Positions 1 to 64,000 of a DNA stretch of 64,000 nucleotides are shown piece after piece (within the stretch, counting starts at the first letter, position 1; every line of letters starts with the position of its first letter). The stretch covers positions 7,899-71,898 of the forward strand of contig JACPPY010000055.1 in NCBI GenBank assembly GCA_016190755.1. The letters are read 5' to 3'. The translations under genes and the position numbers were made by a program. The DNA is from Chloroflexota bacterium. Its GTDB lineage: Bacteria; Chloroflexota; Dehalococcoidia; JACPPY01. The notes below the pieces were generated by a model that was given only the letters and a program-made list of their open reading frames with translations, did not search any database and was not told the origin of the DNA.

Positions 1-32
1 ACTGCGGCGGCTACCTGAAGCTTTATTCCGAA

Positions 33-1289
33 TCAGGCTGCTTCTCCGGATTTCGGTCTACCCCTTGCCGCCCTCTCCGTTTGGCCCTTCATCCTGTCCA
101 GTTCATCCGAAACCCTGGCTACTTCTTCTTTGGTGGCAACGCTCTCAGCCTGGCTTTTTACCCTCTGCAATTCCTCGGAAACCTTTGTCACGTCTTCTCT
201 TGTCGCAAACGATGGAGTCAAGGCATTGCGATAGAGCGTGCTTACCGACCTGGCACACTGGGTATACTGTTCGATGAACTCAGGCACGGTAGTGGACAAT
301 TGAGAGGTCTCCACCAGGGTTGAGGCAGCTTCCCTATATGCGTCGGACCACTTTCGGAAGAACTCCTGCGGGGTGATAGACCTATTGCCGTCGCCGAGGG
401 CCTTCTGCGCAGCGCGATAGATTACGGAGTACGAATCCTGTGCTGCCTTTTGCAGCTTAAGGTTCATCTCCAACCAGCAAACATAGGTATCCACGCTCGA
501 CTTGGCCCAATTTGTCGTATCCTCCACAACCTCCCTGTATCCTGAAGCCAGCGTTGCCGAAGGCTTTAGGGAATCCAACGACTGCTTCAATGTCCTGCCG
601 TAGTTGTAGATCAGGTTGCGATAAGACTCCGGGGACATGTTGCCTTTCTCCATTATTTCGGAGAATGCCCTGGCAGTCTCTGCCATTGCGGATGTAGATA
701 ACCTGATAGTCTCGATCGTGACATCGAACAATTGCTGGAGATAATCTTTGGCCACCTGCTGTTCATCAGGGAAGGCATCCCTCGCCTTCTTCACCGCCTG
801 ATCAACGTCTCTCATGCCAGAGAAGCGCGTGCCGCGTGTTGCTTCCACTACACCCTCCGACATATCATCGTAGGCCGACTTTAGCGTATCGAAGAACTTG
901 TCTACGTTCGGCTTTTCGCCGGCGTATATCTGCCTGCCAACCTCTGTCCCTAGCCGGGCGAGTTTCTCCGTACCTTTGAACCATGCCTCGTATACCCTCC
1001 GGTACATGTTGAAGCCCTCGGCCATGGCATCGCTGGAGTAGCGCAAGGACTCGAAGGGTACTCGCATGGCCCTGGCCACCTCTGCGTAGTTGCTGCTCAT
1101 CCTCGCCCAATAGTCCATGTAGCCCCACCATGGCTGGAACCAGTTTTCCATGCTCGGCGCTGTGGAATCTCCCGGCTGTGACCAAGTCCTGGTGAACGAA
1201 CCGAACACATCAGCCCACGATCTATACGCCTTCGTGTACAGGTCGGCTAAATCAATCCTTTCCTCGTTTGTCGTCGTTTTTGTCGTCAC
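33..1289 (-). CDS. Hypothetical protein, Trp/Tyr-rich N-terminus, helical, with C-terminal tandem coiled-coil repeat; weak resemblance to PHA-granule/PhaE-phasin type proteins
   Basis: 418-aa ORF with no competing frame. The C-terminus has two ~22-aa units, TREDVTKVSEELQRVKSQAESV and TKEEVARVSDELDRMKGQTERA. No catalytic motif recognised. The PhaE-like idea comes only from composition and the C-terminal heptad pattern. Confidence 0.5.
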   Translation of the reverse strand: MTTKTTTNEERIDLADLYTKAYRSWADVFGSFTRTWSQPGDSTAPSMENWFQPWWGYMDYWARMSSNYAEVARAMRVPFESLRYSSDAMAEGFNMYRRVYEAWFKGTEKLARLGTEVGRQIYAGEKPNVDKFFDTLKSAYDDMSEGVVEATRGTRFSGMRDVDQAVKKARDAFPDEQQVAKDYLQQLFDVTIETIRLSTSAMAETARAFSEIMEKGNMSPESYRNLIYNYGRTLKQSLDSLKPSATLASGYREVVEDTTNWAKSSVDTYVCWLEMNLKLQKAAQDSYSVIYRAAQKALGDGNRSITPQEFFRKWSDAYREAASTLVETSQLSTTVPEFIEQYTQCARSVSTLYRNALTPSFATREDVTKVSEELQRVKSQAESVATKEEVARVSDELDRMKGQTERAARGRPKSGEAA

Positions 1290-1377
1290 TGTTTTTCTCC
1301 TTCCGTATTTTTGTCGATTGAGCTACTCGTCAGATGCTGTCTCCTGGCCTGTCCTGGGTTGCCTATCCCTTCCGGCT

Positions 1378-1650
1378 TCACACTCGTTGCCACTCCAGCC
1401 ACTCCCGGAATTGCCTGCTTGCAGTCTCGATCCTGAGTAGGTCAGAATCATACCCTCCTTGGGTGTCGAGGCACTCCCGGAGTTGCCAGCTTGCCGATGC
1501 CTGCCTGGAAAGGTGTTGCTCCAGGTCTGCGTTCCCGCATTTGCTGACGAGGGGCAGCACCATCGCCAGCGGAGGCCAGGAGGACTTATTCTTTCCAGGA
1601 CAGTAGTCGAACAGGTCAGCGACCTCAATTTTGTTCATCGCTCCCAACAT
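1378..1650 (-). CDS. Small hypothetical protein (90 aa)
   Basis: ATG at 1650 is preceded by GGAG 7 nt upstream. The protein has an internal repeat (SASWQLRECL / ASRQFREWLEW), visible in the DNA as a ~23-nt direct repeat (about 1398 and 1470). No family recognised. Confidence 0.3.
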   Translation of the reverse strand: MLGAMNKIEVADLFDYCPGKNKSSWPPLAMVLPLVSKCGNADLEQHLSRQASASWQLRECLDTQGGYDSDLLRIETASRQFREWLEWQRV

Positions 1651-1849
1651 ACTCAATCTCCACCAGTGGTGCATGTACTCAATAGAATTTGGGCTTGTTC
1701 CTTCGTGAAGAAAGTCTCCAGTCAGGCCGCAGGATACCGAGAAGAGTGAGTACCTGATACTCCGGCAAGAGGCAATCCAGTAAAAACCAACTACAACACA
1801 ATGCTACCCCATACCGTATTGAAAAGTTGTTTCTCGTGCGCCAGCCAGA

Positions 1850-1867
1850 GGTAACATTTCTGTTACA
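1850..1867. promoter_or_regulatory. Perfect palindrome GGTAACA-TTTC-TGTTACA, candidate transcription-factor site
   Basis: GTAACA (1851..1856) and TGTTAC (1861..1866) are exact reverse complements separated by 4 nt. The site lies in the divergent intergenic region upstream of the 2054 gene. Confidence 0.3.
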
Positions 1868-1930
1868 ATTGCCATCGAATGCGTAGCACTTTGGACAAAA
1901 GCCCGTCCTTCACAGGACAGGCGTAAGCCT

Positions 1931-1948
1931 GGTAACATCTGTGATAAA
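1931..1948. promoter_or_regulatory. Second, degenerate copy of the GGTAACAT.T.TG.TA motif
   Basis: GGTAACATCTGTGATAAA compared with GGTAACATTTCTGTTACA, 81 nt downstream of the first site and about 105 nt upstream of the ATG at 2054. Confidence 0.25.
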
Positions 1949-2053
1949 AGTCATACTGGAGAAGGTCGGTGAACGATATGATTGCTGTTGGGGCGAGGGC
2001 CACTGCAACAAATGTTGTCCGCTATCAAATTTCAACATAACGGAGAAGAGCAC

Positions 2054-2470
2054 ATGAGTAGAATGGAACAACAGGAAACCCACGACACTGCGGAGCAGGA
2101 ACTGGAAGAGCAAGTGAGAGCGTCGCTGGTCGAAGGGAAACTTCCTTGCAGCGGGGCCTTTGAGATAGCGAGGAAACTTAAGGTCAACCGTCGAAAGGTC
2201 GGCGATGCGGCAAACAGGATGAGAATAAGAATCGTCAATTGCCAGCTTGGCTGTTTCCAGACCCTGAAGGCCACTCACGACGATCTCGCGGGGATGAATA
2301 TCAGTGACGCGTTGATAGGCAGAGTGATGGAGGAGTCAACCGATGGTGTTCTCTCTTGCCCGACAGCTTTCAAAGTGGCCGGGAGCCTGAAAGCCACACC
2401 TAAAGAAGTCGGCGATGCTGCGACCATGCAGAAGGTGAAGATCGTCGGTTGCCAGTTGGGCTGTTTCTGA
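2054..2470 (+). CDS. Small protein made of a tandem-duplicated ~70-aa Cys-containing module (function unknown)
   Basis: ATG at 2054 is preceded by GGAGAAGAG. The two halves align: LPCSGAFEIARKLKVNRRKVGDAANRMRIRIVNCQLGCF with LSCPTAFKVAGSLKATPKEVGDAATMQKVKIVGCQLGCF. Cys positions are conserved at a 70-aa offset. The protein ends exactly at ...CQLGCF. Confidence 0.6.
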   Translation: MSRMEQQETHDTAEQELEEQVRASLVEGKLPCSGAFEIARKLKVNRRKVGDAANRMRIRIVNCQLGCFQTLKATHDDLAGMNISDALIGRVMEESTDGVLSCPTAFKVAGSLKATPKEVGDAATMQKVKIVGCQLGCF

Positions 2471-2555
2471 TATTCCGTTTTCCACGTATCGAATCGCTCA
2501 GTAATCGCGTAACACGAGGACAGTGTCCCATCTGCCATGTTAAACTCAGGCTGTT

Positions 2556-3431
2556 GTGCTAAACTCGAAAGGTATGGGCCAACTCGGTTTCCACTGCCAC
2601 GATGTCCGTGAGGTGGATGACACCATCCTGGACAACGACCTTCGCCGCGGCGAGTTCTATAACCTGGATGCCAATCAACTCCGTATCCTGCAGCGCCGGG
2701 TACGGTCCAACGGCCTTAGATGGAGCATACACTCCCCGCTGGTGAAGCTAGATTGGTATCCACACCCGCCCACATGGTCTTTTCTGTGTGACTTCTCCCC
2801 TGAGAAGAGAGCGCTGACCATGAAGATGGTGGCATTCACCGTGGAACAGGCTGAGCAAATGGGGGCAGAATACGTTGTGGTCCATTTCCCTACTCCGTCG
2901 GGCTTACCTCAGGAGGTCGAGAACAACCGTGTCAAAGAACTGAGGGATATTGGCCGCGGGAGTTGCGAATACCTTGCCGGCCTTAGCCAGAGGAGCGGGA
3001 TACCGATTCACGTTGAAGGCGTTGGGCTGAGCCCGTTGCTGGATGCTCAGTACCTTCGGAAGTTACTAGCAGAGTTCACCACCCTCCGCTACTGCTTCGA
3101 CACCGCTCACGTATATTTGGCGGCCCTCCAGGACGGCCTTGATTACTACTCCTTCGCACAATCCATGAGCTCATGTCTCGGATCAGTCCATATTTGGAAC
3201 ACGCGCGGCATGGCTGATTACCTCACGCATCGCCACATTCCGGTGCACCCCAGCCAGGACCCACGGGACGGATGGGTGGACATCGCCCGGGTGTTGAGGG
3301 CACTGGATGCCAACCGGCAGGGCGTTGCGCTCATACTGGAAAGCCCGACTTCCTATCCCCAAACACTTGGAGATTACGATTACCGTGATGGAATAAAATG
3401 GGTCAAAAGGCTGCTCAGTGAGCTGTCTTGA
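2556..3431 (+). CDS. Sugar phosphate isomerase/epimerase family protein (xylose-isomerase-like TIM barrel)
   Basis: 291-aa ORF with TIM-barrel-type motifs: AEYVVVHFP, IHVEGVG, FDTAHVY, HIWNTRG...HIPVHP. Start is uncertain (GTG 2556 or ATG 2574). Confidence 0.6.
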   Translation: MLNSKGMGQLGFHCHDVREVDDTILDNDLRRGEFYNLDANQLRILQRRVRSNGLRWSIHSPLVKLDWYPHPPTWSFLCDFSPEKRALTMKMVAFTVEQAEQMGAEYVVVHFPTPSGLPQEVENNRVKELRDIGRGSCEYLAGLSQRSGIPIHVEGVGLSPLLDAQYLRKLLAEFTTLRYCFDTAHVYLAALQDGLDYYSFAQSMSSCLGSVHIWNTRGMADYLTHRHIPVHPSQDPRDGWVDIARVLRALDANRQGVALILESPTSYPQTLGDYDYRDGIKWVKRLLSELS

Positions 3432-3746
3432 CATCTACGCCTAATTTGGCTATCCGCACACATCGTCTCTGCCTGCCTTGCCCCAGCCGAACTGATATTC
3501 ACTGAATCTGTCTTGTCCGAGCTATGATGGCCTATGATGCCGGCAAGTCGCTTATAATCGATTTAGAGCGTGTTATGAACTTCCAACATGTTGCGGTTTG
3601 ATGCTCGCGCCACGGCCTGACAAGTGGCGGACCGAAGTCAGGACATACTGTGGTTCATAACAGGCTCTAGAGGCCTCATGCGCCTGCACGACGCATTTCT
3701 CATGTGCCTCTGTTTGCCTCAATGGACGGCATAAGGGAGAGACAAG

Positions 3747-4109
3747 ATGGAAGGGCATGCAATCAAACACAGCTTATTTCGCGGCACGAGACCACGCGTC
3801 TTCGCCACCGACATTGACGACCCCTCCGAGGGAAGGGTTTTCGTCTGGGCATGGACCTCATGGTTCGAACGCATTGAGGGACCCTCAGGCGCAGTAGTTT
3901 TCACACCCGCCGGGAGCTCCGAGAAAGAACTCCGCGAGATGCTCTTGCAGCAAGGCAAGCCGGACCTGTCGGAGTTGGATGATGAATACAGCAAGGAGAT
4001 CATTCAGGAGTTCCTGGACCAGGTCCCGCTCTTCCCCGAGGCGCCTGAGCTGTCCTATCAGGCGCCGTTCCAGGAGCGGAATCCTGATGAGGACCTCGAG
4101 CACGGGTAG
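3747..4109 (+). CDS. Hypothetical acidic protein (120 aa)
   Basis: ATG is preceded by AAGGGAGAG. The C-terminal half is rich in Glu/Asp. No family recognised. Confidence 0.45.
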   Translation: MEGHAIKHSLFRGTRPRVFATDIDDPSEGRVFVWAWTSWFERIEGPSGAVVFTPAGSSEKELREMLLQQGKPDLSELDDEYSKEIIQEFLDQVPLFPEAPELSYQAPFQERNPDEDLEHG

Positions 4110-4203
4110 ATAGCCATGCCATGAGCCAACCTTGCACACCACGTCCTCTATATGCTCCAGTGCGGCGAGGCATTCGTCAACCGCGGTTCTGGCGTGAAAC
4201 AGG

Positions 4204-5361
4204 CTACGGCGCAGAAACGAACTTGGCTATTATCTCTGCGAGCTGTTCGATATCCTTGACGAACACGAATTCGTTCTTGCCATGGATATTGCACTCAGGT
4301 CGAATCACACCCAAGCCGAAAAGGCCGGCCCGCCAGTCCGATGCTACTATCGGGCCGAAGTCGCCCGAACCCATGGTGCCGTACTTGCCCGCTTCCCCAA
4401 CCACCTGCTTGATCGTTGCAGCCAGATCATCCCCTGCCGAACCCTTGAATGGCGGCACAGTGGGAATAAGGACGATGTTATCTACCTCCCATCTCACGTC
4501 CCGTACACGGTAGAGGGCCTGCATCAGTTCATCTCTGGCTTCATCGATGCGTTCCTCAGGAATCAGCCTGCGGTCAATCGAGATCGTGCATTCGTCAGGC
4601 ACGATGTTCACCTTGAGGCCGCCCCGGATCACGTTTATGTTCAGCCTCGACTCCATCTTCCTCAGCCCGGTTGAAGGGTGAGCATCCACCTTTGAGTGGC
4701 GCTGCATAACCCTCGGCTTCAGGTCCATGAGGGCATTCAACAGCGGTATCGCCTTTTCGATCGCGTTTTGGCCAAGGTGAGACATGGCCGAATGGACCGA
4801 TTCGCCCCTGACCTTGACGTCCATGTGGATCGCCCCCAGATCAGCTATCGATACATATCCGAAGTCCGAGTCCAATGAAAACACAGAGGCCCCCTCTACC
4901 GGCTCCAATGAACGACCAAGGTAACGGATCTGCTCCGCCTGACCTACCTCCTCATCTGTCGTAACCATAACCGAGACGTCGTATTTGATTTGTTTCCGGC
5001 TAATTTTCTCCATGCCGAGCAGCAGGGCAACAATCCCTCCTTTCATGTCGGCGGCACCGCGCCCGTACACTTTGCCATCCCGCACCACGGGGTCAAACGC
5101 AGACCACCCTTGTGCCGGCACGACATCTACATGAGTGTAAAAGATCAGGCGAGGTTTCCCCCGGTTGCGGCGGTGGGCCAACAGGTTCACTCGTCCAGGC
5201 TTGCCACCGGCACACTCCTCGGGAATCGTTACCTGCTCGGTCTGAAAGCCAACCTGCTTGAATAAAGGCTCCAGGTATTCAATAGCCTTGCCGTAGTTAT
5301 TTCCAGGCGGCACAGTGGTGTCTATAGATATCAGGTCTTTGAGCACACCCACATGGTCCAT
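4204..5361 (-). CDS. M20 family metallopeptidase (ArgE/DapE-type acetylornithine deacetylase / succinyl-diaminopimelate desuccinylase)
   Basis: Motifs THVDVVPA and GRGAADMKGG with typical M20 length. RBS GAGGAGACAGAC lies before the ATG. Confidence 0.9.
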   Translation of the reverse strand: MDHVGVLKDLISIDTTVPPGNNYGKAIEYLEPLFKQVGFQTEQVTIPEECAGGKPGRVNLLAHRRNRGKPRLIFYTHVDVVPAQGWSAFDPVVRDGKVYGRGAADMKGGIVALLLGMEKISRKQIKYDVSVMVTTDEEVGQAEQIRYLGRSLEPVEGASVFSLDSDFGYVSIADLGAIHMDVKVRGESVHSAMSHLGQNAIEKAIPLLNALMDLKPRVMQRHSKVDAHPSTGLRKMESRLNINVIRGGLKVNIVPDECTISIDRRLIPEERIDEARDELMQALYRVRDVRWEVDNIVLIPTVPPFKGSAGDDLAATIKQVVGEAGKYGTMGSGDFGPIVASDWRAGLFGLGVIRPECNIHGKNEFVFVKDIEQLAEIIAKFVSAP

Positions 5362-5527
5362 GTCTGTCTCCTCATTACATTCAGCCAGCAGAAGATTTTC
5401 TTGGACTTGTCTGGCCAGGACTTATCGATAGGCTCCCAACCGCAGGTCACACCCCTCTTCGGCGCGCTGCTAATGCTACCAGGTCGGCAGGCGCTAAAAC
5501 AACGGTGGCTAGGAGATATTGGACGTA

Positions 5528-6112
5528 TCAGACACAAGCCACGTTCTGAGCGACGATGCTCGCTTTGACCTTGTCCTCCTCCACCAGCCCCTCCCGGTAC
5601 CTCAGGCATCGGAAATCCCGGAACATATTCAATAACTCGTTATGCTTCAGCAGGTGCTCAGGGTTCCTCGGTCTACCGAATTGGTCCTGGCCCACGATAT
5701 AGGTCTCATATACCACCATGCCTCCTGGCTTCAATCCAGCTTTTATGTCAGGTAAGAGGGATCGCTGGAGATAGTCGAAGCAGATGATCAGGTCGTATGC
5801 GCCGGCAGCAATCCTGTATTCATTCCCTTCCAGGTCTGCAACCTGCGCTTTGATAACAACGCCGGCATTTCGCGCCGATTCAAGAGATGCCGCCACAGCT
5901 TCGTTGGAGATGTCAACTCCTTCGACGTCGAAGCCCGACCCGGCCAAGAAGATAGCATTTCGCCCTTTGCCCATGGCCACATCGAGGGCGCGCCCCTTTG
6001 GCAGCAGTTCAATATTGTCAACCAGCCATTGCGCGGGCCCACGACGAAACACCTCGGTCCGTCCGCGTTCGTCGCTATCCGGGGTCACGTTCATGGTTTC
6101 TCGTTCGACCAT
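5528..6112 (-). CDS. Class I SAM-dependent methyltransferase (TehB-like)
   Basis: SAM-binding motif ALDVAMGKGRNAIFLAGSGFDVEGVDIS, followed by DLIICFDYL. Confidence 0.85.
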   Translation of the reverse strand: MVERETMNVTPDSDERGRTEVFRRGPAQWLVDNIELLPKGRALDVAMGKGRNAIFLAGSGFDVEGVDISNEAVAASLESARNAGVVIKAQVADLEGNEYRIAAGAYDLIICFDYLQRSLLPDIKAGLKPGGMVVYETYIVGQDQFGRPRNPEHLLKHNELLNMFRDFRCLRYREGLVEEDKVKASIVAQNVACV

Positions 6113-6209
6113 GTAATAGTATTACCCCAACAGGATCGACCATGGCCATTTTGGCATTGACAGATATAGCGAAGACTCTTCAGATGTCCGGTGCCACCGC
6201 TTCAGCATC

Positions 6210-7322
6210 CTATCTCCTGGGTATGAGGTGTACGGACGAGGCCTTGAACGAGGCGACGATGGGCCGGTCAACCTCCAGATGCAAGTCCTCGTATGAACGG
6301 CGTGTGACCAGGGCTATCAGTTGAACACCGCAATCAACCGTCACTCTCACCTGTGCACCCATGGGCATCGCCCTGACCACATGTCCGGAAAGGTGATTCC
6401 GCGCGCTGGTGGCCCCTGGCCGCGACGTCTCCGGCGATAGTGTAATATCCTCTGGGCGCAGGCATACCGTGGCGTCGCTCTGTGTCGGCAAGGAAGATAC
6501 TGAGTCGATATGCTGTCCGGACACAACCACGGAGGCCATGCCGCCTGACTGAGATTCCACACGGCCAGACAGTATGTTTTCCACTCCCACGAAGCCAGCC
6601 ACATCTTCGTCCACCGGCGAAGCAAAGACCTCGCCTGGGGTCCCGGTTTGGCGGATATGTCCCCTCATGAGCACTACAACCCTGTCGGCCAACGCCAGGG
6701 CCTCGTTGCGGTCATGAGTGACCATAACTGTCGTCACTCGTGTCTCGCGCAAGATGGCCTCAAACTCATCCGTCAGTGCCTGGCGCGTCGGGGCATCGAG
6801 AGATGAGAAGGGCTCATCAAGAAAAAGCACCTCGGGCTCGAGTGCGAAGGCGCGCGCAAGACTTACCCGCTGGGCTTCGCCTCCCGACAGATTCCTGGCC
6901 TGGCGTCCTTTCAGCGCCGAGACTCCGAAACGCTCCAGCCATTTGTCAGCACGTGACTCCATCTCCTTCTTTCTCACACCACGCAGCTGCATCCCAAGCG
7001 TGACGTTGCGTCTCACGCTGCTATCCAGCAGAAGCGGCTGCTGGAATACCACAGCCAGTCGCCTCCGCAACCGCAACGCGGCCCTGTCCCCCTCTACCGC
7101 GACACCATTATAAGAGATAGAGCCTTTGGTCGGCTTCAGCAACAAGGCCAGAGATAATAACAGGGTGGACTTTCCCGAGCCATTGGGACCGATGACGACC
7201 AGGACCTCACTGGGGTGTACCTCCAGCGAAGGCACGTTGATTACTTCCACACCACCCAGGGCGACAGACAGCCTGCGGGCCTCCAGGGCGGGTACTTGAG
7301 GCGAAGTTGACTCGTTCTTCAT
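6210..7322 (-). CDS. tupC: ABC transporter ATP-binding protein with C-terminal TOBE-like domain (tungstate/molybdate type)
   Basis: Walker A GPNGSGKST, signature LSGGEAQR, Walker B LFLDEP. There is a C-terminal oxyanion-binding-like extension. ATGA start/stop overlap with the upstream permease gene. Confidence 0.85.
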   Translation of the reverse strand: MKNESTSPQVPALEARRLSVALGGVEVINVPSLEVHPSEVLVVIGPNGSGKSTLLLSLALLLKPTKGSISYNGVAVEGDRAALRLRRRLAVVFQQPLLLDSSVRRNVTLGMQLRGVRKKEMESRADKWLERFGVSALKGRQARNLSGGEAQRVSLARAFALEPEVLFLDEPFSSLDAPTRQALTDEFEAILRETRVTTVMVTHDRNEALALADRVVVLMRGHIRQTGTPGEVFASPVDEDVAGFVGVENILSGRVESQSGGMASVVVSGQHIDSVSSLPTQSDATVCLRPEDITLSPETSRPGATSARNHLSGHVVRAMPMGAQVRVTVDCGVQLIALVTRRSYEDLHLEVDRPIVASFKASSVHLIPRR

Positions 7323-8017
7323 CGTGTCCTGGACCGCTGTTGAACGTGCGTGAGTAGGCTATTGACCAGGTACACCAGTACCATCAGAATGAAGCCGAAC
7401 GCGATGGCCAGGGGAAAGTTGCCTTTGCCCACCTCCATCACAGTTGCTGTGGTCAGCACCCTGGTCTGGTTCAGTATGTTTCCGCCAACCATCATCGATG
7501 CGCCGACCTCGGATATCACAGCGCCAAAGCCAGCCATGACCGCGGCCAGGAGAGGAAGCCGGGTCTCTCTGAGCAGCAGCCATACCATCTGCCATCGCGA
7601 AGCGCCAAGGGCCATTATCTGGAGCCTCAGACTGGGATCAAGTTGCTGTATGCTGGCCATCGTGAAGCCGGTAACCAGGGGCAGAGCGATGATGAACTGC
7701 GCTATCACCATGGCATAAGGCGTATAAAGCAGGCCCAGTATGCCCAGTGGACCGCTACGCCACAGCAGTATAGTTACAATGAGGCCCACCACAACCGGCG
7801 GTGACCCCATGCCGGTGTTTACCAGGCTGACCAGCACCTGGCGGCCCCGAAACCTGCTCAGGGCCAGCCAGGTACCGGCCGGAACGCCTATGCACAGGCT
7901 GATCAACGTGGCTGACCCTGATACCATAAGCGACAGCAGTATCACCCGCCAGGCCGCGGTATCGCCACTTACGAGCAGCCAGAAAGCCTGTCCTATGCCC
8001 TCAAAAACCAGCTCCAT
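7319..8017 (-). CDS. tupB: ABC transporter permease (tungstate type)
   Basis: 232-aa polytopic membrane protein located between the binding protein and the ATPase. Confidence 0.85.
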   Translation of the reverse strand: MELVFEGIGQAFWLLVSGDTAAWRVILLSLMVSGSATLISLCIGVPAGTWLALSRFRGRQVLVSLVNTGMGSPPVVVGLIVTILLWRSGPLGILGLLYTPYAMVIAQFIIALPLVTGFTMASIQQLDPSLRLQIMALGASRWQMVWLLLRETRLPLLAAVMAGFGAVISEVGASMMVGGNILNQTRVLTTATVMEVGKGNFPLAIAFGFILMVLVYLVNSLLTHVQQRSRTR

Positions 8018-8020
8018 ATG

Positions 8021-9004
8021 CTATTTGCTGCCCAGTTCAGCCTCTGTCTTGCCGGCATCGGGGAAGAACAGTGCCTGGCCGTACTTGTCCACACCGTATT
8101 TTCCTATGGTCTGCTGCGTCTCTGCTGATACCATGAAGTCGGCGAATGCTCTTGCGCCGGCCGCGTTGATCTTGGTGGACTTGTTGGAATTGACCTCTAT
8201 CACATGATAGATGTTAAGCAATATCGGGTCCCCTTGTCCCAGTATGTCCAGACTCAGGTTTTTCTTCGTCGCCAGGTAGGTGGCCCGGTCGGTTATGGTA
8301 TAAGCTCCCTTTTCGGAGGCTACATTCAGTGTTGCCCCCATGCCCTGACCTGTCTCCTGGTACCAGGACTTGCCCTTGGGATCAATACCCACCGCCTTCC
8401 AGACCTTCAGCTCGAGCTGGTTCGTCCCCGAGTTATCGGAGCGGCTCAGGAACAGGACCGAGGCAGCAGCTATCTTCTTCATAGCATCGAGGGCGGACTT
8501 CACGTCCTTGATGCGGGCAGGATCGGACGCGGGACCCACGATCACGAAATCGTTGTGCATCACCAGCTTCCGGCTGACACCATGGCTCGCCTCCATGAAC
8601 TTGACCTCGGAGTCCGGGGCATGTACCAGGAGAACATCGGCCTCACCCTTCTCACCCATGGTCATCGCCTGGCCGGAACCGACATAGATGGGCTTAACGT
8701 TGTAGCCTGTCTTCTGCTGAAATATTGGCAGCAGAACGTCCATCAGTCCTGAATCACCGGTGCTGGTAGTGCTGGCAAGTATGATGTCAGGGTTAGCTGG
8801 CTTCGGAGGTGTAGTGGTTGCGACAGCGATCGTGGTTGTGCTAGACGTGGTCGTCGGCGATGCCGCCGGTGATGAACAGCCGGCGATGGCCAGAGCCAAC
8901 ACCAGTACAGTTGCAGCAATGCCCCAGATATGTGGCGGAAAATGCCTGTGGAGTTTAGGTGTGTTCCCTCCTGCCTGTCGATATGATAGTATCTGTTTGC
9001 TCAT
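8021..9004 (-). CDS. tupA: Tungstate ABC transporter substrate-binding lipoprotein
   Basis: Lipobox LAIAGC followed by a Ser/Thr/Pro linker, then the ASTTSTGDSGL motif typical of TupA-type binding proteins (from memory). Confidence 0.8.
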   Translation of the reverse strand: MSKQILSYRQAGGNTPKLHRHFPPHIWGIAATVLVLALAIAGCSSPAASPTTTSSTTTIAVATTTPPKPANPDIILASTTSTGDSGLMDVLLPIFQQKTGYNVKPIYVGSGQAMTMGEKGEADVLLVHAPDSEVKFMEASHGVSRKLVMHNDFVIVGPASDPARIKDVKSALDAMKKIAAASVLFLSRSDNSGTNQLELKVWKAVGIDPKGKSWYQETGQGMGATLNVASEKGAYTITDRATYLATKKNLSLDILGQGDPILLNIYHVIEVNSNKSTKINAAGARAFADFMVSAETQQTIGKYGVDKYGQALFFPDAGKTEAELGSK

Positions 9005-10173
9005 GATTGACGTACCTGTTCCTTCCCACTGATTCCTGGCCTTATCGTTTGCAGCTCGCCTGTACTTGTCACGTCGTGCCCCGGCACGGCTGCCAGCATC
9101 CTATTGAAGCTGTCACTCTCAACGACAGCCCTCACGGTCCTCACGGGCTCGGTCTCGAGGTTTTCCTCCAGCAGGATAAGGTCATAGCGTTCCTTCATTA
9201 GTGGTATGAAATCGACTTCTGCCACGCTGGCGGCCGATTGCGCCCCCAGGCCGATGTCCGCCTTGCCCTGTGCCACAAGAGAGGCCACCGCAAGGTGTGT
9301 GGCCTCTTCGTGTTCGTAGCCCTTGACCTCAGATGGGCGTATGCCCTGCTTGAGCAGCCACGAATCCAAAAGTACCCGGGTACCCGAGCCCTTCTGCCTG
9401 TTGACGAACGTTATATCCGACCGTTTGAGGTCCGGGACGCCGAGAACCTGCTTGGGGTTTCCACGTGGTACCATAAAGCCCTGCACGCGCTGCACCAGGT
9501 TGATCAGCGCCACGGACTCGTTTGGCAACAGCCTCTTCACAAAAGGGATATTGAACTGGCCGGTCTCCTCATCAAACAGATGAGCCCCTACGATATCAGC
9601 TTCACAGTATTCCAGGGCCACCAGGCCGGCCAGGCTGCCGACGAATGACGGCTCGAGCCTGATCTGCGGGTACAGCATGTTCAGTTGTGAAGCCAGCAGT
9701 TCCACCGCTATGTCGTGGCTGCCAACAAACCGAACAGCTTCACCTACCGTCCGCCTATCGGCATCAGCGCGCCTGGCAGGCGCCTCTCGCCTGGTCCGCC
9801 ACTGGGCCAATCGCAGTGTAAAAACACTCTGTATGTCTTCCACGTCAAACCCAAGCCCCAATGCCTCCAGTATGGTCCTATCCACGGCCGTCTCCAGGCG
9901 TTCTTTAAGCTTTTTCGCCTGCGGCCCTTCTGTCGGGACAGTGGCCACGAAGCTGCCACTGCCGTGCCGCCCTATGATGGTGCCTTCGCTCTCCAAGTGC
10001 CGGTAGGCTCGCGCCACCGTCCCCGGGTCGACGTGCAGACGCTGCGCCAGCTCTCTTATGGCAGGCAGTCGTGCCCCCGGCAGCATCTTTCCCAGGGCCA
10101 CCTGTGTTCTGATATGCTCCGCTATTTGGAGATAGGCCACTCCACCGAGTTGAAAATGAAATTCATTACCCAT
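9001..10173 (-). CDS. Transcriptional regulator: N-terminal GntR-type wHTH fused to a periplasmic-binding-protein-like (oxyanion-binding type) domain
   Basis: N-terminus YLQIAEHIRTQVALGKMLPGARLPAIRELAQRLHVDPGTVARAYRHLESEGTI.GRHGSGSFV matches the GntR HTH pattern. About 270 aa of PBP-like C-terminal domain follow. The stop overlaps the tupA start (ATGA). Confidence 0.75.
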   Translation of the reverse strand: MGNEFHFQLGGVAYLQIAEHIRTQVALGKMLPGARLPAIRELAQRLHVDPGTVARAYRHLESEGTIIGRHGSGSFVATVPTEGPQAKKLKERLETAVDRTILEALGLGFDVEDIQSVFTLRLAQWRTRREAPARRADADRRTVGEAVRFVGSHDIAVELLASQLNMLYPQIRLEPSFVGSLAGLVALEYCEADIVGAHLFDEETGQFNIPFVKRLLPNESVALINLVQRVQGFMVPRGNPKQVLGVPDLKRSDITFVNRQKGSGTRVLLDSWLLKQGIRPSEVKGYEHEEATHLAVASLVAQGKADIGLGAQSAASVAEVDFIPLMKERYDLILLEENLETEPVRTVRAVVESDSFNRMLAAVPGHDVTSTGELQTIRPGISGKEQVRQS

Positions 10174-10174
10174 A

Positions 10175-10204
10175 TGTATGATGTGTACGCGCGCAGTACA
10201 TACA
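10175..10204. promoter_or_regulatory. Imperfect palindrome TGTATG..GTAC-N7-GTAC.CATACA, candidate operator next to the regulator start codon
   Basis: TGTATG (10175..10180) is the reverse complement of CATACA (10199..10204). There is an inner GTAC/GTAC pair (10185..10188, 10196..10199). A possible TCGACA-17-TAAAGT promoter on the minus strand lies just upstream. Confidence 0.3.
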
Positions 10205-10322
10205 CTTTACCACAACATGGCCCGCCTGTCGAGCGTTACCATTTTCTTGTGGATGCCATTTTGGAGTTTAGTTTTGGCCTGTTGCCTATTCCAGGCACAG
10301 CCACGAGACTCGCGCAAAGGCC

Positions 10323-10351
10323 TTGACAACGAATGGGTACCCTCTTAGTAT
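10323..10351 (+). promoter_or_regulatory. Sigma-70-like promoter candidate TTGACA-17nt-TAGTAT
   Basis: TTGACA at 10323..10328, an exact 17-nt spacer, TAGTAT at 10346..10351. The element overlaps the ORF-track ATG at 10333 of the downstream gene. Confidence 0.4.
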
Positions 10352-11703
10352 GGCGGTCAGGTCCGCTGTGCCAGGCGAACGTGGTGCGACACACGGACTC
10401 AGGTGGAATCACGTCGGTATTCTTGTTGTTGCTGGCCGCCGCGATCGTAGGCTTCGGCGTTGTGGGGTACTTCCCTGAAGTATCATCATGGATTCATGAT
10501 ACCGCGACCTACGCACTACAAGTCCTTGGCTCCGGGCTGGCAGTCGTAGCCATTGTGGTCGGGGCCATCGCCTGGCTGATATGGCGTGGCTTCGGCGCTT
10601 TTTTCCGCCACTGGAACTGGTGGCTCGGCACTCTCGCTTTTCTGGTCTCCATCTGGGGAATGCTGGCCCTTTTTTACCCGGAGCAGGGACCGCTGTCCGA
10701 TGTCAGCCTTGGCGGCATGGCAGGCCAGAAAATACTCCTTTACCCCGATATCAGGGGTCTTCTCCGCCTGGCCGGCCTGACCTTCCTGGGGTTCCTACTG
10801 GTGACACCGCGAGGAACGGCACGTTTCTTCTGGACGATAACAAGAGGGGTTGGAATCGCCTTGAAGGGAAGTCGGTCAGCCTTGCACAACCAGGGCACAA
10901 CAACCACCGCACCCGTTCAGCGCGTGGGTTTCGAAGGTCCTCAAGCAACGCGGACCGAACAAATGAAGGCGCCAGCCGTAGCTGAAGCCGAAACGGCGCC
11001 GCAGCAGCCTAGCGTGGCGCCCAAGCATGACAAGGGGACGGTAAGGGGCCTATTGCGACGTGTAGCCCTGGGCCACAGAACTCCAAAAGACGAGATGGCG
11101 GGAGTGCAGGACGGCAAGGACGCGCTGCAGAGTAATCTTGCCCAGATGGTCAAGGCCGTTAGCGCTATGTCCGAGAAACGCGACCCCGCCACGGCTGATC
11201 ATGCTCGGCGCGTGACCCAACTGGTGGACGCGTTGAGCCAGGAGCTTGGCCTACCTGAGGTCCAGGCCCAGGCCATACACGTGGCCGCACAGGTACACGA
11301 CATTGGGAAGATATCGGCCCCGTCGGAAATACTCAATAGGCCCGGAAAACTCACCGAGCAAGAGCAGGCTATAATCCGTACTCATCCTCAAGCGGCGTAT
11401 GACGCTCTCAAGGAAATCTCTTTCCCTCGGCTTATTGCAGATATCGTGCTGCAGCATCACGAGAGGCTCGATGGCTCCGGCTATCCCAATAGTCTGACAG
11501 GGGAGAATATTATTGAAGGGGCGAGGGTGCTGTCTGTGGCGGACGTTGTCGAGGCCATGTCCTCGCACAGGCCTTACAGAGCAGCCCTGACCATAGAGCA
11601 GGCGATGGAAGAGATTTCACGCGACAAAGGCATGCTATACGACCCTCGTGTCGTAGAGGCCTGCCTGAACCTTTTTGCCAGGAAAGGGTTCACGTTCCGT
11701 TAA
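10333..11703 (+). CDS. Membrane-anchored HD-GYP domain protein (putative c-di-GMP phosphodiesterase)
   Basis: N-terminal hydrophobic segments, an Ala/Pro/Gln linker, and a C-terminal HD-GYP domain (HDIGKI ... HHERLDGSGYP). The true start is probably downstream of the promoter candidate, for example GTG 10378. Confidence 0.85.
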   Translation: MGTLLVWRSGPLCQANVVRHTDSGGITSVFLLLLAAAIVGFGVVGYFPEVSSWIHDTATYALQVLGSGLAVVAIVVGAIAWLIWRGFGAFFRHWNWWLGTLAFLVSIWGMLALFYPEQGPLSDVSLGGMAGQKILLYPDIRGLLRLAGLTFLGFLLVTPRGTARFFWTITRGVGIALKGSRSALHNQGTTTTAPVQRVGFEGPQATRTEQMKAPAVAEAETAPQQPSVAPKHDKGTVRGLLRRVALGHRTPKDEMAGVQDGKDALQSNLAQMVKAVSAMSEKRDPATADHARRVTQLVDALSQELGLPEVQAQAIHVAAQVHDIGKISAPSEILNRPGKLTEQEQAIIRTHPQAAYDALKEISFPRLIADIVLQHHERLDGSGYPNSLTGENIIEGARVLSVADVVEAMSSHRPYRAALTIEQAMEEISRDKGMLYDPRVVEACLNLFARKGFTFR

Positions 11704-11777
11704 GCGACGGGAATATGCCTGGAGTATTATTACTTTGTCACACACACCTGCTTGTCGAGTAAACCGTGAGGGAGCAC

Positions 11778-12767
11778 ATGCGCCATAGAGAGCGAGTCAA
11801 AGCAGCCTTGGAAAGCCTGGAGGTCGACAGAACACCGGTCAGCATGTGGCGGCACTTTTTCAAGGAAGAGACGTCGGCGGAAGGTCTCTCCGAGGCGATG
11901 CTGGCCTTCCAGCGCGAGTACGACTGGGATTTCATGAAAGTCAATCCAAGGGCATCCTACCATTGCGAGGACTGGGGCCTGAAGGTGCAATATGACGGTG
12001 ATACCCCTCCAGCCGTCATAGAGAGGCCTGTGCGACACCCCCGGGACTGGTTGAAGCTGGATGTGCTTGACGTTCAGCATGGAGTTCTCGGCGAACACCT
12101 GCGCGCCCTGGAACTGATAGGGAAAGGACTGGAAGACGAGGTCCCATTCATCATGACAGTGTTCACACCGCTATCCATAGCCTCACGAATGGCCCCTTCC
12201 GAGGACGAGTTCCTGGCACACCTGCGGGAACATACGGATAGCGTACGGCAGGCACTAGAGGTCATAACCGAAACCTTTACCTCTTTCTCTTTGGCCTGCC
12301 TGGAAAGGGGCGCCAGCGGCATATTCCTGGCCACCACGTCCTGGGCTACAACCCAGCGCATGACAGAGGATGATTACAGGCTATATGCGCGAGAGTATGA
12401 ACTGAAGCTGTTGAACGCGGTGCATCAGGCAGAATTCAACGTCTTACACATATGCCGGGAGAGAAACATGTTGCAAATACTGAAGGACTATCCTGCTCAC
12501 GCATTCAACTGGGATGCCAGGGCAAAGGGCAATCTTTCCCTGTCTGAGGGAAGGGCAGTGGTCGGTGGCAAGGCCGTTATAGGAGGGTTGCCACACCAGC
12601 ATGACCTTACTGAAGCAAGCCCCCGCGAGCTAATAGCGGAGGAGCGCGGAATGAGGGTGGCCATGGGCAAGAAAGGCTGGTTGCTGGGCCCGGGTTGTAC
12701 CTTCACGTCGGACGCTCAACCAGCTAACCTTCATGCCATAAGACAAGCAGTGGAAACTGTCCCCTAG
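11778..12767 (+). CDS. Uroporphyrinogen decarboxylase (URO-D) family protein, MtaA/CmuA-like methyltransferase fold
   Basis: N-terminus RERVKAALE..EVDRTPV and the overall length are typical of the URO-D family. ATG 11778 is preceded by GAGGGAG. The longest ORF starts at GTG 11766. Confidence 0.7.
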   Translation: MRHRERVKAALESLEVDRTPVSMWRHFFKEETSAEGLSEAMLAFQREYDWDFMKVNPRASYHCEDWGLKVQYDGDTPPAVIERPVRHPRDWLKLDVLDVQHGVLGEHLRALELIGKGLEDEVPFIMTVFTPLSIASRMAPSEDEFLAHLREHTDSVRQALEVITETFTSFSLACLERGASGIFLATTSWATTQRMTEDDYRLYAREYELKLLNAVHQAEFNVLHICRERNMLQILKDYPAHAFNWDARAKGNLSLSEGRAVVGGKAVIGGLPHQHDLTEASPRELIAEERGMRVAMGKKGWLLGPGCTFTSDAQPANLHAIRQAVETVP

Positions 12768-12793
12768 GACAGTGTGATGCCATTCTCTGGCGG

Positions 12794-14389
12794 TCACACG
12801 TGCGGCTTACTCTTTCCCCTGACAGCTACTGTTTGGGCCCGTGTATCACCCCACGTTGGCATGACCATCATGTGCAAGGTCTCTGGGGCCCCGGCGACAA
12901 CTATCATGATATCTTCAGGCTTTTCGCAGGGTGCGAGCTTCCCGTTGACAATGCGCCATCCCGGCTCTCGTTTGCCTCCGGTCAGCGCAAGACACTTCTC
13001 CAGGGACAGGCGGCTGTGCTCGAAAAGGAATCGCTTCACGTCTGCTTTTGAGAGTCCTGCTCTGGCCAGCGCCTTGGACTGGGCAGGCGTGATCACGAAC
13101 AATGGTTCCCCCGTCCCAAGCCAGAAATCGTTATTGCCCACAGTCGCAAGCGAGTCGGCCGCCACGCGCAACCAACTCAAAACATCCGTGCCAGAGACCG
13201 CAGCATTTCTCATATCCTGCACGCCAGCGACCGTGACGGCGCTGTCCTCTTTGCTGAAACCCCGCTCCACGTGTAATGGCTCCCAGGCGCTTCCTTCCTC
13301 GTCCTCGCCGAGGCAAAAAGAATACTTTGCGGGCATGCCCAGGAATGCCATGTCGATATCCCCCGGCAACGCACCTCCAAGGTTGATAAGGACAAGCCTA
13401 ATGGCACGGCCAATAGTCGCGTTGGCTCTCCAGCCCAGGCCAAGGCACCCCCAGCTACAATTCACGTCGAGGTCTCGCCTGGCGGGCCCGTTCACTATGA
13501 GCAATGGCGCAACGGGATTGGTCGTCGCCTGGATTCCATTCAGATTGAACTCCGGGGCAGCCATAGCCTCCACGGCTGCTACCACAACCGGCATGTGCTG
13601 TGGCAAGCAACCCGCCATGACGGCGTTAACAGCTATCTTGCGTATCGTAGCTTCGCCAAAGGCAGGCGCCACATCGGCCACCACCTCATCGGGTGCCCTG
13701 TCCACATACTTGAACATCCTACCAACCCGTGCCGGGGTAGGAGGCACTACAGGCAGGCCGTCACCCCAACGTTTTTCACAGACCAGTGCATAGAACCGGT
13801 CCGGGGAATCCGGAATGTCTAGTATGCCTCCGGCGCCTGATCCTTTTTTGGCCACTATCCTCTTTTGCTGGGCCTTACCTGTAATGGCGTTGATCGCTTG
13901 CTGGATTGCTTCGGAGGCAGCAGCCTCCAGCTCCGCTTCAGCCATTACCTCCACGTTGGCCGGCAGCACGACCAGGCGTAGTCCGGGCATACCACGGCCT
14001 TTCGCCACAAGTTCGGCCTCTTTTACAAAAGAAGAGGTGACAAGTTCAACTGACGGGATGCCCCGCTTTTCCAATTCCACTGTGTCGTGGACACTCCACG
14101 AGGTGCATGACCCTCAGTTGCCCAGGGCAACGATGGCTGCGTCGCATGCGCCTGCCACTTCATCCAGTAGCTCAGGAGGCGCCGCGCCCGTCAGCGGTAT
14201 GCTTTTCCGGAGCAGCCTTGATGGCGTCTTTTGATTGCTCAGCATGGCTTCGAGACGGGTGAAGATGGCCCCGGCGCTGGCCCAGCCGTTATCAAGGAAG
14301 GATACCCTCTTACCGCCCAACGAATTTAGCGGAGCGGAGGGCGCCACGGGAGGTCTCGTCAAACTGTACGTCGGGTCCAGCACCTTCAT
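12794..14389 (-). CDS. UGSC-family selenoprotein (in-frame TGA = Sec at 14114..14116) fused to a large C-terminal domain of unknown function
   Basis: ORFs 14114..14422 and 12794..14080 share one frame and are separated only by a TGA. Read-through gives [28 protein letters not shown]. ATG 14389 is preceded by AAGGAG at 10 nt. A hairpin lies 12 nt after the TGA. Confidence 0.75.
14085..14101 (-). promoter_or_regulatory. SECIS-candidate stem-loop downstream of the in-frame UGA
   Basis: On the mRNA: UCGUGGA-GUG-UCCACGA, a perfect 7-bp stem. Alternatively a 6-bp stem with an AGUGU loop that contains GU. It starts 12 nt after the UGA. Confidence 0.45.
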
Positions 14390-14557
14390 CCAGCTTATAC
14401 TCCTTCGAGGCAGTATCATCACAAACGGGTTGCCATTTCCGTCAGGCTAGCACATCAGGTGTCTTTCGGCAACAGGGGTTATCCAAGATTATCGGCCTTG
14501 GCATGTTTGACACACGCAGCATATTGCTGTATAGGTGAAGACCAAGGCCGGAGCGAA

Positions 14558-15901
14558 ATGAGCGCAGGAAGAGTAATCGTCATAGGAGCAGGGGCCTCTG
14601 GCATGCTGGCGGCTGGAAGGGCGGCCGAATCCGGCGCAGCGGTGTTGCTGCTGGAGAAAACGGAACAGCCGGGGAAAAAGCTGCTCATCACCGGCGGCAG
14701 GCGGTGCAACCTGACCAACGACCGGCCGCTCGAAGAGTTCATTGCCATGTTCGGCAATAACGGGCGCTTCCTCTACGGGCCTTTCAAAGTCTTCTTCAGG
14801 GAAGAGTTGAAGGCCCTGCTGGGACGGTATGGGCTCCAGACGTCTATCGAACCCGACGGCAGGGTCTTCCCGGCATCCATGCTCTCTCGTGACGTGGTCC
14901 TGGTGTTTAATCGATACATGAACGACCATGGAGTGAAAACGCAATTCGGCGCCAGAGTGGAAGGTATTGACGTCGATCACGGCTGGGTGGTTGGTGTCAG
15001 GCTCGCCAATAGGACCATACCTACCAGAGCAGTGGTCATGGCGACCGGTGGAGCTTCTTTCCCCGGCACAGGTTCCAGCGGTGATGGATACCGCATAGCG
15101 GAGCGCCTCGGCCACACTATAGAGCGATTGCGCCCTGCCCTCGTACCGCTCGTCGTCAATGAAATGGACTGCGCCAAGAACATGCAAGGAGTAAGCTTGT
15201 ATAATGTCCGGCTCACTTCCTACGCATGCAAGGCCGAGGATATCGATCCTTCCCTGACGCCCCCACCAGCAGATTGCGGCCGGGGGATAGCCGGTCGAAG
15301 GCCCAGACGTCCGATTATCGAGAGCAGGACAGGAAACGTTGTGATAACCCATTTCGGCATAAGCGGTCCGGCCGTCCTGTTGATGAGCCTGGCTGTAGTG
15401 GACGCAACGGAGCAGGGCCCGGTAAGCGTAGCCATCGACCTGAAGCCAGATATCTCTGAACAGGAGCTAGACCAGCAAATCCGAGGGGAGCTCTCATACC
15501 ATGGCCAACGAAGTTATCAGAACGTCCTGCGCACTCTCGTGCCGCCACGCATGGCCAGCGCCCTGGCAAACCTCACTGGCGTGCCACCGGATAGGCCAGG
15601 ACATCAGGTGACCGCTGAGGAACGAAAACTCCTGACGCGATGCCTGAAGTCTTTTCGTTTCAATATTCAAGGGCCTTTGTCGATGGCCGCGGCAATGGTC
15701 ACTGCCGGCGGGGTGGCGCTGGATGAGATCAACCCTCAGACCATGGAGTCCAGGCTGGTGAGAGGCCTATACTTTTGCGGAGAGGTAATAGACCTGGATG
15801 CGGATACCGGGGGATATAACCTGCAGGCGGCGTTCTCTACAGGTTACGTGGCGGGAGAACGGGCGGCATCAGGTATTCCACATACGCAGGACAGTCCCTA
15901 A
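14558..15901 (+). CDS. NAD(P)/FAD-dependent oxidoreductase, HI0933/BaiN (aminoacetone oxidase-like) family
   Basis: VIVIGAGASGMLAAGRAAESGAAVLLLEK...GKKLLITGGRRCNLTN. C-terminal GGYNLQAAFSTG. The start is moved to ATG 14558, just before the GxGxxG motif. Confidence 0.85.
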   Translation: MSAGRVIVIGAGASGMLAAGRAAESGAAVLLLEKTEQPGKKLLITGGRRCNLTNDRPLEEFIAMFGNNGRFLYGPFKVFFREELKALLGRYGLQTSIEPDGRVFPASMLSRDVVLVFNRYMNDHGVKTQFGARVEGIDVDHGWVVGVRLANRTIPTRAVVMATGGASFPGTGSSGDGYRIAERLGHTIERLRPALVPLVVNEMDCAKNMQGVSLYNVRLTSYACKAEDIDPSLTPPPADCGRGIAGRRPRRPIIESRTGNVVITHFGISGPAVLLMSLAVVDATEQGPVSVAIDLKPDISEQELDQQIRGELSYHGQRSYQNVLRTLVPPRMASALANLTGVPPDRPGHQVTAEERKLLTRCLKSFRFNIQGPLSMAAAMVTAGGVALDEINPQTMESRLVRGLYFCGEVIDLDADTGGYNLQAAFSTGYVAGERAASGIPHTQDSP

Positions 15902-16659
15902 GCCAGTGAGTGCGAGCGAACGCGCACGCCAGTGGCCTCATCCAATTCAACCATCGCCACGCAACCGGTACGCCAGGGGGCGCCAGCGTAGCACGCTGGA
16001 GGTTCCTGGGAGACGACTTCAAAGATTTCCTTGTGGCCAAGCGCCACGTAGTCCCGATTACTGGCCTTGAGGTCATTCACGGAGATCTGATAGCCGCAGA
16101 ACGAAAGGTAATCATCGTTCATGACGAGCCCGTGGGCGAGGGCAACACCCCATTTCTCCTTTCCCCGCGATGGCAGTCCTTCCATGGGCTTGACATCGGC
16201 TTCATACCCACATATTGGCTTGCCCCAGAGAGCAAGGTCAAGCGCAGGAAATCGTAATGTCTCCCCTTGGTCGTTGTATATAACCTTTAGCCCCGGAACA
16301 GCTTCTTCAAGTTTTGCCCGATAGTACACCCCGTCGGGCACAAGACAATCATGATTGCCGGGCAGTATGACCATATTGGTCCGACAGCGACGTAGCTCCC
16401 TGATCGTCTCATCCAAAAGGATGTCGGAGACACGATTGCTGTCGAAGAGGTCTCCGGTTATTACCAGGATGGAAACCTTCTCCTTTTGCGCAGCATCAAT
16501 AACCTTGGCCAAAGAGGTAAGCTTGAGGTCGGCCCCACTGACACCCCACTTCGACGTGTAAACACCGATGTCATCGCCCAGATGTATATCGGAAGTATGC
16601 AGCAGCTTGATTATTGTATATCCTTTCTGATCGCCTTCTTGTGAACGCCGTCGCGACAA
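15898..16659 (-). CDS. Metallophosphoesterase (SbcD/Mre11-like calcineurin fold)
   Basis: Motifs HTSDIHLGDD, ITGDLFD, LPGNHD, LAHG. Confidence 0.8.
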   Translation of the reverse strand: MSRRRSQEGDQKGYTIIKLLHTSDIHLGDDIGVYTSKWGVSGADLKLTSLAKVIDAAQKEKVSILVITGDLFDSNRVSDILLDETIRELRRCRTNMVILPGNHDCLVPDGVYYRAKLEEAVPGLKVIYNDQGETLRFPALDLALWGKPICGYEADVKPMEGLPSRGKEKWGVALAHGLVMNDDYLSFCGYQISVNDLKASNRDYVALGHKEIFEVVSQEPPACYAGAPWRTGCVAMVELDEATGVRVRSHSLA

Positions 16660-16806
16660 CCGATCTGGGCCAACTCATACCATGTCATGCAGCAGCATGC
16701 GAACTGCGTTTATGCTACCTCTTTCGACTTTGATCGCGCAAATCCCACCCGACCGCCGGTCGACACAGAGGTCATCCTGCTTATGGCTCTGACGAACTTC
16801 GTTGCG

Positions 16807-17610
16807 CTAGCGTTCGAACTCAGCTTGGGAGTATATAGTCTCGTTCTTGAGCACCGATATCAAGCGTACCATGCGCATGACATCCCTGTTCAACACATCC
16901 AGACAGGCTGCGGATAATCCGAGACCGGACAATATAGCCAGCACGGCGCCATCTATTGCCGGACGAAGCCTCTTGGGGGCGCCGACCGATGCGTTGCTCA
17001 CCCAGCATATGCTCCTGACAGTCTGTTCGAAGGCATCAGGAAGAGCGCTCAGGAATTTCGTCACCTCGACCAGGTGGCGCGATCCCGGTTCGGCTGTCAC
17101 ATGCAGTATTCCCGGGTCTATCAGTATGCGCTCATCCGGTATTCCAGCTTCCTTCGCCGCACCTACTAAGACCGCAGCCCTATCGAGCATCTCTCTTGCA
17201 TCATTCGGATTTGCCGGGTCCACAACAAGCAGTATCGCATCAGCTTCGTGTTGGGCAACAAGGGAAAGCATCTCCAGGTGGTACTGGCTCAAAGATATGT
17301 GGTTGACAATTGGGGCCACACTGCAGGCCTGAAGTCCGGCCTCAAGCGTGCCTGCATGATTGGTGCTCAGGCAAAGGCGCGTATCAACAGCATCCTGTAT
17401 CGCTTTCACGGCGAACTCCATTATCTCTGGATCATCATGGTGTTGCTGCAAGTTCACATCCAGTACATGGGCCCCGGCGGCCGTGCACTCTTTCGCTATG
17501 GCCTGCAAGAGCAGAGCGGCAGATGTCCTGCTGCCTTCGGGTTTCATGCGCCGAAGCGCTCTGTCTATCCTGCTATCTCGCGTCGTAATGTTGTTGGCGA
17601 CTAACAGCAT
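16807..17610 (-). CDS. Pterin-binding (DHPS-like) domain protein, AcsE/MtrH-like methyltetrahydrofolate methyltransferase paralog
   Basis: Aligns by eye with the AcsE-like protein at 37684..38601 (AHVLDVNL / AYALDLNI; LCLSTN / LSLDTTN). ATG 17610 is preceded by AGGAGAGAGG. Confidence 0.6.
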   Translation of the reverse strand: MLLVANNITTRDSRIDRALRRMKPEGSRTSAALLLQAIAKECTAAGAHVLDVNLQQHHDDPEIMEFAVKAIQDAVDTRLCLSTNHAGTLEAGLQACSVAPIVNHISLSQYHLEMLSLVAQHEADAILLVVDPANPNDAREMLDRAAVLVGAAKEAGIPDERILIDPGILHVTAEPGSRHLVEVTKFLSALPDAFEQTVRSICWVSNASVGAPKRLRPAIDGAVLAILSGLGLSAACLDVLNRDVMRMVRLISVLKNETIYSQAEFER

Positions 17611-17806
17611 CGTAAACCTCTCTCCTAGTTCATTTTTCTGAACCATCATTACCACCCTCATTCTAGCATGTCGTGCATTGGCGTCCTGCATGAGACCGTA
17701 CACACTGACATGTTCCAAGAGTTCTGCTATGATGCAACCCGGCAACTATACAGCAGGCAATGGCGTCGGGCTGCCATTCCGCAGGCAGACAGGATGAGAC
17801 CGAACA

Positions 17807-18283
17807 ATGGAACCGGACCAGATGGATATCCGAGTCCAGGTGGATGAACAGTTCCGGGACCTGTTAGACGAAGGTCATCTGGCCTCGCTAATACGGAGGG
17901 TGCTCACGTCAGAAGGCAAGTCAGGTCCGCTTGAGGTTGGACTGTTCGTTACGGACCAGGAAACAATACGTGACCTCAATCGTGAGTACCGTCACCTGGA
18001 TGAGCCGACGGACGTACTGTCCTTCGCATTGAACGAGCCGGCGATTGGGAAAACTCCCTTCGTCCTGCCACCAGATGCGGTCGTTCGGTTGGGTGAAGTA
18101 GTTATCTCGTACCCCCAGGCATGTATCCAGGCCAGGACACGACACAAGCCCGTCGATCTGGAGATCGCTTTGCTGCTCGTTCACGGCGTTCTGCATTTGC
18201 TCGGCTATGACCATGAACGACCCGACGACGAGGTGCGTATGCGCGCCAGAGAGAAGGCCATACTCGAAACAAGTACTCCCTGA
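17807..18283 (+). CDS. ybeY: rRNA maturation RNase YbeY
   Basis: HGVLHLLGYDH zinc-binding motif; 158 aa. Confidence 0.9.
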   Translation: MEPDQMDIRVQVDEQFRDLLDEGHLASLIRRVLTSEGKSGPLEVGLFVTDQETIRDLNREYRHLDEPTDVLSFALNEPAIGKTPFVLPPDAVVRLGEVVISYPQACIQARTRHKPVDLEIALLLVHGVLHLLGYDHERPDDEVRMRAREKAILETSTP

Positions 18284-18295
18284 GGAGGTCAACTG

Positions 18296-19333
18296 ATGGA
18301 GCCCAGAGTGGGCATGGTTTACGACCCCATGTATCTGGAGCATGACACCGGAACACATGTGGAATCGGCGCAAAGGCTGATACAAACTGTGTCGGTCCTC
18401 AAATCCAGCGGCACTATGCGAAGGCTGCTCAAGCTCAAGCCACGCCCGGCGACTGTCGAGGAGGTGGAACTCGTCCACTCCCGGGACTATGTCAATTGTG
18501 TCAAGGCCTTCACCAACGAGGGTGGAGGCTGGCTCGATGCAGACACTGTAGTATCGCGGAACTCGTACCAAGTAGCGCTTCTGGCCGCCGGAGGGGTGAT
18601 AGCGGCGACGGAGAATGTATCGCGACGGCGAGTGACAAGCGCCTTTGCCCTGGTGAGACCCCCCGGCCACCACGCCACAAGGTCTGCTGCAATGGGGTTC
18701 TGCCTGTTCAACAACGTGGCCATCGCAGCCCGCCGTCTACTGGCGGGCGAAGAGTACAGGCGAATTCTGATAGTAGATTTCGATACTCACCATGGCAACG
18801 GCACACAGGAGGCCTTTTACAAGGACTCCAGAGTGCTTTACTTCTCAGTGCATCAGTCACCACTGTATCCGGGCACCGGCTCTACCGCTGAAATAGGCTC
18901 CGGAGAAGGTCTGGGATTCACAGTAAACGTGCCGCTTCCGCCGTGGAGCGGCGACAACGAATACGGCAGAGTCTTTGCTAATATTCTCGTGCCGGTCGCG
19001 AGCCGCTTCAGGCCTGAGTTCATACTGGTCTCGGCCGGCTACGATGCTCACTGGGCAGACGATATTTCGGCCATGCAACTGACTACGTCCGGATACGTGA
19101 ACATGGTCCGCACCATCAAACAACTGGCGGACGAGCACTGTGAAGGTCGACTCGTGTTCACGTTAGAGGGAGGTTACAACCTCGTGGCCCTATCTTCTTC
19201 CGTCCGGGCGACATTGCAGGTCGTGCTGGGCGATACGGACATACACGACCCGCTGGGCAAGCCGAAGGGACGATATAAGCAGCCGGACATTAGTGGCCTC
19301 TTGAATGAGTTAAAGAGGATTTACCACCTTTAG
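18296..19333 (+). CDS. Histone deacetylase family protein (AcuC/acetylpolyamine amidohydrolase-like)
   Basis: [21 protein letters not shown] motifs. Confidence 0.9.
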
Positions 19334-19359
19334 CACTGTGTCCGGTTCCCGTTGTCTCA

Positions 19360-20577
19360 TCATGTGAAGAAGCGGCAGAAGACCTGGTTGCCCAGCAGTC
19401 TGCCCCTGGGAGTCAGGCGTATACCCTGGCCATCGCCGGAAACGAGCCCAAGCCTTATCAGGTCTTCTATTTCCTTGCCGTAGACTTCGTACACTGGACG
19501 TCCAAAGCGCCGGGCGAAATCGTCAGCCAGAACTCCCTCTGATAGCCGCAGGGAAAGCATCATGGTTTCGGCCATAGCCGTCCTCTCTGTGATATGCTCC
19601 ATGGTGTCTATGGGAAGACCTTCTCGAGCGGCATCTCCCCAGGGTCCAAGGCCAGGTGCAATCATCCGTTGAGGGCGTCTCCCCGACTCCAGGTACTCCA
19701 TATATTCCAGGGGCAGACGTATGTTGGAAAAGCGGTACGATGCCACATACGAATGGGCTCCGGCACCCAGTCCCAGGTATGGACGGCCGTGCCAGCAGTC
19801 CAGGTTGTGTCTGCACTCTCTGCCCGGCCTGGCCCAGTTAGAAATCTCGTAGTGCTCGTACCCGGCAGAACTTAGCAACTCCTCAGCCATCAAGTACATA
19901 TCGGCGGCGGTATCCGGATCCGGTTCCGGCAGCAGGCCTGATCTGACGGCCTCCGCCAAAGGTGTTCCCTCCTCAAGCGTCAACGCATAGGCGGATAAAT
20001 GTGCCGGGGACAACGAGATGGCCTCCTCCAGCGTGTTTCGCCATGTTTCAACTCTCTGGCCGGGCAACCCATATATCAAGTCAATGCTGATGTTGGAGAT
20101 GCCGGCTGATGTCGCGGCTCCCAGAGCTGCTCTGGCTTCACTCGCCGTGTGAATCCTTCCAAGCAGACGCAATTCCTTATCGTCGAGACTTTGCACTCCA
20201 ACGCTGAGACGATTGATTCCGGCTTGCAGTAGTCCCTCCAAACTTTCCTTGTCGATTAGTCCCGGGTTGGCTTCGACAGTAACCTCGGGCGCGGCATCAA
20301 CCTCGAACGACGCCCTGGTCGCTTCAAGCAACTTCCGAACCCGCTCGGCCCCGAGCAGCACAGGGGTGCCGCCGCCGAAGTATATTGAGGAGATGTGACT
20401 CCGGCCCAGAGACCACGGCCTGGCAATTGCCCATGTCTTCAACTCCAGTTCCATGGTCGAGGCATACCGTGGGATAACTTGTTCCATGCCGGCATACGAG
20501 TTGAAATCGCAGTACAAGCATTTGGACCGGCAGAAGGGCACGTGGAAGTAAAGGTTGTTTACACCAGTTTCGTACAA
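19360..20577 (-). CDS. hemW: Radical SAM heme chaperone HemW (coproporphyrinogen III oxidase-like)
   Basis: LYFHVPFCRSKCLYCDF radical-SAM motif. The ORF-track 5' extension overlaps the upstream CDF gene. The in-frame TTG at 20577, just after the CDF stop, is the likely start. Confidence 0.85.
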   Translation of the reverse strand: MYETGVNNLYFHVPFCRSKCLYCDFNSYAGMEQVIPRYASTMELELKTWAIARPWSLGRSHISSIYFGGGTPVLLGAERVRKLLEATRASFEVDAAPEVTVEANPGLIDKESLEGLLQAGINRLSVGVQSLDDKELRLLGRIHTASEARAALGAATSAGISNISIDLIYGLPGQRVETWRNTLEEAISLSPAHLSAYALTLEEGTPLAEAVRSGLLPEPDPDTAADMYLMAEELLSSAGYEHYEISNWARPGRECRHNLDCWHGRPYLGLGAGAHSYVASYRFSNIRLPLEYMEYLESGRRPQRMIAPGLGPWGDAAREGLPIDTMEHITERTAMAETMMLSLRLSEGVLADDFARRFGRPVYEVYGKEIEDLIRLGLVSGDGQGIRLTPRGRLLGNQVFCRFFT

Positions 20578-20584
20578 TTGTCGC

Positions 20585-21532
20585 CTAGGTTGCAGATGAT
20601 TTGTGGTCCGAGCCTTTCTGCAAAGAGCATGCCACGGCACATCGGTCGCATTCGGTGCTGGCACAGGGCTCGACGTGGATAGTAACGTTGACGTCCCGCA
20701 GCTTGGTGAGCATGTCCTGTTCGAGGTGATCGCACATAGCGTGGGCGCTCTCGAGACTGATATCACGCGACATCACAAGGTGCAGGTCGACCTGACGCTG
20801 GCTGCCCGCCTTTCGGGTCCGCAGGGCATGGAAGCCGACTACTTCGCCGAAGTGCTCAGCAATAGCCGAGCGTATAATGGACTCTTCCTCCAACGGCAAT
20901 CTCACGTCCATCAATCCACGCAAGGCCTTGGCGCTTATGTTGTATGCAGCCCTGACTACAAGGCCGGCGACGCCCAGCGCCATGATCGAGTCCAGTATGT
21001 CCAAACCGGTGAGCCTTACAGCTACCAACCCCAGCATGACGCCCAACGACGTGTACGCATCGGTGTTCAGATGGGCCGCATCCGCCTCCAGTGCCAGCGA
21101 ATCTGTATCACGTGATACCTTTGTCAGACGACGAGATACCGCGATATTAACGATCACAGATACGAGCATCACCCCGATGCCCACATCGGTTAGCTTGAGC
21201 GAGGAACCCTCTATGATGCGTGAAATCGCCTGTTGAACAATCAGGGCGACAGCGACAAAGATAAGTGCCGCTTCGATCAGCCCACTTATGCTCTCTGCCT
21301 TGCCATGACCAAATGGATGTTCTTTGTCCGCAGGTTGCCCGGAGACCCTTACGGAAACCAGCGCAATTAAGGCGGCCACCAAGTCGAAGAGGCTGTGGAT
21401 AGCCTCAGCGACAATGCTGATGCTGCCCGTGATCACGCCTGCCGTAAGCTTGATCAGGATCAGAAGAGAGTTGGAGATAACTGAGAGCTTGGCAGCTCCA
21501 ACCTTTGTCCTAGACATCTCTGTGGGCCTCAA
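20585..21532 (-). CDS. Cation diffusion facilitator family transporter
   Basis: Six-TM CDF pattern (AEAIHSLFD, HLNTDAY) and a C-terminal cytoplasmic domain. Cys-rich tail PCASTECDRCAVAC. Confidence 0.9.
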   Translation of the reverse strand: MRPTEMSRTKVGAAKLSVISNSLLILIKLTAGVITGSISIVAEAIHSLFDLVAALIALVSVRVSGQPADKEHPFGHGKAESISGLIEAALIFVAVALIVQQAISRIIEGSSLKLTDVGIGVMLVSVIVNIAVSRRLTKVSRDTDSLALEADAAHLNTDAYTSLGVMLGLVAVRLTGLDILDSIMALGVAGLVVRAAYNISAKALRGLMDVRLPLEEESIIRSAIAEHFGEVVGFHALRTRKAGSQRQVDLHLVMSRDISLESAHAMCDHLEQDMLTKLRDVNVTIHVEPCASTECDRCAVACSLQKGSDHKSSAT

Positions 21533-21572
21533 CGTCTACCGGTAAGACGCTATCTCACCCTTTTGATGTCGC

Positions 21573-22748
21573 TCAGGCCGCAGGTCGAAGGAACGGGAGC
21601 CAGCCCACAAATCTCCTCCACTCCTTGCGCTCCCACACGACCAGAAGCTGACTGGCCACGAATATTGAGCTGTAGGTGCCCACTATTATCCCGAGCAACA
21701 TCACAAGGATGAAGTAGCGAATGGTGACTCCCCCGATTAGAAACAACGCCAGCAATACGAAGAGCGTTGTCAGGCTGGTGTTCAAAGAACGTCCTAACGT
21801 TTCCATTATACTGCTGTTCACAGTCACAACGAAGTCTTTGCTTATGCCACGGCCCATGTTTTCCCGTATCCTGTCGAACACAACTATCGTGTCGTGTACG
21901 CTGTAGCCCACTACAGTCAATGCTCCCGTGATGAACATCGCGTCGACCTCCACCCCCAGGACCTTACCCAGTATGGCGAAGGTACCCAGCACGAAGAGCA
22001 CATCATGCACCAGGGCTATTACTGCACAGGTCCCCCAGCGGAATGGCCTGGGCATGCGGCGGAAAGCGTAGCTGACATATAGCAGTATGGCTATCGAAGC
22101 AACGACAACGGCGAGCACCGCCTTTTGGACCACACCCGATGCAACGGCAGCGGAGACAGAGTAGAAGTCGAACTCGCCGAAATCACCGAAGGAGCTTCTG
22201 AGAGTGGCCTCGAATTTCCCCCTGGCGGACGATGAAGCGTCGGCACCGCCAGTCCCTTGCTCTATCGTCTTCGTGCGAACCAGAAACGCAGGACTGGACG
22301 CCTTCTGTATCCCCGTAGTCGCAATCCCTGCGCTGCGCAGCGCAGCTTCCACATCAGCTTGCTGCACCGAGCGAGAAAGGGTTATGGTGCCCACGGTATT
22401 GCCGCCCTGCTCAGCGGTATGCAAGAATACGGCGGACGGGCCGAACTTATCCTTCAAGGCCTTGTCCATGGCCGCAATTCTATCGGCAGGCAATATGCCG
22501 GCGGATGTGAGGTCGTAGCTGGGCAGGTTCGTATCCTGGATCACGGCCTCCGTGTAGCCGAGGTCCGACAGTTTCTGGCGCAATTCCGCTTCGGACACAG
22601 GCTTGGAAAACGCCAGCGTCATGCGTGTGCCGCTGCTGAATTCCAGGCCGGGCTGGATTCGAAACGCGGCCAGCGCTACAATGGCCACGATCAGCATTAC
22701 CAGTGAGATGAGCAAGTATACAAACCGGCGTTCAACAAAGTCAATCAT
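21573..22748 (-). CDS. secF: Protein translocase subunit SecF
   Basis: SecF-type TM bundle (HDTIVVFDRIRE) directly downstream of secD. Confidence 0.9.
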   Translation of the reverse strand: MIDFVERRFVYLLISLVMLIVAIVALAAFRIQPGLEFSSGTRMTLAFSKPVSEAELRQKLSDLGYTEAVIQDTNLPSYDLTSAGILPADRIAAMDKALKDKFGPSAVFLHTAEQGGNTVGTITLSRSVQQADVEAALRSAGIATTGIQKASSPAFLVRTKTIEQGTGGADASSSARGKFEATLRSSFGDFGEFDFYSVSAAVASGVVQKAVLAVVVASIAILLYVSYAFRRMPRPFRWGTCAVIALVHDVLFVLGTFAILGKVLGVEVDAMFITGALTVVGYSVHDTIVVFDRIRENMGRGISKDFVVTVNSSIMETLGRSLNTSLTTLFVLLALFLIGGVTIRYFILVMLLGIIVGTYSSIFVASQLLVVWERKEWRRFVGWLPFLRPAA

Positions 22749-22763
22749 TTTTTCTTAGTCCTC

Positions 22764-24152
22764 TTACATAGTGCCTGGGCGCGGCGTCATTACGCGTGTT
22801 CCCATGAACACACGTATGAGAGTCCGCGTCACAGTCAGCGCCGTGAACATGCTCACAGCTACGCCGATGAACAACGTCAGGGCAAAGCCCTGCACCATGG
22901 CAGCACCAAACGTGCTGCCCATCCAGTACAGGACGGCGCAGGTTATGAACGTGGAAACGTTGCTGTCTCGAATGGAGCTCCATGCCCGATCAAACCCTCT
23001 CTGGACCGCCGCGCCCACACCCAGGCCTGAGCGCAGCTCTTCTCGCAGCCTTTCGAATACCAGCACATTGGCGTCGACGGCCATGCCAATGGAGATAATG
23101 ACGCCAGCTATGCCGGGCAGTGTGAGTGTAACCGGGATGAGTTTGAATATCGCCAGCAGGATAACCCCGTAGATGAGCAGCGCCATGCCGGCCAATGTGC
23201 CGGGGATACGATAGTAAGCCACCATGAAGATAAACACCATGGCAAGGCCGATGATGCCGGCGGTAAGGCTCAGCCTCAGGGAATCGGCTCCACTTGTAGC
23301 ATCAACATCAAGCTCCTGCACGATCTTCAAAGGCGCATCCAGCGAACCGGAGTTAAGCTGTATTGCCAGCAATCGTCCTTCTTCCAGCGTGACACCATTG
23401 ATCACGCCCTTGTCCCGAATCACAGACTGGACTCTGGGAGCTGTTATCAACTGCTGGTCCAGGAATATGCCAAGTGGTTTTTGAAGCATCCTCCTGGTTA
23501 TCTGCTCAAAGAGTGTCGCCCCCTCAGACCTCCACTCGAAAGAGACCTCCGGTTCATTCGTATTCGGAGCTAGCACCACCTGGGAGTTTGACTTCAAGAA
23601 TCTGCCGGTCAGGGCTTCTTCCTGACCATTCGAGCCCACTGCCTTGGACTCGATCCAGGTGATCTTGCCCTGCTCGGTAAGCTGCTTGATAGTGGAAAAG
23701 CCAACAGTATCCCAGGGTACCTTCTGCTGGGTGCCATCTTGCCACATCAAGTTCCCAGACGCGTCTAGGCTATCAGGGCTCAGCTCCATGAACTTCAACT
23801 CGGCCGTCTGTCCGATCAACGTCTTTGCCTGCTCGATATCTTTCACGCCCGGCAACTGGACCAGTATCTGGTTTACGCCGCCGGTCTGTATAACCGGTTC
23901 GGTGACGCCGAAGGCGTCGACACGGTTACGTATCTTCTGCACTACGGCTTCCATGACGTCAGCGTCGCTCTGGCCCGGTTCCTTCTTGGTCAGGTCAGCC
24001 TCGTACACCAACTGGGTGCCGCCGCGCAGGTCCAACCCAAGGCGGAACCCCTCCCGACCGAGGCGTTCGCCGTCCAGAGGCAAAATGGCCCAAAGCGAAA
24101 ACGCGACGATCGCAAGTATAAAGAGCAGCATGTAGTTGTTCTTCGTTGTCAT
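22764..24152 (-). CDS. secD: Protein translocase subunit SecD
   Basis: LGLDLRGG, GIAGVIISIGMAVDANVLVFERLREE. Confidence 0.9.
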   Translation of the reverse strand: MTTKNNYMLLFILAIVAFSLWAILPLDGERLGREGFRLGLDLRGGTQLVYEADLTKKEPGQSDADVMEAVVQKIRNRVDAFGVTEPVIQTGGVNQILVQLPGVKDIEQAKTLIGQTAELKFMELSPDSLDASGNLMWQDGTQQKVPWDTVGFSTIKQLTEQGKITWIESKAVGSNGQEEALTGRFLKSNSQVVLAPNTNEPEVSFEWRSEGATLFEQITRRMLQKPLGIFLDQQLITAPRVQSVIRDKGVINGVTLEEGRLLAIQLNSGSLDAPLKIVQELDVDATSGADSLRLSLTAGIIGLAMVFIFMVAYYRIPGTLAGMALLIYGVILLAIFKLIPVTLTLPGIAGVIISIGMAVDANVLVFERLREELRSGLGVGAAVQRGFDRAWSSIRDSNVSTFITCAVLYWMGSTFGAAMVQGFALTLFIGVAVSMFTALTVTRTLIRVFMGTRVMTPRPGTM

Positions 24153-25648
24153 TTCGTTCTCTCTCGTTCTTTAATGGAGGCCAGCAGACCACGCGTGCAC
24201 TCGATCGCTTCCTCCCTGGTGGAAATCTCGCCGGCCGCTTGCGCCTCGCGCACCTGCTGAAGAACGGCACCAAGCTCTGGCCCAGGCTGTACCCCAAAGG
24301 TTTTCATGATATCATATCCGTCAATAATCTTGGGGCTGGCAATGACCGTCTCCTGGCGCTCGTGCTCGATAAGCACATAAGCCATCAGCTCGGTATGGCC
24401 GCGCCAGTCCTCTATATCCAGCAACGGCCCTCTGGCGGCCAGGTAGTCGGCCAGGGACAAGAAGAACACATCGATCCCCGCGTCCCCGGTATCCCGGAAA
24501 TACCTGTAGATAGCCCGACGGGTCGGCATTGTGCCCTGACCCTGACTGAGCTGCCCCGGGCGCAAATGATAGTCCACCTCGACCTCCACGAGGCTCGCCT
24601 CACGGGCACTGAATCTAAGCCGCTCTAACGCCGACCGAGCAACCGAGGCGCCAATCTTTGCATGACCCAGGAAACGATATCTTCCCGAGGCGTCTATGGA
24701 CTTCGTCCCCGGCTTGGCTACGTCGTGCAGCAGGCAGGCAAGCTTCAGCACCATCCCCCTGCTACTGCCCTTCGTCACCGGCGCGGCGAAGTGCTTGGCC
24801 AATGCCGCCGACCAGGGCACAGCGGAAAGAACTTCGTTTCCATTATACGGCCACTCGCCCTGGTGCATGAGGAACTCGGCTGCCGCAACCGTCTTCTTGC
24901 AATGCTCCAGGACGTCCCAGTAGTGCTCCTTGGGCTGTTCGAGCCCACGGGCTGGCGCAAGCTCCGGGAAGACTACCAGCAGCAGGCCGAGTCGGTCCAT
25001 GTAATCAAAAAGTTCCGCAGTGTGCGGCAGGGACAAAATGCGCTCCAGATCTTCATGGACCCTTTCTCCCGCGACGCTGGCGAGAAGGCTGGCATCCCGC
25101 CTTACTATCTGTTCGGTCTGCCGTTCCACTATGAGCCCTAGCTGCCCACAAAGCCTGATAGCGCGCAACAGCCGTGCCGGGTCTGAACAGAAGATGCCGT
25201 CGCTGACTGCGCGCAAGCGCTTTTCAATAAGGTCTTCTCTGCCATGGAACGGATCTATGATGGACCATGACTCGGGCGCACTCTGCACATATCGCACATC
25301 AACCGCCATGGCATTTACTGTAAAATCCCGTCTGGAGAGGTCGCTTTCGATGTCTCTTTCAAAGCCGGAGAAATCCACGCACAGCCTTTGCATATCAGAT
25401 AGAAAAGCAACTCGGGCCACCCTGTTGGTCTCATCCAGTACCACGTACCTGCCATCCAATTCATCCGCCACCCGCTTTCCAATCTGTAGGGAATCACCAT
25501 AGACTGCAATATCGATGTCATCCGTGGAACGGCCCAGCAGGGTATCCCTTACATAACCACCCACAGCGAAGGCTGTGATGCCAAGCCTGTCCAGCAGGCG
25601 GGCAATGCCTTCCAGATTTGGAATTCGCTGTAGCAGCCCATTACTCAA
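24149..25648 (-). CDS. cca: CCA tRNA nucleotidyltransferase (polyA polymerase head domain + HD domain)
   Basis: GGYVRD, RRDFTVNA, and an HD domain (LLHDVAKP). 4-nt overlaps with def and secD. Confidence 0.8.
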   Translation of the reverse strand: MSNGLLQRIPNLEGIARLLDRLGITAFAVGGYVRDTLLGRSTDDIDIAVYGDSLQIGKRVADELDGRYVVLDETNRVARVAFLSDMQRLCVDFSGFERDIESDLSRRDFTVNAMAVDVRYVQSAPESWSIIDPFHGREDLIEKRLRAVSDGIFCSDPARLLRAIRLCGQLGLIVERQTEQIVRRDASLLASVAGERVHEDLERILSLPHTAELFDYMDRLGLLLVVFPELAPARGLEQPKEHYWDVLEHCKKTVAAAEFLMHQGEWPYNGNEVLSAVPWSAALAKHFAAPVTKGSSRGMVLKLACLLHDVAKPGTKSIDASGRYRFLGHAKIGASVARSALERLRFSAREASLVEVEVDYHLRPGQLSQGQGTMPTRRAIYRYFRDTGDAGIDVFFLSLADYLAARGPLLDIEDWRGHTELMAYVLIEHERQETVIASPKIIDGYDIMKTFGVQPGPELGAVLQQVREAQAAGEISTREEAIECTRGLLASIKERERTK

Positions 25649-26160
25649 GAGGTACTAGCCTCCGAAGTGGCCTTTTCCTCTATAGGCACTGGTATAGGCA
25701 CTGGCACTAGCTTGTCTTTGCTTTCCAGCCGGTCTATATAAAGGACTCCGTTCAGATGATCGATCTCGTGTTCCAGTATCTGGGCAAGAAGATCACGTCC
25801 CTTGAGTCGCACCTCATTACCCTCCCGGTCCATTCCCTTGACCCTGATCCAGACACAACGCGTTAGCTCAGCTTTATAACCCGGCAGGCTCAGACATCCC
25901 TCTTCACACACCTGCGCACCACCCTTCCGGATCACCTGGGGATTGACGAGCGCGACAATACCTTTTTCCGGCACGTCAACGACGATCACGCGCAGCGACA
26001 CTCCAATTTGGGGCGCAGCCAGTCCCACACCCGGAGCTGCCTTTACGGTCTCCACCATATCGTTGATCAATTGCTTGACGGATTCATCGACAACCGGCAC
26101 CTGCTTCGCCTTTTCCCGAAGCACAGGGTCCGGGAATGTCCTTATCGTCCTAATAGCCAC
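25645..26160 (-). CDS. def: Peptide deformylase
   Basis: GVGLAAPQIG, EGCLS, HEIDHLNG. Confidence 0.92.
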   Translation of the reverse strand: MAIRTIRTFPDPVLREKAKQVPVVDESVKQLINDMVETVKAAPGVGLAAPQIGVSLRVIVVDVPEKGIVALVNPQVIRKGGAQVCEEGCLSLPGYKAELTRCVWIRVKGMDREGNEVRLKGRDLLAQILEHEIDHLNGVLYIDRLESKDKLVPVPIPVPIEEKATSEASTS

Positions 26161-26246
26161 TAGCTATTGTGCTCCCGATATCGCCAAATGGCCCATATCC
26201 TTGTGATTATAGCTAACAATGGTACAGACCGCAAAAGCAGTATGTC

Positions 26247-28679
26247 TCATAGCAGGTTAACAGGATCAACATCCACGACCCAGCCATCAGGGAGTTGAAG
26301 GTTTCTAATAACAGATGATGGGGCCGACCCTCGTATGATCAGTTGCCAGCGGAACCTGCCCCGTACACGGCGCACGAAGGCCGGCACCGGGCCCACGATC
26401 TCTACGCCCGCCATGCCCTCGGCGGTTTTCTCTGTTGAGATCAATTCTTTTAACCGACCTGCCTCGCGCTCGCACGCGCTCTCGTTCGGATGACTGTATA
26501 CCAGTCTTACCAACCTGCTGAAAGGTGGCAGGCCGAGAGACCTTCGGTATGCGATTTCCCGCTGGTAAAAGGCTAGGTAGTCGTGTGCGGACGCCGCCCT
26601 CACAGAGTAGTGCTCCGGACTGTACGTCTGTATGATCGCACGGCCGGTTCCTTCGCTCCTGCCCGCCCTGCCGGCCACCTGGCAAAGCAGTTGGAAGGTA
26701 CGCTCGGCAGACCGAAAGTCGGGAAGGTATAATCCTACGTCTGCGCTGATGACTCCGACCAGGGTCACCAGCGGCATGTCCAGCCCCTTGGCCAACATCT
26801 GCGTGCCTATTAAGATATCGGCTTCATAGTTCAGGAAGCGGTGCAATATCCGTTCGCCCGAGCGCTTGGTCCGGTCCATGTCCCTGTCCCACCTGAGGGT
26901 CCGCGCATCCGGAAAGGCTTCCTTTACGAGCTCCTCTACCTTCTCCGTGCCTGCTCCAAGCAGACGGATACGCAGGCTCTGGCAGACGGGACAGGTCGTG
27001 GGCACCTTGTACCGTCTGTTACACCTGTGGCACAGCAGTCCCTCATGTGCTAAATGGTATGTGAGGCTCACATCACAGCGCCGACAGCGGACTACATGTC
27101 CACAGTTGCGACACTGCACAAAGGTGGCTGCACCCCGCCGGTTCAAGAACAGTATAGCCTGCTCCTTGCGGTCCAGGACCCCGCGTATGGCCTCGGTTAG
27201 TGCACGGCTGAAGATACCCCTGTTCCCAGACCTCAACTCCTCCCGCATATCGACGGTCTCCACGAGCGGCAGCGGTAGGATGCCCTTTCGCGCCACTCGC
27301 TCTTCCAGGCGCAACATAGTGTATCTGCCCCGTTCCGCTCTATGGTAGGTCACTACGTCTGGAGTAGCGCTTCCCAACACCACAGTGGCACCCCATAGCT
27401 CAGACATCTTCAACGCCACATCCCGGGAATGATACCGAGGAGCATGTTCCTCTTGCTTATAGTTCCAATCGTGCTCCTCGTCCAGCACGATCAGCCCCAG
27501 GTCCGGCTGTGGAGCAAATAGCGCGCTCCTTGGCCCGATAACAACATCAAAATCTCCCCGTTTGATCCTCCGCCACTCGTCGAATTTCTCTCCTGGCGAC
27601 AGCCTGCTGTGCAAGACAGCAACGCGCCCGGGAAACCGAGAGGCAAAGCGATCGATAGTCTGCAGCGTCAAGGAGATCTCCGGCACCAGCACTATACCAC
27701 GCCTGCCCAGGCTTACCGCAGTCTCCAGGGCACGCAAGTAGACCTCAGTCTTGCCGCTGCCGGTGACACCAAAGAGCAGCAGGGCCCGGGGTGCGCCTTC
27801 CGCTTGCTTCAGGCTACGCTCGATCGCCTGACAGGCGGACTGCTGCCCTCCGGTAAGCACCGGCGCCTCTGACACGCGGTGCAACATATGCGACAACGGG
27901 TCCCGCAGGACTTCCCTTCGTTCGATCACCAGTAGGCCGCGGCGAGCGAGCAAGGACAACGTATTGTCTGAAGCACCGGTTGCCCTTTCCACCTCCACCA
28001 GCGGCAAGGCGCCACCACATTCTGCGAGCAACCTAATGGCCGCCGCTTGGGCTTCACCGGATTTAAGACTTCTCAGCTCACCCGCCCGGACATTGGCCTC
28101 CGCAGCCGATATGCACAGCCTGGCATAAGAGGCCATCTTAGGCTTCACTTTGATATCTTTCAGCCCGTAGGTACGCGCCACGACACCGCGCTTCACCAGA
28201 CCGCTGATAATGTGTCTCGCCTCCGCCTTCCCAACCAATTGCTCGACGCGCTTGACATCCAACCTGCGGTGCCTGCCGGCCTCGGAGACCACCTGCGCCT
28301 CATCCGCGTCCAGCGAACCACCGTCGGGGACACTGCCCACCAATTCCACGAAGTTGACCACAGATCGCTCGAAACCCGGGGGCAGCATGAGAGACAGACA
28401 ATCGAACAAGGGGGATAGATAGCGTTCACTCAGCCAGCACGCGAGAGCCACCTGGGTCTCTGTCAGAATCGGCTGATCATCCGTCGTGCCGAGAAGATCC
28501 CTGGTTTCGGGCACCCCCGGCAGGTCGGTTAGTTCAACAACCACTCCCTGAAGGGTGCGCGACCCAAATGGCACCCAGACCCCACTGCCCACACGGACGG
28601 TCATGCCCGCCGGAATCCTGTAGGAAAAAGGGCGCCGGTGGGCAACAGGACTGTTGACGGCTACCTCAGCAAAACCCAC
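26247..28679 (-). CDS. priA: Primosomal protein N' (replication restart helicase PriA)
   Basis: GVTGSGKTEVY, DEEHD, and Cys4 zinc-finger pairs (CRNCGH..CRRC, CHRC..CPVC). The start is moved to GTG 28679, which gives the typical N-terminus VGFAEVAVNSP. The longer ORF overlaps rplS in another frame. Confidence 0.9.
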   Translation of the reverse strand: MGFAEVAVNSPVAHRRPFSYRIPAGMTVRVGSGVWVPFGSRTLQGVVVELTDLPGVPETRDLLGTTDDQPILTETQVALACWLSERYLSPLFDCLSLMLPPGFERSVVNFVELVGSVPDGGSLDADEAQVVSEAGRHRRLDVKRVEQLVGKAEARHIISGLVKRGVVARTYGLKDIKVKPKMASYARLCISAAEANVRAGELRSLKSGEAQAAAIRLLAECGGALPLVEVERATGASDNTLSLLARRGLLVIERREVLRDPLSHMLHRVSEAPVLTGGQQSACQAIERSLKQAEGAPRALLLFGVTGSGKTEVYLRALETAVSLGRRGIVLVPEISLTLQTIDRFASRFPGRVAVLHSRLSPGEKFDEWRRIKRGDFDVVIGPRSALFAPQPDLGLIVLDEEHDWNYKQEEHAPRYHSRDVALKMSELWGATVVLGSATPDVVTYHRAERGRYTMLRLEERVARKGILPLPLVETVDMREELRSGNRGIFSRALTEAIRGVLDRKEQAILFLNRRGAATFVQCRNCGHVVRCRRCDVSLTYHLAHEGLLCHRCNRRYKVPTTCPVCQSLRIRLLGAGTEKVEELVKEAFPDARTLRWDRDMDRTKRSGERILHRFLNYEADILIGTQMLAKGLDMPLVTLVGVISADVGLYLPDFRSAERTFQLLCQVAGRAGRSEGTGRAIIQTYSPEHYSVRAASAHDYLAFYQREIAYRRSLGLPPFSRLVRLVYSHPNESACEREAGRLKELISTEKTAEGMAGVEIVGPVPAFVRRVRGRFRWQLIIRGSAPSSVIRNLQLPDGWVVDVDPVNLL

Positions 28680-28704
28680 CTCAAGCCTACGAATGGTCCG
28701 ACTA

Positions 28705-29244
28705 TTAAGCTGTCTGGGTCTTACTTGGTTCAGCTTTGGCTTCTGCGGATGCGCCCGCGACTTTCTCCGGCTCTGCCTCGGCCTTTGCTCCCGCAGTGGC
28801 CTCAGCTTGAACCTCGACGCTGGCTGCAACCGGCTCTGCCGGCGGTACCGCCTCGGCTGGCGCGATCGCTTCGACAGCCTCCGCGCCAATCATCTCCTCC
28901 ACCCCACGGCCTTTTTCCTTGAGCCGTGCATCCCTTACGCTCAGGGCTCGCAGGTAGAAAAGCCTGGCCCGGCGGACCTTGCTCCGACGCATGACTTCGA
29001 CCTTCTCGAGAAGGGGTGAGTTGACCATGAATGTGCGCTCGACACCGACACCCTGGGTCACACGTCTCACCGTGAAATCGGCATCATGCTTTCCATGGCG
29101 TACCCTGATGACCACGCCTTGAAACACCTGGCTCCGCGTCTTTTCGCCTTCGATCACCTTTATCGTGACCTTTACCCCATCCCCGGGAGCTACGGTCTGT
29201 ACATTCGCGTTAGGAGTTAGTTTTACCAGTGCATTGACGTCCAC
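28705..29244 (-). CDS. rplS: 50S ribosomal protein L19 with ~68-aa Ala/Glu/Pro-rich C-terminal extension
   Basis: PGDGVKV...EGEKTRSQVFQGVVI...FTVRRV..GVGVERTF...VRRARLFYLR. Likely start is GTG 29244, 16 nt after the trmD stop, with GAAAGG upstream. The longest ORF starts at TTG 29295. Confidence 0.9.
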   Translation of the reverse strand: MDVNALVKLTPNANVQTVAPGDGVKVTIKVIEGEKTRSQVFQGVVIRVRHGKHDADFTVRRVTQGVGVERTFMVNSPLLEKVEVMRRSKVRRARLFYLRALSVRDARLKEKGRGVEEMIGAEAVEAIAPAEAVPPAEPVAASVEVQAEATAGAKAEAEPEKVAGASAEAKAEPSKTQTA

Positions 29245-29260
29245 GTTCTCTTGCCTTTCT

Positions 29261-30004
29261 TCATGATATCGGCCCAGCAACCGCCTCAGAATCAAGGCAA
29301 GGCTGAGCTTTGTCTAACAATTCCGGCCGGCGCTCCCTGGTCCGCTTCAACGACTCCTCCTTGCGCCAGCGGGCTATCTCCGCATGATTGCCCGAAAGCA
29401 ACACCTCGGGAACACTCCAACCCCGGTACATGGGGGGCCGCGTATACTGCGGGAATTGGAGAAGGCCATTCGAGAAAGAGTCGTCTGCCGCCGCTTCCGA
29501 CGCACCTAGGACACCGGGTATCAGGCGGCATATAGCATCCGTGACCACCATCGCCGGCAACTCGCCGCCGGTCAGAACATAGTCTCCGATGCTTATCTCG
29601 TTCGTTATCAGGTGCTGCCTCACCCTCTCATCCACTCCCTCATAATGCCCACAGATCAGTACAACCTCATCGCACGTCGAGAGTCCGCGCGCTATTCCCT
29701 GTGTGAACGGCTGTCCCTGGGGCGTCAAGAGGACAATCCGATGATTCACAGGTCCAACACGTTGTCCTTCCACATTCTCCAGCACGGCCTCAACGGACTC
29801 AAATAATGGCTCCGGCTTAAGCACCATACCGGCCCCACCCCCATAAGGGTAATCATCTACTGTGTGGTGCTTATCGTGGGCATATTCCCGAAAATCGTGA
29901 ACGCGAATATCCACCAGGCCACGCCCCACAGCCCGGCCTATTATGCTTTGGCAAAAAACACCGGAAAACATCTCCGGGAAGAGGGTCATAATATCTATGC
30001 GCAT
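29261..30004 (-). CDS. trmD: tRNA (guanine37-N1)-methyltransferase
   Basis: [13 protein letters not shown]...[18 protein letters not shown] 30004 lies 2 nt after the mog stop. Confidence 0.92.
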
Positions 30005-30006
30005 CG

Positions 30007-30507
30007 TTAGGCTCTCCCGCTCCTGGCACAATCTCTGGCATCGCCCCTCATTATCTCAACTGCATGAGGCAAAGCAGGCAGTATGACGTCCAGGCACTCG
30101 CGTACAGCCTTAGGACTGCCGGGGAGGTTTACCACAAGGCATTTTCCTCTAACTCCCGCGACGCCCCGGCTCAGCATGCCGCGCGGTGTTTTCCTGATGC
30201 TTTCGGCGCGCATAGCCTCGGCCATGCCAGGCACGATTCGGTCTATTACCATCATCGTGGCCTCAGGCGTGAAATCCCTTGGGCTCAAGCCGGTGCCGCC
30301 GGTAGTCAGTATCACATCCACTCTGCCGCTATCGGCCCACTCCTTCAACTTCGCAGCGATCATGTCCTTTTCGTCCGGCAGCAGGGCATATTCGACCACT
30401 GCGGCGTCGAGCTGAGCAACACGCTCACGAATCGCTTCGCCGCTTCCGTCATGCTGCCGCTCGCCGCGCCAGCCACTATCGCTCAATGTTAGTATGGCAA
30501 CTCTCAT
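30007..30507 (-). CDS. mog: MogA/MoaB family molybdenum cofactor biosynthesis protein
   Basis: [18 protein letters not shown] motif; 166 aa. Confidence 0.85.
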
Positions 30508-30537
30508 ATTCGTACGTACCCACTCATAGGACGCTCT

Positions 30538-30566
30538 ATTCTAACACAAGGTTACAGCAGTGCCAA
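30538..30566 (-). promoter_or_regulatory. Sigma-70-like promoter candidate TTGGCA-17nt-TAGAAT for the mog-trmD-rplS... array
   Basis: Read on the minus strand: TTGGCA (30566..30561), a 17-nt spacer, TAGAAT (30543..30538), about 30 nt upstream of the mog ATG. Confidence 0.4.
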
Positions 30567-30685
30567 AAAGCCCCGTTGGCACGCCCCCTCCATCGGCTCC
30601 GGTGATCATGACAAAACAATCACAAAACCCAAGCCTGCAGGACCTTGTTGCGCTGCCATCTTTTGTCCAGGCACATAGCCCGCAC

Positions 30686-30697
30686 TTATTTCAAGTT
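30686..30697 (+). repeat. 12-nt direct repeat TTATTTCAAGTT, copy 1
   Basis: Exact 12-mer repeated 73 nt downstream. It is AT-rich against a GC-richer background. Confidence 0.6.
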
Positions 30698-30758
30698 GTT
30701 GGCCAATTCTACTGTACGTAACAAACCGGTGTCAGACAAGACACAAAATATCTCAAAA

Positions 30759-30770
30759 TTATTTCAAGTT
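30759..30770 (+). repeat. 12-nt direct repeat TTATTTCAAGTT, copy 2 (abuts the -35 box)
   Basis: Exact copy ending 5 nt before TTGACA at 30776. Confidence 0.6.
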
Positions 30771-30775
30771 AAGCC

Positions 30776-30804
30776 TTGACACCCATGTATCCGACCCCAA
30801 TAAT
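30776..30804 (+). promoter_or_regulatory. Sigma-70-like promoter candidate TTGACA-17nt-AATAAT upstream of the division cluster
   Basis: TTGACA at 30776..30781, a 17-nt spacer, AATAAT at 30799..30804. A run of GTGG-type boxes (30805..30838) follows. Confidence 0.4.
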
Positions 30805-30957
30805 GGTGCCCGGTGGTAAAAAGTGGGAAGAAATGGTGAACCGCGGGGTTGTCCTAAGTTGAGCATGTTCTCACTGTGGGGAGAGCTGGAAGGGATAGTC
30901 AGCCCTGGCGGATTCTATTCGAGCGAATCAGGAAGGTATCAAGAGGAAGGGGGAGAA

Positions 30958-31437
30958 ATGCAAACCTACGTCCAATATCGCGTGTGCGAGGGGCCTCTTC
31001 CCAATATTAATATCCTTAAGCACCTAACGACCGAGCCGGGACCTACCTGTTTCCTTCTGGCCACCCGCTCTCGGCAACCGATAAACCGGGTTAACGCCGA
31101 CGACCTTCTGTCGTTCCTGGAGACCTATGGAGATACTCCAGATAAGCTCCACGTACTTCTATTCTGGAGCAAGCATCCGCGGACCAGGTGCACACTCGAC
31201 TGCGTGTCCTGCACGCCCGAGGCCCGCAGGTTCGACCTGCGGAGGGCCGTTCGGGAGCTCGTCCAGCAGCAGGTCCTGGTCGAGGCTGCCGAAGGCAATA
31301 CTAATTGGTATTCGTTGACTCCCGACCCAGAAAAGAGGGCTTCCGTGGAAAACCTCGGCAACCTCTCCTGGGATGAAATCCGGTTTTGGAGTGATTATCG
31401 AGTGGTAGAGCTTACCCAGGAACAGGCTTCGTCCTGA
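30958..31437 (+). CDS. Hypothetical protein with probable winged-helix DNA-binding region, first gene of the mraZ cluster
   Basis: ATG 30958 is preceded by GAGGAAGGGGGAG. The segment LHVLLFWSKHP...FDLRRAVRELVQQQVLVEAAEGNTNWYSLTP resembles MarR/ArsR-type wHTH. It ends 13 nt before mraZ. Confidence 0.5.
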   Translation: MQTYVQYRVCEGPLPNINILKHLTTEPGPTCFLLATRSRQPINRVNADDLLSFLETYGDTPDKLHVLLFWSKHPRTRCTLDCVSCTPEARRFDLRRAVRELVQQQVLVEAAEGNTNWYSLTPDPEKRASVENLGNLSWDEIRFWSDYRVVELTQEQASS

Positions 31438-31450
31438 GGCGAAAAAAGTC

Positions 31451-31888
31451 ATGTTCGTTGGAGAATACCAATATAAGGTCGATGAGAAGGGCAGGATACC
31501 GGTGCCCCCCGTCTTCCGTCACGAGTTCGCTGACGGCGGCTTCATGACTCAGGGAGCGGAGGACTGCATCGCAGTGTACACGGTCAACCGCTTCAACGAA
31601 ATAGCCCGTAGCCTCCAGACGAACGGACTCCCCGGCTCCGATGTCAGGAAAATATCCCGTGCGCTCTTCTCGAAAGCCTTGGAGGTCAAGCTTGACGGTC
31701 AGGGCAGGATAAGCCTCTCTCCGCAGCTCAGGCAATACGCCAAGGTCGACGATAACGCTATCGTGGTCGGCGCCAATACATATTTTGAAATCTGGAGCCC
31801 CGAGCGCTGGCAAGCACAGGCCTCCCAAGACCAATCGGCCTGGCAGATCATCGAAAAACTTGAGCAGAAGGGCCAGCAGGAATGTTAA
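31451..31888 (+). CDS. mraZ: Transcriptional regulator MraZ
   Basis: [23 protein letters not shown] plus a second SpoVT/AbrB-like half (LDGQGRISL). Confidence 0.92.
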
Positions 31889-32874
31889 GCGCTATTCTTA
31901 CTCACAGCGCCGGACACGGGCACCGCTCATCACGGCACCACGTCCCAGTGCTGCTACGCGAGGCAATAGCGGCCCTCAATGTTCAGCCAGGGGGACGATA
32001 CATAGATTGTACACTCGGCTCGGGCGGCCATGCCCTGGCAATACTGGAGGCCAGCTCGCCGGGCGGTCAATTGCTCGGCATCGATGCCAACCCGGCGGCG
32101 ATTGTAGAAGCACAGAGCAGATTGGCCGCACACCGCAAGGACATACGGCTCGTGAACGACAACTTCGTTCACCTGCGCGACATTTGCTACAAATATGAAT
32201 TCTATCCAGTCAGCGGCATACTCTTCGACCTGGGTTTATCCTCCCGCCAGCTGGAAGCGGAGGACGCCGGCTTTTCCTTCCAGCGCGAAGCGCCACTGGA
32301 TATGCGCTTCGGCCTGAATCAACAGCTGACAGCTTACGACATAGTCAACGCATATACAGAATCCCAGTTGACCGACATTATCCGGGAATATGGTGAAGAC
32401 CCGCATGCCCGCCAGATCGCGCGACAGATCGTTGCCCAACGACCGCTGCATACCACGTTCGACCTGGTCAAGGCTGTCCTCAGGGCTACCGGGCGCCCGT
32501 CCACAAGGATCCATCCTGCCACCAGGACTTTTCAGGCGATACGCATCGCCGTTAATAGCGAACTGGTCAATCTCAGCTCGGCCCTCGTCCAGGCCATCGA
32601 CCTGCTGGGCTTTGGAGGCCGTCTGGCGGTAATAAGCTACCACTCACTCGAAGACCGCATAGTCAAGGACCTCTTCCGGCAGGAATCAACAGGCTGCATC
32701 TGTCCTCCCTCGGTGCTCCGCTGCATGTGCGGACATGCACCTCGTCTGAGGCTGATATCGAAGAAAGCGATCAGGCCATCACCCATTGAGGTGCGAGCTA
32801 ATCCTCGCAGCAGAAGCGCAAAGTTGCGGGCAGCAGAGCGTATCTTGAAACTATCCAACGGTCCACAGGGGTAG
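31882..32874 (+). CDS. rsmH: 16S rRNA (cytosine1402-N4)-methyltransferase
   Basis: [35 protein letters not shown]. Confidence 0.92.
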
Positions 32875-33289
32875 AAAATCCGTGTACGAGCACTCACAAA
32901 CGCAGGACATCGCACGCCAAAGGGCAAAACCAACACTTATGTCCATAGTGCTCCGACACGTGTATTATTATGTCAATCCCAACCTGTCCAGACGGAACTG
33001 CTTTTCCCCCGGGCTGGTCCAGGGGGGTCGTGGATGGGAGCCACCGACACTGAGGCAATATGTTGAAAACAATAACTCAACGATAGGTCGAGCCCTTTCT
33101 CACCTTATCCGCCAAGACGTCGGGCAACCGTGTTCGATCCCCCTTCTTCCAAACGATTCAGTGCTGCTCCGCGGTCCGCCCATTCGAAGGATGGTGATTT
33201 ATGTGAAGTGATAAAACTGCGCGGACAGCTATTATTTCGTTCATTATCTATCGATTCATAACACAACAGAAATCATCAGGAGGATATAA

Positions 33290-34540
33290 ATGCCAAAGAG
33301 AAAGGTGATCGCGGGCATAGATGTGGGCACTACAAAGGTGTGCACCATAGTGGCTAGGCCCGATCCATCAGAAGAAGGACTTCAGGTACTGGGAGTGGGG
33401 GTGGTCCCATCCCGCGGGCTACATAAAGGGATGGTAGTCAATGTCAACGAGGCCAGGGAAGCAATAAAAGAATCTATCGCACGAGCGCAGCAGTCAAGCG
33501 GCACAAAGATCGACTCGGCTTACGTCGGGGTCACCGGCCGCCATATTACATCCACCAACAGCAAGGGTGTTATTTCGATACCAAGGAATGACCGGTTGGT
33601 ACGACAGGATGACCTGAAGCGGGTGCTCGACGCCGCACGCAACGTGGTCGTTCCCAGTGATCGCAAGATACTACACGCCATTCCCAGACAGTATGCCCTG
33701 GACGGCCAGGTCGGAGTGAAGAACCCTGTTGGAATGCATGGCTTCCGTTTGGATGTGGAAACGCACATAATCACGGCGGCCGTGTCTTCCATACAGAACC
33801 TGGTCAAGTGCATACGGTCCGTCGGCCTGGAAATCGACGACCTCGTCCTTGAGGCCATGGCCAGCGGCGAGGCGGTGCTGTCCCAAGATGAAAAAGAGAT
33901 GGGAGTTATCCTGGCAGACGTCGGAGGCGGCACGACTGATATATCTGTATTCAAGGAGGGCAGCATCTATCACACTTCCGTCCTCCCCGTAGCTGGTTAT
34001 CAAGTGACGAGCGACATAGCCCTGGGATTGGGCTTGCCCTTCGACATTGCCGAGGGCATGAAGCGTAAATACGGCAACGTTGCACCTCACAATGATGGAA
34101 AAGACCAGAACGGTGCCGATATTCATATAGATAATGGCCATAGTATTTCCTATATAGAGCTATGCAACATAATGAGGGCCAGGTTAGAAGAGACGTTGCG
34201 CCTGATCCTGCTTGAGATGCCCACTTCCGAGTACCTACAATTGGCGCCCGCGGGACTAGTGCTGACAGGCGGCAGCTCAATCGTTCCCGGACTTCAGGAA
34301 CTGGCACAGGAGACGCTGCGAATACCTGTCCGCATCGGTCTTCCATCCGGCGTATATGGCATTACAGACGTCCTGAACCATCCATCCTATTCCACCGGCG
34401 TCGGCCTGCTCCTCTGGGGCTCCAAGGGAGAAGGCCAGGCCAACGCCAATTGGTCGAAGACCAGCGGCAGTTGGGCTGAGAAGACCAGTGCGCCCTGGAA
34501 GAAGATCTTTTCCCTGCTTAAGGGCGTCGTAAGACGCTAA
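33290..34540 (+). CDS. ftsA: Cell division protein FtsA
   Basis: Actin-fold motifs GIDVGTTKV and DVGGGTTDISVF. RBS AGGAGG. Located upstream of ftsZ. Confidence 0.92.
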   Translation: MPKRKVIAGIDVGTTKVCTIVARPDPSEEGLQVLGVGVVPSRGLHKGMVVNVNEAREAIKESIARAQQSSGTKIDSAYVGVTGRHITSTNSKGVISIPRNDRLVRQDDLKRVLDAARNVVVPSDRKILHAIPRQYALDGQVGVKNPVGMHGFRLDVETHIITAAVSSIQNLVKCIRSVGLEIDDLVLEAMASGEAVLSQDEKEMGVILADVGGGTTDISVFKEGSIYHTSVLPVAGYQVTSDIALGLGLPFDIAEGMKRKYGNVAPHNDGKDQNGADIHIDNGHSISYIELCNIMRARLEETLRLILLEMPTSEYLQLAPAGLVLTGGSSIVPGLQELAQETLRIPVRIGLPSGVYGITDVLNHPSYSTGVGLLLWGSKGEGQANANWSKTSGSWAEKTSAPWKKIFSLLKGVVRR

Positions 34541-34593
34541 CCCGCCAAGACACCTGAACATAATATAGAAAGGAAACAACGAGGAGAGATATT

Positions 34594-35733
34594 ATGGCAA
34601 AACAGACTTTTGCCTCAACAGCAGCCCGCATAAAGTGCGTAGGATGTGGTGGCGGTGGATGTAATGCCATAACGCGCATGGTCCGCGAAGGCATTCGCGG
34701 AGTCGATTTCGTCGCCCTCAACACCGATGCTCAATCGCTGTCATTGGCGGAGGCGCCAACCAGGATACAGCTCGGCCCCCAGCTTACTCGGGGTCTAGGC
34801 GCAGGCGGAGACCACACTGTCGGCGCTCGCGCGGCTGATGAGAGCCGTGAAGAAATCCGCAACGCCATCGGCGGCGCAGACATGGTCTTCATAGCAGCCG
34901 GCATGGGCGGCGGCACTGGGACAGGCTCCGCACCGGTAGTGGCCGCACTGGCGAAAGAGATGGGCGCACTGACGATCGGCGTCGTGACCAAACCCTTCTC
35001 CTTCGAAGGCGCTCACCGCCACCAGGTAGCGGAGGAAGGCATCGCCAATTTCATACAGAAGTGCGATACACTGATCATCATACCTAACGATAAGCTCCTA
35101 TCCCTGTGCGATGCCAAGACAGCCGTCGATGGCGCATTCAAAATGGCCGATGATGTACTTAGAGGCGCGGTCGGCGCCATCGCCGAGGTCATCACGGTGC
35201 CCGGCCTGATCAACCTCGACTTCGCCGATGTCAGATCGATAATGAAAGGCTCTGGCCCGGCATGGATGTCGATAGGTGCAGGCACCGGTCAGAACCGAGC
35301 GGTAGATGCCGCCAGGTCAGCTCTGTCCAGCCCATTGCTCGACGTTCAGATAAACGGCGCCAAGGGTGTCCTCTTCACGGTAGCAGGTGGAAGCAACATG
35401 ACCCTGTTCGAGGTGAACGAGGCCGCCGAGGTGATCGCTCAGGCGGTAGACCCCGAGGCCAACATAATCTTCGGCGTCAACATTGACCCGAAGATGGAAA
35501 ACCAGGTGAAGATCACCCTTATCGCCACTGGCTTCGTGGGTGGTCTCGGCCAGCAGGCACCCAGCGAGCAGGAACTCCGCAGGCTTATCAAAGGTCTGGA
35601 GACAACCTCTGTTGACCTGCCTTCGTTCATGCGCCGCGGAGCAGTGGCCATGCCTCGCCCGCAAACCGCCGCCCAACCGGCGTCGGGACAGGCGAAACCC
35701 GCTGGTGCTCCGGCGATGCCTCACAGAAACTAA
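34594..35733 (+). CDS. ftsZ: Cell division protein FtsZ
   Basis: GGGGCNA, GLGAGG, AGMGGGTGTGSAPVVA tubulin signature. Confidence 0.95.
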   Translation: MAKQTFASTAARIKCVGCGGGGCNAITRMVREGIRGVDFVALNTDAQSLSLAEAPTRIQLGPQLTRGLGAGGDHTVGARAADESREEIRNAIGGADMVFIAAGMGGGTGTGSAPVVAALAKEMGALTIGVVTKPFSFEGAHRHQVAEEGIANFIQKCDTLIIIPNDKLLSLCDAKTAVDGAFKMADDVLRGAVGAIAEVITVPGLINLDFADVRSIMKGSGPAWMSIGAGTGQNRAVDAARSALSSPLLDVQINGAKGVLFTVAGGSNMTLFEVNEAAEVIAQAVDPEANIIFGVNIDPKMENQVKITLIATGFVGGLGQQAPSEQELRRLIKGLETTSVDLPSFMRRGAVAMPRPQTAAQPASGQAKPAGAPAMPHRN

Positions 35734-35765
35734 CTTACTATCCATAATCCTCAAACCCAGCCCCT

Positions 35766-35810
35766 AGGTAAGAGGCTGCAGGTCTCGGGCCCTGCAGCCT
35801 CTTACCTTTT
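35766..35810 (+). terminator. Rho-independent terminator after ftsZ
   Basis: AGGTAAGAGGCTGCAGG / CCTGCAGCCTCTTACCT, a 17-bp perfect stem with an 8-nt loop, followed by TTT. Confidence 0.8.
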
Positions 35811-35941
35811 ATAGAACTTATGGAACAATCATGTCGCCCCTCTCTGTCGCCATTTGACTGGTGCGCATCCTGCATGTAAAGTTTCGTATACATCGTCCCA
35901 CTTTCTGAATCACGCGTTGTCAGAGAAAGAGATACTCCCCA

Positions 35942-37681
35942 ATGCCCATAAGATTGCTCGACCAAGATGTCGTTACTAAGATAGCTGCGGGGGAGGTGGT
36001 CGAAAGACCAGCCTCCGTTGTCAAGGAGTTGGTTGAGAACTCCATCGATGCAGGTGCATCCGCAATAAGCGTAGAAGAACATAATGGTGGCCTCACGCTC
36101 ATCAGGGTTACCGACAACGGGCATGGGATTGAGGAGTCAGAGGTTGAACTCGCGTTCCGCCGTCACGCCACAAGCAAGCTGCAGAGCCTGGACGACCTGG
36201 AACATCTGAGGTCTCTAGGGTTCCGCGGAGAGGCACTGCCGAGCATTGCTGCGGTGGCTGACGTCGAGATGGTCACAGCGACATCCGACGCCAGAGCAGG
36301 CACAACACTGAGGCTGAAAAACGGAGTCCCTTCCGAACGCCGGCCCGAAGCACACCCGCAAGGGACAACGATATCAGTACATCGCCTGTTTCATGCCACA
36401 CCTGTCCGCTTGAAGTTCCTCAAGTCCACCAGGGCCGAGAGTAGCCGCATCGCCTATCTTGTGAGCCAGTTTGCCCTCTCATATCCCGAAATCAGGTTTA
36501 CCCTGTCCATCGACGGCCGGGTCACACTGCGCACCACCGGTGATGCCGACCTCCGGCAGGCGGTGGCTCAGGTCTACGGCGGCGAAGTTGCGGGTCGAAT
36601 GCTGGTACTGTCCCAGGGCCCAAATTCGGGCGGCAAGGTTTCCACGTTTCCAGAAATCAAGGTGTCCGGGCTTACCAGCCCTCCCGACCTGAACCGCGCC
36701 AGCCGCTCCTTTATCAGCATATTCCTGAACCGTCGCTGCGTATACGACCGCATGGTGAGCCGGGCCATAGATGAAGCCTATCGCGGGCTATTGATGACGG
36801 ACCGGTGTCCCATAGTCGTGCTGAATATATCGTTGCCCCCGGAGATGGTCGACGTGAATGTCCACCCCACCAAACATGAAGTGCGCTTCCGCCAGGAGGG
36901 CATGGTCTTCGCTGCGGTCAACGCGGCCATCAGCAGGGCACTGGACGATGCCGCACCGGCCAAGATCAGTCCACACAAAACCCAGAGAGGGGCTGGCTCC
37001 GAAGAACAGCAGCCGCTGGAGGGCGCCGTTACTTCCGAGATTCCCTTTCCGGAGGCGCCTGCGTTGTCTCCCGCCGCTCAGTCCAGAACACCATCGGTCA
37101 CGGCGCCAGACGGACCAGATTTCATGAAGGTCCTAGGCCAGGTAGACAAAACCTATATCGCCGCGGGGGCGCAGGATGGCCTGTACCTAGTAGACCAGCA
37201 TGCCGCACACGAGCGCATTCTCTTCGAGCGGTTCAAACAGCAGCTTGCAGAGAAACACGTGGAGAAGCAGGGTCTCCTGGAGCCCTTGATCGTGGAGGTA
37301 ACACCCGAGCAGGAAGTAGCCCTGGCGGAGAGACGAGACACAATGGCCGACCTCGGGTTCACAATAGAGCCGTTCGGCGAGCGCACGTACCTACTGCGAA
37401 CCGTACCGGCCCCGCTGCAGGACGACAACGCGGCCCAGGCATTGCATGAGCTTCTGACACTGGCGGACGACAAAGAGGGACCTGATTGGCCCAACAGGGC
37501 CGCGGCCTCCCTTGCCTGCCACGCTGCGATAAAAGCAGGCCAGGTACTGGAAGACCGCGAAGCCCATGAGTTGCTCAGGCAGCTCCAGCAGACGACTCAG
37601 CCTCGCACCTGTCCACACGGGCGGCCGACCATGGTCCACCTGAGCTCCGGAGACCTGCGTCGTCACTTCGGACGCCAGTAG
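35942..37681 (+). CDS. mutL: DNA mismatch repair protein MutL
   Basis: IAAGEVVERPASVVKELVENSIDAG, GFRGEAL, CPHGRP. Confidence 0.92.
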   Translation: MPIRLLDQDVVTKIAAGEVVERPASVVKELVENSIDAGASAISVEEHNGGLTLIRVTDNGHGIEESEVELAFRRHATSKLQSLDDLEHLRSLGFRGEALPSIAAVADVEMVTATSDARAGTTLRLKNGVPSERRPEAHPQGTTISVHRLFHATPVRLKFLKSTRAESSRIAYLVSQFALSYPEIRFTLSIDGRVTLRTTGDADLRQAVAQVYGGEVAGRMLVLSQGPNSGGKVSTFPEIKVSGLTSPPDLNRASRSFISIFLNRRCVYDRMVSRAIDEAYRGLLMTDRCPIVVLNISLPPEMVDVNVHPTKHEVRFRQEGMVFAAVNAAISRALDDAAPAKISPHKTQRGAGSEEQQPLEGAVTSEIPFPEAPALSPAAQSRTPSVTAPDGPDFMKVLGQVDKTYIAAGAQDGLYLVDQHAAHERILFERFKQQLAEKHVEKQGLLEPLIVEVTPEQEVALAERRDTMADLGFTIEPFGERTYLLRTVPAPLQDDNAAQALHELLTLADDKEGPDWPNRAAASLACHAAIKAGQVLEDREAHELLRQLQQTTQPRTCPHGRPTMVHLSSGDLRRHFGRQ

Positions 37682-37683
37682 CT

Positions 37684-38601
37684 TTACAGTTTCAAATAGC
37701 TGTGGGCATACAAGTTCTTGCCCTCCAGCACCTGAACCGTCTTGACGATGTCCCGCACGCGCTGGTCACTCATATCGGCGCCACTCGGATCATACTTCTC
37801 ACCGGACTGGTAGGCGTCATAGATTCCCAGGTATACTTTGTTAACCGGCGTAGAATCGTCCCTTGACTCCAGGACCCTTGGTATTCGCATCAGCTCCGCA
37901 TCAAACACGTCCGCGATGGGTGCATCCAATCCGGCGCCAAGCATCATTATCAAGAATACTTCATTCATCAACGGCCTGATCTCCGTGGGACAACTGTTGG
38001 AAATGTTCGACAGGCCGCAGGTAGTCAGCGGCGCGGGTTCGGCTATCTGTTTGAACAACCGCACCGCCTCGACGGTCTGCATCGCCTGGTCTTGGTTCCC
38101 GTTGACGGTCAACACCAGGGGATCAAGAAATAGCCTGTCAGACGGAATCCCGGCTTCCATGGCAGCGGGGAGTATCTTTTCCACTACCAGCTCGACCCTG
38201 GCATCCGCCGACGTCGGTAGTGCGGTACCGCCATAGGTCAGGGCAATAATATGGGCGTCGTACTGGGCAGCCATAGGCATGAGGACCTTCAGCCGGTCGG
38301 TAGCGTCCGTGCTGTTGATAATGGCCATTTTTTTGGACGCCTTCAGCCCGGACTCGATGGCTGCCGCGTTCGTGGTATCTAAAGACAAGGGCAAGTCCAC
38401 CACTTCCTGGACGGTGCGTACCATCCAGTCCATAACCTCAACCCCGGTCTTTTTCTGAGGGCCGATGTTAAGGTCAAGCGCATAAGCACCTTTTTGCGCC
38501 TGCCGCTTAGCCATGTTCTGGACGAATGCCTTGTCTCTGCCCTCGATGGCAGTCCTCACCGCAGGCGCTATTACGTGGATGGATTCTCCAATAACCTTCA
38601 T
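37684..38601 (-). CDS. acsE: Methyltetrahydrofolate:corrinoid/iron-sulfur protein methyltransferase (pterin-binding, AcsE-like)
   Basis: DHPS-like pterin-binding barrel (ALDLNIGP, LSLDTTN) at the last position of the ACS/CoFeSP cluster. Confidence 0.8.
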   Translation of the reverse strand: MKVIGESIHVIAPAVRTAIEGRDKAFVQNMAKRQAQKGAYALDLNIGPQKKTGVEVMDWMVRTVQEVVDLPLSLDTTNAAAIESGLKASKKMAIINSTDATDRLKVLMPMAAQYDAHIIALTYGGTALPTSADARVELVVEKILPAAMEAGIPSDRLFLDPLVLTVNGNQDQAMQTVEAVRLFKQIAEPAPLTTCGLSNISNSCPTEIRPLMNEVFLIMMLGAGLDAPIADVFDAELMRIPRVLESRDDSTPVNKVYLGIYDAYQSGEKYDPSGADMSDQRVRDIVKTVQVLEGKNLYAHSYLKL

Positions 38602-38631
38602 ATATATACCCCCTTAATGCATAATTCCCCA

Positions 38632-39432
38632 TTACATACCGTCCGGCCGGGGCGCAACCAGACCCAGCTTTATCGCCAGGTCGGCTACTCCCTCCCTAAG
38701 GCTTGAACGGTCGGACAACTTGGTCAACGGCTCCCCTTTCTCCTCTACCCCAGCAAGTTCATTATCCACCGGCAGCACTGCAAGAACCTCCAGCCCTGTC
38801 TCGGCGGCTTGACGTTCAATAGCTGGAGGAATCTTACCCGGCACCCTGTTGATCACCAGACCCATTCTGCGGACGTCCGACTTCAATTCAGCTACAAGGT
38901 TTTTTATTCTGGCGGCGGTCACAAGCCCGCGCACAGACGCGTCAGATACTATGAGAAGAACATCAACGTCCCTGGTCGTCTGCCGGCTCAGGTGTTCCAA
39001 TCCGGCCTCATTATCTATGACCACGTAGTCATAGTTAGTTTCCATCTGGTCTATAACCGCGCGAAGCACATTGTTCGCCGCACAATAGCACCCCGGGCCT
39101 TCCGGGCGGCCCATGGCCAGCAGGTCCACATGCTCCGATTCCACCAGTACCTCTCTGATGCCCAACTCCAAATAGCTAGCCTTCGACATACCGGCCTGGA
39201 ACTCACCGCTCCTTACTTTCTTCGCAGCATCCTCTCGCACACCTCCAATAGTACCTTCCAGAGGCAACCCGAGGCACATATGCAGGTTCGAGCTGGGGTC
39301 AGCATCAATGGCCAGCACTGTGCCCTGCCGCGACAGGAGCTGAATTAGCAGCGCGGCAATAGTCGTCTTGCCGGTTCCCCCCTTGCCCGCAACCGCTATT
39401 GTCGTGGTCTTATGGTGTGCCACTTGATTCAT
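38632..39432 (-). CDS. cooC: CooC/AcsF-type nickel-insertion ATPase
   Basis: Deviant Walker A AVAGKGGTGKTT and the CxC motif GPGCYCAANN. Confidence 0.85.
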   Translation of the reverse strand: MNQVAHHKTTTIAVAGKGGTGKTTIAALLIQLLSRQGTVLAIDADPSSNLHMCLGLPLEGTIGGVREDAAKKVRSGEFQAGMSKASYLELGIREVLVESEHVDLLAMGRPEGPGCYCAANNVLRAVIDQMETNYDYVVIDNEAGLEHLSRQTTRDVDVLLIVSDASVRGLVTAARIKNLVAELKSDVRRMGLVINRVPGKIPPAIERQAAETGLEVLAVLPVDNELAGVEEKGEPLTKLSDRSSLREGVADLAIKLGLVAPRPDGM

Positions 39433-41377
39433 GCCGGTCTCCCAGCAGCGCAGCTACAGATGGGAACCGGTTCATCTCCGTGTGAGGCAAGAACATCGCT
39501 GCGGTGAACTCGTCCATGAAAGATGCATCGGCAACGAGTTCGAAATAGGTCATTTTCCCAACAACTTCCTCCACCTGCGCCCTAGCATGCTTGGACATGA
39601 GTATATTGTACGCGCCTGACAAAGAGGTGTTTCCCAGGAACTTGAACCTATCCCAGGGCAGGTCCGGCAGCAATCCGATCTGAATGGCTTTCTCGACGTT
39701 GATGTGCTGACCGAAACTGCCGCCGATGAGCACTTCTTCGACATTTTCCAACGGCACACCTACGTTCCGTGCCATAACAGCGATGCCGGCATATATGGCG
39801 GCCTTCGTGCGTATCAGGTTATTTATGTCCACTTCGGTCAGGACTATATCTTCTCCGATGCTGGTTTCTCCAGCCCACGCCAGGACATATTCCACTCCGT
39901 GGTCACCAACACGCGCCCGTGACTTCCCATTTCTTGCCTTTTCCTGAAGGCGTGCGACGTTCATGCGACCTGACCGGTCCACAACCCCTGTAAGCAGCAT
40001 CTCCGCCAGCGCCGAGATCAGTCCTGACCCGCAGATGCCTACCGGCTCTGCATCACCGATCACTCTTATTGTCGGCTCAAGCGTGGATGTGTTGATAGTT
40101 ACGTCTTCTATCGCACCCTTAGCCGCCCTCACGCCAAATCTCATGCCAGCGCCTTCAAACGCCGGCCCGGCGCTGCAGGCACATGTAGTCATCCAGTCAG
40201 CCCCACCCATCACGATCTCTCCATTGGTGCCCACATCCAGAAACAGCGTCAGCTTATCCGACCGGAAGATGCAAGAGCTGATAGCGCCAGCACTTATGTC
40301 ACCCCCAACGTAGGCAGCGACCGCCGGAACGGTGTACACAGAGGCATATGGGTTGATCTTGATACCTAACTCAGCAGCCGTATATACCGGGAAGAATATG
40401 GCCCCCGGCACGTATGGCTCTTCGCGTATCGTCCTTGCCGGCATACCAAGAAAGAAGTGGGCCATGGTAGTGTTGCCAGCCACCACCATGCTTTGTATTT
40501 CCCTGGCATCGATCTTACTTCCAACCGCGAGTTCTGCGACCAGGTCGTTTATGGCGCTCAGAACAAGTTGCCGCAACTCATCCAGCCCGCCGTCGCGCTG
40601 GCTGTATATTATGCGCGATATGACATCTTCCCCACGTGGCACCTGCCTGTTCAACATAGAGGCACGCCCTGCAGACCGTCCGGAGATCAGGTCAACAAGG
40701 TCCACCCAGACATTGGTCGTGCCGATATCAATCGCCGCTCCCCAGAGCTGCCCCTTTTTCTCCCCTGCCTGCACATCTATCAGGCGAGGGACACCCCCCT
40801 TGTCATGAGTGTCGAGTGTTATGGTGACTTTCCAATCGGCTTCCCGAAGTGTGCGAGAAAGAGTCCGCATGATCGGCAAGACGACATCTACATCCTTGAT
40901 GCCCTGGGTATTCGCCAAGGCTCTCTTCAGCCGTTCGAGATCGCCTGCGTTATCCTCAAGGCTGGGCCTGGGGAGTTCAAGGTATACTCTGCGGACAGCC
41001 GGCAGTCTGGGGAATTCGCAACGTACGGCTGCTGCTTTACGGGTAGCGGCCGTCTGCACGACAATCTTCTCTCGCTCCTTGGGGAGAGGTACAGTTACCA
41101 CAAGCTCGCCGACGACCTGGGTGATACACGAAAGAATCCAACCCTCGTCAACCTGCTTGGCAGTCAGGTGAGGGTTCTGAGGCCGGAACACGTTGCCACT
41201 CTCAACCCTGACCAGGCACCGGCCACACCGCCCTTGGCCTCCGCACGGCGTATCGAGCGGAACGCCGGCCTGGACTGCCGCATCCAGGACCAGCGTTCCA
41301 GGCGCGACCAGTGCACTTTTCCCGGAGGGTTGGAATACTACCTTGATCTTATTCGGTTTGTCGCTCAGGGTTTCCAC
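39410..41377 (-). CDS. Corrinoid activation/regeneration protein (RACo/AcsV-like; 2Fe-2S ferredoxin + ASKHA ATPase)
   Basis: N-terminal plant-type ferredoxin motif CGGQGRCGRC, then an ASKHA-fold domain (DIGTTN, DVGTNGE). Confidence 0.8.
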   Translation of the reverse strand: METLSDKPNKIKVVFQPSGKSALVAPGTLVLDAAVQAGVPLDTPCGGQGRCGRCLVRVESGNVFRPQNPHLTAKQVDEGWILSCITQVVGELVVTVPLPKEREKIVVQTAATRKAAAVRCEFPRLPAVRRVYLELPRPSLEDNAGDLERLKRALANTQGIKDVDVVLPIMRTLSRTLREADWKVTITLDTHDKGGVPRLIDVQAGEKKGQLWGAAIDIGTTNVWVDLVDLISGRSAGRASMLNRQVPRGEDVISRIIYSQRDGGLDELRQLVLSAINDLVAELAVGSKIDAREIQSMVVAGNTTMAHFFLGMPARTIREEPYVPGAIFFPVYTAAELGIKINPYASVYTVPAVAAYVGGDISAGAISSCIFRSDKLTLFLDVGTNGEIVMGGADWMTTCACSAGPAFEGAGMRFGVRAAKGAIEDVTINTSTLEPTIRVIGDAEPVGICGSGLISALAEMLLTGVVDRSGRMNVARLQEKARNGKSRARVGDHGVEYVLAWAGETSIGEDIVLTEVDINNLIRTKAAIYAGIAVMARNVGVPLENVEEVLIGGSFGQHINVEKAIQIGLLPDLPWDRFKFLGNTSLSGAYNILMSKHARAQVEEVVGKMTYFELVADASFMDEFTAAMFLPHTEMNRFPSVAALLGDRHESSGTP

Positions 41378-42723
41378 GTCTTCTTGAAGTAACCGCCGAC
41401 ATCCATGGCTTCCATCGGGCCTACCAACACTTTCCAGCCGGAAAGCTCTTCTTCCAATTCACCCCTGAGCACTGCAACCTTGCCCGGCAGAACAATCGAC
41501 TTATGGCTGATCTTGTCGGCCACATTGAATTGTTTCACTGCCTTCGCAATCCTCTCGGCATCGAACTTGCCGGCTGCCCAGGCGGTCAGCACAGACAGGC
41601 CTTCGGTATCGCATATCAAGAGCCAGGACGGAACACCGCTGGCTTCTATTTCACCAGCTACTGAGAAGTACGTCAGGGAGAAGTTGGTGGTGATGCACAA
41701 TGGGCTATCCGGCTTCGGTGCGCCAACCTCGTAAATACCTGCAGCCATCTGTATCGGTTTCTGCGGATCAGTGTAGATATTGAGGCGTAATGTGAGCAAT
41801 GGATAGGCGAGGGCAGGCGAGAAGTGCTCCAGCACAACAACGCTGCTATACTTGGATATTTGCTCTGCCGCAAGTGCTGCTTCCTCTTCTGTTGTCTTGG
41901 CCTGCACACCGGGGAAGGTCATGACCGGAAATCCCAGCGGCCTGAAGTTTTTCTTCAGCGCCAGCCTGCGTATCTCTGTCAGGGAATCAATTGAGGACTT
42001 GAAGCTATCCACACCAGGGTCAAGTATAATGTCCTCAATACCCGCCTGCGCGACCTTCTCTGAGAGGGCCACCAGGTTTTCTAGGCCTGAGCTATCACGT
42101 ACCACCAGCGGACAGGAGTGCTTCTTAGCTATATCCGCCATACCGGACCAGTTTTCTTTTGTTGCGGCATATACTACCGGCTTGCGCGCTGCAGCTTTGG
42201 CAACAGCCGCATCCATCGTCGCCGGATTGTCCGACATCAATGCAACGGCCAGACCGGACTTGGCTAGCACGGTTTCCACCGCTTCGAGGAACCTCGCCTG
42301 GTCCTTCGAGGCGTTCTCCACGGCAAAGCCATCCATGGTCAGTTTCATCCCCACGCGCTCCACCTGATAGCCGCCGACCTCATCCACGAGCTTCGCAATG
42401 TCTTCCTTGGAGGCGGTGTCTTTTATCCTGACCATTATCGCCGGCGGGTGATAGAATGTCTTTTCGTGCCGGAACATGACGGTCTCATTCCCTACCTCTA
42501 CCTTATGCGTGTCGCCGCCGAATTTCACCAACCTGATAGGGGGACGGCCCGCTGATTCGAGGGCAGCCTTGGACTGAGCTGAAAGGTCTGGGCAGGCAGT
42601 GATATCCACGACGCGGGCAGCCACTTTCATGGCGAAAGCCAGGCAGGTGGGGAAGTTGCACTTTTTGCAGTTCGTCTTGGGAAGGTATTTATATATCTCG
42701 ATTCCGGTTAGAGCCACGGTCAA
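41365..42723 (-). CDS. acsC: Corrinoid iron-sulfur protein large subunit (AcsC/CdhE)
   Basis: N-terminal 4Fe-4S motif CKKCNFPTCLAFA, followed by TIM-barrel and cobalamin-binding regions. Confidence 0.88.
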   Translation of the reverse strand: MTVALTGIEIYKYLPKTNCKKCNFPTCLAFAMKVAARVVDITACPDLSAQSKAALESAGRPPIRLVKFGGDTHKVEVGNETVMFRHEKTFYHPPAIMVRIKDTASKEDIAKLVDEVGGYQVERVGMKLTMDGFAVENASKDQARFLEAVETVLAKSGLAVALMSDNPATMDAAVAKAAARKPVVYAATKENWSGMADIAKKHSCPLVVRDSSGLENLVALSEKVAQAGIEDIILDPGVDSFKSSIDSLTEIRRLALKKNFRPLGFPVMTFPGVQAKTTEEEAALAAEQISKYSSVVVLEHFSPALAYPLLTLRLNIYTDPQKPIQMAAGIYEVGAPKPDSPLCITTNFSLTYFSVAGEIEASGVPSWLLICDTEGLSVLTAWAAGKFDAERIAKAVKQFNVADKISHKSIVLPGKVAVLRGELEEELSGWKVLVGPMEAMDVGGYFKKTWKP

Positions 42724-42761
42724 TTCCTCCTATTCTGGAAGATGACTACCAGTCTTATTTG

Positions 42762-43724
42762 CTAAAAGGACTTATCCAGTGCTGCCTTAACGGTGACCAC
42801 CGTCTTCGGGTGCCGAAGCACCAGGATATCTGCCCCGGCAGCCAACAGGCTTATTGCTGTCACATTTTCCCAGATCAGCGACCTCTCCTGATTGTCTCCC
42901 CAGGCCTGCGGCACGTCCAAGGTCGCCTTGGACTCTTTCTGGCGCCAAGACTCCTCACCTGCGGTGCAGATCATGGGCATGGAGGTCATCCCGTCTCCCA
43001 TCAGGGCAGCAAGGCGCAGTCGCTCCATGACAGAGTAGGTATATTCCAGGCCATAGCCGAGTGCACCGGTAGTTGGGTCCATCAGTATGGAGTCCGGCGA
43101 CAGGCCCACATCGGAAAGGAGAATATTCAGTTGCTTGGCCAGGTTGATCTCGATCGGTGTTTTGGCTATTGCCACATGACCATCCGCCATGCATGTCGCC
43201 GCTATGGTCTTGTAGTTTTTTTCGACGCAGTTGCCCAGGCCGACCCTCTGGCCCTTCGCCACATCCGACACAGCGACGAGCACCTCGTTGTCTTTTTCAG
43301 CGACATCAGGCCCAACAAATATGACCGGCAAATCAACTGCCGACAGGACTTCGCTCGCTGATTTCTTCGCCTGTGCGGCTCCGGTGTTGCTAGCCTCCGG
43401 ATGGGCACTTGCCAGGCGTATGTACAGCAGGTCGGCGCCGAATTCAGCTGCTTTTTTGGCCCAGGCTCCAGGGTTCTTCAGTGCATCGCCCCAGGCAGAT
43501 ACCAGGAACTCTGACCAGTCTGTCGGCTCCTTGTCCTGCACCTCTATCGCAATTGCAGGCCGATGAGGCTGCGCTCCCTCGAATTTGACGAACGGTAGCG
43601 TTGTCCCACCGCCGACAGTGATAGTCTTCCGCCCACCAGACCCTAGCTTGAGTTCTCGGATTTTCCCGGTCCACTTCTCTACGGGCGCCTCAAGTGGTGC
43701 CATGCTTACCTCCTTCCTGTACAC
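42762..43724 (-). CDS. acsD: Corrinoid iron-sulfur protein small subunit (AcsD/CdhD)
   Basis: 320-aa TIM-barrel protein between acsB and acsC. Position and size match AcsD. Confidence 0.85.
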   Translation of the reverse strand: MYRKEVSMAPLEAPVEKWTGKIRELKLGSGGRKTITVGGGTTLPFVKFEGAQPHRPAIAIEVQDKEPTDWSEFLVSAWGDALKNPGAWAKKAAEFGADLLYIRLASAHPEASNTGAAQAKKSASEVLSAVDLPVIFVGPDVAEKDNEVLVAVSDVAKGQRVGLGNCVEKNYKTIAATCMADGHVAIAKTPIEINLAKQLNILLSDVGLSPDSILMDPTTGALGYGLEYTYSVMERLRLAALMGDGMTSMPMICTAGEESWRQKESKATLDVPQAWGDNQERSLIWENVTAISLLAAGADILVLRHPKTVVTVKAALDKSF

Positions 43725-43784
43725 ATGCGCGATGACAGGCTATCGATCTAGTTGTGATCGGATAACAAGCTTGACTCACACGAT

Positions 43785-43814
43785 AGCTTCCTCAACACAA
43801 TGACAGAGGAAGCT
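43785..43814 (-). other. Intercistronic stem-loop between acsB and acsD
   Basis: AGCTTCCTC / GAGGAAGCT, a 9-bp perfect stem with a 12-nt loop and no U-tract, inside the 151-nt acsB-acsD spacer. Confidence 0.4.
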
Positions 43815-43875
43815 CATTAGTCCGACTGGTGCCGCCGCCACAAATAGGTCCGCACGCGTATCCGGTCGCGTCTAC

Positions 43876-46113
43876 CTATAATAGCGGTGGCATCTCCAGG
43901 GCCGGATGCTGCTTCTGCTGCAAGAAGGCCACCAGCTCATCCGGAGTCGTGGCCGAAGTGCCGTCGGCAATCCTGTCCAGCAAGTCCGGGACCCCGGCTG
44001 CTTCGGCAGCCGCCTTCAGCTCCTCACCCAGCTCCTCTTTCAGGTTCTTTGACAGCCAAACCAGGCGTTTGATGCCGCCTTCGGTCAAAATGAATTTCTT
44101 GCTGGTGATGTAGTATTTCCCGTGTCCCATCATCCCAGGCGTCTGCAAGCCACCGCCTACCGTCCCCATCAGGGTGGTAAAGGTCATGCCGCTCGGCGTC
44201 ATGGAGTAGTCCTCGCGCGACACGACCATGAAGCCATTGGCTTCCGGAATAAGTGCCAGAACGCACTCACAGCACCCACAGGTAGTCATAGGCGAATCCA
44301 TCACAGAATAAACCGTGAATCGGTCCACTTTCATCTGCGAATGCTCGTAAACGAACTTGTTAACGCCCTCCCACTCGCCCTTTGTCTGGTCGATGCATGG
44401 GCCCTTCTTCACCGGCTGGTTGGGGCCGGTCGGATTGATCTCGAAAGAGGCCTTGCAATCCAGCCAGCTGTACGCACCACACAGACCAACACGCTCAGGG
44501 TTGATGACACAAATGTGCGTGGGAGCAAAGGACTGGCACAGCGAGCAACTGTAGTAAGTATCGACTGCTTCATCCGTCAGGCCCGCGATGCGGTCGTTCC
44601 TTTCCTTATATATGCCGCGGGCTTTCTCGATCAGCTCTTGGACCTTCTTCGGCTCCGTATACAGCGTCACCTGAATCTTGTCCACAATGGCGCCGAACTG
44701 GTTGTGGTATACGCCATGAAGTATATCGCCTATGTGCCTCAGCCTGAATCCCTTGGCGTAAGCATTCTTGCTCAGGCGGATCCAGGTTATGTCACGTTGG
44801 CCCTGGTGCTGCAAGCCTTCTGCACCGTTCAGGAAGTGGTGCACCTGCCGCTCCAGCACAGGCTCAAAGTCTTTTTGCATCTTTCGCCCGGACACCTCGA
44901 TCACAATGCCGAGAGGGATCTTGGCACCGACCTCGAACTTGTCTATGTCTGGTCCAACGACAGTTACCTTGCCGTCTTCTACCTCTTCAGGAGGCCTGGT
45001 CGTGAGCCACTCGAAGCACATGCCGCCTTTGCCGCCGAACTCGGACTGCAAGTCAGCACGCCGGACGACCTCGCCCTCAAAGGCCGGGCCGTAGGCCACC
45101 GGTATCTTGATGGTGGCTATCTTGATCTTAATGCCACGCACCTCAATGCAGCGCTGTACCAGGCGTTCCGCACGTTCCATATCGTCCCTGCCAGGAATAT
45201 CGTCAAATGGCATGCTAACGACGTGCTCGTACTGCGTAATGCCGGTGGGCAGTATGTTGGGTACAGCCGTATCGCACACGGCAGGGAAGCCATAAGAGAT
45301 AGCACCTGCCCCGGTAGCCCATTTCACATCGTCCATCGGCCCCAGCGCGAGGGCAAAGGCAAAGCAACGGAACTTGTTGTACAACAGCACACGCCGGAAG
45401 TCACCGGGTGTCACGCCGCCGAATGAAAACGTTGCCCTGGACGCATAGCCCAGAGCATAGATCGTTGAGATAGTATCTGTCCCGAAAGGCACAGTGAACG
45501 TGTCGTAACCCAACTGGACACCGGACTCCAGCAATTGGTCCACTATTGAACGGCCGTTGGATGACGAGGAGAGAAATACGAGCTGGCCCTTGGATTGCAG
45601 TTCGCGGACTATCTTGACGGCGACTTCGTTGTTCTTGGCAGCCCCCAGGAGCGCGGCAAACCCTGGCATCCTGCCGTCGACCATCTGGATACCCCAGCCC
45701 CGCATCTGCACATCGTTTATGGGCCCGTTAAAGGTAAATCCGTTGCGCGTTTCCGGTTGTTGTCCTTTGGCGAACCGGATGCCTTCGATTATCTCTTCGG
45801 CGAACAGAGTCGCCATCCCGGCGTCGAGGGTCTCACCAAGATAAGGCAGCCACACATGCTCGCCCGGCAGAGGCGGCAACAATCCTTTTGCATGCTCCAA
45901 CGACTTTTTCAAGTCGCCAATCGTTTCTACCTTCTGTCCCGTAAACCCGTAGATAACAGGAAGCCAGTATGCGGTGCCGCCACCGCCCTTGTCCTTGAAT
46001 TGGATTTTCGCATCTGGGCCAACTGTTTTGAGGGCATCAGCATATAGTTCTTCAGCCTGCCTGACAACCTTGTGGGCGCCTCTTATGGCTGCTGTTGCAA
46101 TATATCTCGACAT
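43876..46113 (-). CDS. acsB: Acetyl-CoA synthase catalytic subunit (CO-methylating acetyl-CoA synthase, AcsB/CdhC)
   Basis: A-cluster ligand motifs CSLCQSFAPTHICVINPERVGLCG and TTCGCCEC. 745 aa, full bacterial-type N-terminal domain. Confidence 0.93.
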   Translation of the reverse strand: MSRYIATAAIRGAHKVVRQAEELYADALKTVGPDAKIQFKDKGGGGTAYWLPVIYGFTGQKVETIGDLKKSLEHAKGLLPPLPGEHVWLPYLGETLDAGMATLFAEEIIEGIRFAKGQQPETRNGFTFNGPINDVQMRGWGIQMVDGRMPGFAALLGAAKNNEVAVKIVRELQSKGQLVFLSSSSNGRSIVDQLLESGVQLGYDTFTVPFGTDTISTIYALGYASRATFSFGGVTPGDFRRVLLYNKFRCFAFALALGPMDDVKWATGAGAISYGFPAVCDTAVPNILPTGITQYEHVVSMPFDDIPGRDDMERAERLVQRCIEVRGIKIKIATIKIPVAYGPAFEGEVVRRADLQSEFGGKGGMCFEWLTTRPPEEVEDGKVTVVGPDIDKFEVGAKIPLGIVIEVSGRKMQKDFEPVLERQVHHFLNGAEGLQHQGQRDITWIRLSKNAYAKGFRLRHIGDILHGVYHNQFGAIVDKIQVTLYTEPKKVQELIEKARGIYKERNDRIAGLTDEAVDTYYSCSLCQSFAPTHICVINPERVGLCGAYSWLDCKASFEINPTGPNQPVKKGPCIDQTKGEWEGVNKFVYEHSQMKVDRFTVYSVMDSPMTTCGCCECVLALIPEANGFMVVSREDYSMTPSGMTFTTLMGTVGGGLQTPGMMGHGKYYITSKKFILTEGGIKRLVWLSKNLKEELGEELKAAAEAAGVPDLLDRIADGTSATTPDELVAFLQQKQHPALEMPPLL

Positions 46114-46199
46114 CTATTTTCCATACCTCCGGCGGGCATGATACGTTTCGTTAATTCCACTGGACCAATCTTGAGTCGGATGGCACGGTTTTCCAGGGA

Positions 46200-46700
46200 C
46201 TAGTACTTGCGGAAATCACCGGTCATCGCTGCATCCACTGGGTTCGTAGCCGACATCCGCGCAGCCTCGTAAAAACCGGGGCTCGTGACACCTGACTTCG
46301 TTGGTGCGGCATCAGCCTTGGCCAGTATCTTGCGTGCTTCAGCGGCCTTACCCTCAGCCTCATCCACCGCAACAAGGACTCCTTCAGCCCCGAGCACGAA
46401 CTCGTAGTATTCCCCCGCCTCATGGGCGAGGCCAAGCGTCCCAGCCAGTGTGCTCGCCAGCTTGCTCTCAGCACCAGAGGCCTTTGATAGAGAAGGAGCA
46501 AGGCTTCCAGCCACAACCAGGTTACCAACGCCGGAGAAGTAAACCTTGGATACTCCGTCTTTAAGAACCGACTTCACCGTCGTCTCACTCTTCGCCAGTA
46601 CTCCGATCTTGCTGGCCGGAATTCCTGCTGAAATTAGGGCCTTAACGGCGTGCTCCGCGTCCGCTGGGTTCCTGAAGAGCCTGGACACAGCTTTTGTCAT
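46200..46700 (-). CDS. Hypothetical protein, YflT/general-stress-protein-17M-like
   Basis: N-terminus FRNPADAEHAVKALISAGIPASKIGVLAK resembles the YflT domain pattern. RBS GAGGTGA. Confidence 0.45.
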   Translation of the reverse strand: MTKAVSRLFRNPADAEHAVKALISAGIPASKIGVLAKSETTVKSVLKDGVSKVYFSGVGNLVVAGSLAPSLSKASGAESKLASTLAGTLGLAHEAGEYYEFVLGAEGVLVAVDEAEGKAAEARKILAKADAAPTKSGVTSPGFYEAARMSATNPVDAAMTGDFRKY

Positions 46701-46747
46701 TTACTAGTCACCTCGCTAAGCGCTCGCTTGGCTCAAGCCAAATTGGA

Positions 46748-46776
46748 ATTGTATCACGGCCATGTCTATGCGTCAA
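46748..46776 (-). promoter_or_regulatory. Sigma-70-like promoter candidate TTGACG-17nt-TACAAT upstream of the 46700 gene / acs cluster
   Basis: Read on the minus strand: TTGACG (46776..46771), a 17-nt spacer, TACAAT (46753..46748). Confidence 0.45.
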
Positions 46777-46978
46777 ACGACACACCTGAGAAAAACTGGC
46801 CGCGGGGGCCTCTTTCTTAACCGGTCCTTAACAGTTGTCTCGTAGCATTTTGCCAGGCCCTGTGTCAACGCATATGGAGATACGAAAATACAGCCAGAAA
46901 ACGGTCAAGTCACTAACTTTTTCCGACCGGTCACGTTTTAATTTGATAGCTAAAGCTTTGCACAAGGAGGAGCAAGGA

Positions 46979-47095
46979 ATGAAACATAGAAAGCCCTACG
47001 ATACGTCAAAGGCATCGTGGCTTCAATATTTGGCAAGCGCCCTATTTGGCAGACAACTCGAATTAGTTCAAGTAAGAGTGAGGATCAGGAGATGA
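46979..47095 (+). CDS. Candidate 38-codon small ORF translationally coupled to the downstream gene
   Basis: AGGAGGAG lies 6 nt before the ATG. It encodes MKHRKPYDTSKASWLQYLASALFGRQLELVQVRVRIRR. Its TGA overlaps the next ATG (ATGA). Confidence 0.3.
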   Translation: MKHRKPYDTSKASWLQYLASALFGRQLELVQVRVRIRR

Positions 47096-48015
47096 AAAGA
47101 ATAAAGATTAGACTTCTGCTCATATCGTTGATCGCACTTGGACTGGTCGCAGCATCAGCGGTCCCTGTACTTGCGATGTCAGAGCGCAACCAGGACAATG
47201 CGACTGCAACGACAGCGAACGCGCCCGATCAGGCTGGCAAAGCTAAAGCACTTGCCCAGCGCGTTCGCCAGCACATGATCCGGGGACAGGTAGCTTCCGT
47301 CTCCGCCGATACTATTACTCTCAAAGACGGAAAGAAAATAAAGGTCACCGGCGAGACCAAATACAGAATTCCGCCTAAGAAGGACGCCTCCTTAGCCGAT
47401 GTGAAGGTCGGCTCCCACATCATTGCCCACGTGACGAAAGAAAACGATCAGGTGGCGGCAAAACTGGTCATAGTCATGCCAGAGCATCCTCAGGCTGCAA
47501 GGCATGCTGGTAAAGTGATGGCGTACACCAAAGGTTCCAGCATCACCATTCAGGGCAAAGACGGCAAGTCGACCACGTTCACCATCAACGCCGACACGAA
47601 GCTGGTCAAACCCAAAGGCATAGAGGATATTAAGGTGGGCGATGTCGTGACCATTGTCACCAAGGCGAACAGCAATGTAGCCACCGCTATATTCCTCCAC
47701 GTCGTGAGGGTCATCAGAGGAACAGTAACCGCAGTTGGGACCGATTCAATTACGGTCAAACCGGATAACGCGGATGCAGTCACAGTTCCCTTCGACGCAA
47801 ACACAATCTTCGCCATAAAGGGCTCACCAGCGCTCACTGTAGGCAAGAAGGTCGTCATAGTAGCCAAGAGAAGTGCTGACGGCGCGCTCGTAGCCCGCGT
47901 AGTCTCGTCCGGCGTAAAGCTCCCCGCGCATCTGGCGGCCAAAGCCAAGCAACTGCACGCCAAGCCGTCGATTCACAAGCTCACGCCCAAGAGCCAGGCA
48001 GGTCAACCAAAATAA
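47092..48015 (+). CDS. Secreted protein with three DUF5666-like ~65-aa repeats
   Basis: Signal peptide MKRIKIRLLLISLIALGLVAASAVPVLA. Three repeats begin IRGQVASVSADTITLKDGKK, HAGKVMAYTKGSSITIQGKDGK and IRGTVTAVGTDSITVKPDNAD. Confidence 0.75.
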   Translation: MKRIKIRLLLISLIALGLVAASAVPVLAMSERNQDNATATTANAPDQAGKAKALAQRVRQHMIRGQVASVSADTITLKDGKKIKVTGETKYRIPPKKDASLADVKVGSHIIAHVTKENDQVAAKLVIVMPEHPQAARHAGKVMAYTKGSSITIQGKDGKSTTFTINADTKLVKPKGIEDIKVGDVVTIVTKANSNVATAIFLHVVRVIRGTVTAVGTDSITVKPDNADAVTVPFDANTIFAIKGSPALTVGKKVVIVAKRSADGALVARVVSSGVKLPAHLAAKAKQLHAKPSIHKLTPKSQAGQPK

Positions 48016-48023
48016 AAATAACT

Positions 48024-48054
48024 GAGAGGGCCGCCGGCGTGCGGCGGCCCTCTC
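48024..48054. terminator. Bidirectional rho-independent terminator between convergent genes
   Basis: GAGAGGGCCGCCG / CGGCGGCCCTCTC, a 13-bp GC-rich stem with a 5-nt loop. A T-rich tract follows on the minus-strand side (TTATTTTTATTTT). Confidence 0.8.
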
Positions 48055-48060
48055 TTCACG

Positions 48061-48513
48061 TTAGCGCCTGGACCATATGCCTCGTCGAGCCGCCTTCGCT
48101 TCCCGTTCAGCAGCTTCAAACTCGTTGCGGTGCAGCGTGTCCGGCGGATACTCCTTAGCCTCTGCCCAACCTTCCTTCACCAGCTCGAGATTGACGAAGA
48201 TACTATCCGCGTAAACATACCTCAGTAGCCTGTCATACCGGTCTTTGTCGGAGACGTCCCTCACCAGCCTCAACTCCTTACCCTGGACAAGCTCCCGATT
48301 TGCTTCCGTAGCCTCCCTGAAGAACGGCTTGTCCTTCTCCGGCGTATCAATGCCTATGTATCTCACCTTCAGGTCACCGCTGATCACTATTGTATCCCCA
48401 TCTATGACACGCACCACCTGAACGTGCCCTGCCAGCGATGTTTCGGCAGTTTGGCCACAGGCTGGCGCCAGTACCAGAAGAGCCAACAGGAAGAGCAACA
48501 GCACCCGCTTCAC
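48061..48513 (-). CDS. Thermonuclease family (SNase-like) lipoprotein
   Basis: VIDGDTI...RYIGIDTPE and a lipobox-like LAPAC. GTG 48513 is preceded by GGAGGAG and overlaps the queH stop (GTGA). Confidence 0.85.
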   Translation of the reverse strand: MKRVLLLFLLALLVLAPACGQTAETSLAGHVQVVRVIDGDTIVISGDLKVRYIGIDTPEKDKPFFREATEANRELVQGKELRLVRDVSDKDRYDRLLRYVYADSIFVNLELVKEGWAEAKEYPPDTLHRNEFEAAEREAKAARRGIWSRR

Positions 48514-49055
48514 GATAACTCCTCCCCAACGTATCTTTCCCACTCGCTGTAGATGCACCCGCAGTACTGTTGGCGGTAGATATCCATTCTTTTAGTGATA
48601 TGGCGGCTGTCACTGTATCTGCGCCTGAGGTCTGCGTACAGGAACGAAACTCCCGCCGACCGGGCTATCATCTCGCCTACTTCACGGATAAGGTCGTGCT
48701 TCTGCTGCGGGCTGATGACGAGGGTTGTGGTGAAAGCATCTAATCCACGCCTTTTGGCCACCTCTGCCACATGCCCCAGCCGCAGCCGAAAACAATGCAG
48801 GCATCTGGGTCCAGGCCTGCCGGGAACAGACTGGAAATACTTCACCGAGTCGTACTTGTCCGATATGAGAAGCGGAACCTCCAGGGATGCCGCAAGAGTC
48901 CTCATAGCCTCCAGACGATGCTCGTACTCTTGTTGCGGGTGTATGTTGGGATTGTACCAGTAACAGGTGACGTCATAGGACAATGCTCGCCAGTGTTTGA
49001 TGCAGTACGCTGCACAGTGCGCACAACAAACGTGCAGCAAGACGGACGCAGCCAT
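48510..49055 (-). CDS. queH: Epoxyqueuosine reductase QueH (DUF208)
   Basis: LLHVCCAHCAAY, YNPNIHP, CLHCF, YCGC. Confidence 0.88.
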   Translation of the reverse strand: MAASVLLHVCCAHCAAYCIKHWRALSYDVTCYWYNPNIHPQQEYEHRLEAMRTLAASLEVPLLISDKYDSVKYFQSVPGRPGPRCLHCFRLRLGHVAEVAKRRGLDAFTTTLVISPQQKHDLIREVGEMIARSAGVSFLYADLRRRYSDSRHITKRMDIYRQQYCGCIYSEWERYVGEELS

Positions 49056-49058
49056 GGC

Positions 49059-50117
49059 CTATAGTAGCATGCCCTGCGGCGATTTCTCACGAGTATAGCG
49101 GACACCCAGGTGTTCATAGGCCAACCTGGTCGCCATGCGGCCACGGGGTGTTCGTTCCAGAAAGCCCAACTGGAGGAGGTATGGCTCGTACACATCCATG
49201 ATGGTATCTGCTTCCTCGCTGATCGAAGCCGCCAGCGTCTCAAGGCCGACAGGCCCTCCATCGAACTTCTCCACGATGGCGCTCAATAACCTGTGGTCTA
49301 TGTCATCCAGGCCCATAGCATCGACTCCGAGGCGAGACAGGGCCTCGAGAGCTATGTCACGGGTGATCACGCCGTTTCCCTTGACCTGTGCGTAGTCCCT
49401 TACCCGCTTCAAAAACCTGTTGGCCACTCTCGGCGTGCCACGCGATCTTCTTGCTATCTCGGCCAGTCCGGCCTCTTCGGCATCCACTTTAAGGATGCGT
49501 GCCGACCTATTCAATATTTGCCCCAGCGCCACCTCATCATAGAAATCCAGCCGGTAAACCGACCCGAACCTGTCGCGTAGGGGTGCGCTGAGCAGGGCAA
49601 ACCTGGTAGTGGCGCCTATGAGGGTGAACTTCGGTAGCTTCAATCGTAAGCTTTTGGCGGCAGGGCCTTTCCCCAGCACAATGTCTATGGCGAAATCTTC
49701 CATTGCCGGGTAAAGCACTTCTTCCACCGGGCGGCTCAGACGATGCACCTCATCAATGAAAAGGATGTCTTCCTGTCGCAGGTTGGTCAGGATCGCGGCT
49801 AGGTCACCGCCGCGCTCGATGGCAGGGCCTGACGTAATGCGCAGGTTAACACCCATTTCGGTCGCGATAATGCCTGCAAGAGTGGTCTTCCCCAATCCTG
49901 GAGGACCATAAAGCAATACATGGTCCAGGGCTTCTCCACGGGCCTTCGCTGCTGACATGGCAATGTTCAGGTTTTCCTTGACAACGGTCTGGCCTATGAA
50001 ATCCGCCACCTTCTTGGGACGGAGGCTAGTATCAAGCTGAACATCGCCTGAGGTTACCTCTCCGGCGATGACGCGCTCTTTTGCTGGCTTGTTCAGATTG
50101 GGCTTTTTCGTATCCAT
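49059..50117 (-). CDS. ruvB: Holliday junction branch migration helicase RuvB
   Basis: [24 protein letters not shown]. Confidence 0.95.
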
Positions 50118-50170
50118 TTCAATGGCAAATTATATCATGCGAGCGGTTATTTATCCCCGTCCCTCGATGC

Positions 50171-51613
50171 CTATGTTACCCTCTCGACCTTGAGCAGGTT
50201 GGTGCTGCCAGTAACTCCCATGGGGATGCCTGCGGTGATCACGATGAGATCACCTTCTTTGGCCAGCCCCGAGTCCCTGACGATATTCCTGCCCAGCTTG
50301 AAGACTTCATCGACCGATTTCACAGCAGGCACATCGAAGGCATGGACCCCCCACGACAGCGAGAGCCTGCGCTGGACTTCAGCAACCGGCGTCAATGCCA
50401 GCACCGGAACTCCAGGCCTGAATCGAGATACTCGACGAGCCGTGACACCTGATTGGGTGAACGCCACGATGGCCTTGGCGTCGAGTTGGTGGGCGGTATG
50501 GCACGCGTTATAGCTGATGGCATCGTCGGTCGAGGATTCCAGCACTGTCCCTCTTTCCGCCAGGATGCGCGTGTAGGGCAGGGCGTCATCCGTCTGCCGG
50601 GCGATCTGGACCATCATGTTCAACGCCTCCAGCGGATACTTTCCGATAGAGGTCTCCGCCGAGAGCATGACAGCATCGGTGCCGTCGAAAATAGCATTCG
50701 CCACATCGGCCACCTCGGCACGCGTCGGGCTGGGAGCATTGATCATGGATTCCAGCATCTGAGTGGCCGTGATCACCGGCTTTCCGACCATATTACATTC
50801 TCGTATGATCTTCTTCTGAACAAGCGGTACATCCCATAGTGGCAACTCAACGCCCATGTCTCCGCGCGCCACCATTATGCCGTCGCTTTCAGCCAGCACT
50901 CTGTCAAAATTCGCTACGGCATCCCTGGTCTCAATCTTCGAGACCAGAGGCACATCAACCCCTTCTTTTCGGAGGACATCCCTGATTTTTGCAATGTCGC
51001 TAGCGTGGCTCACAAAGGAGAGAGCGATGAAATCCGGCTTCTGCCGGATAGCGAACAGCAGGGCCGACATTGATTCCTCAGTCAAGAATGGGGCAGAGCG
51101 ACGCATGCCTGGCACCGTGAGGCCTCGTCTAGGCCGGAGCGTCCCACCAACGGTTACAACACACTCTACGTCGCTGTCGGTCACATGTTGGACCTTCATC
51201 TTGATGGCGCCATCGTCTATAACCACAAGGTCTCCCGGCTTCACGTCCTTCGTAAGGTATGGGAGATTAACGGAAACCTCCTTATCATCACCTTCAACTT
51301 TCCTCGTGGTCAGGACAAATGACGCGCCTTTACTGAGTGCCGCCATGCCTGACTTGACATCCCCCGTGCGGTACTTGGGACCGGGTATATCAATCAGTAT
51401 GGCAACTGGAAGACCGCTTTCCCTGGCTATATCGCGTATAGTCGTGACATATGCCGTGTGTTCTGCTTCAGTACCATGTGACAGGTTAAGGCGAGCAACA
51501 TTCATTCCCGCCTTGACCAACCGTTCCAGCATATCGCGCGAGCTGGTAGAGGGCCCTATTGTACACACCGTTTTTGTCCGCCGTTTGAGGTCCAGGGCAT
51601 GGTTGCGCGCCAC
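50171..51613 (-). CDS. pyk: Pyruvate kinase
   Basis: KTVCTIGPS, NLSHG, MVARGDMGVE, TQMLESM. Likely start is GTG 51613, preceded by TAGGAGC at 7 nt. The longest ORF starts at TTG 51670. Confidence 0.92.
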   Translation of the reverse strand: MARNHALDLKRRTKTVCTIGPSTSSRDMLERLVKAGMNVARLNLSHGTEAEHTAYVTTIRDIARESGLPVAILIDIPGPKYRTGDVKSGMAALSKGASFVLTTRKVEGDDKEVSVNLPYLTKDVKPGDLVVIDDGAIKMKVQHVTDSDVECVVTVGGTLRPRRGLTVPGMRRSAPFLTEESMSALLFAIRQKPDFIALSFVSHASDIAKIRDVLRKEGVDVPLVSKIETRDAVANFDRVLAESDGIMVARGDMGVELPLWDVPLVQKKIIRECNMVGKPVITATQMLESMINAPSPTRAEVADVANAIFDGTDAVMLSAETSIGKYPLEALNMMVQIARQTDDALPYTRILAERGTVLESSTDDAISYNACHTAHQLDAKAIVAFTQSGVTARRVSRFRPGVPVLALTPVAEVQRRLSLSWGVHAFDVPAVKSVDEVFKLGRNIVRDSGLAKEGDLIVITAGIPMGVTGSTNLLKVERVT

Positions 51614-51671
51614 TTGTGCGCTCCTATCGTTCCAGGTTAACTGTCCTGTTGGTTCATCCACGCGGCTCAAG

Positions 51672-53144
51672 TTATCGCCTGGTCTTTGAAGATGCCATGG
51701 CGAACGTCTTCCGATACATGCTGTCGTACTTTGTGGCCGAAACGTCCCAGGAAAAATCGGCCTTCATTGCGCGTTCCACCAGGCCCTTCCAACTTTTCTT
51801 ATCGCTATTATGCGCGCCGGCCGCCCTTTTCACCACTTCCACCATGTCTCCAGTTTTGTACTCATTGAATACGAATCCGGTGCCCCGCGACAGGTCAGGG
51901 TTGCAGTCTTGCACTGTATCAGCCAGACCACCGGTATGGCGCACAATCGGTATTGTCCCGTAGCGCATCGAGATCATTTGGCCCAACCCGCAAGGCTCAT
52001 ACTTGGATGGCATCAGGTACATATCGCATCCGGCGTATACCAGTTGGGCAAGTGCCAGATCGAAGCCGAAGAAGGGGCGCACCCGCGTCGGATGTTTGGC
52101 TGCAGCCCTCTCCAAGGAGGCCCGGTATTTTCCCTCTCCCGCGCCCAGGGAGATGAACTGGATATTGGTCTCCGACATCACCCTGTCGAGCCCATCGGCC
52201 ACCAGGTCTATGCCTTTCTGCTCTGCCAGGCGGCCGACCATGCCAACTACGGGCACACCCGGTTCCGGGGCCAGGCCAGCTTTTGCCTGCAACGCAGCCT
52301 TGTCTTGTGCTTTTCCTCCAAGATCATTCACGTCGTACTTAAAAGGGATTAGTGGGTCGGATGCGGGACTAAACTCTGAGTAATCGATGCCATTGAGTAT
52401 CCCATACAGGTTATCCTTCCGCCTCTGGAGTGCTCCTTCAAGCCCAAAGCCATATTCAGGAGTAAGTATTTCCTTGGCGTACGTGTCGCTAACCGTCGAG
52501 ACAACATCAGCGTGCAATATGGCTAGCCCCATCAAGCTGTAAACCTTCGGCCTTATTGGGTCCCGGGGAGAAGGCAGGAACTCATATACTCCAGCTCGCC
52601 CTGCAAAGAAATCATCGAACCATCCCTGGTAGCCCAAATTGTGTATCGTGAACACCGTTGCACTTGGCTCGGATACTCCGCCGTCCTTCATTTTCTTTGT
52701 CCACAACGGCGGAGTCATCCCCGTGTGCCAGTCGTGGCAGTGGACTATTTGCGGGTGCCACGCAACGACTCCAGGCAATTCTGCGACAGCAACGGAAAAG
52801 ATATAGAAACGCTCCAGGTCATCACGCTCGCCGTATATCGCTGGCCGACCAAAAGCACCCGCGTTGAATATTAGGTAGACCGGTGTGCCATCTCTCAACG
52901 AGGTTTGGGAGACCTCAATCGTCTCGGTACGACCCAGGACTTGTATATCTAACTTCCCAACCGGAGAAACTTTCCCATCTTTTGCCAGATTCAGCAAGCC
53001 GTACCGTGGCATGGCAAGTCGAACGTCATGGCCCAGCCGCCTCAGAGCGCTTGGTAAGGCCCCGGCCACATCCGCTAGGCCTCCAACCTTGGCCAAAGGG
53101 CTGACTTCAGATGTTGCAAAAAGCACCCTCAGAGATGCGCCCAT
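51672..53144 (-). CDS. glgA: Glycogen/starch synthase (GT5)
   Basis: LRVLFATSEVSPLAKVGGLADV; C-terminal PSKYEPCGL. ATG 53144 is preceded by AAGGAG. Confidence 0.92.
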   Translation of the reverse strand: MGASLRVLFATSEVSPLAKVGGLADVAGALPSALRRLGHDVRLAMPRYGLLNLAKDGKVSPVGKLDIQVLGRTETIEVSQTSLRDGTPVYLIFNAGAFGRPAIYGERDDLERFYIFSVAVAELPGVVAWHPQIVHCHDWHTGMTPPLWTKKMKDGGVSEPSATVFTIHNLGYQGWFDDFFAGRAGVYEFLPSPRDPIRPKVYSLMGLAILHADVVSTVSDTYAKEILTPEYGFGLEGALQRRKDNLYGILNGIDYSEFSPASDPLIPFKYDVNDLGGKAQDKAALQAKAGLAPEPGVPVVGMVGRLAEQKGIDLVADGLDRVMSETNIQFISLGAGEGKYRASLERAAAKHPTRVRPFFGFDLALAQLVYAGCDMYLMPSKYEPCGLGQMISMRYGTIPIVRHTGGLADTVQDCNPDLSRGTGFVFNEYKTGDMVEVVKRAAGAHNSDKKSWKGLVERAMKADFSWDVSATKYDSMYRKTFAMASSKTRR

Positions 53145-53369
53145 AATTGCTCCTTTCATCAGTGGTAACGCAACAGCCATCCGCGAAGGAACGTCTACGC
53201 ACAGCCATAGCGCTATCCCAGTATACCCTTGTCGTGATGTGCTTCGCCATCCTGCGATCGACCCGTTGAAATACAGTGCCGTTGCCGTGGTTTATACTGG
53301 TATTAGTGCAGCCTGCCTGGCGCTGGCACGCAGCAGCCAAGTACCGGGGCCGCGACGAGGACGCAGATC

Positions 53370-54425
53370 ATGTCTGAACTGAGGCAGGACCCAACGACCA
53401 GGGAGTGGGTTATCATCGCCACAGAGCGAGCAAGGCGACCGCACGAGTTCGTCCGAGACAAGGAAACGCCCCGAAACTACCCTCTGCGTGACCCCAAATG
53501 CCCGTTCTGTCCCGGGAACGAGTCCGAAACGCCTCCAGAGGTGCTCCGATATAGCAAGCCAGGGACAAAAGAGTGGCAGGTCCGCGTTGTGCCCAACAGG
53601 TTTCCCGCTCTGAGCCCCAAGGGTACCGTTTCCAGGCGGACTGAGGACAGTTTGTTCAGGAGCATGGATGGCTTCGGGGTACACGAGGTCATAGTTGAGA
53701 GCCCACTGCACAACGTAAGCATAGCAACAATGGGATACTCCGATGTCGAGCTTGTCTTGCACGCGTACAGAGAAAGGTTCAACGCACTAAAGGTAAACCC
53801 TAATCTCAAGTACATAACTATTTTCAAGAACTACGGCGAGACGGCCGGCACATCTCTGGTCCACCCACATTCACAGCTCATAGCAACGCCCGTGGCATCT
53901 CACGAGGCGAAGAGGAAGCGTGACACATCGGCCATCTTCGAGGACGACACCGGCTCATGCCTGTACTGCCACCTGATCCACACCGAACTGATGATGCGCA
54001 AAAGGATAGTTGAAGTCACGGATGATTTCGTCGTCTTCCATCCGTTCGCTTCGCGGTCGCCGTTTGAGACCTGGATAGCACCCATACTTCATCAGCCGTC
54101 TTTTGCCCTGGCGCCGGAAGACAAGATCCCAGCTCTTGCACGGGTCCTCCGGGATACTCTGAAGGCAATAGCAACGGTGTTAAAAGACCCGGATTACAAC
54201 CTCGTTTTGCATACGTCTCCTACGGACGACGAGTATGACCACTACTATGACTGGCACATAAGGATAATTCCACGGCTGACCACGGTGGCCGGATTCGAGA
54301 TGGGTTCCGGCATATATATCAGCACGGCTCTGCCTGAGAACACTGCGGCTTTCATGCGCGAACAGATATCCGCCAGCAGGCGGGTGAAGAACGCGGCAGG
54401 AGCTCAGGCGCTGACAGGGGCTTGA
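53370..54425 (+). CDS. galT: Galactose-1-phosphate uridylyltransferase family (HIT-superfamily nucleotidyl transferase/phosphorylase)
   Basis: CPFCPGNE zinc motif and the HPHSQL active-site HxHxQ. The symbol reflects the family only; the substrate is not established. Confidence 0.8.
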   Translation: MSELRQDPTTREWVIIATERARRPHEFVRDKETPRNYPLRDPKCPFCPGNESETPPEVLRYSKPGTKEWQVRVVPNRFPALSPKGTVSRRTEDSLFRSMDGFGVHEVIVESPLHNVSIATMGYSDVELVLHAYRERFNALKVNPNLKYITIFKNYGETAGTSLVHPHSQLIATPVASHEAKRKRDTSAIFEDDTGSCLYCHLIHTELMMRKRIVEVTDDFVVFHPFASRSPFETWIAPILHQPSFALAPEDKIPALARVLRDTLKAIATVLKDPDYNLVLHTSPTDDEYDHYYDWHIRIIPRLTTVAGFEMGSGIYISTALPENTAAFMREQISASRRVKNAAGAQALTGA

Positions 54426-54462
54426 CAGAGGCACACAGGAGAGCCCAGCATGCCCCGCATCT

Positions 54463-55299
54463 TTATTCACCAAGGGTAATGTTGTCTATTAGCCTGGTCT
54501 TGCCTATATTGACGGCTAATGAGACTAGGGCTTTCCCCTTGATGGTGTCGATCTCAGCAAGCGTCTCGGGGTCGGCGACGCTAATGTAGGAAACGCTGGC
54601 CAACGGCTCCTTCTCGATTAGTCCGGCCATTTCCTTCCTTATGTCGTCCGGGTTGCGTTCCCCTTGCTCCCACAATTTCCGGCCGAGGAGCAACGAGCGG
54701 TACAGCACAGGAGCGGCGCGCCGTTCCTGTATGCTCAGGTAGCTGTTGCGGCTGCTCATTGCCAGCCCGTCCCATTCCCTGATTGTAGGACACACCACGA
54801 TGCTCGTGCCCATGTTAAGATCGCCTACCATCCGCTTGATCACCACTACCTGCTGCGCATCCTTCTGACCGAAGTAGGCCCTCGTCGGTTCCACAAGGTT
54901 GAACAATTTGGCAACCACAGTGGCGACGCCGCGGAAATGCCCAGGACGGTGAGCGCCCTCAAGGTTTTCGGTCACTTTCTCCACATCCACCCAGGTGCAA
55001 AACCCTTCGGGGTATATCTCTTGGGCCATTGGTGTGAAGACAATTTCCGCACCTGCCTTCTCCAACATCTCCAGGTCACGCGGTACGTCCCGTGGATACT
55101 TGTCCAGATCTTCTTTAGGGCCAAACTGGGTCGGGTTCACAAATATGCTGACAATAGCTGTCGAGTTTTCCTTTTTGGCGCGACGTACCAGTGACATATG
55201 GCCTTCGTGCAAATAACCCATGGTGGGGACAAAGCCGACGGGTTCCTTGAGATGCCGGCGTTCGCGCTTTAGATCAGCAATACCCTCAATTACTTCCAT
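54463..55299 (-). CDS. panC: Pantoate--beta-alanine ligase
   Basis: PTMGYLHEGH motif. ATG 55299 is preceded by GAGGAAG. The longer ORF overlaps panB. Confidence 0.92.
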   Translation of the reverse strand: MEVIEGIADLKRERRHLKEPVGFVPTMGYLHEGHMSLVRRAKKENSTAIVSIFVNPTQFGPKEDLDKYPRDVPRDLEMLEKAGAEIVFTPMAQEIYPEGFCTWVDVEKVTENLEGAHRPGHFRGVATVVAKLFNLVEPTRAYFGQKDAQQVVVIKRMVGDLNMGTSIVVCPTIREWDGLAMSSRNSYLSIQERRAAPVLYRSLLLGRKLWEQGERNPDDIRKEMAGLIEKEPLASVSYISVADPETLAEIDTIKGKALVSLAVNIGKTRLIDNITLGE

Positions 55300-55354
55300 G
55301 CCTGCTTCCTCAATGTAATGGCATCCGCCGTCAGTAGGGAGAAGACGCCCAAGG

Positions 55355-56182
55355 CTACAGGCCAGCCAGGGTGCTCTCATCAATAGAGTAACTCTGCTTT
55401 TCGGTGGGGAAAGCACCCGAACGGACTTCTGAGATATACGTTGAGGCTACATTCTTAATGGTATCCGCCACTGTGGCGTACCGCTTGGCATGCTTGGGAA
55501 CGAAATCGGTGAAGAGGCCAAGGATATCGCTAATCACTTGTACCTGACCATCACAATAAGGCCCTCCACCTATGCCAATAGTAGGAATAGCCGCCCTTTC
55601 GGTGATCAACCTGGATAATGCCGCCGGGACAGATTCCAGCACTATGGCAAAAGCACCCGCTTCCTCCAACGCCCGCGCATCACGCAGGAGTTGCTGCGCT
55701 GCTTCTCGGCTCTTGCCCTGGACCTTAAAGCCACCAAGTTGATGTATGGACTGGGGCGTCAACCCTATATGTCCAACTACCGGTATGCCGCATTGGACCA
55801 AGCGCCTCACGGTGTCAGCCACCGGTTCACCACCCTCCAACTTGATTGCATGGGCGCCACCTTCCTGGATGAACCGAGCAGCATTCCGCAGGGCATCCGG
55901 GATACTTGTGTGGTATGTCATGAAAGGCATATCACCGATTACCAATGCGTCCCTAGTGCCGCGAACAACAGCCTTTGTGTGATGGATCATCTCGTCCATC
56001 GTAACGGGTATTGTTGACGCGTAGCCCAATACAACCATCCCCAAGCTGTCGCCCACGAGGATCATAGGCATACCGGCCTCGTCAACTAGCTTTGCCGTGG
56101 CATAGTCGTAGGCTGTCACCATGGCGATCTTTTCGCCCCTGGATTTCATATCTTTTATCTGGCTTACGGTAACACGCATCAT
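55355..56182 (-). CDS. panB: 3-methyl-2-oxobutanoate hydroxymethyltransferase
   Basis: MVTAYDY, LVGDSLGMV, KLEGG. Confidence 0.93.
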   Translation of the reverse strand: MMRVTVSQIKDMKSRGEKIAMVTAYDYATAKLVDEAGMPMILVGDSLGMVVLGYASTIPVTMDEMIHHTKAVVRGTRDALVIGDMPFMTYHTSIPDALRNAARFIQEGGAHAIKLEGGEPVADTVRRLVQCGIPVVGHIGLTPQSIHQLGGFKVQGKSREAAQQLLRDARALEEAGAFAIVLESVPAALSRLITERAAIPTIGIGGGPYCDGQVQVISDILGLFTDFVPKHAKRYATVADTIKNVASTYISEVRSGAFPTEKQSYSIDESTLAGL

Positions 56183-56267
56183 GCCCTCTCCATTCAGCTA
56201 CGACAAATCAAAGCACTGCCCGGAATATTAGCCTCCACCTGGAACACCCACCACCACCCGGCGGCCA

Positions 56268-56672
56268 TTAGCTGGTAGTGCGTAAAGAGCTTATCAAGGC
56301 CTCACTGTGTTCCCTGCTGCTCTTCCGACGCACTATATGGTTATCAGAATCCACATACACAAGACTTGGCGAATGCTGCCGAGCCTCTTCATCCGACTTC
56401 TGACAATAGGTCAGTATAATCACAGTGTCACCTTTGCCTGCGAGTCTGGCAGCAGCCCCGTTAAGGCATATCTGACCGGCTCCTCTCTCACCGGCGATGG
56501 CATAGGTCTCGAACCTGGCGGCATTGTTTACATTCAAGACCTGGACTTGCTCGTACTCGAAAATATCCGCAGCGTCCATGAGTAGTGGATCAATGGTGAT
56601 ACTTCCTTCGTAATCCACGTTCACGTCGGTCACACGCGCGCGATGTATTTTTCCCTTGAGCATTATCCTCAT
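56268..56672 (-). CDS. panD: Aspartate 1-decarboxylase
   Basis: MLKGKIHRARVT....YEGSITID (pyruvoyl-forming G-S site). Confidence 0.93.
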   Translation of the reverse strand: MRIMLKGKIHRARVTDVNVDYEGSITIDPLLMDAADIFEYEQVQVLNVNNAARFETYAIAGERGAGQICLNGAAARLAGKGDTVIILTYCQKSDEEARQHSPSLVYVDSDNHIVRRKSSREHSEALISSLRTTS

Positions 56673-56690
56673 TCAGTTTCTCCCGTCCGA

Positions 56691-57563
56691 TCAATTCAAT
56701 AATAGTTCCATCTCGTGAGCCTGGTTTTGATCGATCTTGCCTTTGGCCAGGGATATAGGTATCGTTTGCCTCCCCAACTCTCTGTAGGTTGAGAGTATGT
56801 TAGGGGCTTTCTGTTCGAGTGCCACCAGGTGCTTCTTTATCGTGCCCAGGTCACCTCGGGCGATGGGTCCTGTCAGGCAATTCGGCAACCCAACTGCCTC
56901 AATGTTATTCACGGTACCCTTCAGCAAAGGGAGCAAAGCTCGCACAGCCTCGGGTTGAGATATGCCAAAGGTCGCCCAAAGGTCTGTAGACAGCTTCATC
57001 AGCGTCACGACATAGTTGCACGCCATCACTGCGGCTGCGTGGTAGAGCACCTTGTCTTCGGCACGCAGTACTACCCACTGGCCGCCAAGGTCGTAAGCCA
57101 CACGTTTCAGCGTTCCCAACAGGGGCTCCTCAGCCTCAATGCTGAACGTGGATCCCGGCAGGTTCGCTATAGCCTGACCCACGCTGGCAAACGTCTGCAA
57201 AGGGTGAAAGACTCCCACCTGTGCGCCGGAGGTCCTGGCTGGTTCAAGGATAGCTGAAGAGTCCGCGCCGCTGCAATGCACGACCATTTGGTCCGGCCTC
57301 CAGTTTATGGCAGCGGCCACCTCGGGGATAACCCCGTCAGGAGTCGTGATAAATACTATGTCAGCCAGGTCAGCTACGCCCTGAGAGCTAGCACATACTC
57401 GCGCTGCTGGAATTGTGTCCGCCAATTTATGGGCAGAAGTAGGGCTCCGGCTATAAATTGCCACTATGGCATAGCCCTTCTTCGCCAACCGGCGCGACAG
57501 CGCCGATCCGACTGTCCCCGCCCCTATGAACCCCAGCTTAGCTTTCGTCTTCCTCGGCAGCAC
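56691..57563 (-). CDS. Rossmann-fold + DUF2520-type protein, candidate ketopantoate reductase (PanG-like)
   Basis: LGFIGAGTVGSAL NAD(P)-binding motif at the first position of the panD-panB-panC operon. GTG 57563 is preceded by TGGAGGG at 8 nt. The longest ORF starts at 57602. Confidence 0.65.
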   Translation of the reverse strand: MLPRKTKAKLGFIGAGTVGSALSRRLAKKGYAIVAIYSRSPTSAHKLADTIPAARVCASSQGVADLADIVFITTPDGVIPEVAAAINWRPDQMVVHCSGADSSAILEPARTSGAQVGVFHPLQTFASVGQAIANLPGSTFSIEAEEPLLGTLKRVAYDLGGQWVVLRAEDKVLYHAAAVMACNYVVTLMKLSTDLWATFGISQPEAVRALLPLLKGTVNNIEAVGLPNCLTGPIARGDLGTIKKHLVALEQKAPNILSTYRELGRQTIPISLAKGKIDQNQAHEMELLLN

Positions 57564-57695
57564 AGGTGTGACCCTCCAGGCAAGCAGCACACAAATATCC
57601 ACTCCGCCTGGAAAAACCGGCTACCGAAGGGTGCGCGAGAAGGCGCGATTACAAGGGTTGTCGCGCCTGCTGCCCGGTAGTTGCCCGAAGGCGAC

Positions 57696-57728
57696 AAAAA
57701 AAGCCTTCCGGTGCAATACCGAGAAGGC
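57696..57728 (-). terminator. Rho-independent terminator after the helicase gene
   Basis: Minus strand: GCCTTCTCGGT-ATTGC-ACCGGAAGGC (10 bp with one bulge), followed by TTTTTTT. Confidence 0.8.
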
Positions 57729-57809
57729 CAAACGCATACGCCTATTCATGCCGTCTCGGTCAGCCGATCCAAGCGGCTAATTGATACTAACAACCGAAAA
57801 GAACTGCGT

Positions 57810-60191
57810 TCACCGCCTTTCGGTCGATGACGCCTCTATCGTAGGGCATATTCCCCCTGTTGTCAATAGATTGAGCAGCACCCTCGCGCCTTCTTTGTCT
57901 ATGGGTTCATTGTTATTGCCGCACTTCGGCGAGTAGACACAGCTAGGACAACCTTCGTCGCAGGGACATTCGCTAATAACTTTCAGTGTTGTCTCCCAAA
58001 GTTGTTGCAGCTTCTCGAATCCCATCTCAGCAATGCCTATGCCACCGGGGTAGGCATCGTATATGAATATGACGGGCTCACCAGCATCGGGATGCATCGG
58101 CGTGGATAGGCCCCCAATATCGTTTCGATCGCAGAGGGCGAACAGCGGCAACATACCGATCGAAGCGTGTTCAGCCGCGTGAAGCGCACCGGCCGGGTCC
58201 AGCCCACGCTCGGCCAGTTGCGCTACGACAGTGTCAGGCACAGAGAACCACACCGCCTGAGTCACAAAGCGCTGTGCCGGCAGGTCCAGTGGTTCCTCTC
58301 CCAGCACCTCGTCTGTGAACTGTTTCTTTCGCCTGAAGCCGATAGTCTGGCTTGTCACATCTACCTCGCCGAAATATGCAGACGTGGTCCCACAGGTTTT
58401 TTCGCTCCGCGTATTTATGATGTGCACATCTGTCCATTCCTTGGGTTGAGTGTAGTAATCGGCATCCACGCGGCCAACAAGGACCGTCCTGCGTTTAAGG
58501 TCGAGGTCAGTCACCAGGAAAGAATCTCCCTGGTGCAGGTATATGGCCCCCGGATAGGCTTCGGAGAACACCCTGTTCTCATCGAGTACTTCCAGCAGCA
58601 CACCACCACGAGTCGAATCAAGCATTTGGAAGCGCTCCTGTGTGGCGGAGCGCAGGTTCACCTCCCGTGCCGGGTAGAAGAGCTTCGACGAAGGATAAAA
58701 CTTCGTAGTCTCAAGGGTTCCAGGGGTATTATCCTTATCGTGGCTCTTCTTAGCCACCAGCAAGCTATTGACTGCCAGCCCCGAACACGCCGTGACCGCG
58801 GATGGTCCGAACAACTTCTCGTCTCTGCCCATTTCCAGCGGCAACTCCCATGAGGCACAAAGCAGATGTTGCCACAGGATACGACTGTTTTCGGGGTTTA
58901 TCAGTGCGCTCTCGAATGGTTTCTCGAAAAAGGCTTCCGGGTGCCGCATGATGTACTGGTCAAGAGGGTTGTCGGCTGCTACCAACATGCTGACCGAGTC
59001 CGTCCGCCTCCTGCCGCTGCGTCCAGCCTGTTGCCACATGCTTGAGACGCTGCCGGGGTACCCAGCCAGCAAAGTGGCATCCAGGTCGCCTATGTCGATC
59101 CCCAGCTCCAGCGCATTTGTCGCTATGGCTCCAAGCAACTGCCCTTCGAACAGCCGGCGTTCTATGCACCTCCGGTCTTCGGCAGTATATCCTGCCCGAT
59201 AGGGCATAACCTTATCCACGAGCGGCGATGAGGCCAGGGCATTCCTTATATAAAGATACATCAGCTCGGTCGTCCTGCGTGTGCGTGCAAAGGCGAGTGT
59301 CCGGATGCCTTCCCGAATAAAGTCCGCAAGGAGCGCGGCAGCCTCCATGTTTGCGCTCCGTCTCGCGTTTTTCGCCTCCCCCAAGAGCGGAGGGTTCCAG
59401 AAAAGAAAGTACTTGGTCCCGCTCGGAGAGCCATCGGCGTCTACTACCTCGAAAGGCACGCCAACCAATTTTTCAGCATGCCCGCCAGGGTTTGCTATGC
59501 TGGCGGAACACGCGATGAAGCACGGGTTTGACCCGTAGTACGAACAAAGGCGTCTCAACCGGCGTAGCACGTTGCTGACGTGCGAGCCAAATACACCCCG
59601 ATATATATGAGCTTCGTCAATGACAACGTACTTGAGGTTCCTGAACAACCTGGCCCAGGAGCGGTGATGTGGAAGGATGCCCAGGTGCAACATATCCGGG
59701 TTGGTCAACACCACCTTTGCCCGCTCTTTGATGAACCTTCGCTCCGTCGCCGGTGTATCTCCATCAAATACACCGAACTCGTCTTCGTTCACGACAATGC
59801 CGCTGAACAACGACTCCAGAGCGCGCCTCTGGTCTTGCGCCAGGGCCTTAGTCGGAAACAGGTATAACGCCCGGCCCCACCGGTCAGACATCAGCGTCTC
59901 CGCCACTGGCAAGTTATAGCACAGGGTTTTGCCGCTAGCGCTGGGCGTGGATACCATCACATTCGCCCCTGACCGTGCCAGGTCCAATGCTAGCGCCTGG
60001 TGCAAGTACAGACGTTGAATCCCACGCTGTTCCAAGCGTTCCTGCAGGCCCGGGGCAAGTGGTCTTTCCGGGTCTCTGTACCTCGGTGCGCGGGACGGTA
60101 TTTGGCGCTCACAGGAAACCTGCCCTTGATACGAGGAGGAACTGGTAAGCCGTCTGATCAGAGCCTGAACATTCATAAACTCTGAGAGCAT
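57810..60191 (-). CDS. DEAD/DEAH-box helicase with C-terminal DUF1998/MZB Cys4 domain (MrfA/YprA-like)
   Basis: TPSASGKT, VIDEAH, QQAGRSGRR. C-terminus CPCDEGCPSCVYSPKCGNNNEPIDK. Confidence 0.9.
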   Translation of the reverse strand: MLSEFMNVQALIRRLTSSSSYQGQVSCERQIPSRAPRYRDPERPLAPGLQERLEQRGIQRLYLHQALALDLARSGANVMVSTPSASGKTLCYNLPVAETLMSDRWGRALYLFPTKALAQDQRRALESLFSGIVVNEDEFGVFDGDTPATERRFIKERAKVVLTNPDMLHLGILPHHRSWARLFRNLKYVVIDEAHIYRGVFGSHVSNVLRRLRRLCSYYGSNPCFIACSASIANPGGHAEKLVGVPFEVVDADGSPSGTKYFLFWNPPLLGEAKNARRSANMEAAALLADFIREGIRTLAFARTRRTTELMYLYIRNALASSPLVDKVMPYRAGYTAEDRRCIERRLFEGQLLGAIATNALELGIDIGDLDATLLAGYPGSVSSMWQQAGRSGRRRTDSVSMLVAADNPLDQYIMRHPEAFFEKPFESALINPENSRILWQHLLCASWELPLEMGRDEKLFGPSAVTACSGLAVNSLLVAKKSHDKDNTPGTLETTKFYPSSKLFYPAREVNLRSATQERFQMLDSTRGGVLLEVLDENRVFSEAYPGAIYLHQGDSFLVTDLDLKRRTVLVGRVDADYYTQPKEWTDVHIINTRSEKTCGTTSAYFGEVDVTSQTIGFRRKKQFTDEVLGEEPLDLPAQRFVTQAVWFSVPDTVVAQLAERGLDPAGALHAAEHASIGMLPLFALCDRNDIGGLSTPMHPDAGEPVIFIYDAYPGGIGIAEMGFEKLQQLWETTLKVISECPCDEGCPSCVYSPKCGNNNEPIDKEGARVLLNLLTTGGICPTIEASSTERR

Positions 60192-60318
60192 ACCATTGCG
60201 GGCTCGTCAAATCCAATCACAAGGTATGTCTCCGGTCTGGACTGTCGCAGCGCAGGAACCGTGAACGGCGACATGTTTCAGTGCGTACCCACTGGCGGGT
60301 AATACAGCGGGCAGAAGG

Positions 60319-60612
60319 TCAGAAAACCGAGAGGACGTCCACCTCGTAGTCCGTTACCTCAGCCTGATACCCGCTGGACGACACGAAGTCCACTATGCGA
60401 TACAGCAACTCTCTCGTACGGCCTTCTTCTATGCCGACGCAAGATATGCCCAGGGTCGCCAGTTGCCACAGGTCCTGGTTAGCTATTTCAGCTATGGATA
60501 TGTTATAGGTGTTATCGAGTCGAGAGGTGATAGACTTGATTATCTGGCGCTTGTCTTTCAATGACTGACTACCGGGAAGATGCAACTTGATCTGGCACAC
60601 ACCGACATGCAT
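60319..60612 (-). CDS. DUF503 domain protein (YlxP-like)
   Basis: 97 aa. VCQIKLHLPGSQSLKDKRQIIKSI matches the DUF503 N-terminal pattern. Confidence 0.8.
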   Translation of the reverse strand: MHVGVCQIKLHLPGSQSLKDKRQIIKSITSRLDNTYNISIAEIANQDLWQLATLGISCVGIEEGRTRELLYRIVDFVSSSGYQAEVTDYEVDVLSVF

Positions 60613-60637
60613 CGCGGGGCCTCACTTGCGAACTTAT

Positions 60638-60679
60638 TTGAAGAGGCCCGCCCCCACGCTGGGGGGCGGGCCTCTTCAA
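60638..60679 (-). terminator. Long GC-rich stem-loop between two co-directional genes (terminator-like, no clear U-tract)
   Basis: TTGAAGAGGCCCGCCCCC / GGGGGCGGGCCTCTTCAA, an 18-bp perfect stem with a 6-nt loop, 42 nt after the zinc-ribbon gene stop. Confidence 0.45.
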
Positions 60680-60721
60680 ATGCCAATTACCAACTTTATA
60701 AGTCCTACGTGTATCCCGAGA

Positions 60722-61018
60722 CTACCGGGCTGCTCTCACCTTGCCATAGCAGCTCAGGCAGTACACCGGCCGCTCTTGTCTCGGCTCAAACGGAACCTGG
60801 GTTTCGGCTCCGCACGATGCACATACAGCCGGATACATGGGTCGTTCCGACTGCCCGGCAGCGTTGGTTCGAGCCTGCCTCCGGGCTTGCCGGCAAGTAG
60901 GACAACGACTGGGCTCATTGCGCAGGCCACGAGAGGCATAAAATTCCTGCTCGCCTGCGGTGAATGTGAACTGCTGTCCACAATCACGACACGTTAGGGT
61001 CTTGTCACCGAATGGCAA
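60722..61018 (-). CDS. Zinc-ribbon domain protein (two CxxC...CxxC units)
   Basis: CRDCGQQFTFTAGEQEFYASRGL.NEPSRCPTC and CASCGAETQVPFEPRQERPVYCLSCY. TTG start is preceded by GAGGAGGTG. Confidence 0.8.
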   Translation of the reverse strand: MPFGDKTLTCRDCGQQFTFTAGEQEFYASRGLRNEPSRCPTCRQARRQARTNAAGQSERPMYPAVCASCGAETQVPFEPRQERPVYCLSCYGKVRAAR

Positions 61019-61462
61019 ATAGCACCTCCTCGTTCATGATCACCGGCTCCATTTGCGTGCGGCTTCCTCGGAAACAGCCAGCTGCGAAACCACGTTGTGT
61101 GATTAACACTGGAGATGATGCAGACTGGAGAAGATTTGAGGGTTTGGAGCCCCCAATGGGGTAACGGTATCTTTCTCTGCCCGAGACATATATAACAACC
61201 AGCACTCAACCTGAGCCTTAACAACGGTTACACTATACTACTAACGACAATCCTTGTCAAGAGCTCGGCGACCGATAATGTTTATTGCCTCAGCAGCATA
61301 GCTCCCGAGTCAGTGACATCACAGTAAACTGTTGGGCAGAACGCCTAGCAGTTGATGCAAAACCGGAGCAGCGCCGGACACCCCGTCCGGGGCAGGCCTA
61401 AGCAGGAAACCGATTGAGTAACACAGAACGAAAGGTCTGCCCAAGCAGAAGAGATACGTTTG

Positions 61463-61491
61463 TGGCAACGATATGTTTGCTGTGCTATAAT
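61463..61491 (+). promoter_or_regulatory. Extended -10 promoter candidate (TGcTATAAT) upstream of rpsO
   Basis: TATAAT at 61486..61491 with TG at 61483..61484. A weak -35 TGGCAA lies at 17 nt. About 45 nt upstream of the rpsO start. Confidence 0.35.
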
Positions 61492-61535
61492 CACCTGGGT
61501 CATAAAAAGAGTCAAAAATGAAGAGGTAAGGAGAC

Positions 61536-61799
61536 TTGGAAAAGGAGAGAAAGCAATCCCTTATTGAGGGATTCGGAGTTCATAGCACGGATACCGGATC
61601 AGCAGAAGTACAGATTGCTCTTCTGACTGAAAGAATCAATATGCTCACAGGGCACATGAAGGCCAATTCCAAAGACCACCACTCCCAACGCGGGCTGCTG
61701 ATGTTGATAGGGCAGCGCAGAAGGCTGCTAAACTACCTGAACCGCCAGGATGTCCAGCGTTACCGCGGGCTGATAGGGCGGCTTGGTCTCCGCAAATAA
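61536..61799 (+). CDS. rpsO: 30S ribosomal protein S15
   Basis: [59 protein letters not shown] start after AAGGAG. Confidence 0.93.
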
Positions 61800-61844
61800 T
61801 TCCCCGGTCGTCAATAGCTTTCGCCTTTTCCATAAAGACAAATC

Positions 61845-64000
61845 ATGGTACGATCTTTTTCGCGCGAAATCGCTGGCCGAACGTTAACTATTGAGACCGG
61901 CAAACTTGCCGAACAAGCCAACGGCGCAGTTACCGTGCGCTACGGCGACACTGTAGTACTCGTCACTGCCTGTGCGGCCAAGGATGTGCGGGAGGGGACG
62001 GATTTTCTTCCGCTTACGGTAGATTATGAAGAGAGGCTTTATGCGGCAGGCAAGATACCAGGTGGCTTCATCAGAAGGGAGGGCAGACCCACCGACGAAG
62101 CTATCATGGTGAGCCGTATGACCGACCGCCCTCTCCGCCCGTTGTTCCCCAAGGGATACCACAACGAAGTACAGGTAGTCATAACTGTGCTCTCAGCGGA
62201 CCAGGAGAACGACCCCGACACTTTGGCAATCATAGGTGCTTCCTCGGCGCTCATAATATCGGACATACCCTTTGCCGAGCCTGTCGGGGCAGTGCACATC
62301 GGATACTTGAATGACAAGCTCGTAGTGAACCCGACTCTGGCCGAAGCCGCAGCCGGCGCCCTCGACCTGGTTGTGGCAAGCACTGGCAAATCAGTGGTAA
62401 TGGTTGAAGCCGGAGCACGGGAGGTGCCCGAAAGCCTTCTTCTTGAAGCCATACGCGTAGGCTACGAAGCCAATCAGGCAATAGTTACCTTGCAAGAACA
62501 GCTACGGGCTGAAGTGGGCAAGCCAAAGCAGGCTGCTCCGGAGAGCAAGCTGGCCTCTATTGAAACGGAAATCGCCGCCGCCATAGATACGTCTCGTATT
62601 GATTCGCTCCTCACGATCAAGGACAAATCATCACGTAATGCTGGGATCGACCTCCTCAAGAAGGAGATGGGCGAGAAGCTCAGTGACAAGTTCACCCAGG
62701 CTGATGTTAACACCGTCATAGATTCCATATTGAAGCACAAGGTCCGAGCGATAATACTGGATACGGGCCGACGTTTGGACGGGCGGTCACACACTGATAT
62801 TCGCCCGCTCAAGTGCGAAGTATCCCTGTTGCCAAGGACACACGGGTCGGGAATGTTCGTCCGGGGACAGACACAGGTAATGACTATCACGACTCTCGGG
62901 TCAATGGCACAGGAGCAGAAATTGGACGGTCTGGGAATAGAAGAGAGCAAGCGTTTCATGCACCACTATAACTTCCCACCGTTTTCGACGGGCGAAGTGA
63001 AACGCATGTCTGGCCGGTCTCGCCGGGAAATCGGCCACGGCGCGCTGGTAGAACGGGCTTTGCTGCCCGTCATACCGGGTGAGGATATCTTTCCATATAC
63101 CATTCGCCTCGTCTCGGAAGTCGCGAGTTCGAGCGGAAGCACTTCTATGGCCAGCACCTGCGCTTCATCGCTGGCACTTATGGATGCCGGAGTACCGATC
63201 AAAACACCAGTGGCCGGCATAGCGATGGGATTGGTGACTTCTGAAGACGGACGCTACGGCGTACTCACGGACATAGAAGGCATCGAAGACGCCCTCGGGG
63301 ATATGGACTGCAAAGTCGCGGGAACCGCTAATGGTATTACGGCGTTGCAGATGGATACGAAGCTCAAAGGTATCGACCTCAAGGTCTTCGAGCAGGCGTT
63401 CCAACAGGCTAGACAAGCCCGGCTGTACATCCTCGATGTCATGCAACAGACCATAAGCTCAAGCCGAGAGCAACTCAGTCGCTTCGCTCCTCGCATGTAC
63501 CGTATTAGCATTGACCCAAGCAAAATAGGGACTCTGATCGGTCCCGGAGGTAAGACCATACGCTCGATCACCGAGGAAACAAAGACTACTATAGATGTGC
63601 AGAATGACGGGACAGTAACTGTTGGATCTCCTGATGAGGAGGCTGCCAACAAGGCAATACGAATGATAGAGGCACTAACCAAGGAGATCGAGGTCGGCAC
63701 TGTCTATACCGGCAAGGTTACCCGCATACTCAACTTCGGCGCCATGGTCGAGATCCTTCCAGGTAAGGAAGGACTGGTCCATGTAAGTGAACTCGCTGAC
63801 TACCGGGTCCGCTCGGTCGAAGATGTGGTCAAGGTGGGCGATGAGATAATGGTCAAAGTGATTGAGATCGACCGTCTCGGACGGGTAAACCTGTCAAGGC
63901 GGGCTGTGTTCACGGACGTCGCTCAGACTCCCGGTGCACCAGCAAAGGAACCAGGTCAGGGTAATATACTGCCCAGGCCGCCTATCCCGGCGCGCCAGCA
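61845..64000 (+). CDS. pnp: Polyribonucleotide nucleotidyltransferase (PNPase), 3' end beyond window
   Basis: Absent from the ORF track because no stop occurs in the window. My own translation gives MVRSFSREIAGRTLTIETGKLAEQANGAVTVRYGDTVVLVTA..., continuing through the RNase PH, KH and S1 regions to position 64000. Confidence 0.95.
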   Translation, partial: MVRSFSREIAGRTLTIETGKLAEQANGAVTVRYGDTVVLVTACAAKDVREGTDFLPLTVDYEERLYAAGKIPGGFIRREGRPTDEAIMVSRMTDRPLRPLFPKGYHNEVQVVITVLSADQENDPDTLAIIGASSALIISDIPFAEPVGAVHIGYLNDKLVVNPTLAEAAAGALDLVVASTGKSVVMVEAGAREVPESLLLEAIRVGYEANQAIVTLQEQLRAEVGKPKQAAPESKLASIETEIAAAIDTSRIDSLLTIKDKSSRNAGIDLLKKEMGEKLSDKFTQADVNTVIDSILKHKVRAIILDTGRRLDGRSHTDIRPLKCEVSLLPRTHGSGMFVRGQTQVMTITTLGSMAQEQKLDGLGIEESKRFMHHYNFPPFSTGEVKRMSGRSRREIGHGALVERALLPVIPGEDIFPYTIRLVSEVASSSGSTSMASTCASSLALMDAGVPIKTPVAGIAMGLVTSEDGRYGVLTDIEGIEDALGDMDCKVAGTANGITALQMDTKLKGIDLKVFEQAFQQARQARLYILDVMQQTISSSREQLSRFAPRMYRISIDPSKIGTLIGPGGKTIRSITEETKTTIDVQNDGTVTVGSPDEEAANKAIRMIEALTKEIEVGTVYTGKVTRILNFGAMVEILPGKEGLVHVSELADYRVRSVEDVVKVGDEIMVKVIEIDRLGRVNLSRRAVFTDVAQTPGAPAKEPGQGNILPRPPIPARQ

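Follow-up and report, generated by a model that had tools for sequence, protein, structure and literature searches.

UGSC-containing proteins have been described as selenoproteins without an assigned function (PMC1976440), and a thioredoxin-like fold was proposed for them in 2008 (PMC2398784). The selenoproteome of the Global Ocean Sampling survey includes, as labelled in its Fig. S1A, a 'UGSC/Unknown_1 fusion', in which UGSC is joined to an unknown domain with a conserved Cys (PMC2398784). For the recoding signal, the closest described element is that of E. coli fdhF, whose 17-nt upper stem-loop (nt 15–31) lies 11 nt from the UGA and carries G23 and U24 in its loop (PMC8659212). Since 2007–2008, UGSC has ranked with the most abundant selenoprotein families of the environment, and no function has yet been assigned to it. 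In known bacterial systems, hairpins of the SECIS type recruit SelB carrying Sec-tRNA(Sec).

Here we set against these systems a locus in a 64-kb stretch of DNA (the whole stretch that was analysed is called the window below). Taken as a whole, it can with good confidence be read as a single two-module selenoprotein gene, with a SECIS-marked Sec and with UGSC as the probable redox partner of the C-terminal domain (C-domain).

One reading frame through an in-frame UGA

An earlier note on this DNA had joined two minus-strand ORFs across a lone TGA, and the sequence bears this out. ORF 14114..14422 and ORF 12794..14080 lie in the same frame, TGA 14114..14116 is the sole stop between them, and the sequence around it reads AIVALGN, then the TGA, then GSC (GN-U-GSC). 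Read-through gives a product of 531 aa. The start proposed in the note (AAGGAG, 10 nt, then ATG 14389) was likewise found in the sequence, and this ATG agrees with the N-termini of the aligned homologues. The features of the reading frame are as follows.

12794..14389, minus strand: complete predicted selenoprotein CDS, 531 aa plus stop, through the UGA; one frame with a single internal stop (TGA)
14400..14405, minus strand: Shine-Dalgarno-like AAGGAG, 10 nt 5' of ATG 14389, by direct reading of the sequence
14114..14116, minus strand: UGA, almost certainly the selenocysteine codon (residue 92); related loci have TGA here in 78 cases and TGC in 4, and there are 3 more Cys-form genes
14105..14107, minus strand: Cys95 codon, probably for the resolving cysteine in U-x-x-C, kept in nearly all homologues

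The note's expectation that gene callers would split or truncate such a gene describes the database entry well, as GenBank holds the 428-aa 3' ORF alone, annotated as 'hypothetical protein' (HYX87_05630; P0001 in our protein set) in a Chloroflexi MAG. Apart from the one at 14114–14116, the 64-kb window has no credible ORF-TGA-ORF junction, and no further credible selenoprotein candidates were found there. Ordinary genes in the window also end in TGA, which indicates that the genetic code is standard and not reassigned. The gene has no operon partner in the window: a URO-D-family gene converges on it from one side and an HI0933-like flavoprotein gene diverges from it on the other, and a scan for promoters and terminators gave no signal beyond shuffle expectation.

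Related loci were collected by a scan with one genome per GTDB species, which yielded 80 loci, 78 of which could be aligned at the codon column. At the window's TGA, 73 of these have TGA and 4 have TGC, the remaining locus (L078) being a very weak match. Five additional loci, obtained independently, carry TGA without exception (5/5), for a total of 78 TGA and 4 TGC (Cys) over 83 related loci. As Cys-form controls (n = 7), we used the 4 TGC loci and 3 extra Cys-form genes. The column is therefore Cys or Sec in homologues, the test that the note had set, with Sec forms much commoner than Cys forms among the relatives. Full-length database homologues carry NCGSC at the U position, and tblastn matches to the two flanking parts meet at the codon in the same frame.

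Could the TGA nevertheless be a true stop, either between two separate genes or in a pseudogene that arose by nonsense mutation of a Cys codon? Consistent with this, GenBank annotates only the downstream ORF, TGA ends other genes in the window and no Sec machinery was seen within the window (no tRNA was found, and there was no SelA, SelB or SelD among the 20 large window ORFs tested). However, a stop here would halve one globular domain, given that the Pfam UGSC profile spans the TGA; in 78 loci spread over many phyla, the TGA stands at the same column and the reading frame is kept on both sides; and it is accompanied by a covarying hairpin that is lost in Cys forms (see below). We consider this explanation extremely improbable. 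The alternation of Sec and Cys at a fixed column, together with selection on both sides of it, is the pattern by which selenoprotein genes are normally recognized, and it weighs heavily against a true stop, against a pseudogene and against an error of assembly. Judged by these comparisons, the in-frame UGA almost certainly encodes selenocysteine, and it is well supported that the locus is one real gene, not two, and a mis-annotated selenoprotein. The annotation is corrected accordingly: two fragments, of which one had been deposited as 'hypothetical', become a single 531-aa selenoprotein.

The hairpin downstream of the UGA

The earlier note had also placed a hairpin with a GU-containing apical loop 12 nt past the UGA. 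Its sequence (UCGUGGA-GUG-UCCACGA) is correct, and the stem does begin 12 nt past the UGA, inside the coding sequence.

14085..14101, minus strand: candidate bacterial SECIS core hairpin, 17 nt, with a 7-bp stem (16–22 paired with 26–32, counted from the U of the UGA) and loop G23 U24 G25 (14094–14092); local MFE and family comparison

By itself, the window hairpin is unremarkable (−9.1 kcal/mol, z = −0.63), and 49/200 shuffles fold equally well. Folding of 14040..14120 agreed with the note in part: the hairpin is the local MFE structure, but the MFE of the full 81 nt takes another helix, a long-range one that pairs the UGA region with a segment ~60 nt downstream. Rfam gave no SECIS family match at either gathering or permissive thresholds. 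Alone, then, the hairpin is within chance, and its significance comes only from the comparison with homologues.

For this comparison, 74 Sec loci were aligned without gaps, with columns 15–22 paired with 33–26 and 23–25 as the loop. In this alignment, 89.9% of cells are paired, compared with 19–49% when the 3' partners are slid. Changes on both sides occur at 7/8 pairs; for example, at pair 21–27, 59 sequences have G-C and 14 have C-G, the C-G form being due in part to a synonymous change of a Val codon. The covariation score is 0.177 versus 0.070, and the observed measures were reached by 0/500 shuffles, figures that come from a coding region and from related sequences. Since the hairpin lies inside the conserved coding segment S-W-S-V-H-D, some of its conservation is due to the protein. 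Two outlying loci (L048 and L036) are divergent in protein sequence, yet have hairpins of their own. In 73/74 sequences, a C at position 17 pairs with G31, so that the bulged U17 of the fdhF type is absent. An extension of the lower stem with a bulged A34 was also considered and was rejected, as pairs 13–36 and 14–35 are mostly unpaired across the family.

The clearest contrast is between Sec and Cys forms. A GU at loop positions 23–24 is present in 72/74 Sec forms (as part of codon AGU or UGU) and in 0/7 Cys forms; in 6/7 of the latter the same amino acids are encoded by AGC or UGC, and in the other (1/7) the codon is different. Similarly, 71/74 Sec forms keep all five core stem pairs, but only 1/7 Cys forms do. 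Constraint at synonymous sites thus tracks the TGA. The hairpin, conserved with covariation in Sec forms and without its GU in Cys forms, is a predicted SECIS of the SelB-dependent type.

The same contrast bears on whether the TGA could be an assembly or sequencing error for TGC or TGT, such that the actual protein would be a Cys form. The DNA comes from a metagenome-assembled genome, and the family includes Cys forms, both of which leave room for such an error. Against it, the window carries the synonymous signature specific to Sec forms, with an AGU codon that gives loop G23U24 and with an intact core stem, a combination at odds with the Cys forms counted above, and Sec forms outnumber Cys forms among the relatives. 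An error of this kind is scarcely credible, and we retain the reading of the UGA as a selenocysteine codon with its own hairpin.

The UGSC domain and its partner domain

The 531-aa product consists of two modules, for which the following features are relevant.

13880..14383, minus strand: UGSC domain, residues 3–170, flavodoxin-like alpha/beta module with U92-G-S-C95; Pfam PF24696, E = 2.3e-40
12797..13804, minus strand: conserved C-terminal domain, residues ~196–531, without assigned function or matched fold; no Pfam, NCBIfam or PDB match
13607–13609, minus strand: invariant Cys261, by family conservation
13313–13315, minus strand: near-invariant Cys359, by family conservation

With Cys placed at the TGA, the product matches PF24696 at 139 bits (cut-off 25) over profile positions 2–171 of 172, which means that the UGSC domain spans the stop. 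This confirms the assignment to the UGSC family made in the earlier note, and the marine metagenome surveys to which it referred are real (PMC1976440, PMC2398784). The match to NCBIfam NF041046, 'UGSC family (seleno)protein', reaches 109.6 bits when Cys stands in for the U and 102.1 bits when X does. As the equivalog cut-off of 125 is not reached, a name at the equivalog level is unjustified, and we regard the protein as a homologous but divergent fused branch. That the window gene belongs to a known kind of selenoprotein, UGSC, is well supported; as a mis-annotated selenoprotein it is not very surprising.

To describe the fold, we used an AlphaFold2 model of P0024, a Cys homologue of full length (pLDDT 93.0, pTM 0.92). 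Foldseek matched its UGSC half to lumazine synthase (TMt 0.59), azoreductase, the flavodoxin domain of a flavodiiron protein and receiver domains. A thioredoxin fold was rejected for UGSC, as there was no thioredoxin in the best 50 Foldseek matches and the architecture is instead a flavodoxin-like three-layer alpha/beta one. In the P0024 model, Cys97, the equivalent of U, is located at a helix N-cap at a strand-to-helix junction, with the second Cys in the first helical turn; as modelled, this is the typical position of a redox motif.

The C-domain is highly conserved at several positions. Asp210, Cys261, Asn310 and Asn323 are invariant, and Cys359, Glu362, Glu364, His373 and His506 are nearly so. 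The earlier note had described a C-terminal part of roughly 380 aa that it was unable to assign. The length is closer to 335–350 aa, but the rest of the description stands: no match to the C-domain was found in Pfam or NCBIfam, even when 120 family members were scanned one by one, and none among PDB sequences, by single sequence or by profile. The AlphaFold2 model of the C-domain, for which the window's 428-aa ORF was the input (with a 120-sequence alignment), is confident (pLDDT 93.2, pTM 0.91); with this model, Foldseek found no PDB chain at E ≤ 1e-3 and the search of viral folds in BFVD returned nothing. HMM and structure searches of the region, which the note had put forward as a route to its identity, thus yielded a confident model and no match. 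The family itself is large, with 7,685 clusters at 50% identity in an exhaustive profile search, 5,134 of them at E ≤ 1e-10.

The top Foldseek matches to the C-domain, which are not significant, are selenophosphate synthetases (E = 0.04–1.5, TM 0.11–0.14). A SelD/PurM-like fold was considered on this basis and rejected, because the C-domain profile, when compared with E. coli SelD by hhalign, gave a probability of 1.7%. These matches, along with the conserved Cys, His and acidic residues of the C-domain, could also be taken to mean that UGSC is a carrier of Se or S that supplies the C-domain for the synthesis of a cofactor or metabolite, and not the partner of a reductase. We judge this very unlikely considering the hhalign result and the low TM-scores, the fact that Cys forms work without Se, and the fusion of one relative to a thioredoxin reductase (described below), which points to electron transfer. 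We therefore favour UGSC as a redox partner of the C-domain.

The two domains occur in several arrangements over the loci: as same-frame fusions, as adjacent genes in the order UGSC then C-domain in differing frames, in the order C-domain then UGSC, and as tandem arrays of paralogues. In three reversed fusions (P0143, P0150 and P0163), the called products stop at UGSC profile position 92, just before the U. Apparently standalone C-domain genes sampled from long contigs have a UGSC gene directly upstream in 5/5 cases, each with TGA at the U column; these upstream genes had been called as two fragments in 4 cases and as the second fragment only in 1. The same annotation error touches many database entries. 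In addition, P0121 is a tandem C-C fusion, and in a single case (P0234) the C-domain is followed by a C-terminal thioredoxin-reductase-like Pyr_redox_2 flavoprotein domain with a CAVC motif. These arrangements show that, in most of the loci inspected, the C-domain goes together with UGSC, whether as a fusion in one order or the other or as the product of a neighbouring gene.

Beyond this pairing, the neighbourhoods are variable, and there is no neighbouring gene common to most loci. They are enriched in TctC, TRAP and MFS transporters, CoA-transferase III, enoyl-CoA hydratase, MmgE/PrpD, luciferase-like monooxygenases, SDRs and amidohydrolases. This context weakly suggests small organic acids or acyl-CoA-type compounds as substrates.

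Proposed mechanism and comparison with known systems

In the mechanism that we propose, the SECIS hairpin with G23/U24 would mark the UGA for Sec decoding. The U-x-x-C at the strand-to-helix junction may cycle between a selenol/thiol pair and a selenenylsulfide, and UGSC would act as a dedicated redox partner that passes electrons to the C-domain. The latter is probably a Cys-dependent, substrate-binding catalytic module, with Cys261, Cys359, His373, His506, Glu362 and Glu364 as the residues concerned. Electrons most likely flow from NAD(P)H to a flavoprotein disulfide reductase and from there to UGSC, as suggested by the fusion in P0234. The protein would accordingly be a redox enzyme.

A different chemistry has to be weighed, in which a reductive bond cleavage like that of GrdB/PrdB has Sec as its catalytic nucleophile, the resulting selenoether is resolved by Cys95 and there is no thioredoxin-like relay. 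The U-x-x-C motif is also found in GrdB and PrdB (PMC2398784, Table 2), and the obligate pairing with a large partner is reminiscent of the multi-subunit Grd/Prd enzymes. A weak NCBIfam GrdB match (TIGR01917, E = 0.19) even sets the U near the Sec of GrdB, but it is insignificant and was not reproduced over the members (1/27, at E = 0.4), while the GRDB family of Pfam (PF07355) matches 0 of the 27 UGSC-containing members, so homology of UGSC to GrdB/PrdB was rejected. The neighbourhoods also contain no pyruvoyl-type partner (GrdE/PrdA). Overall, we find a GrdB/PrdB-like cleavage unlikely, and prefer the relay of electrons from UGSC to the C-domain.

We put forward one wider proposal tentatively, as a possibility that may well not hold. 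UGSC and the ~335-aa domain might constitute a widespread, obligate two-component selenoenzyme, that is, an unrecognized class of selenium-dependent reductase with a fold outside PDB and Pfam, fed by a TrxR-type flavoprotein and, in Chloroflexi and Betaproteobacteria, expanded into arrays of paralogues that serve the breakdown of organic acids.

Since a fusion of UGSC to an unknown domain was published in 2008, the novelty of the fusion in the window is lowered. The near-constant pairing of UGSC with one domain family and the thioredoxin-reductase fusion give a concrete, testable hypothesis, for which two cultured carriers exist, Vineibacter terrae CC-CFT640 (L051) and Robertmurraya sp. 2P01SA (L027), both with in-frame Sec fusions. 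To our knowledge, several observations are absent from the UGSC papers cited here: the near-obligate pairing, the occurrence of both fusion orders, the TrxR fusion, the partner domain without a fold neighbour in the PDB and the fdhF-like register of G23/U24. Together, the pairing, the fusion orders, the TrxR fusion, the fold and the G23/U24 register make the question of UGSC function more tractable.

The window protein resembles the described UGSC family (Zhang & Gladyshev 2007/2008) in its full-length profile match, its U-G-S-C motif, its alternation of Sec and Cys and its strong predicted SECIS. It differs from the canonical, stand-alone UGSC model (NF041046, profile length 147) in being fused to a domain of ~335 aa. 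In this respect it is like the 'UGSC/Unknown_1 fusion', which, as far as Fig. S1A presents it, also combines UGSC with an unknown domain containing a conserved Cys and probably has the same architecture. The predicted SECIS is like that of E. coli fdhF in being a 17-nt stem-loop 11–12 nt past the UGA, with apical G23/U24 in the same numbering; unlike the fdhF element, it has no bulged U17, a fully paired stem, a 3-nt loop and a lower stem that is not conserved. With regard to function, the closest likeness is to reductases that depend on Trx/TrxR (MsrA/B, PAPS reductase and arsenate reductase with its redoxin), in which a small nucleophile-x-x-Cys module, with the motif at a helix N-terminus, serves a larger partner, and one relative (P0234) is itself fused to a TrxR-like flavoprotein. 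Unlike in those systems, UGSC lacks a thioredoxin fold as judged by Foldseek, and the C-domain matches no known reductase. By analogy, the resemblance to Trx/TrxR systems would indicate a possible working mode, not membership in their families.

Genomic setting of the selenoprotein gene

The selenoprotein gene, which joins a UGSC domain to its C-terminal partner (C-domain), is flanked by a convergent gene on one side and, across a gap of about 70 nt, by a divergent gene on the other, with a pterin-binding protein gene about 2.4 kb further upstream. A Wood-Ljungdahl cluster also lies within the window.

11766-12767, plus strand: URO-D-family protein gene, convergent with the selenoprotein gene
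14459-15901, plus strand: HI0933-like FAD flavoprotein gene, divergent from the selenoprotein gene
16807-17745, minus strand: pterin-binding protein gene
37684-46113, minus strand: CODH/acetyl-CoA synthase cluster (Wood-Ljungdahl)

The URO-D-family protein is perhaps MtaA-like. The HI0933-like flavoprotein could be a redox partner of the selenoprotein; it did not recur beside the gene in the other loci compared. The CODH/acetyl-CoA synthase cluster comprises a methyl-THF:corrinoid methyltransferase, a MinD/ParA-type ATPase (possibly CooC-like), the corrinoid activase AcsV, and the gamma, delta and alpha/beta subunits of ACS, and its presence implies an anaerobic, acetogen-like Chloroflexi host.

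Fusions, neighbours and duplication of the C-domain

In P0234, a metagenomic protein of 695 aa, the C-domain carries a thioredoxin-reductase-like Pyr_redox_2 flavoprotein (redox motif CAVC) fused at its C-terminus; it is the only one of the top 150 representatives built in this way. In one Chloroflexi MAG (L085:5203-7606), genes for a ferredoxin-like protein and an aldehyde:ferredoxin oxidoreductase (AFOR_N/AFOR_C) come after the UGSC and C-domain pair in the same orientation, a possible hint of carboxylate or aldehyde chemistry.

The system is also multiplied in several ways. UGSC-C-domain units occur as tandem arrays of two to three in a Chloroflexi MAG (L001:2526-7659, L012:4151-9242), the fusion is followed by a second, divergent C-domain paralogue at four alphaproteobacterial loci (L051, L055, L068 and L070), and two C-domains stand in tandem within single proteins (P0121, P0139). 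Taken together, these arrangements give a hint that the catalytic module is (pseudo)dimeric and that substrates have diversified.

Divergent loci and cultured carriers

Two Streptomycetaceae-type MAG loci (L048:6274-6328 and L036:6211-6265) have TGA at the U column and are candidate Sec genes. Their motifs are divergent (UGTS.. and UGSS..) and lack the second Cys, and their hairpins are shifted in position and differ in sequence (in L048, CCAUCAGC-GUG-GCUGAUGG); the peptide differs, yet the hairpin structure is retained. An archaeal Cys-form homologue from Natrialba asiatica DSM 12278 (L044:6025-6079) has 7 of the 8 hairpin pairs, with a GC rather than a GU loop; this may be a fossil SECIS that survived a Sec-to-Cys conversion or a horizontal transfer out of bacteria. 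Because in-frame Sec UGSC-C-domain fusions are carried by cultured isolates, namely Robertmurraya sp. 2P01SA (on the chromosome, L027) and Vineibacter terrae CC-CFT640 (L051), these two hosts are amenable to experiment.
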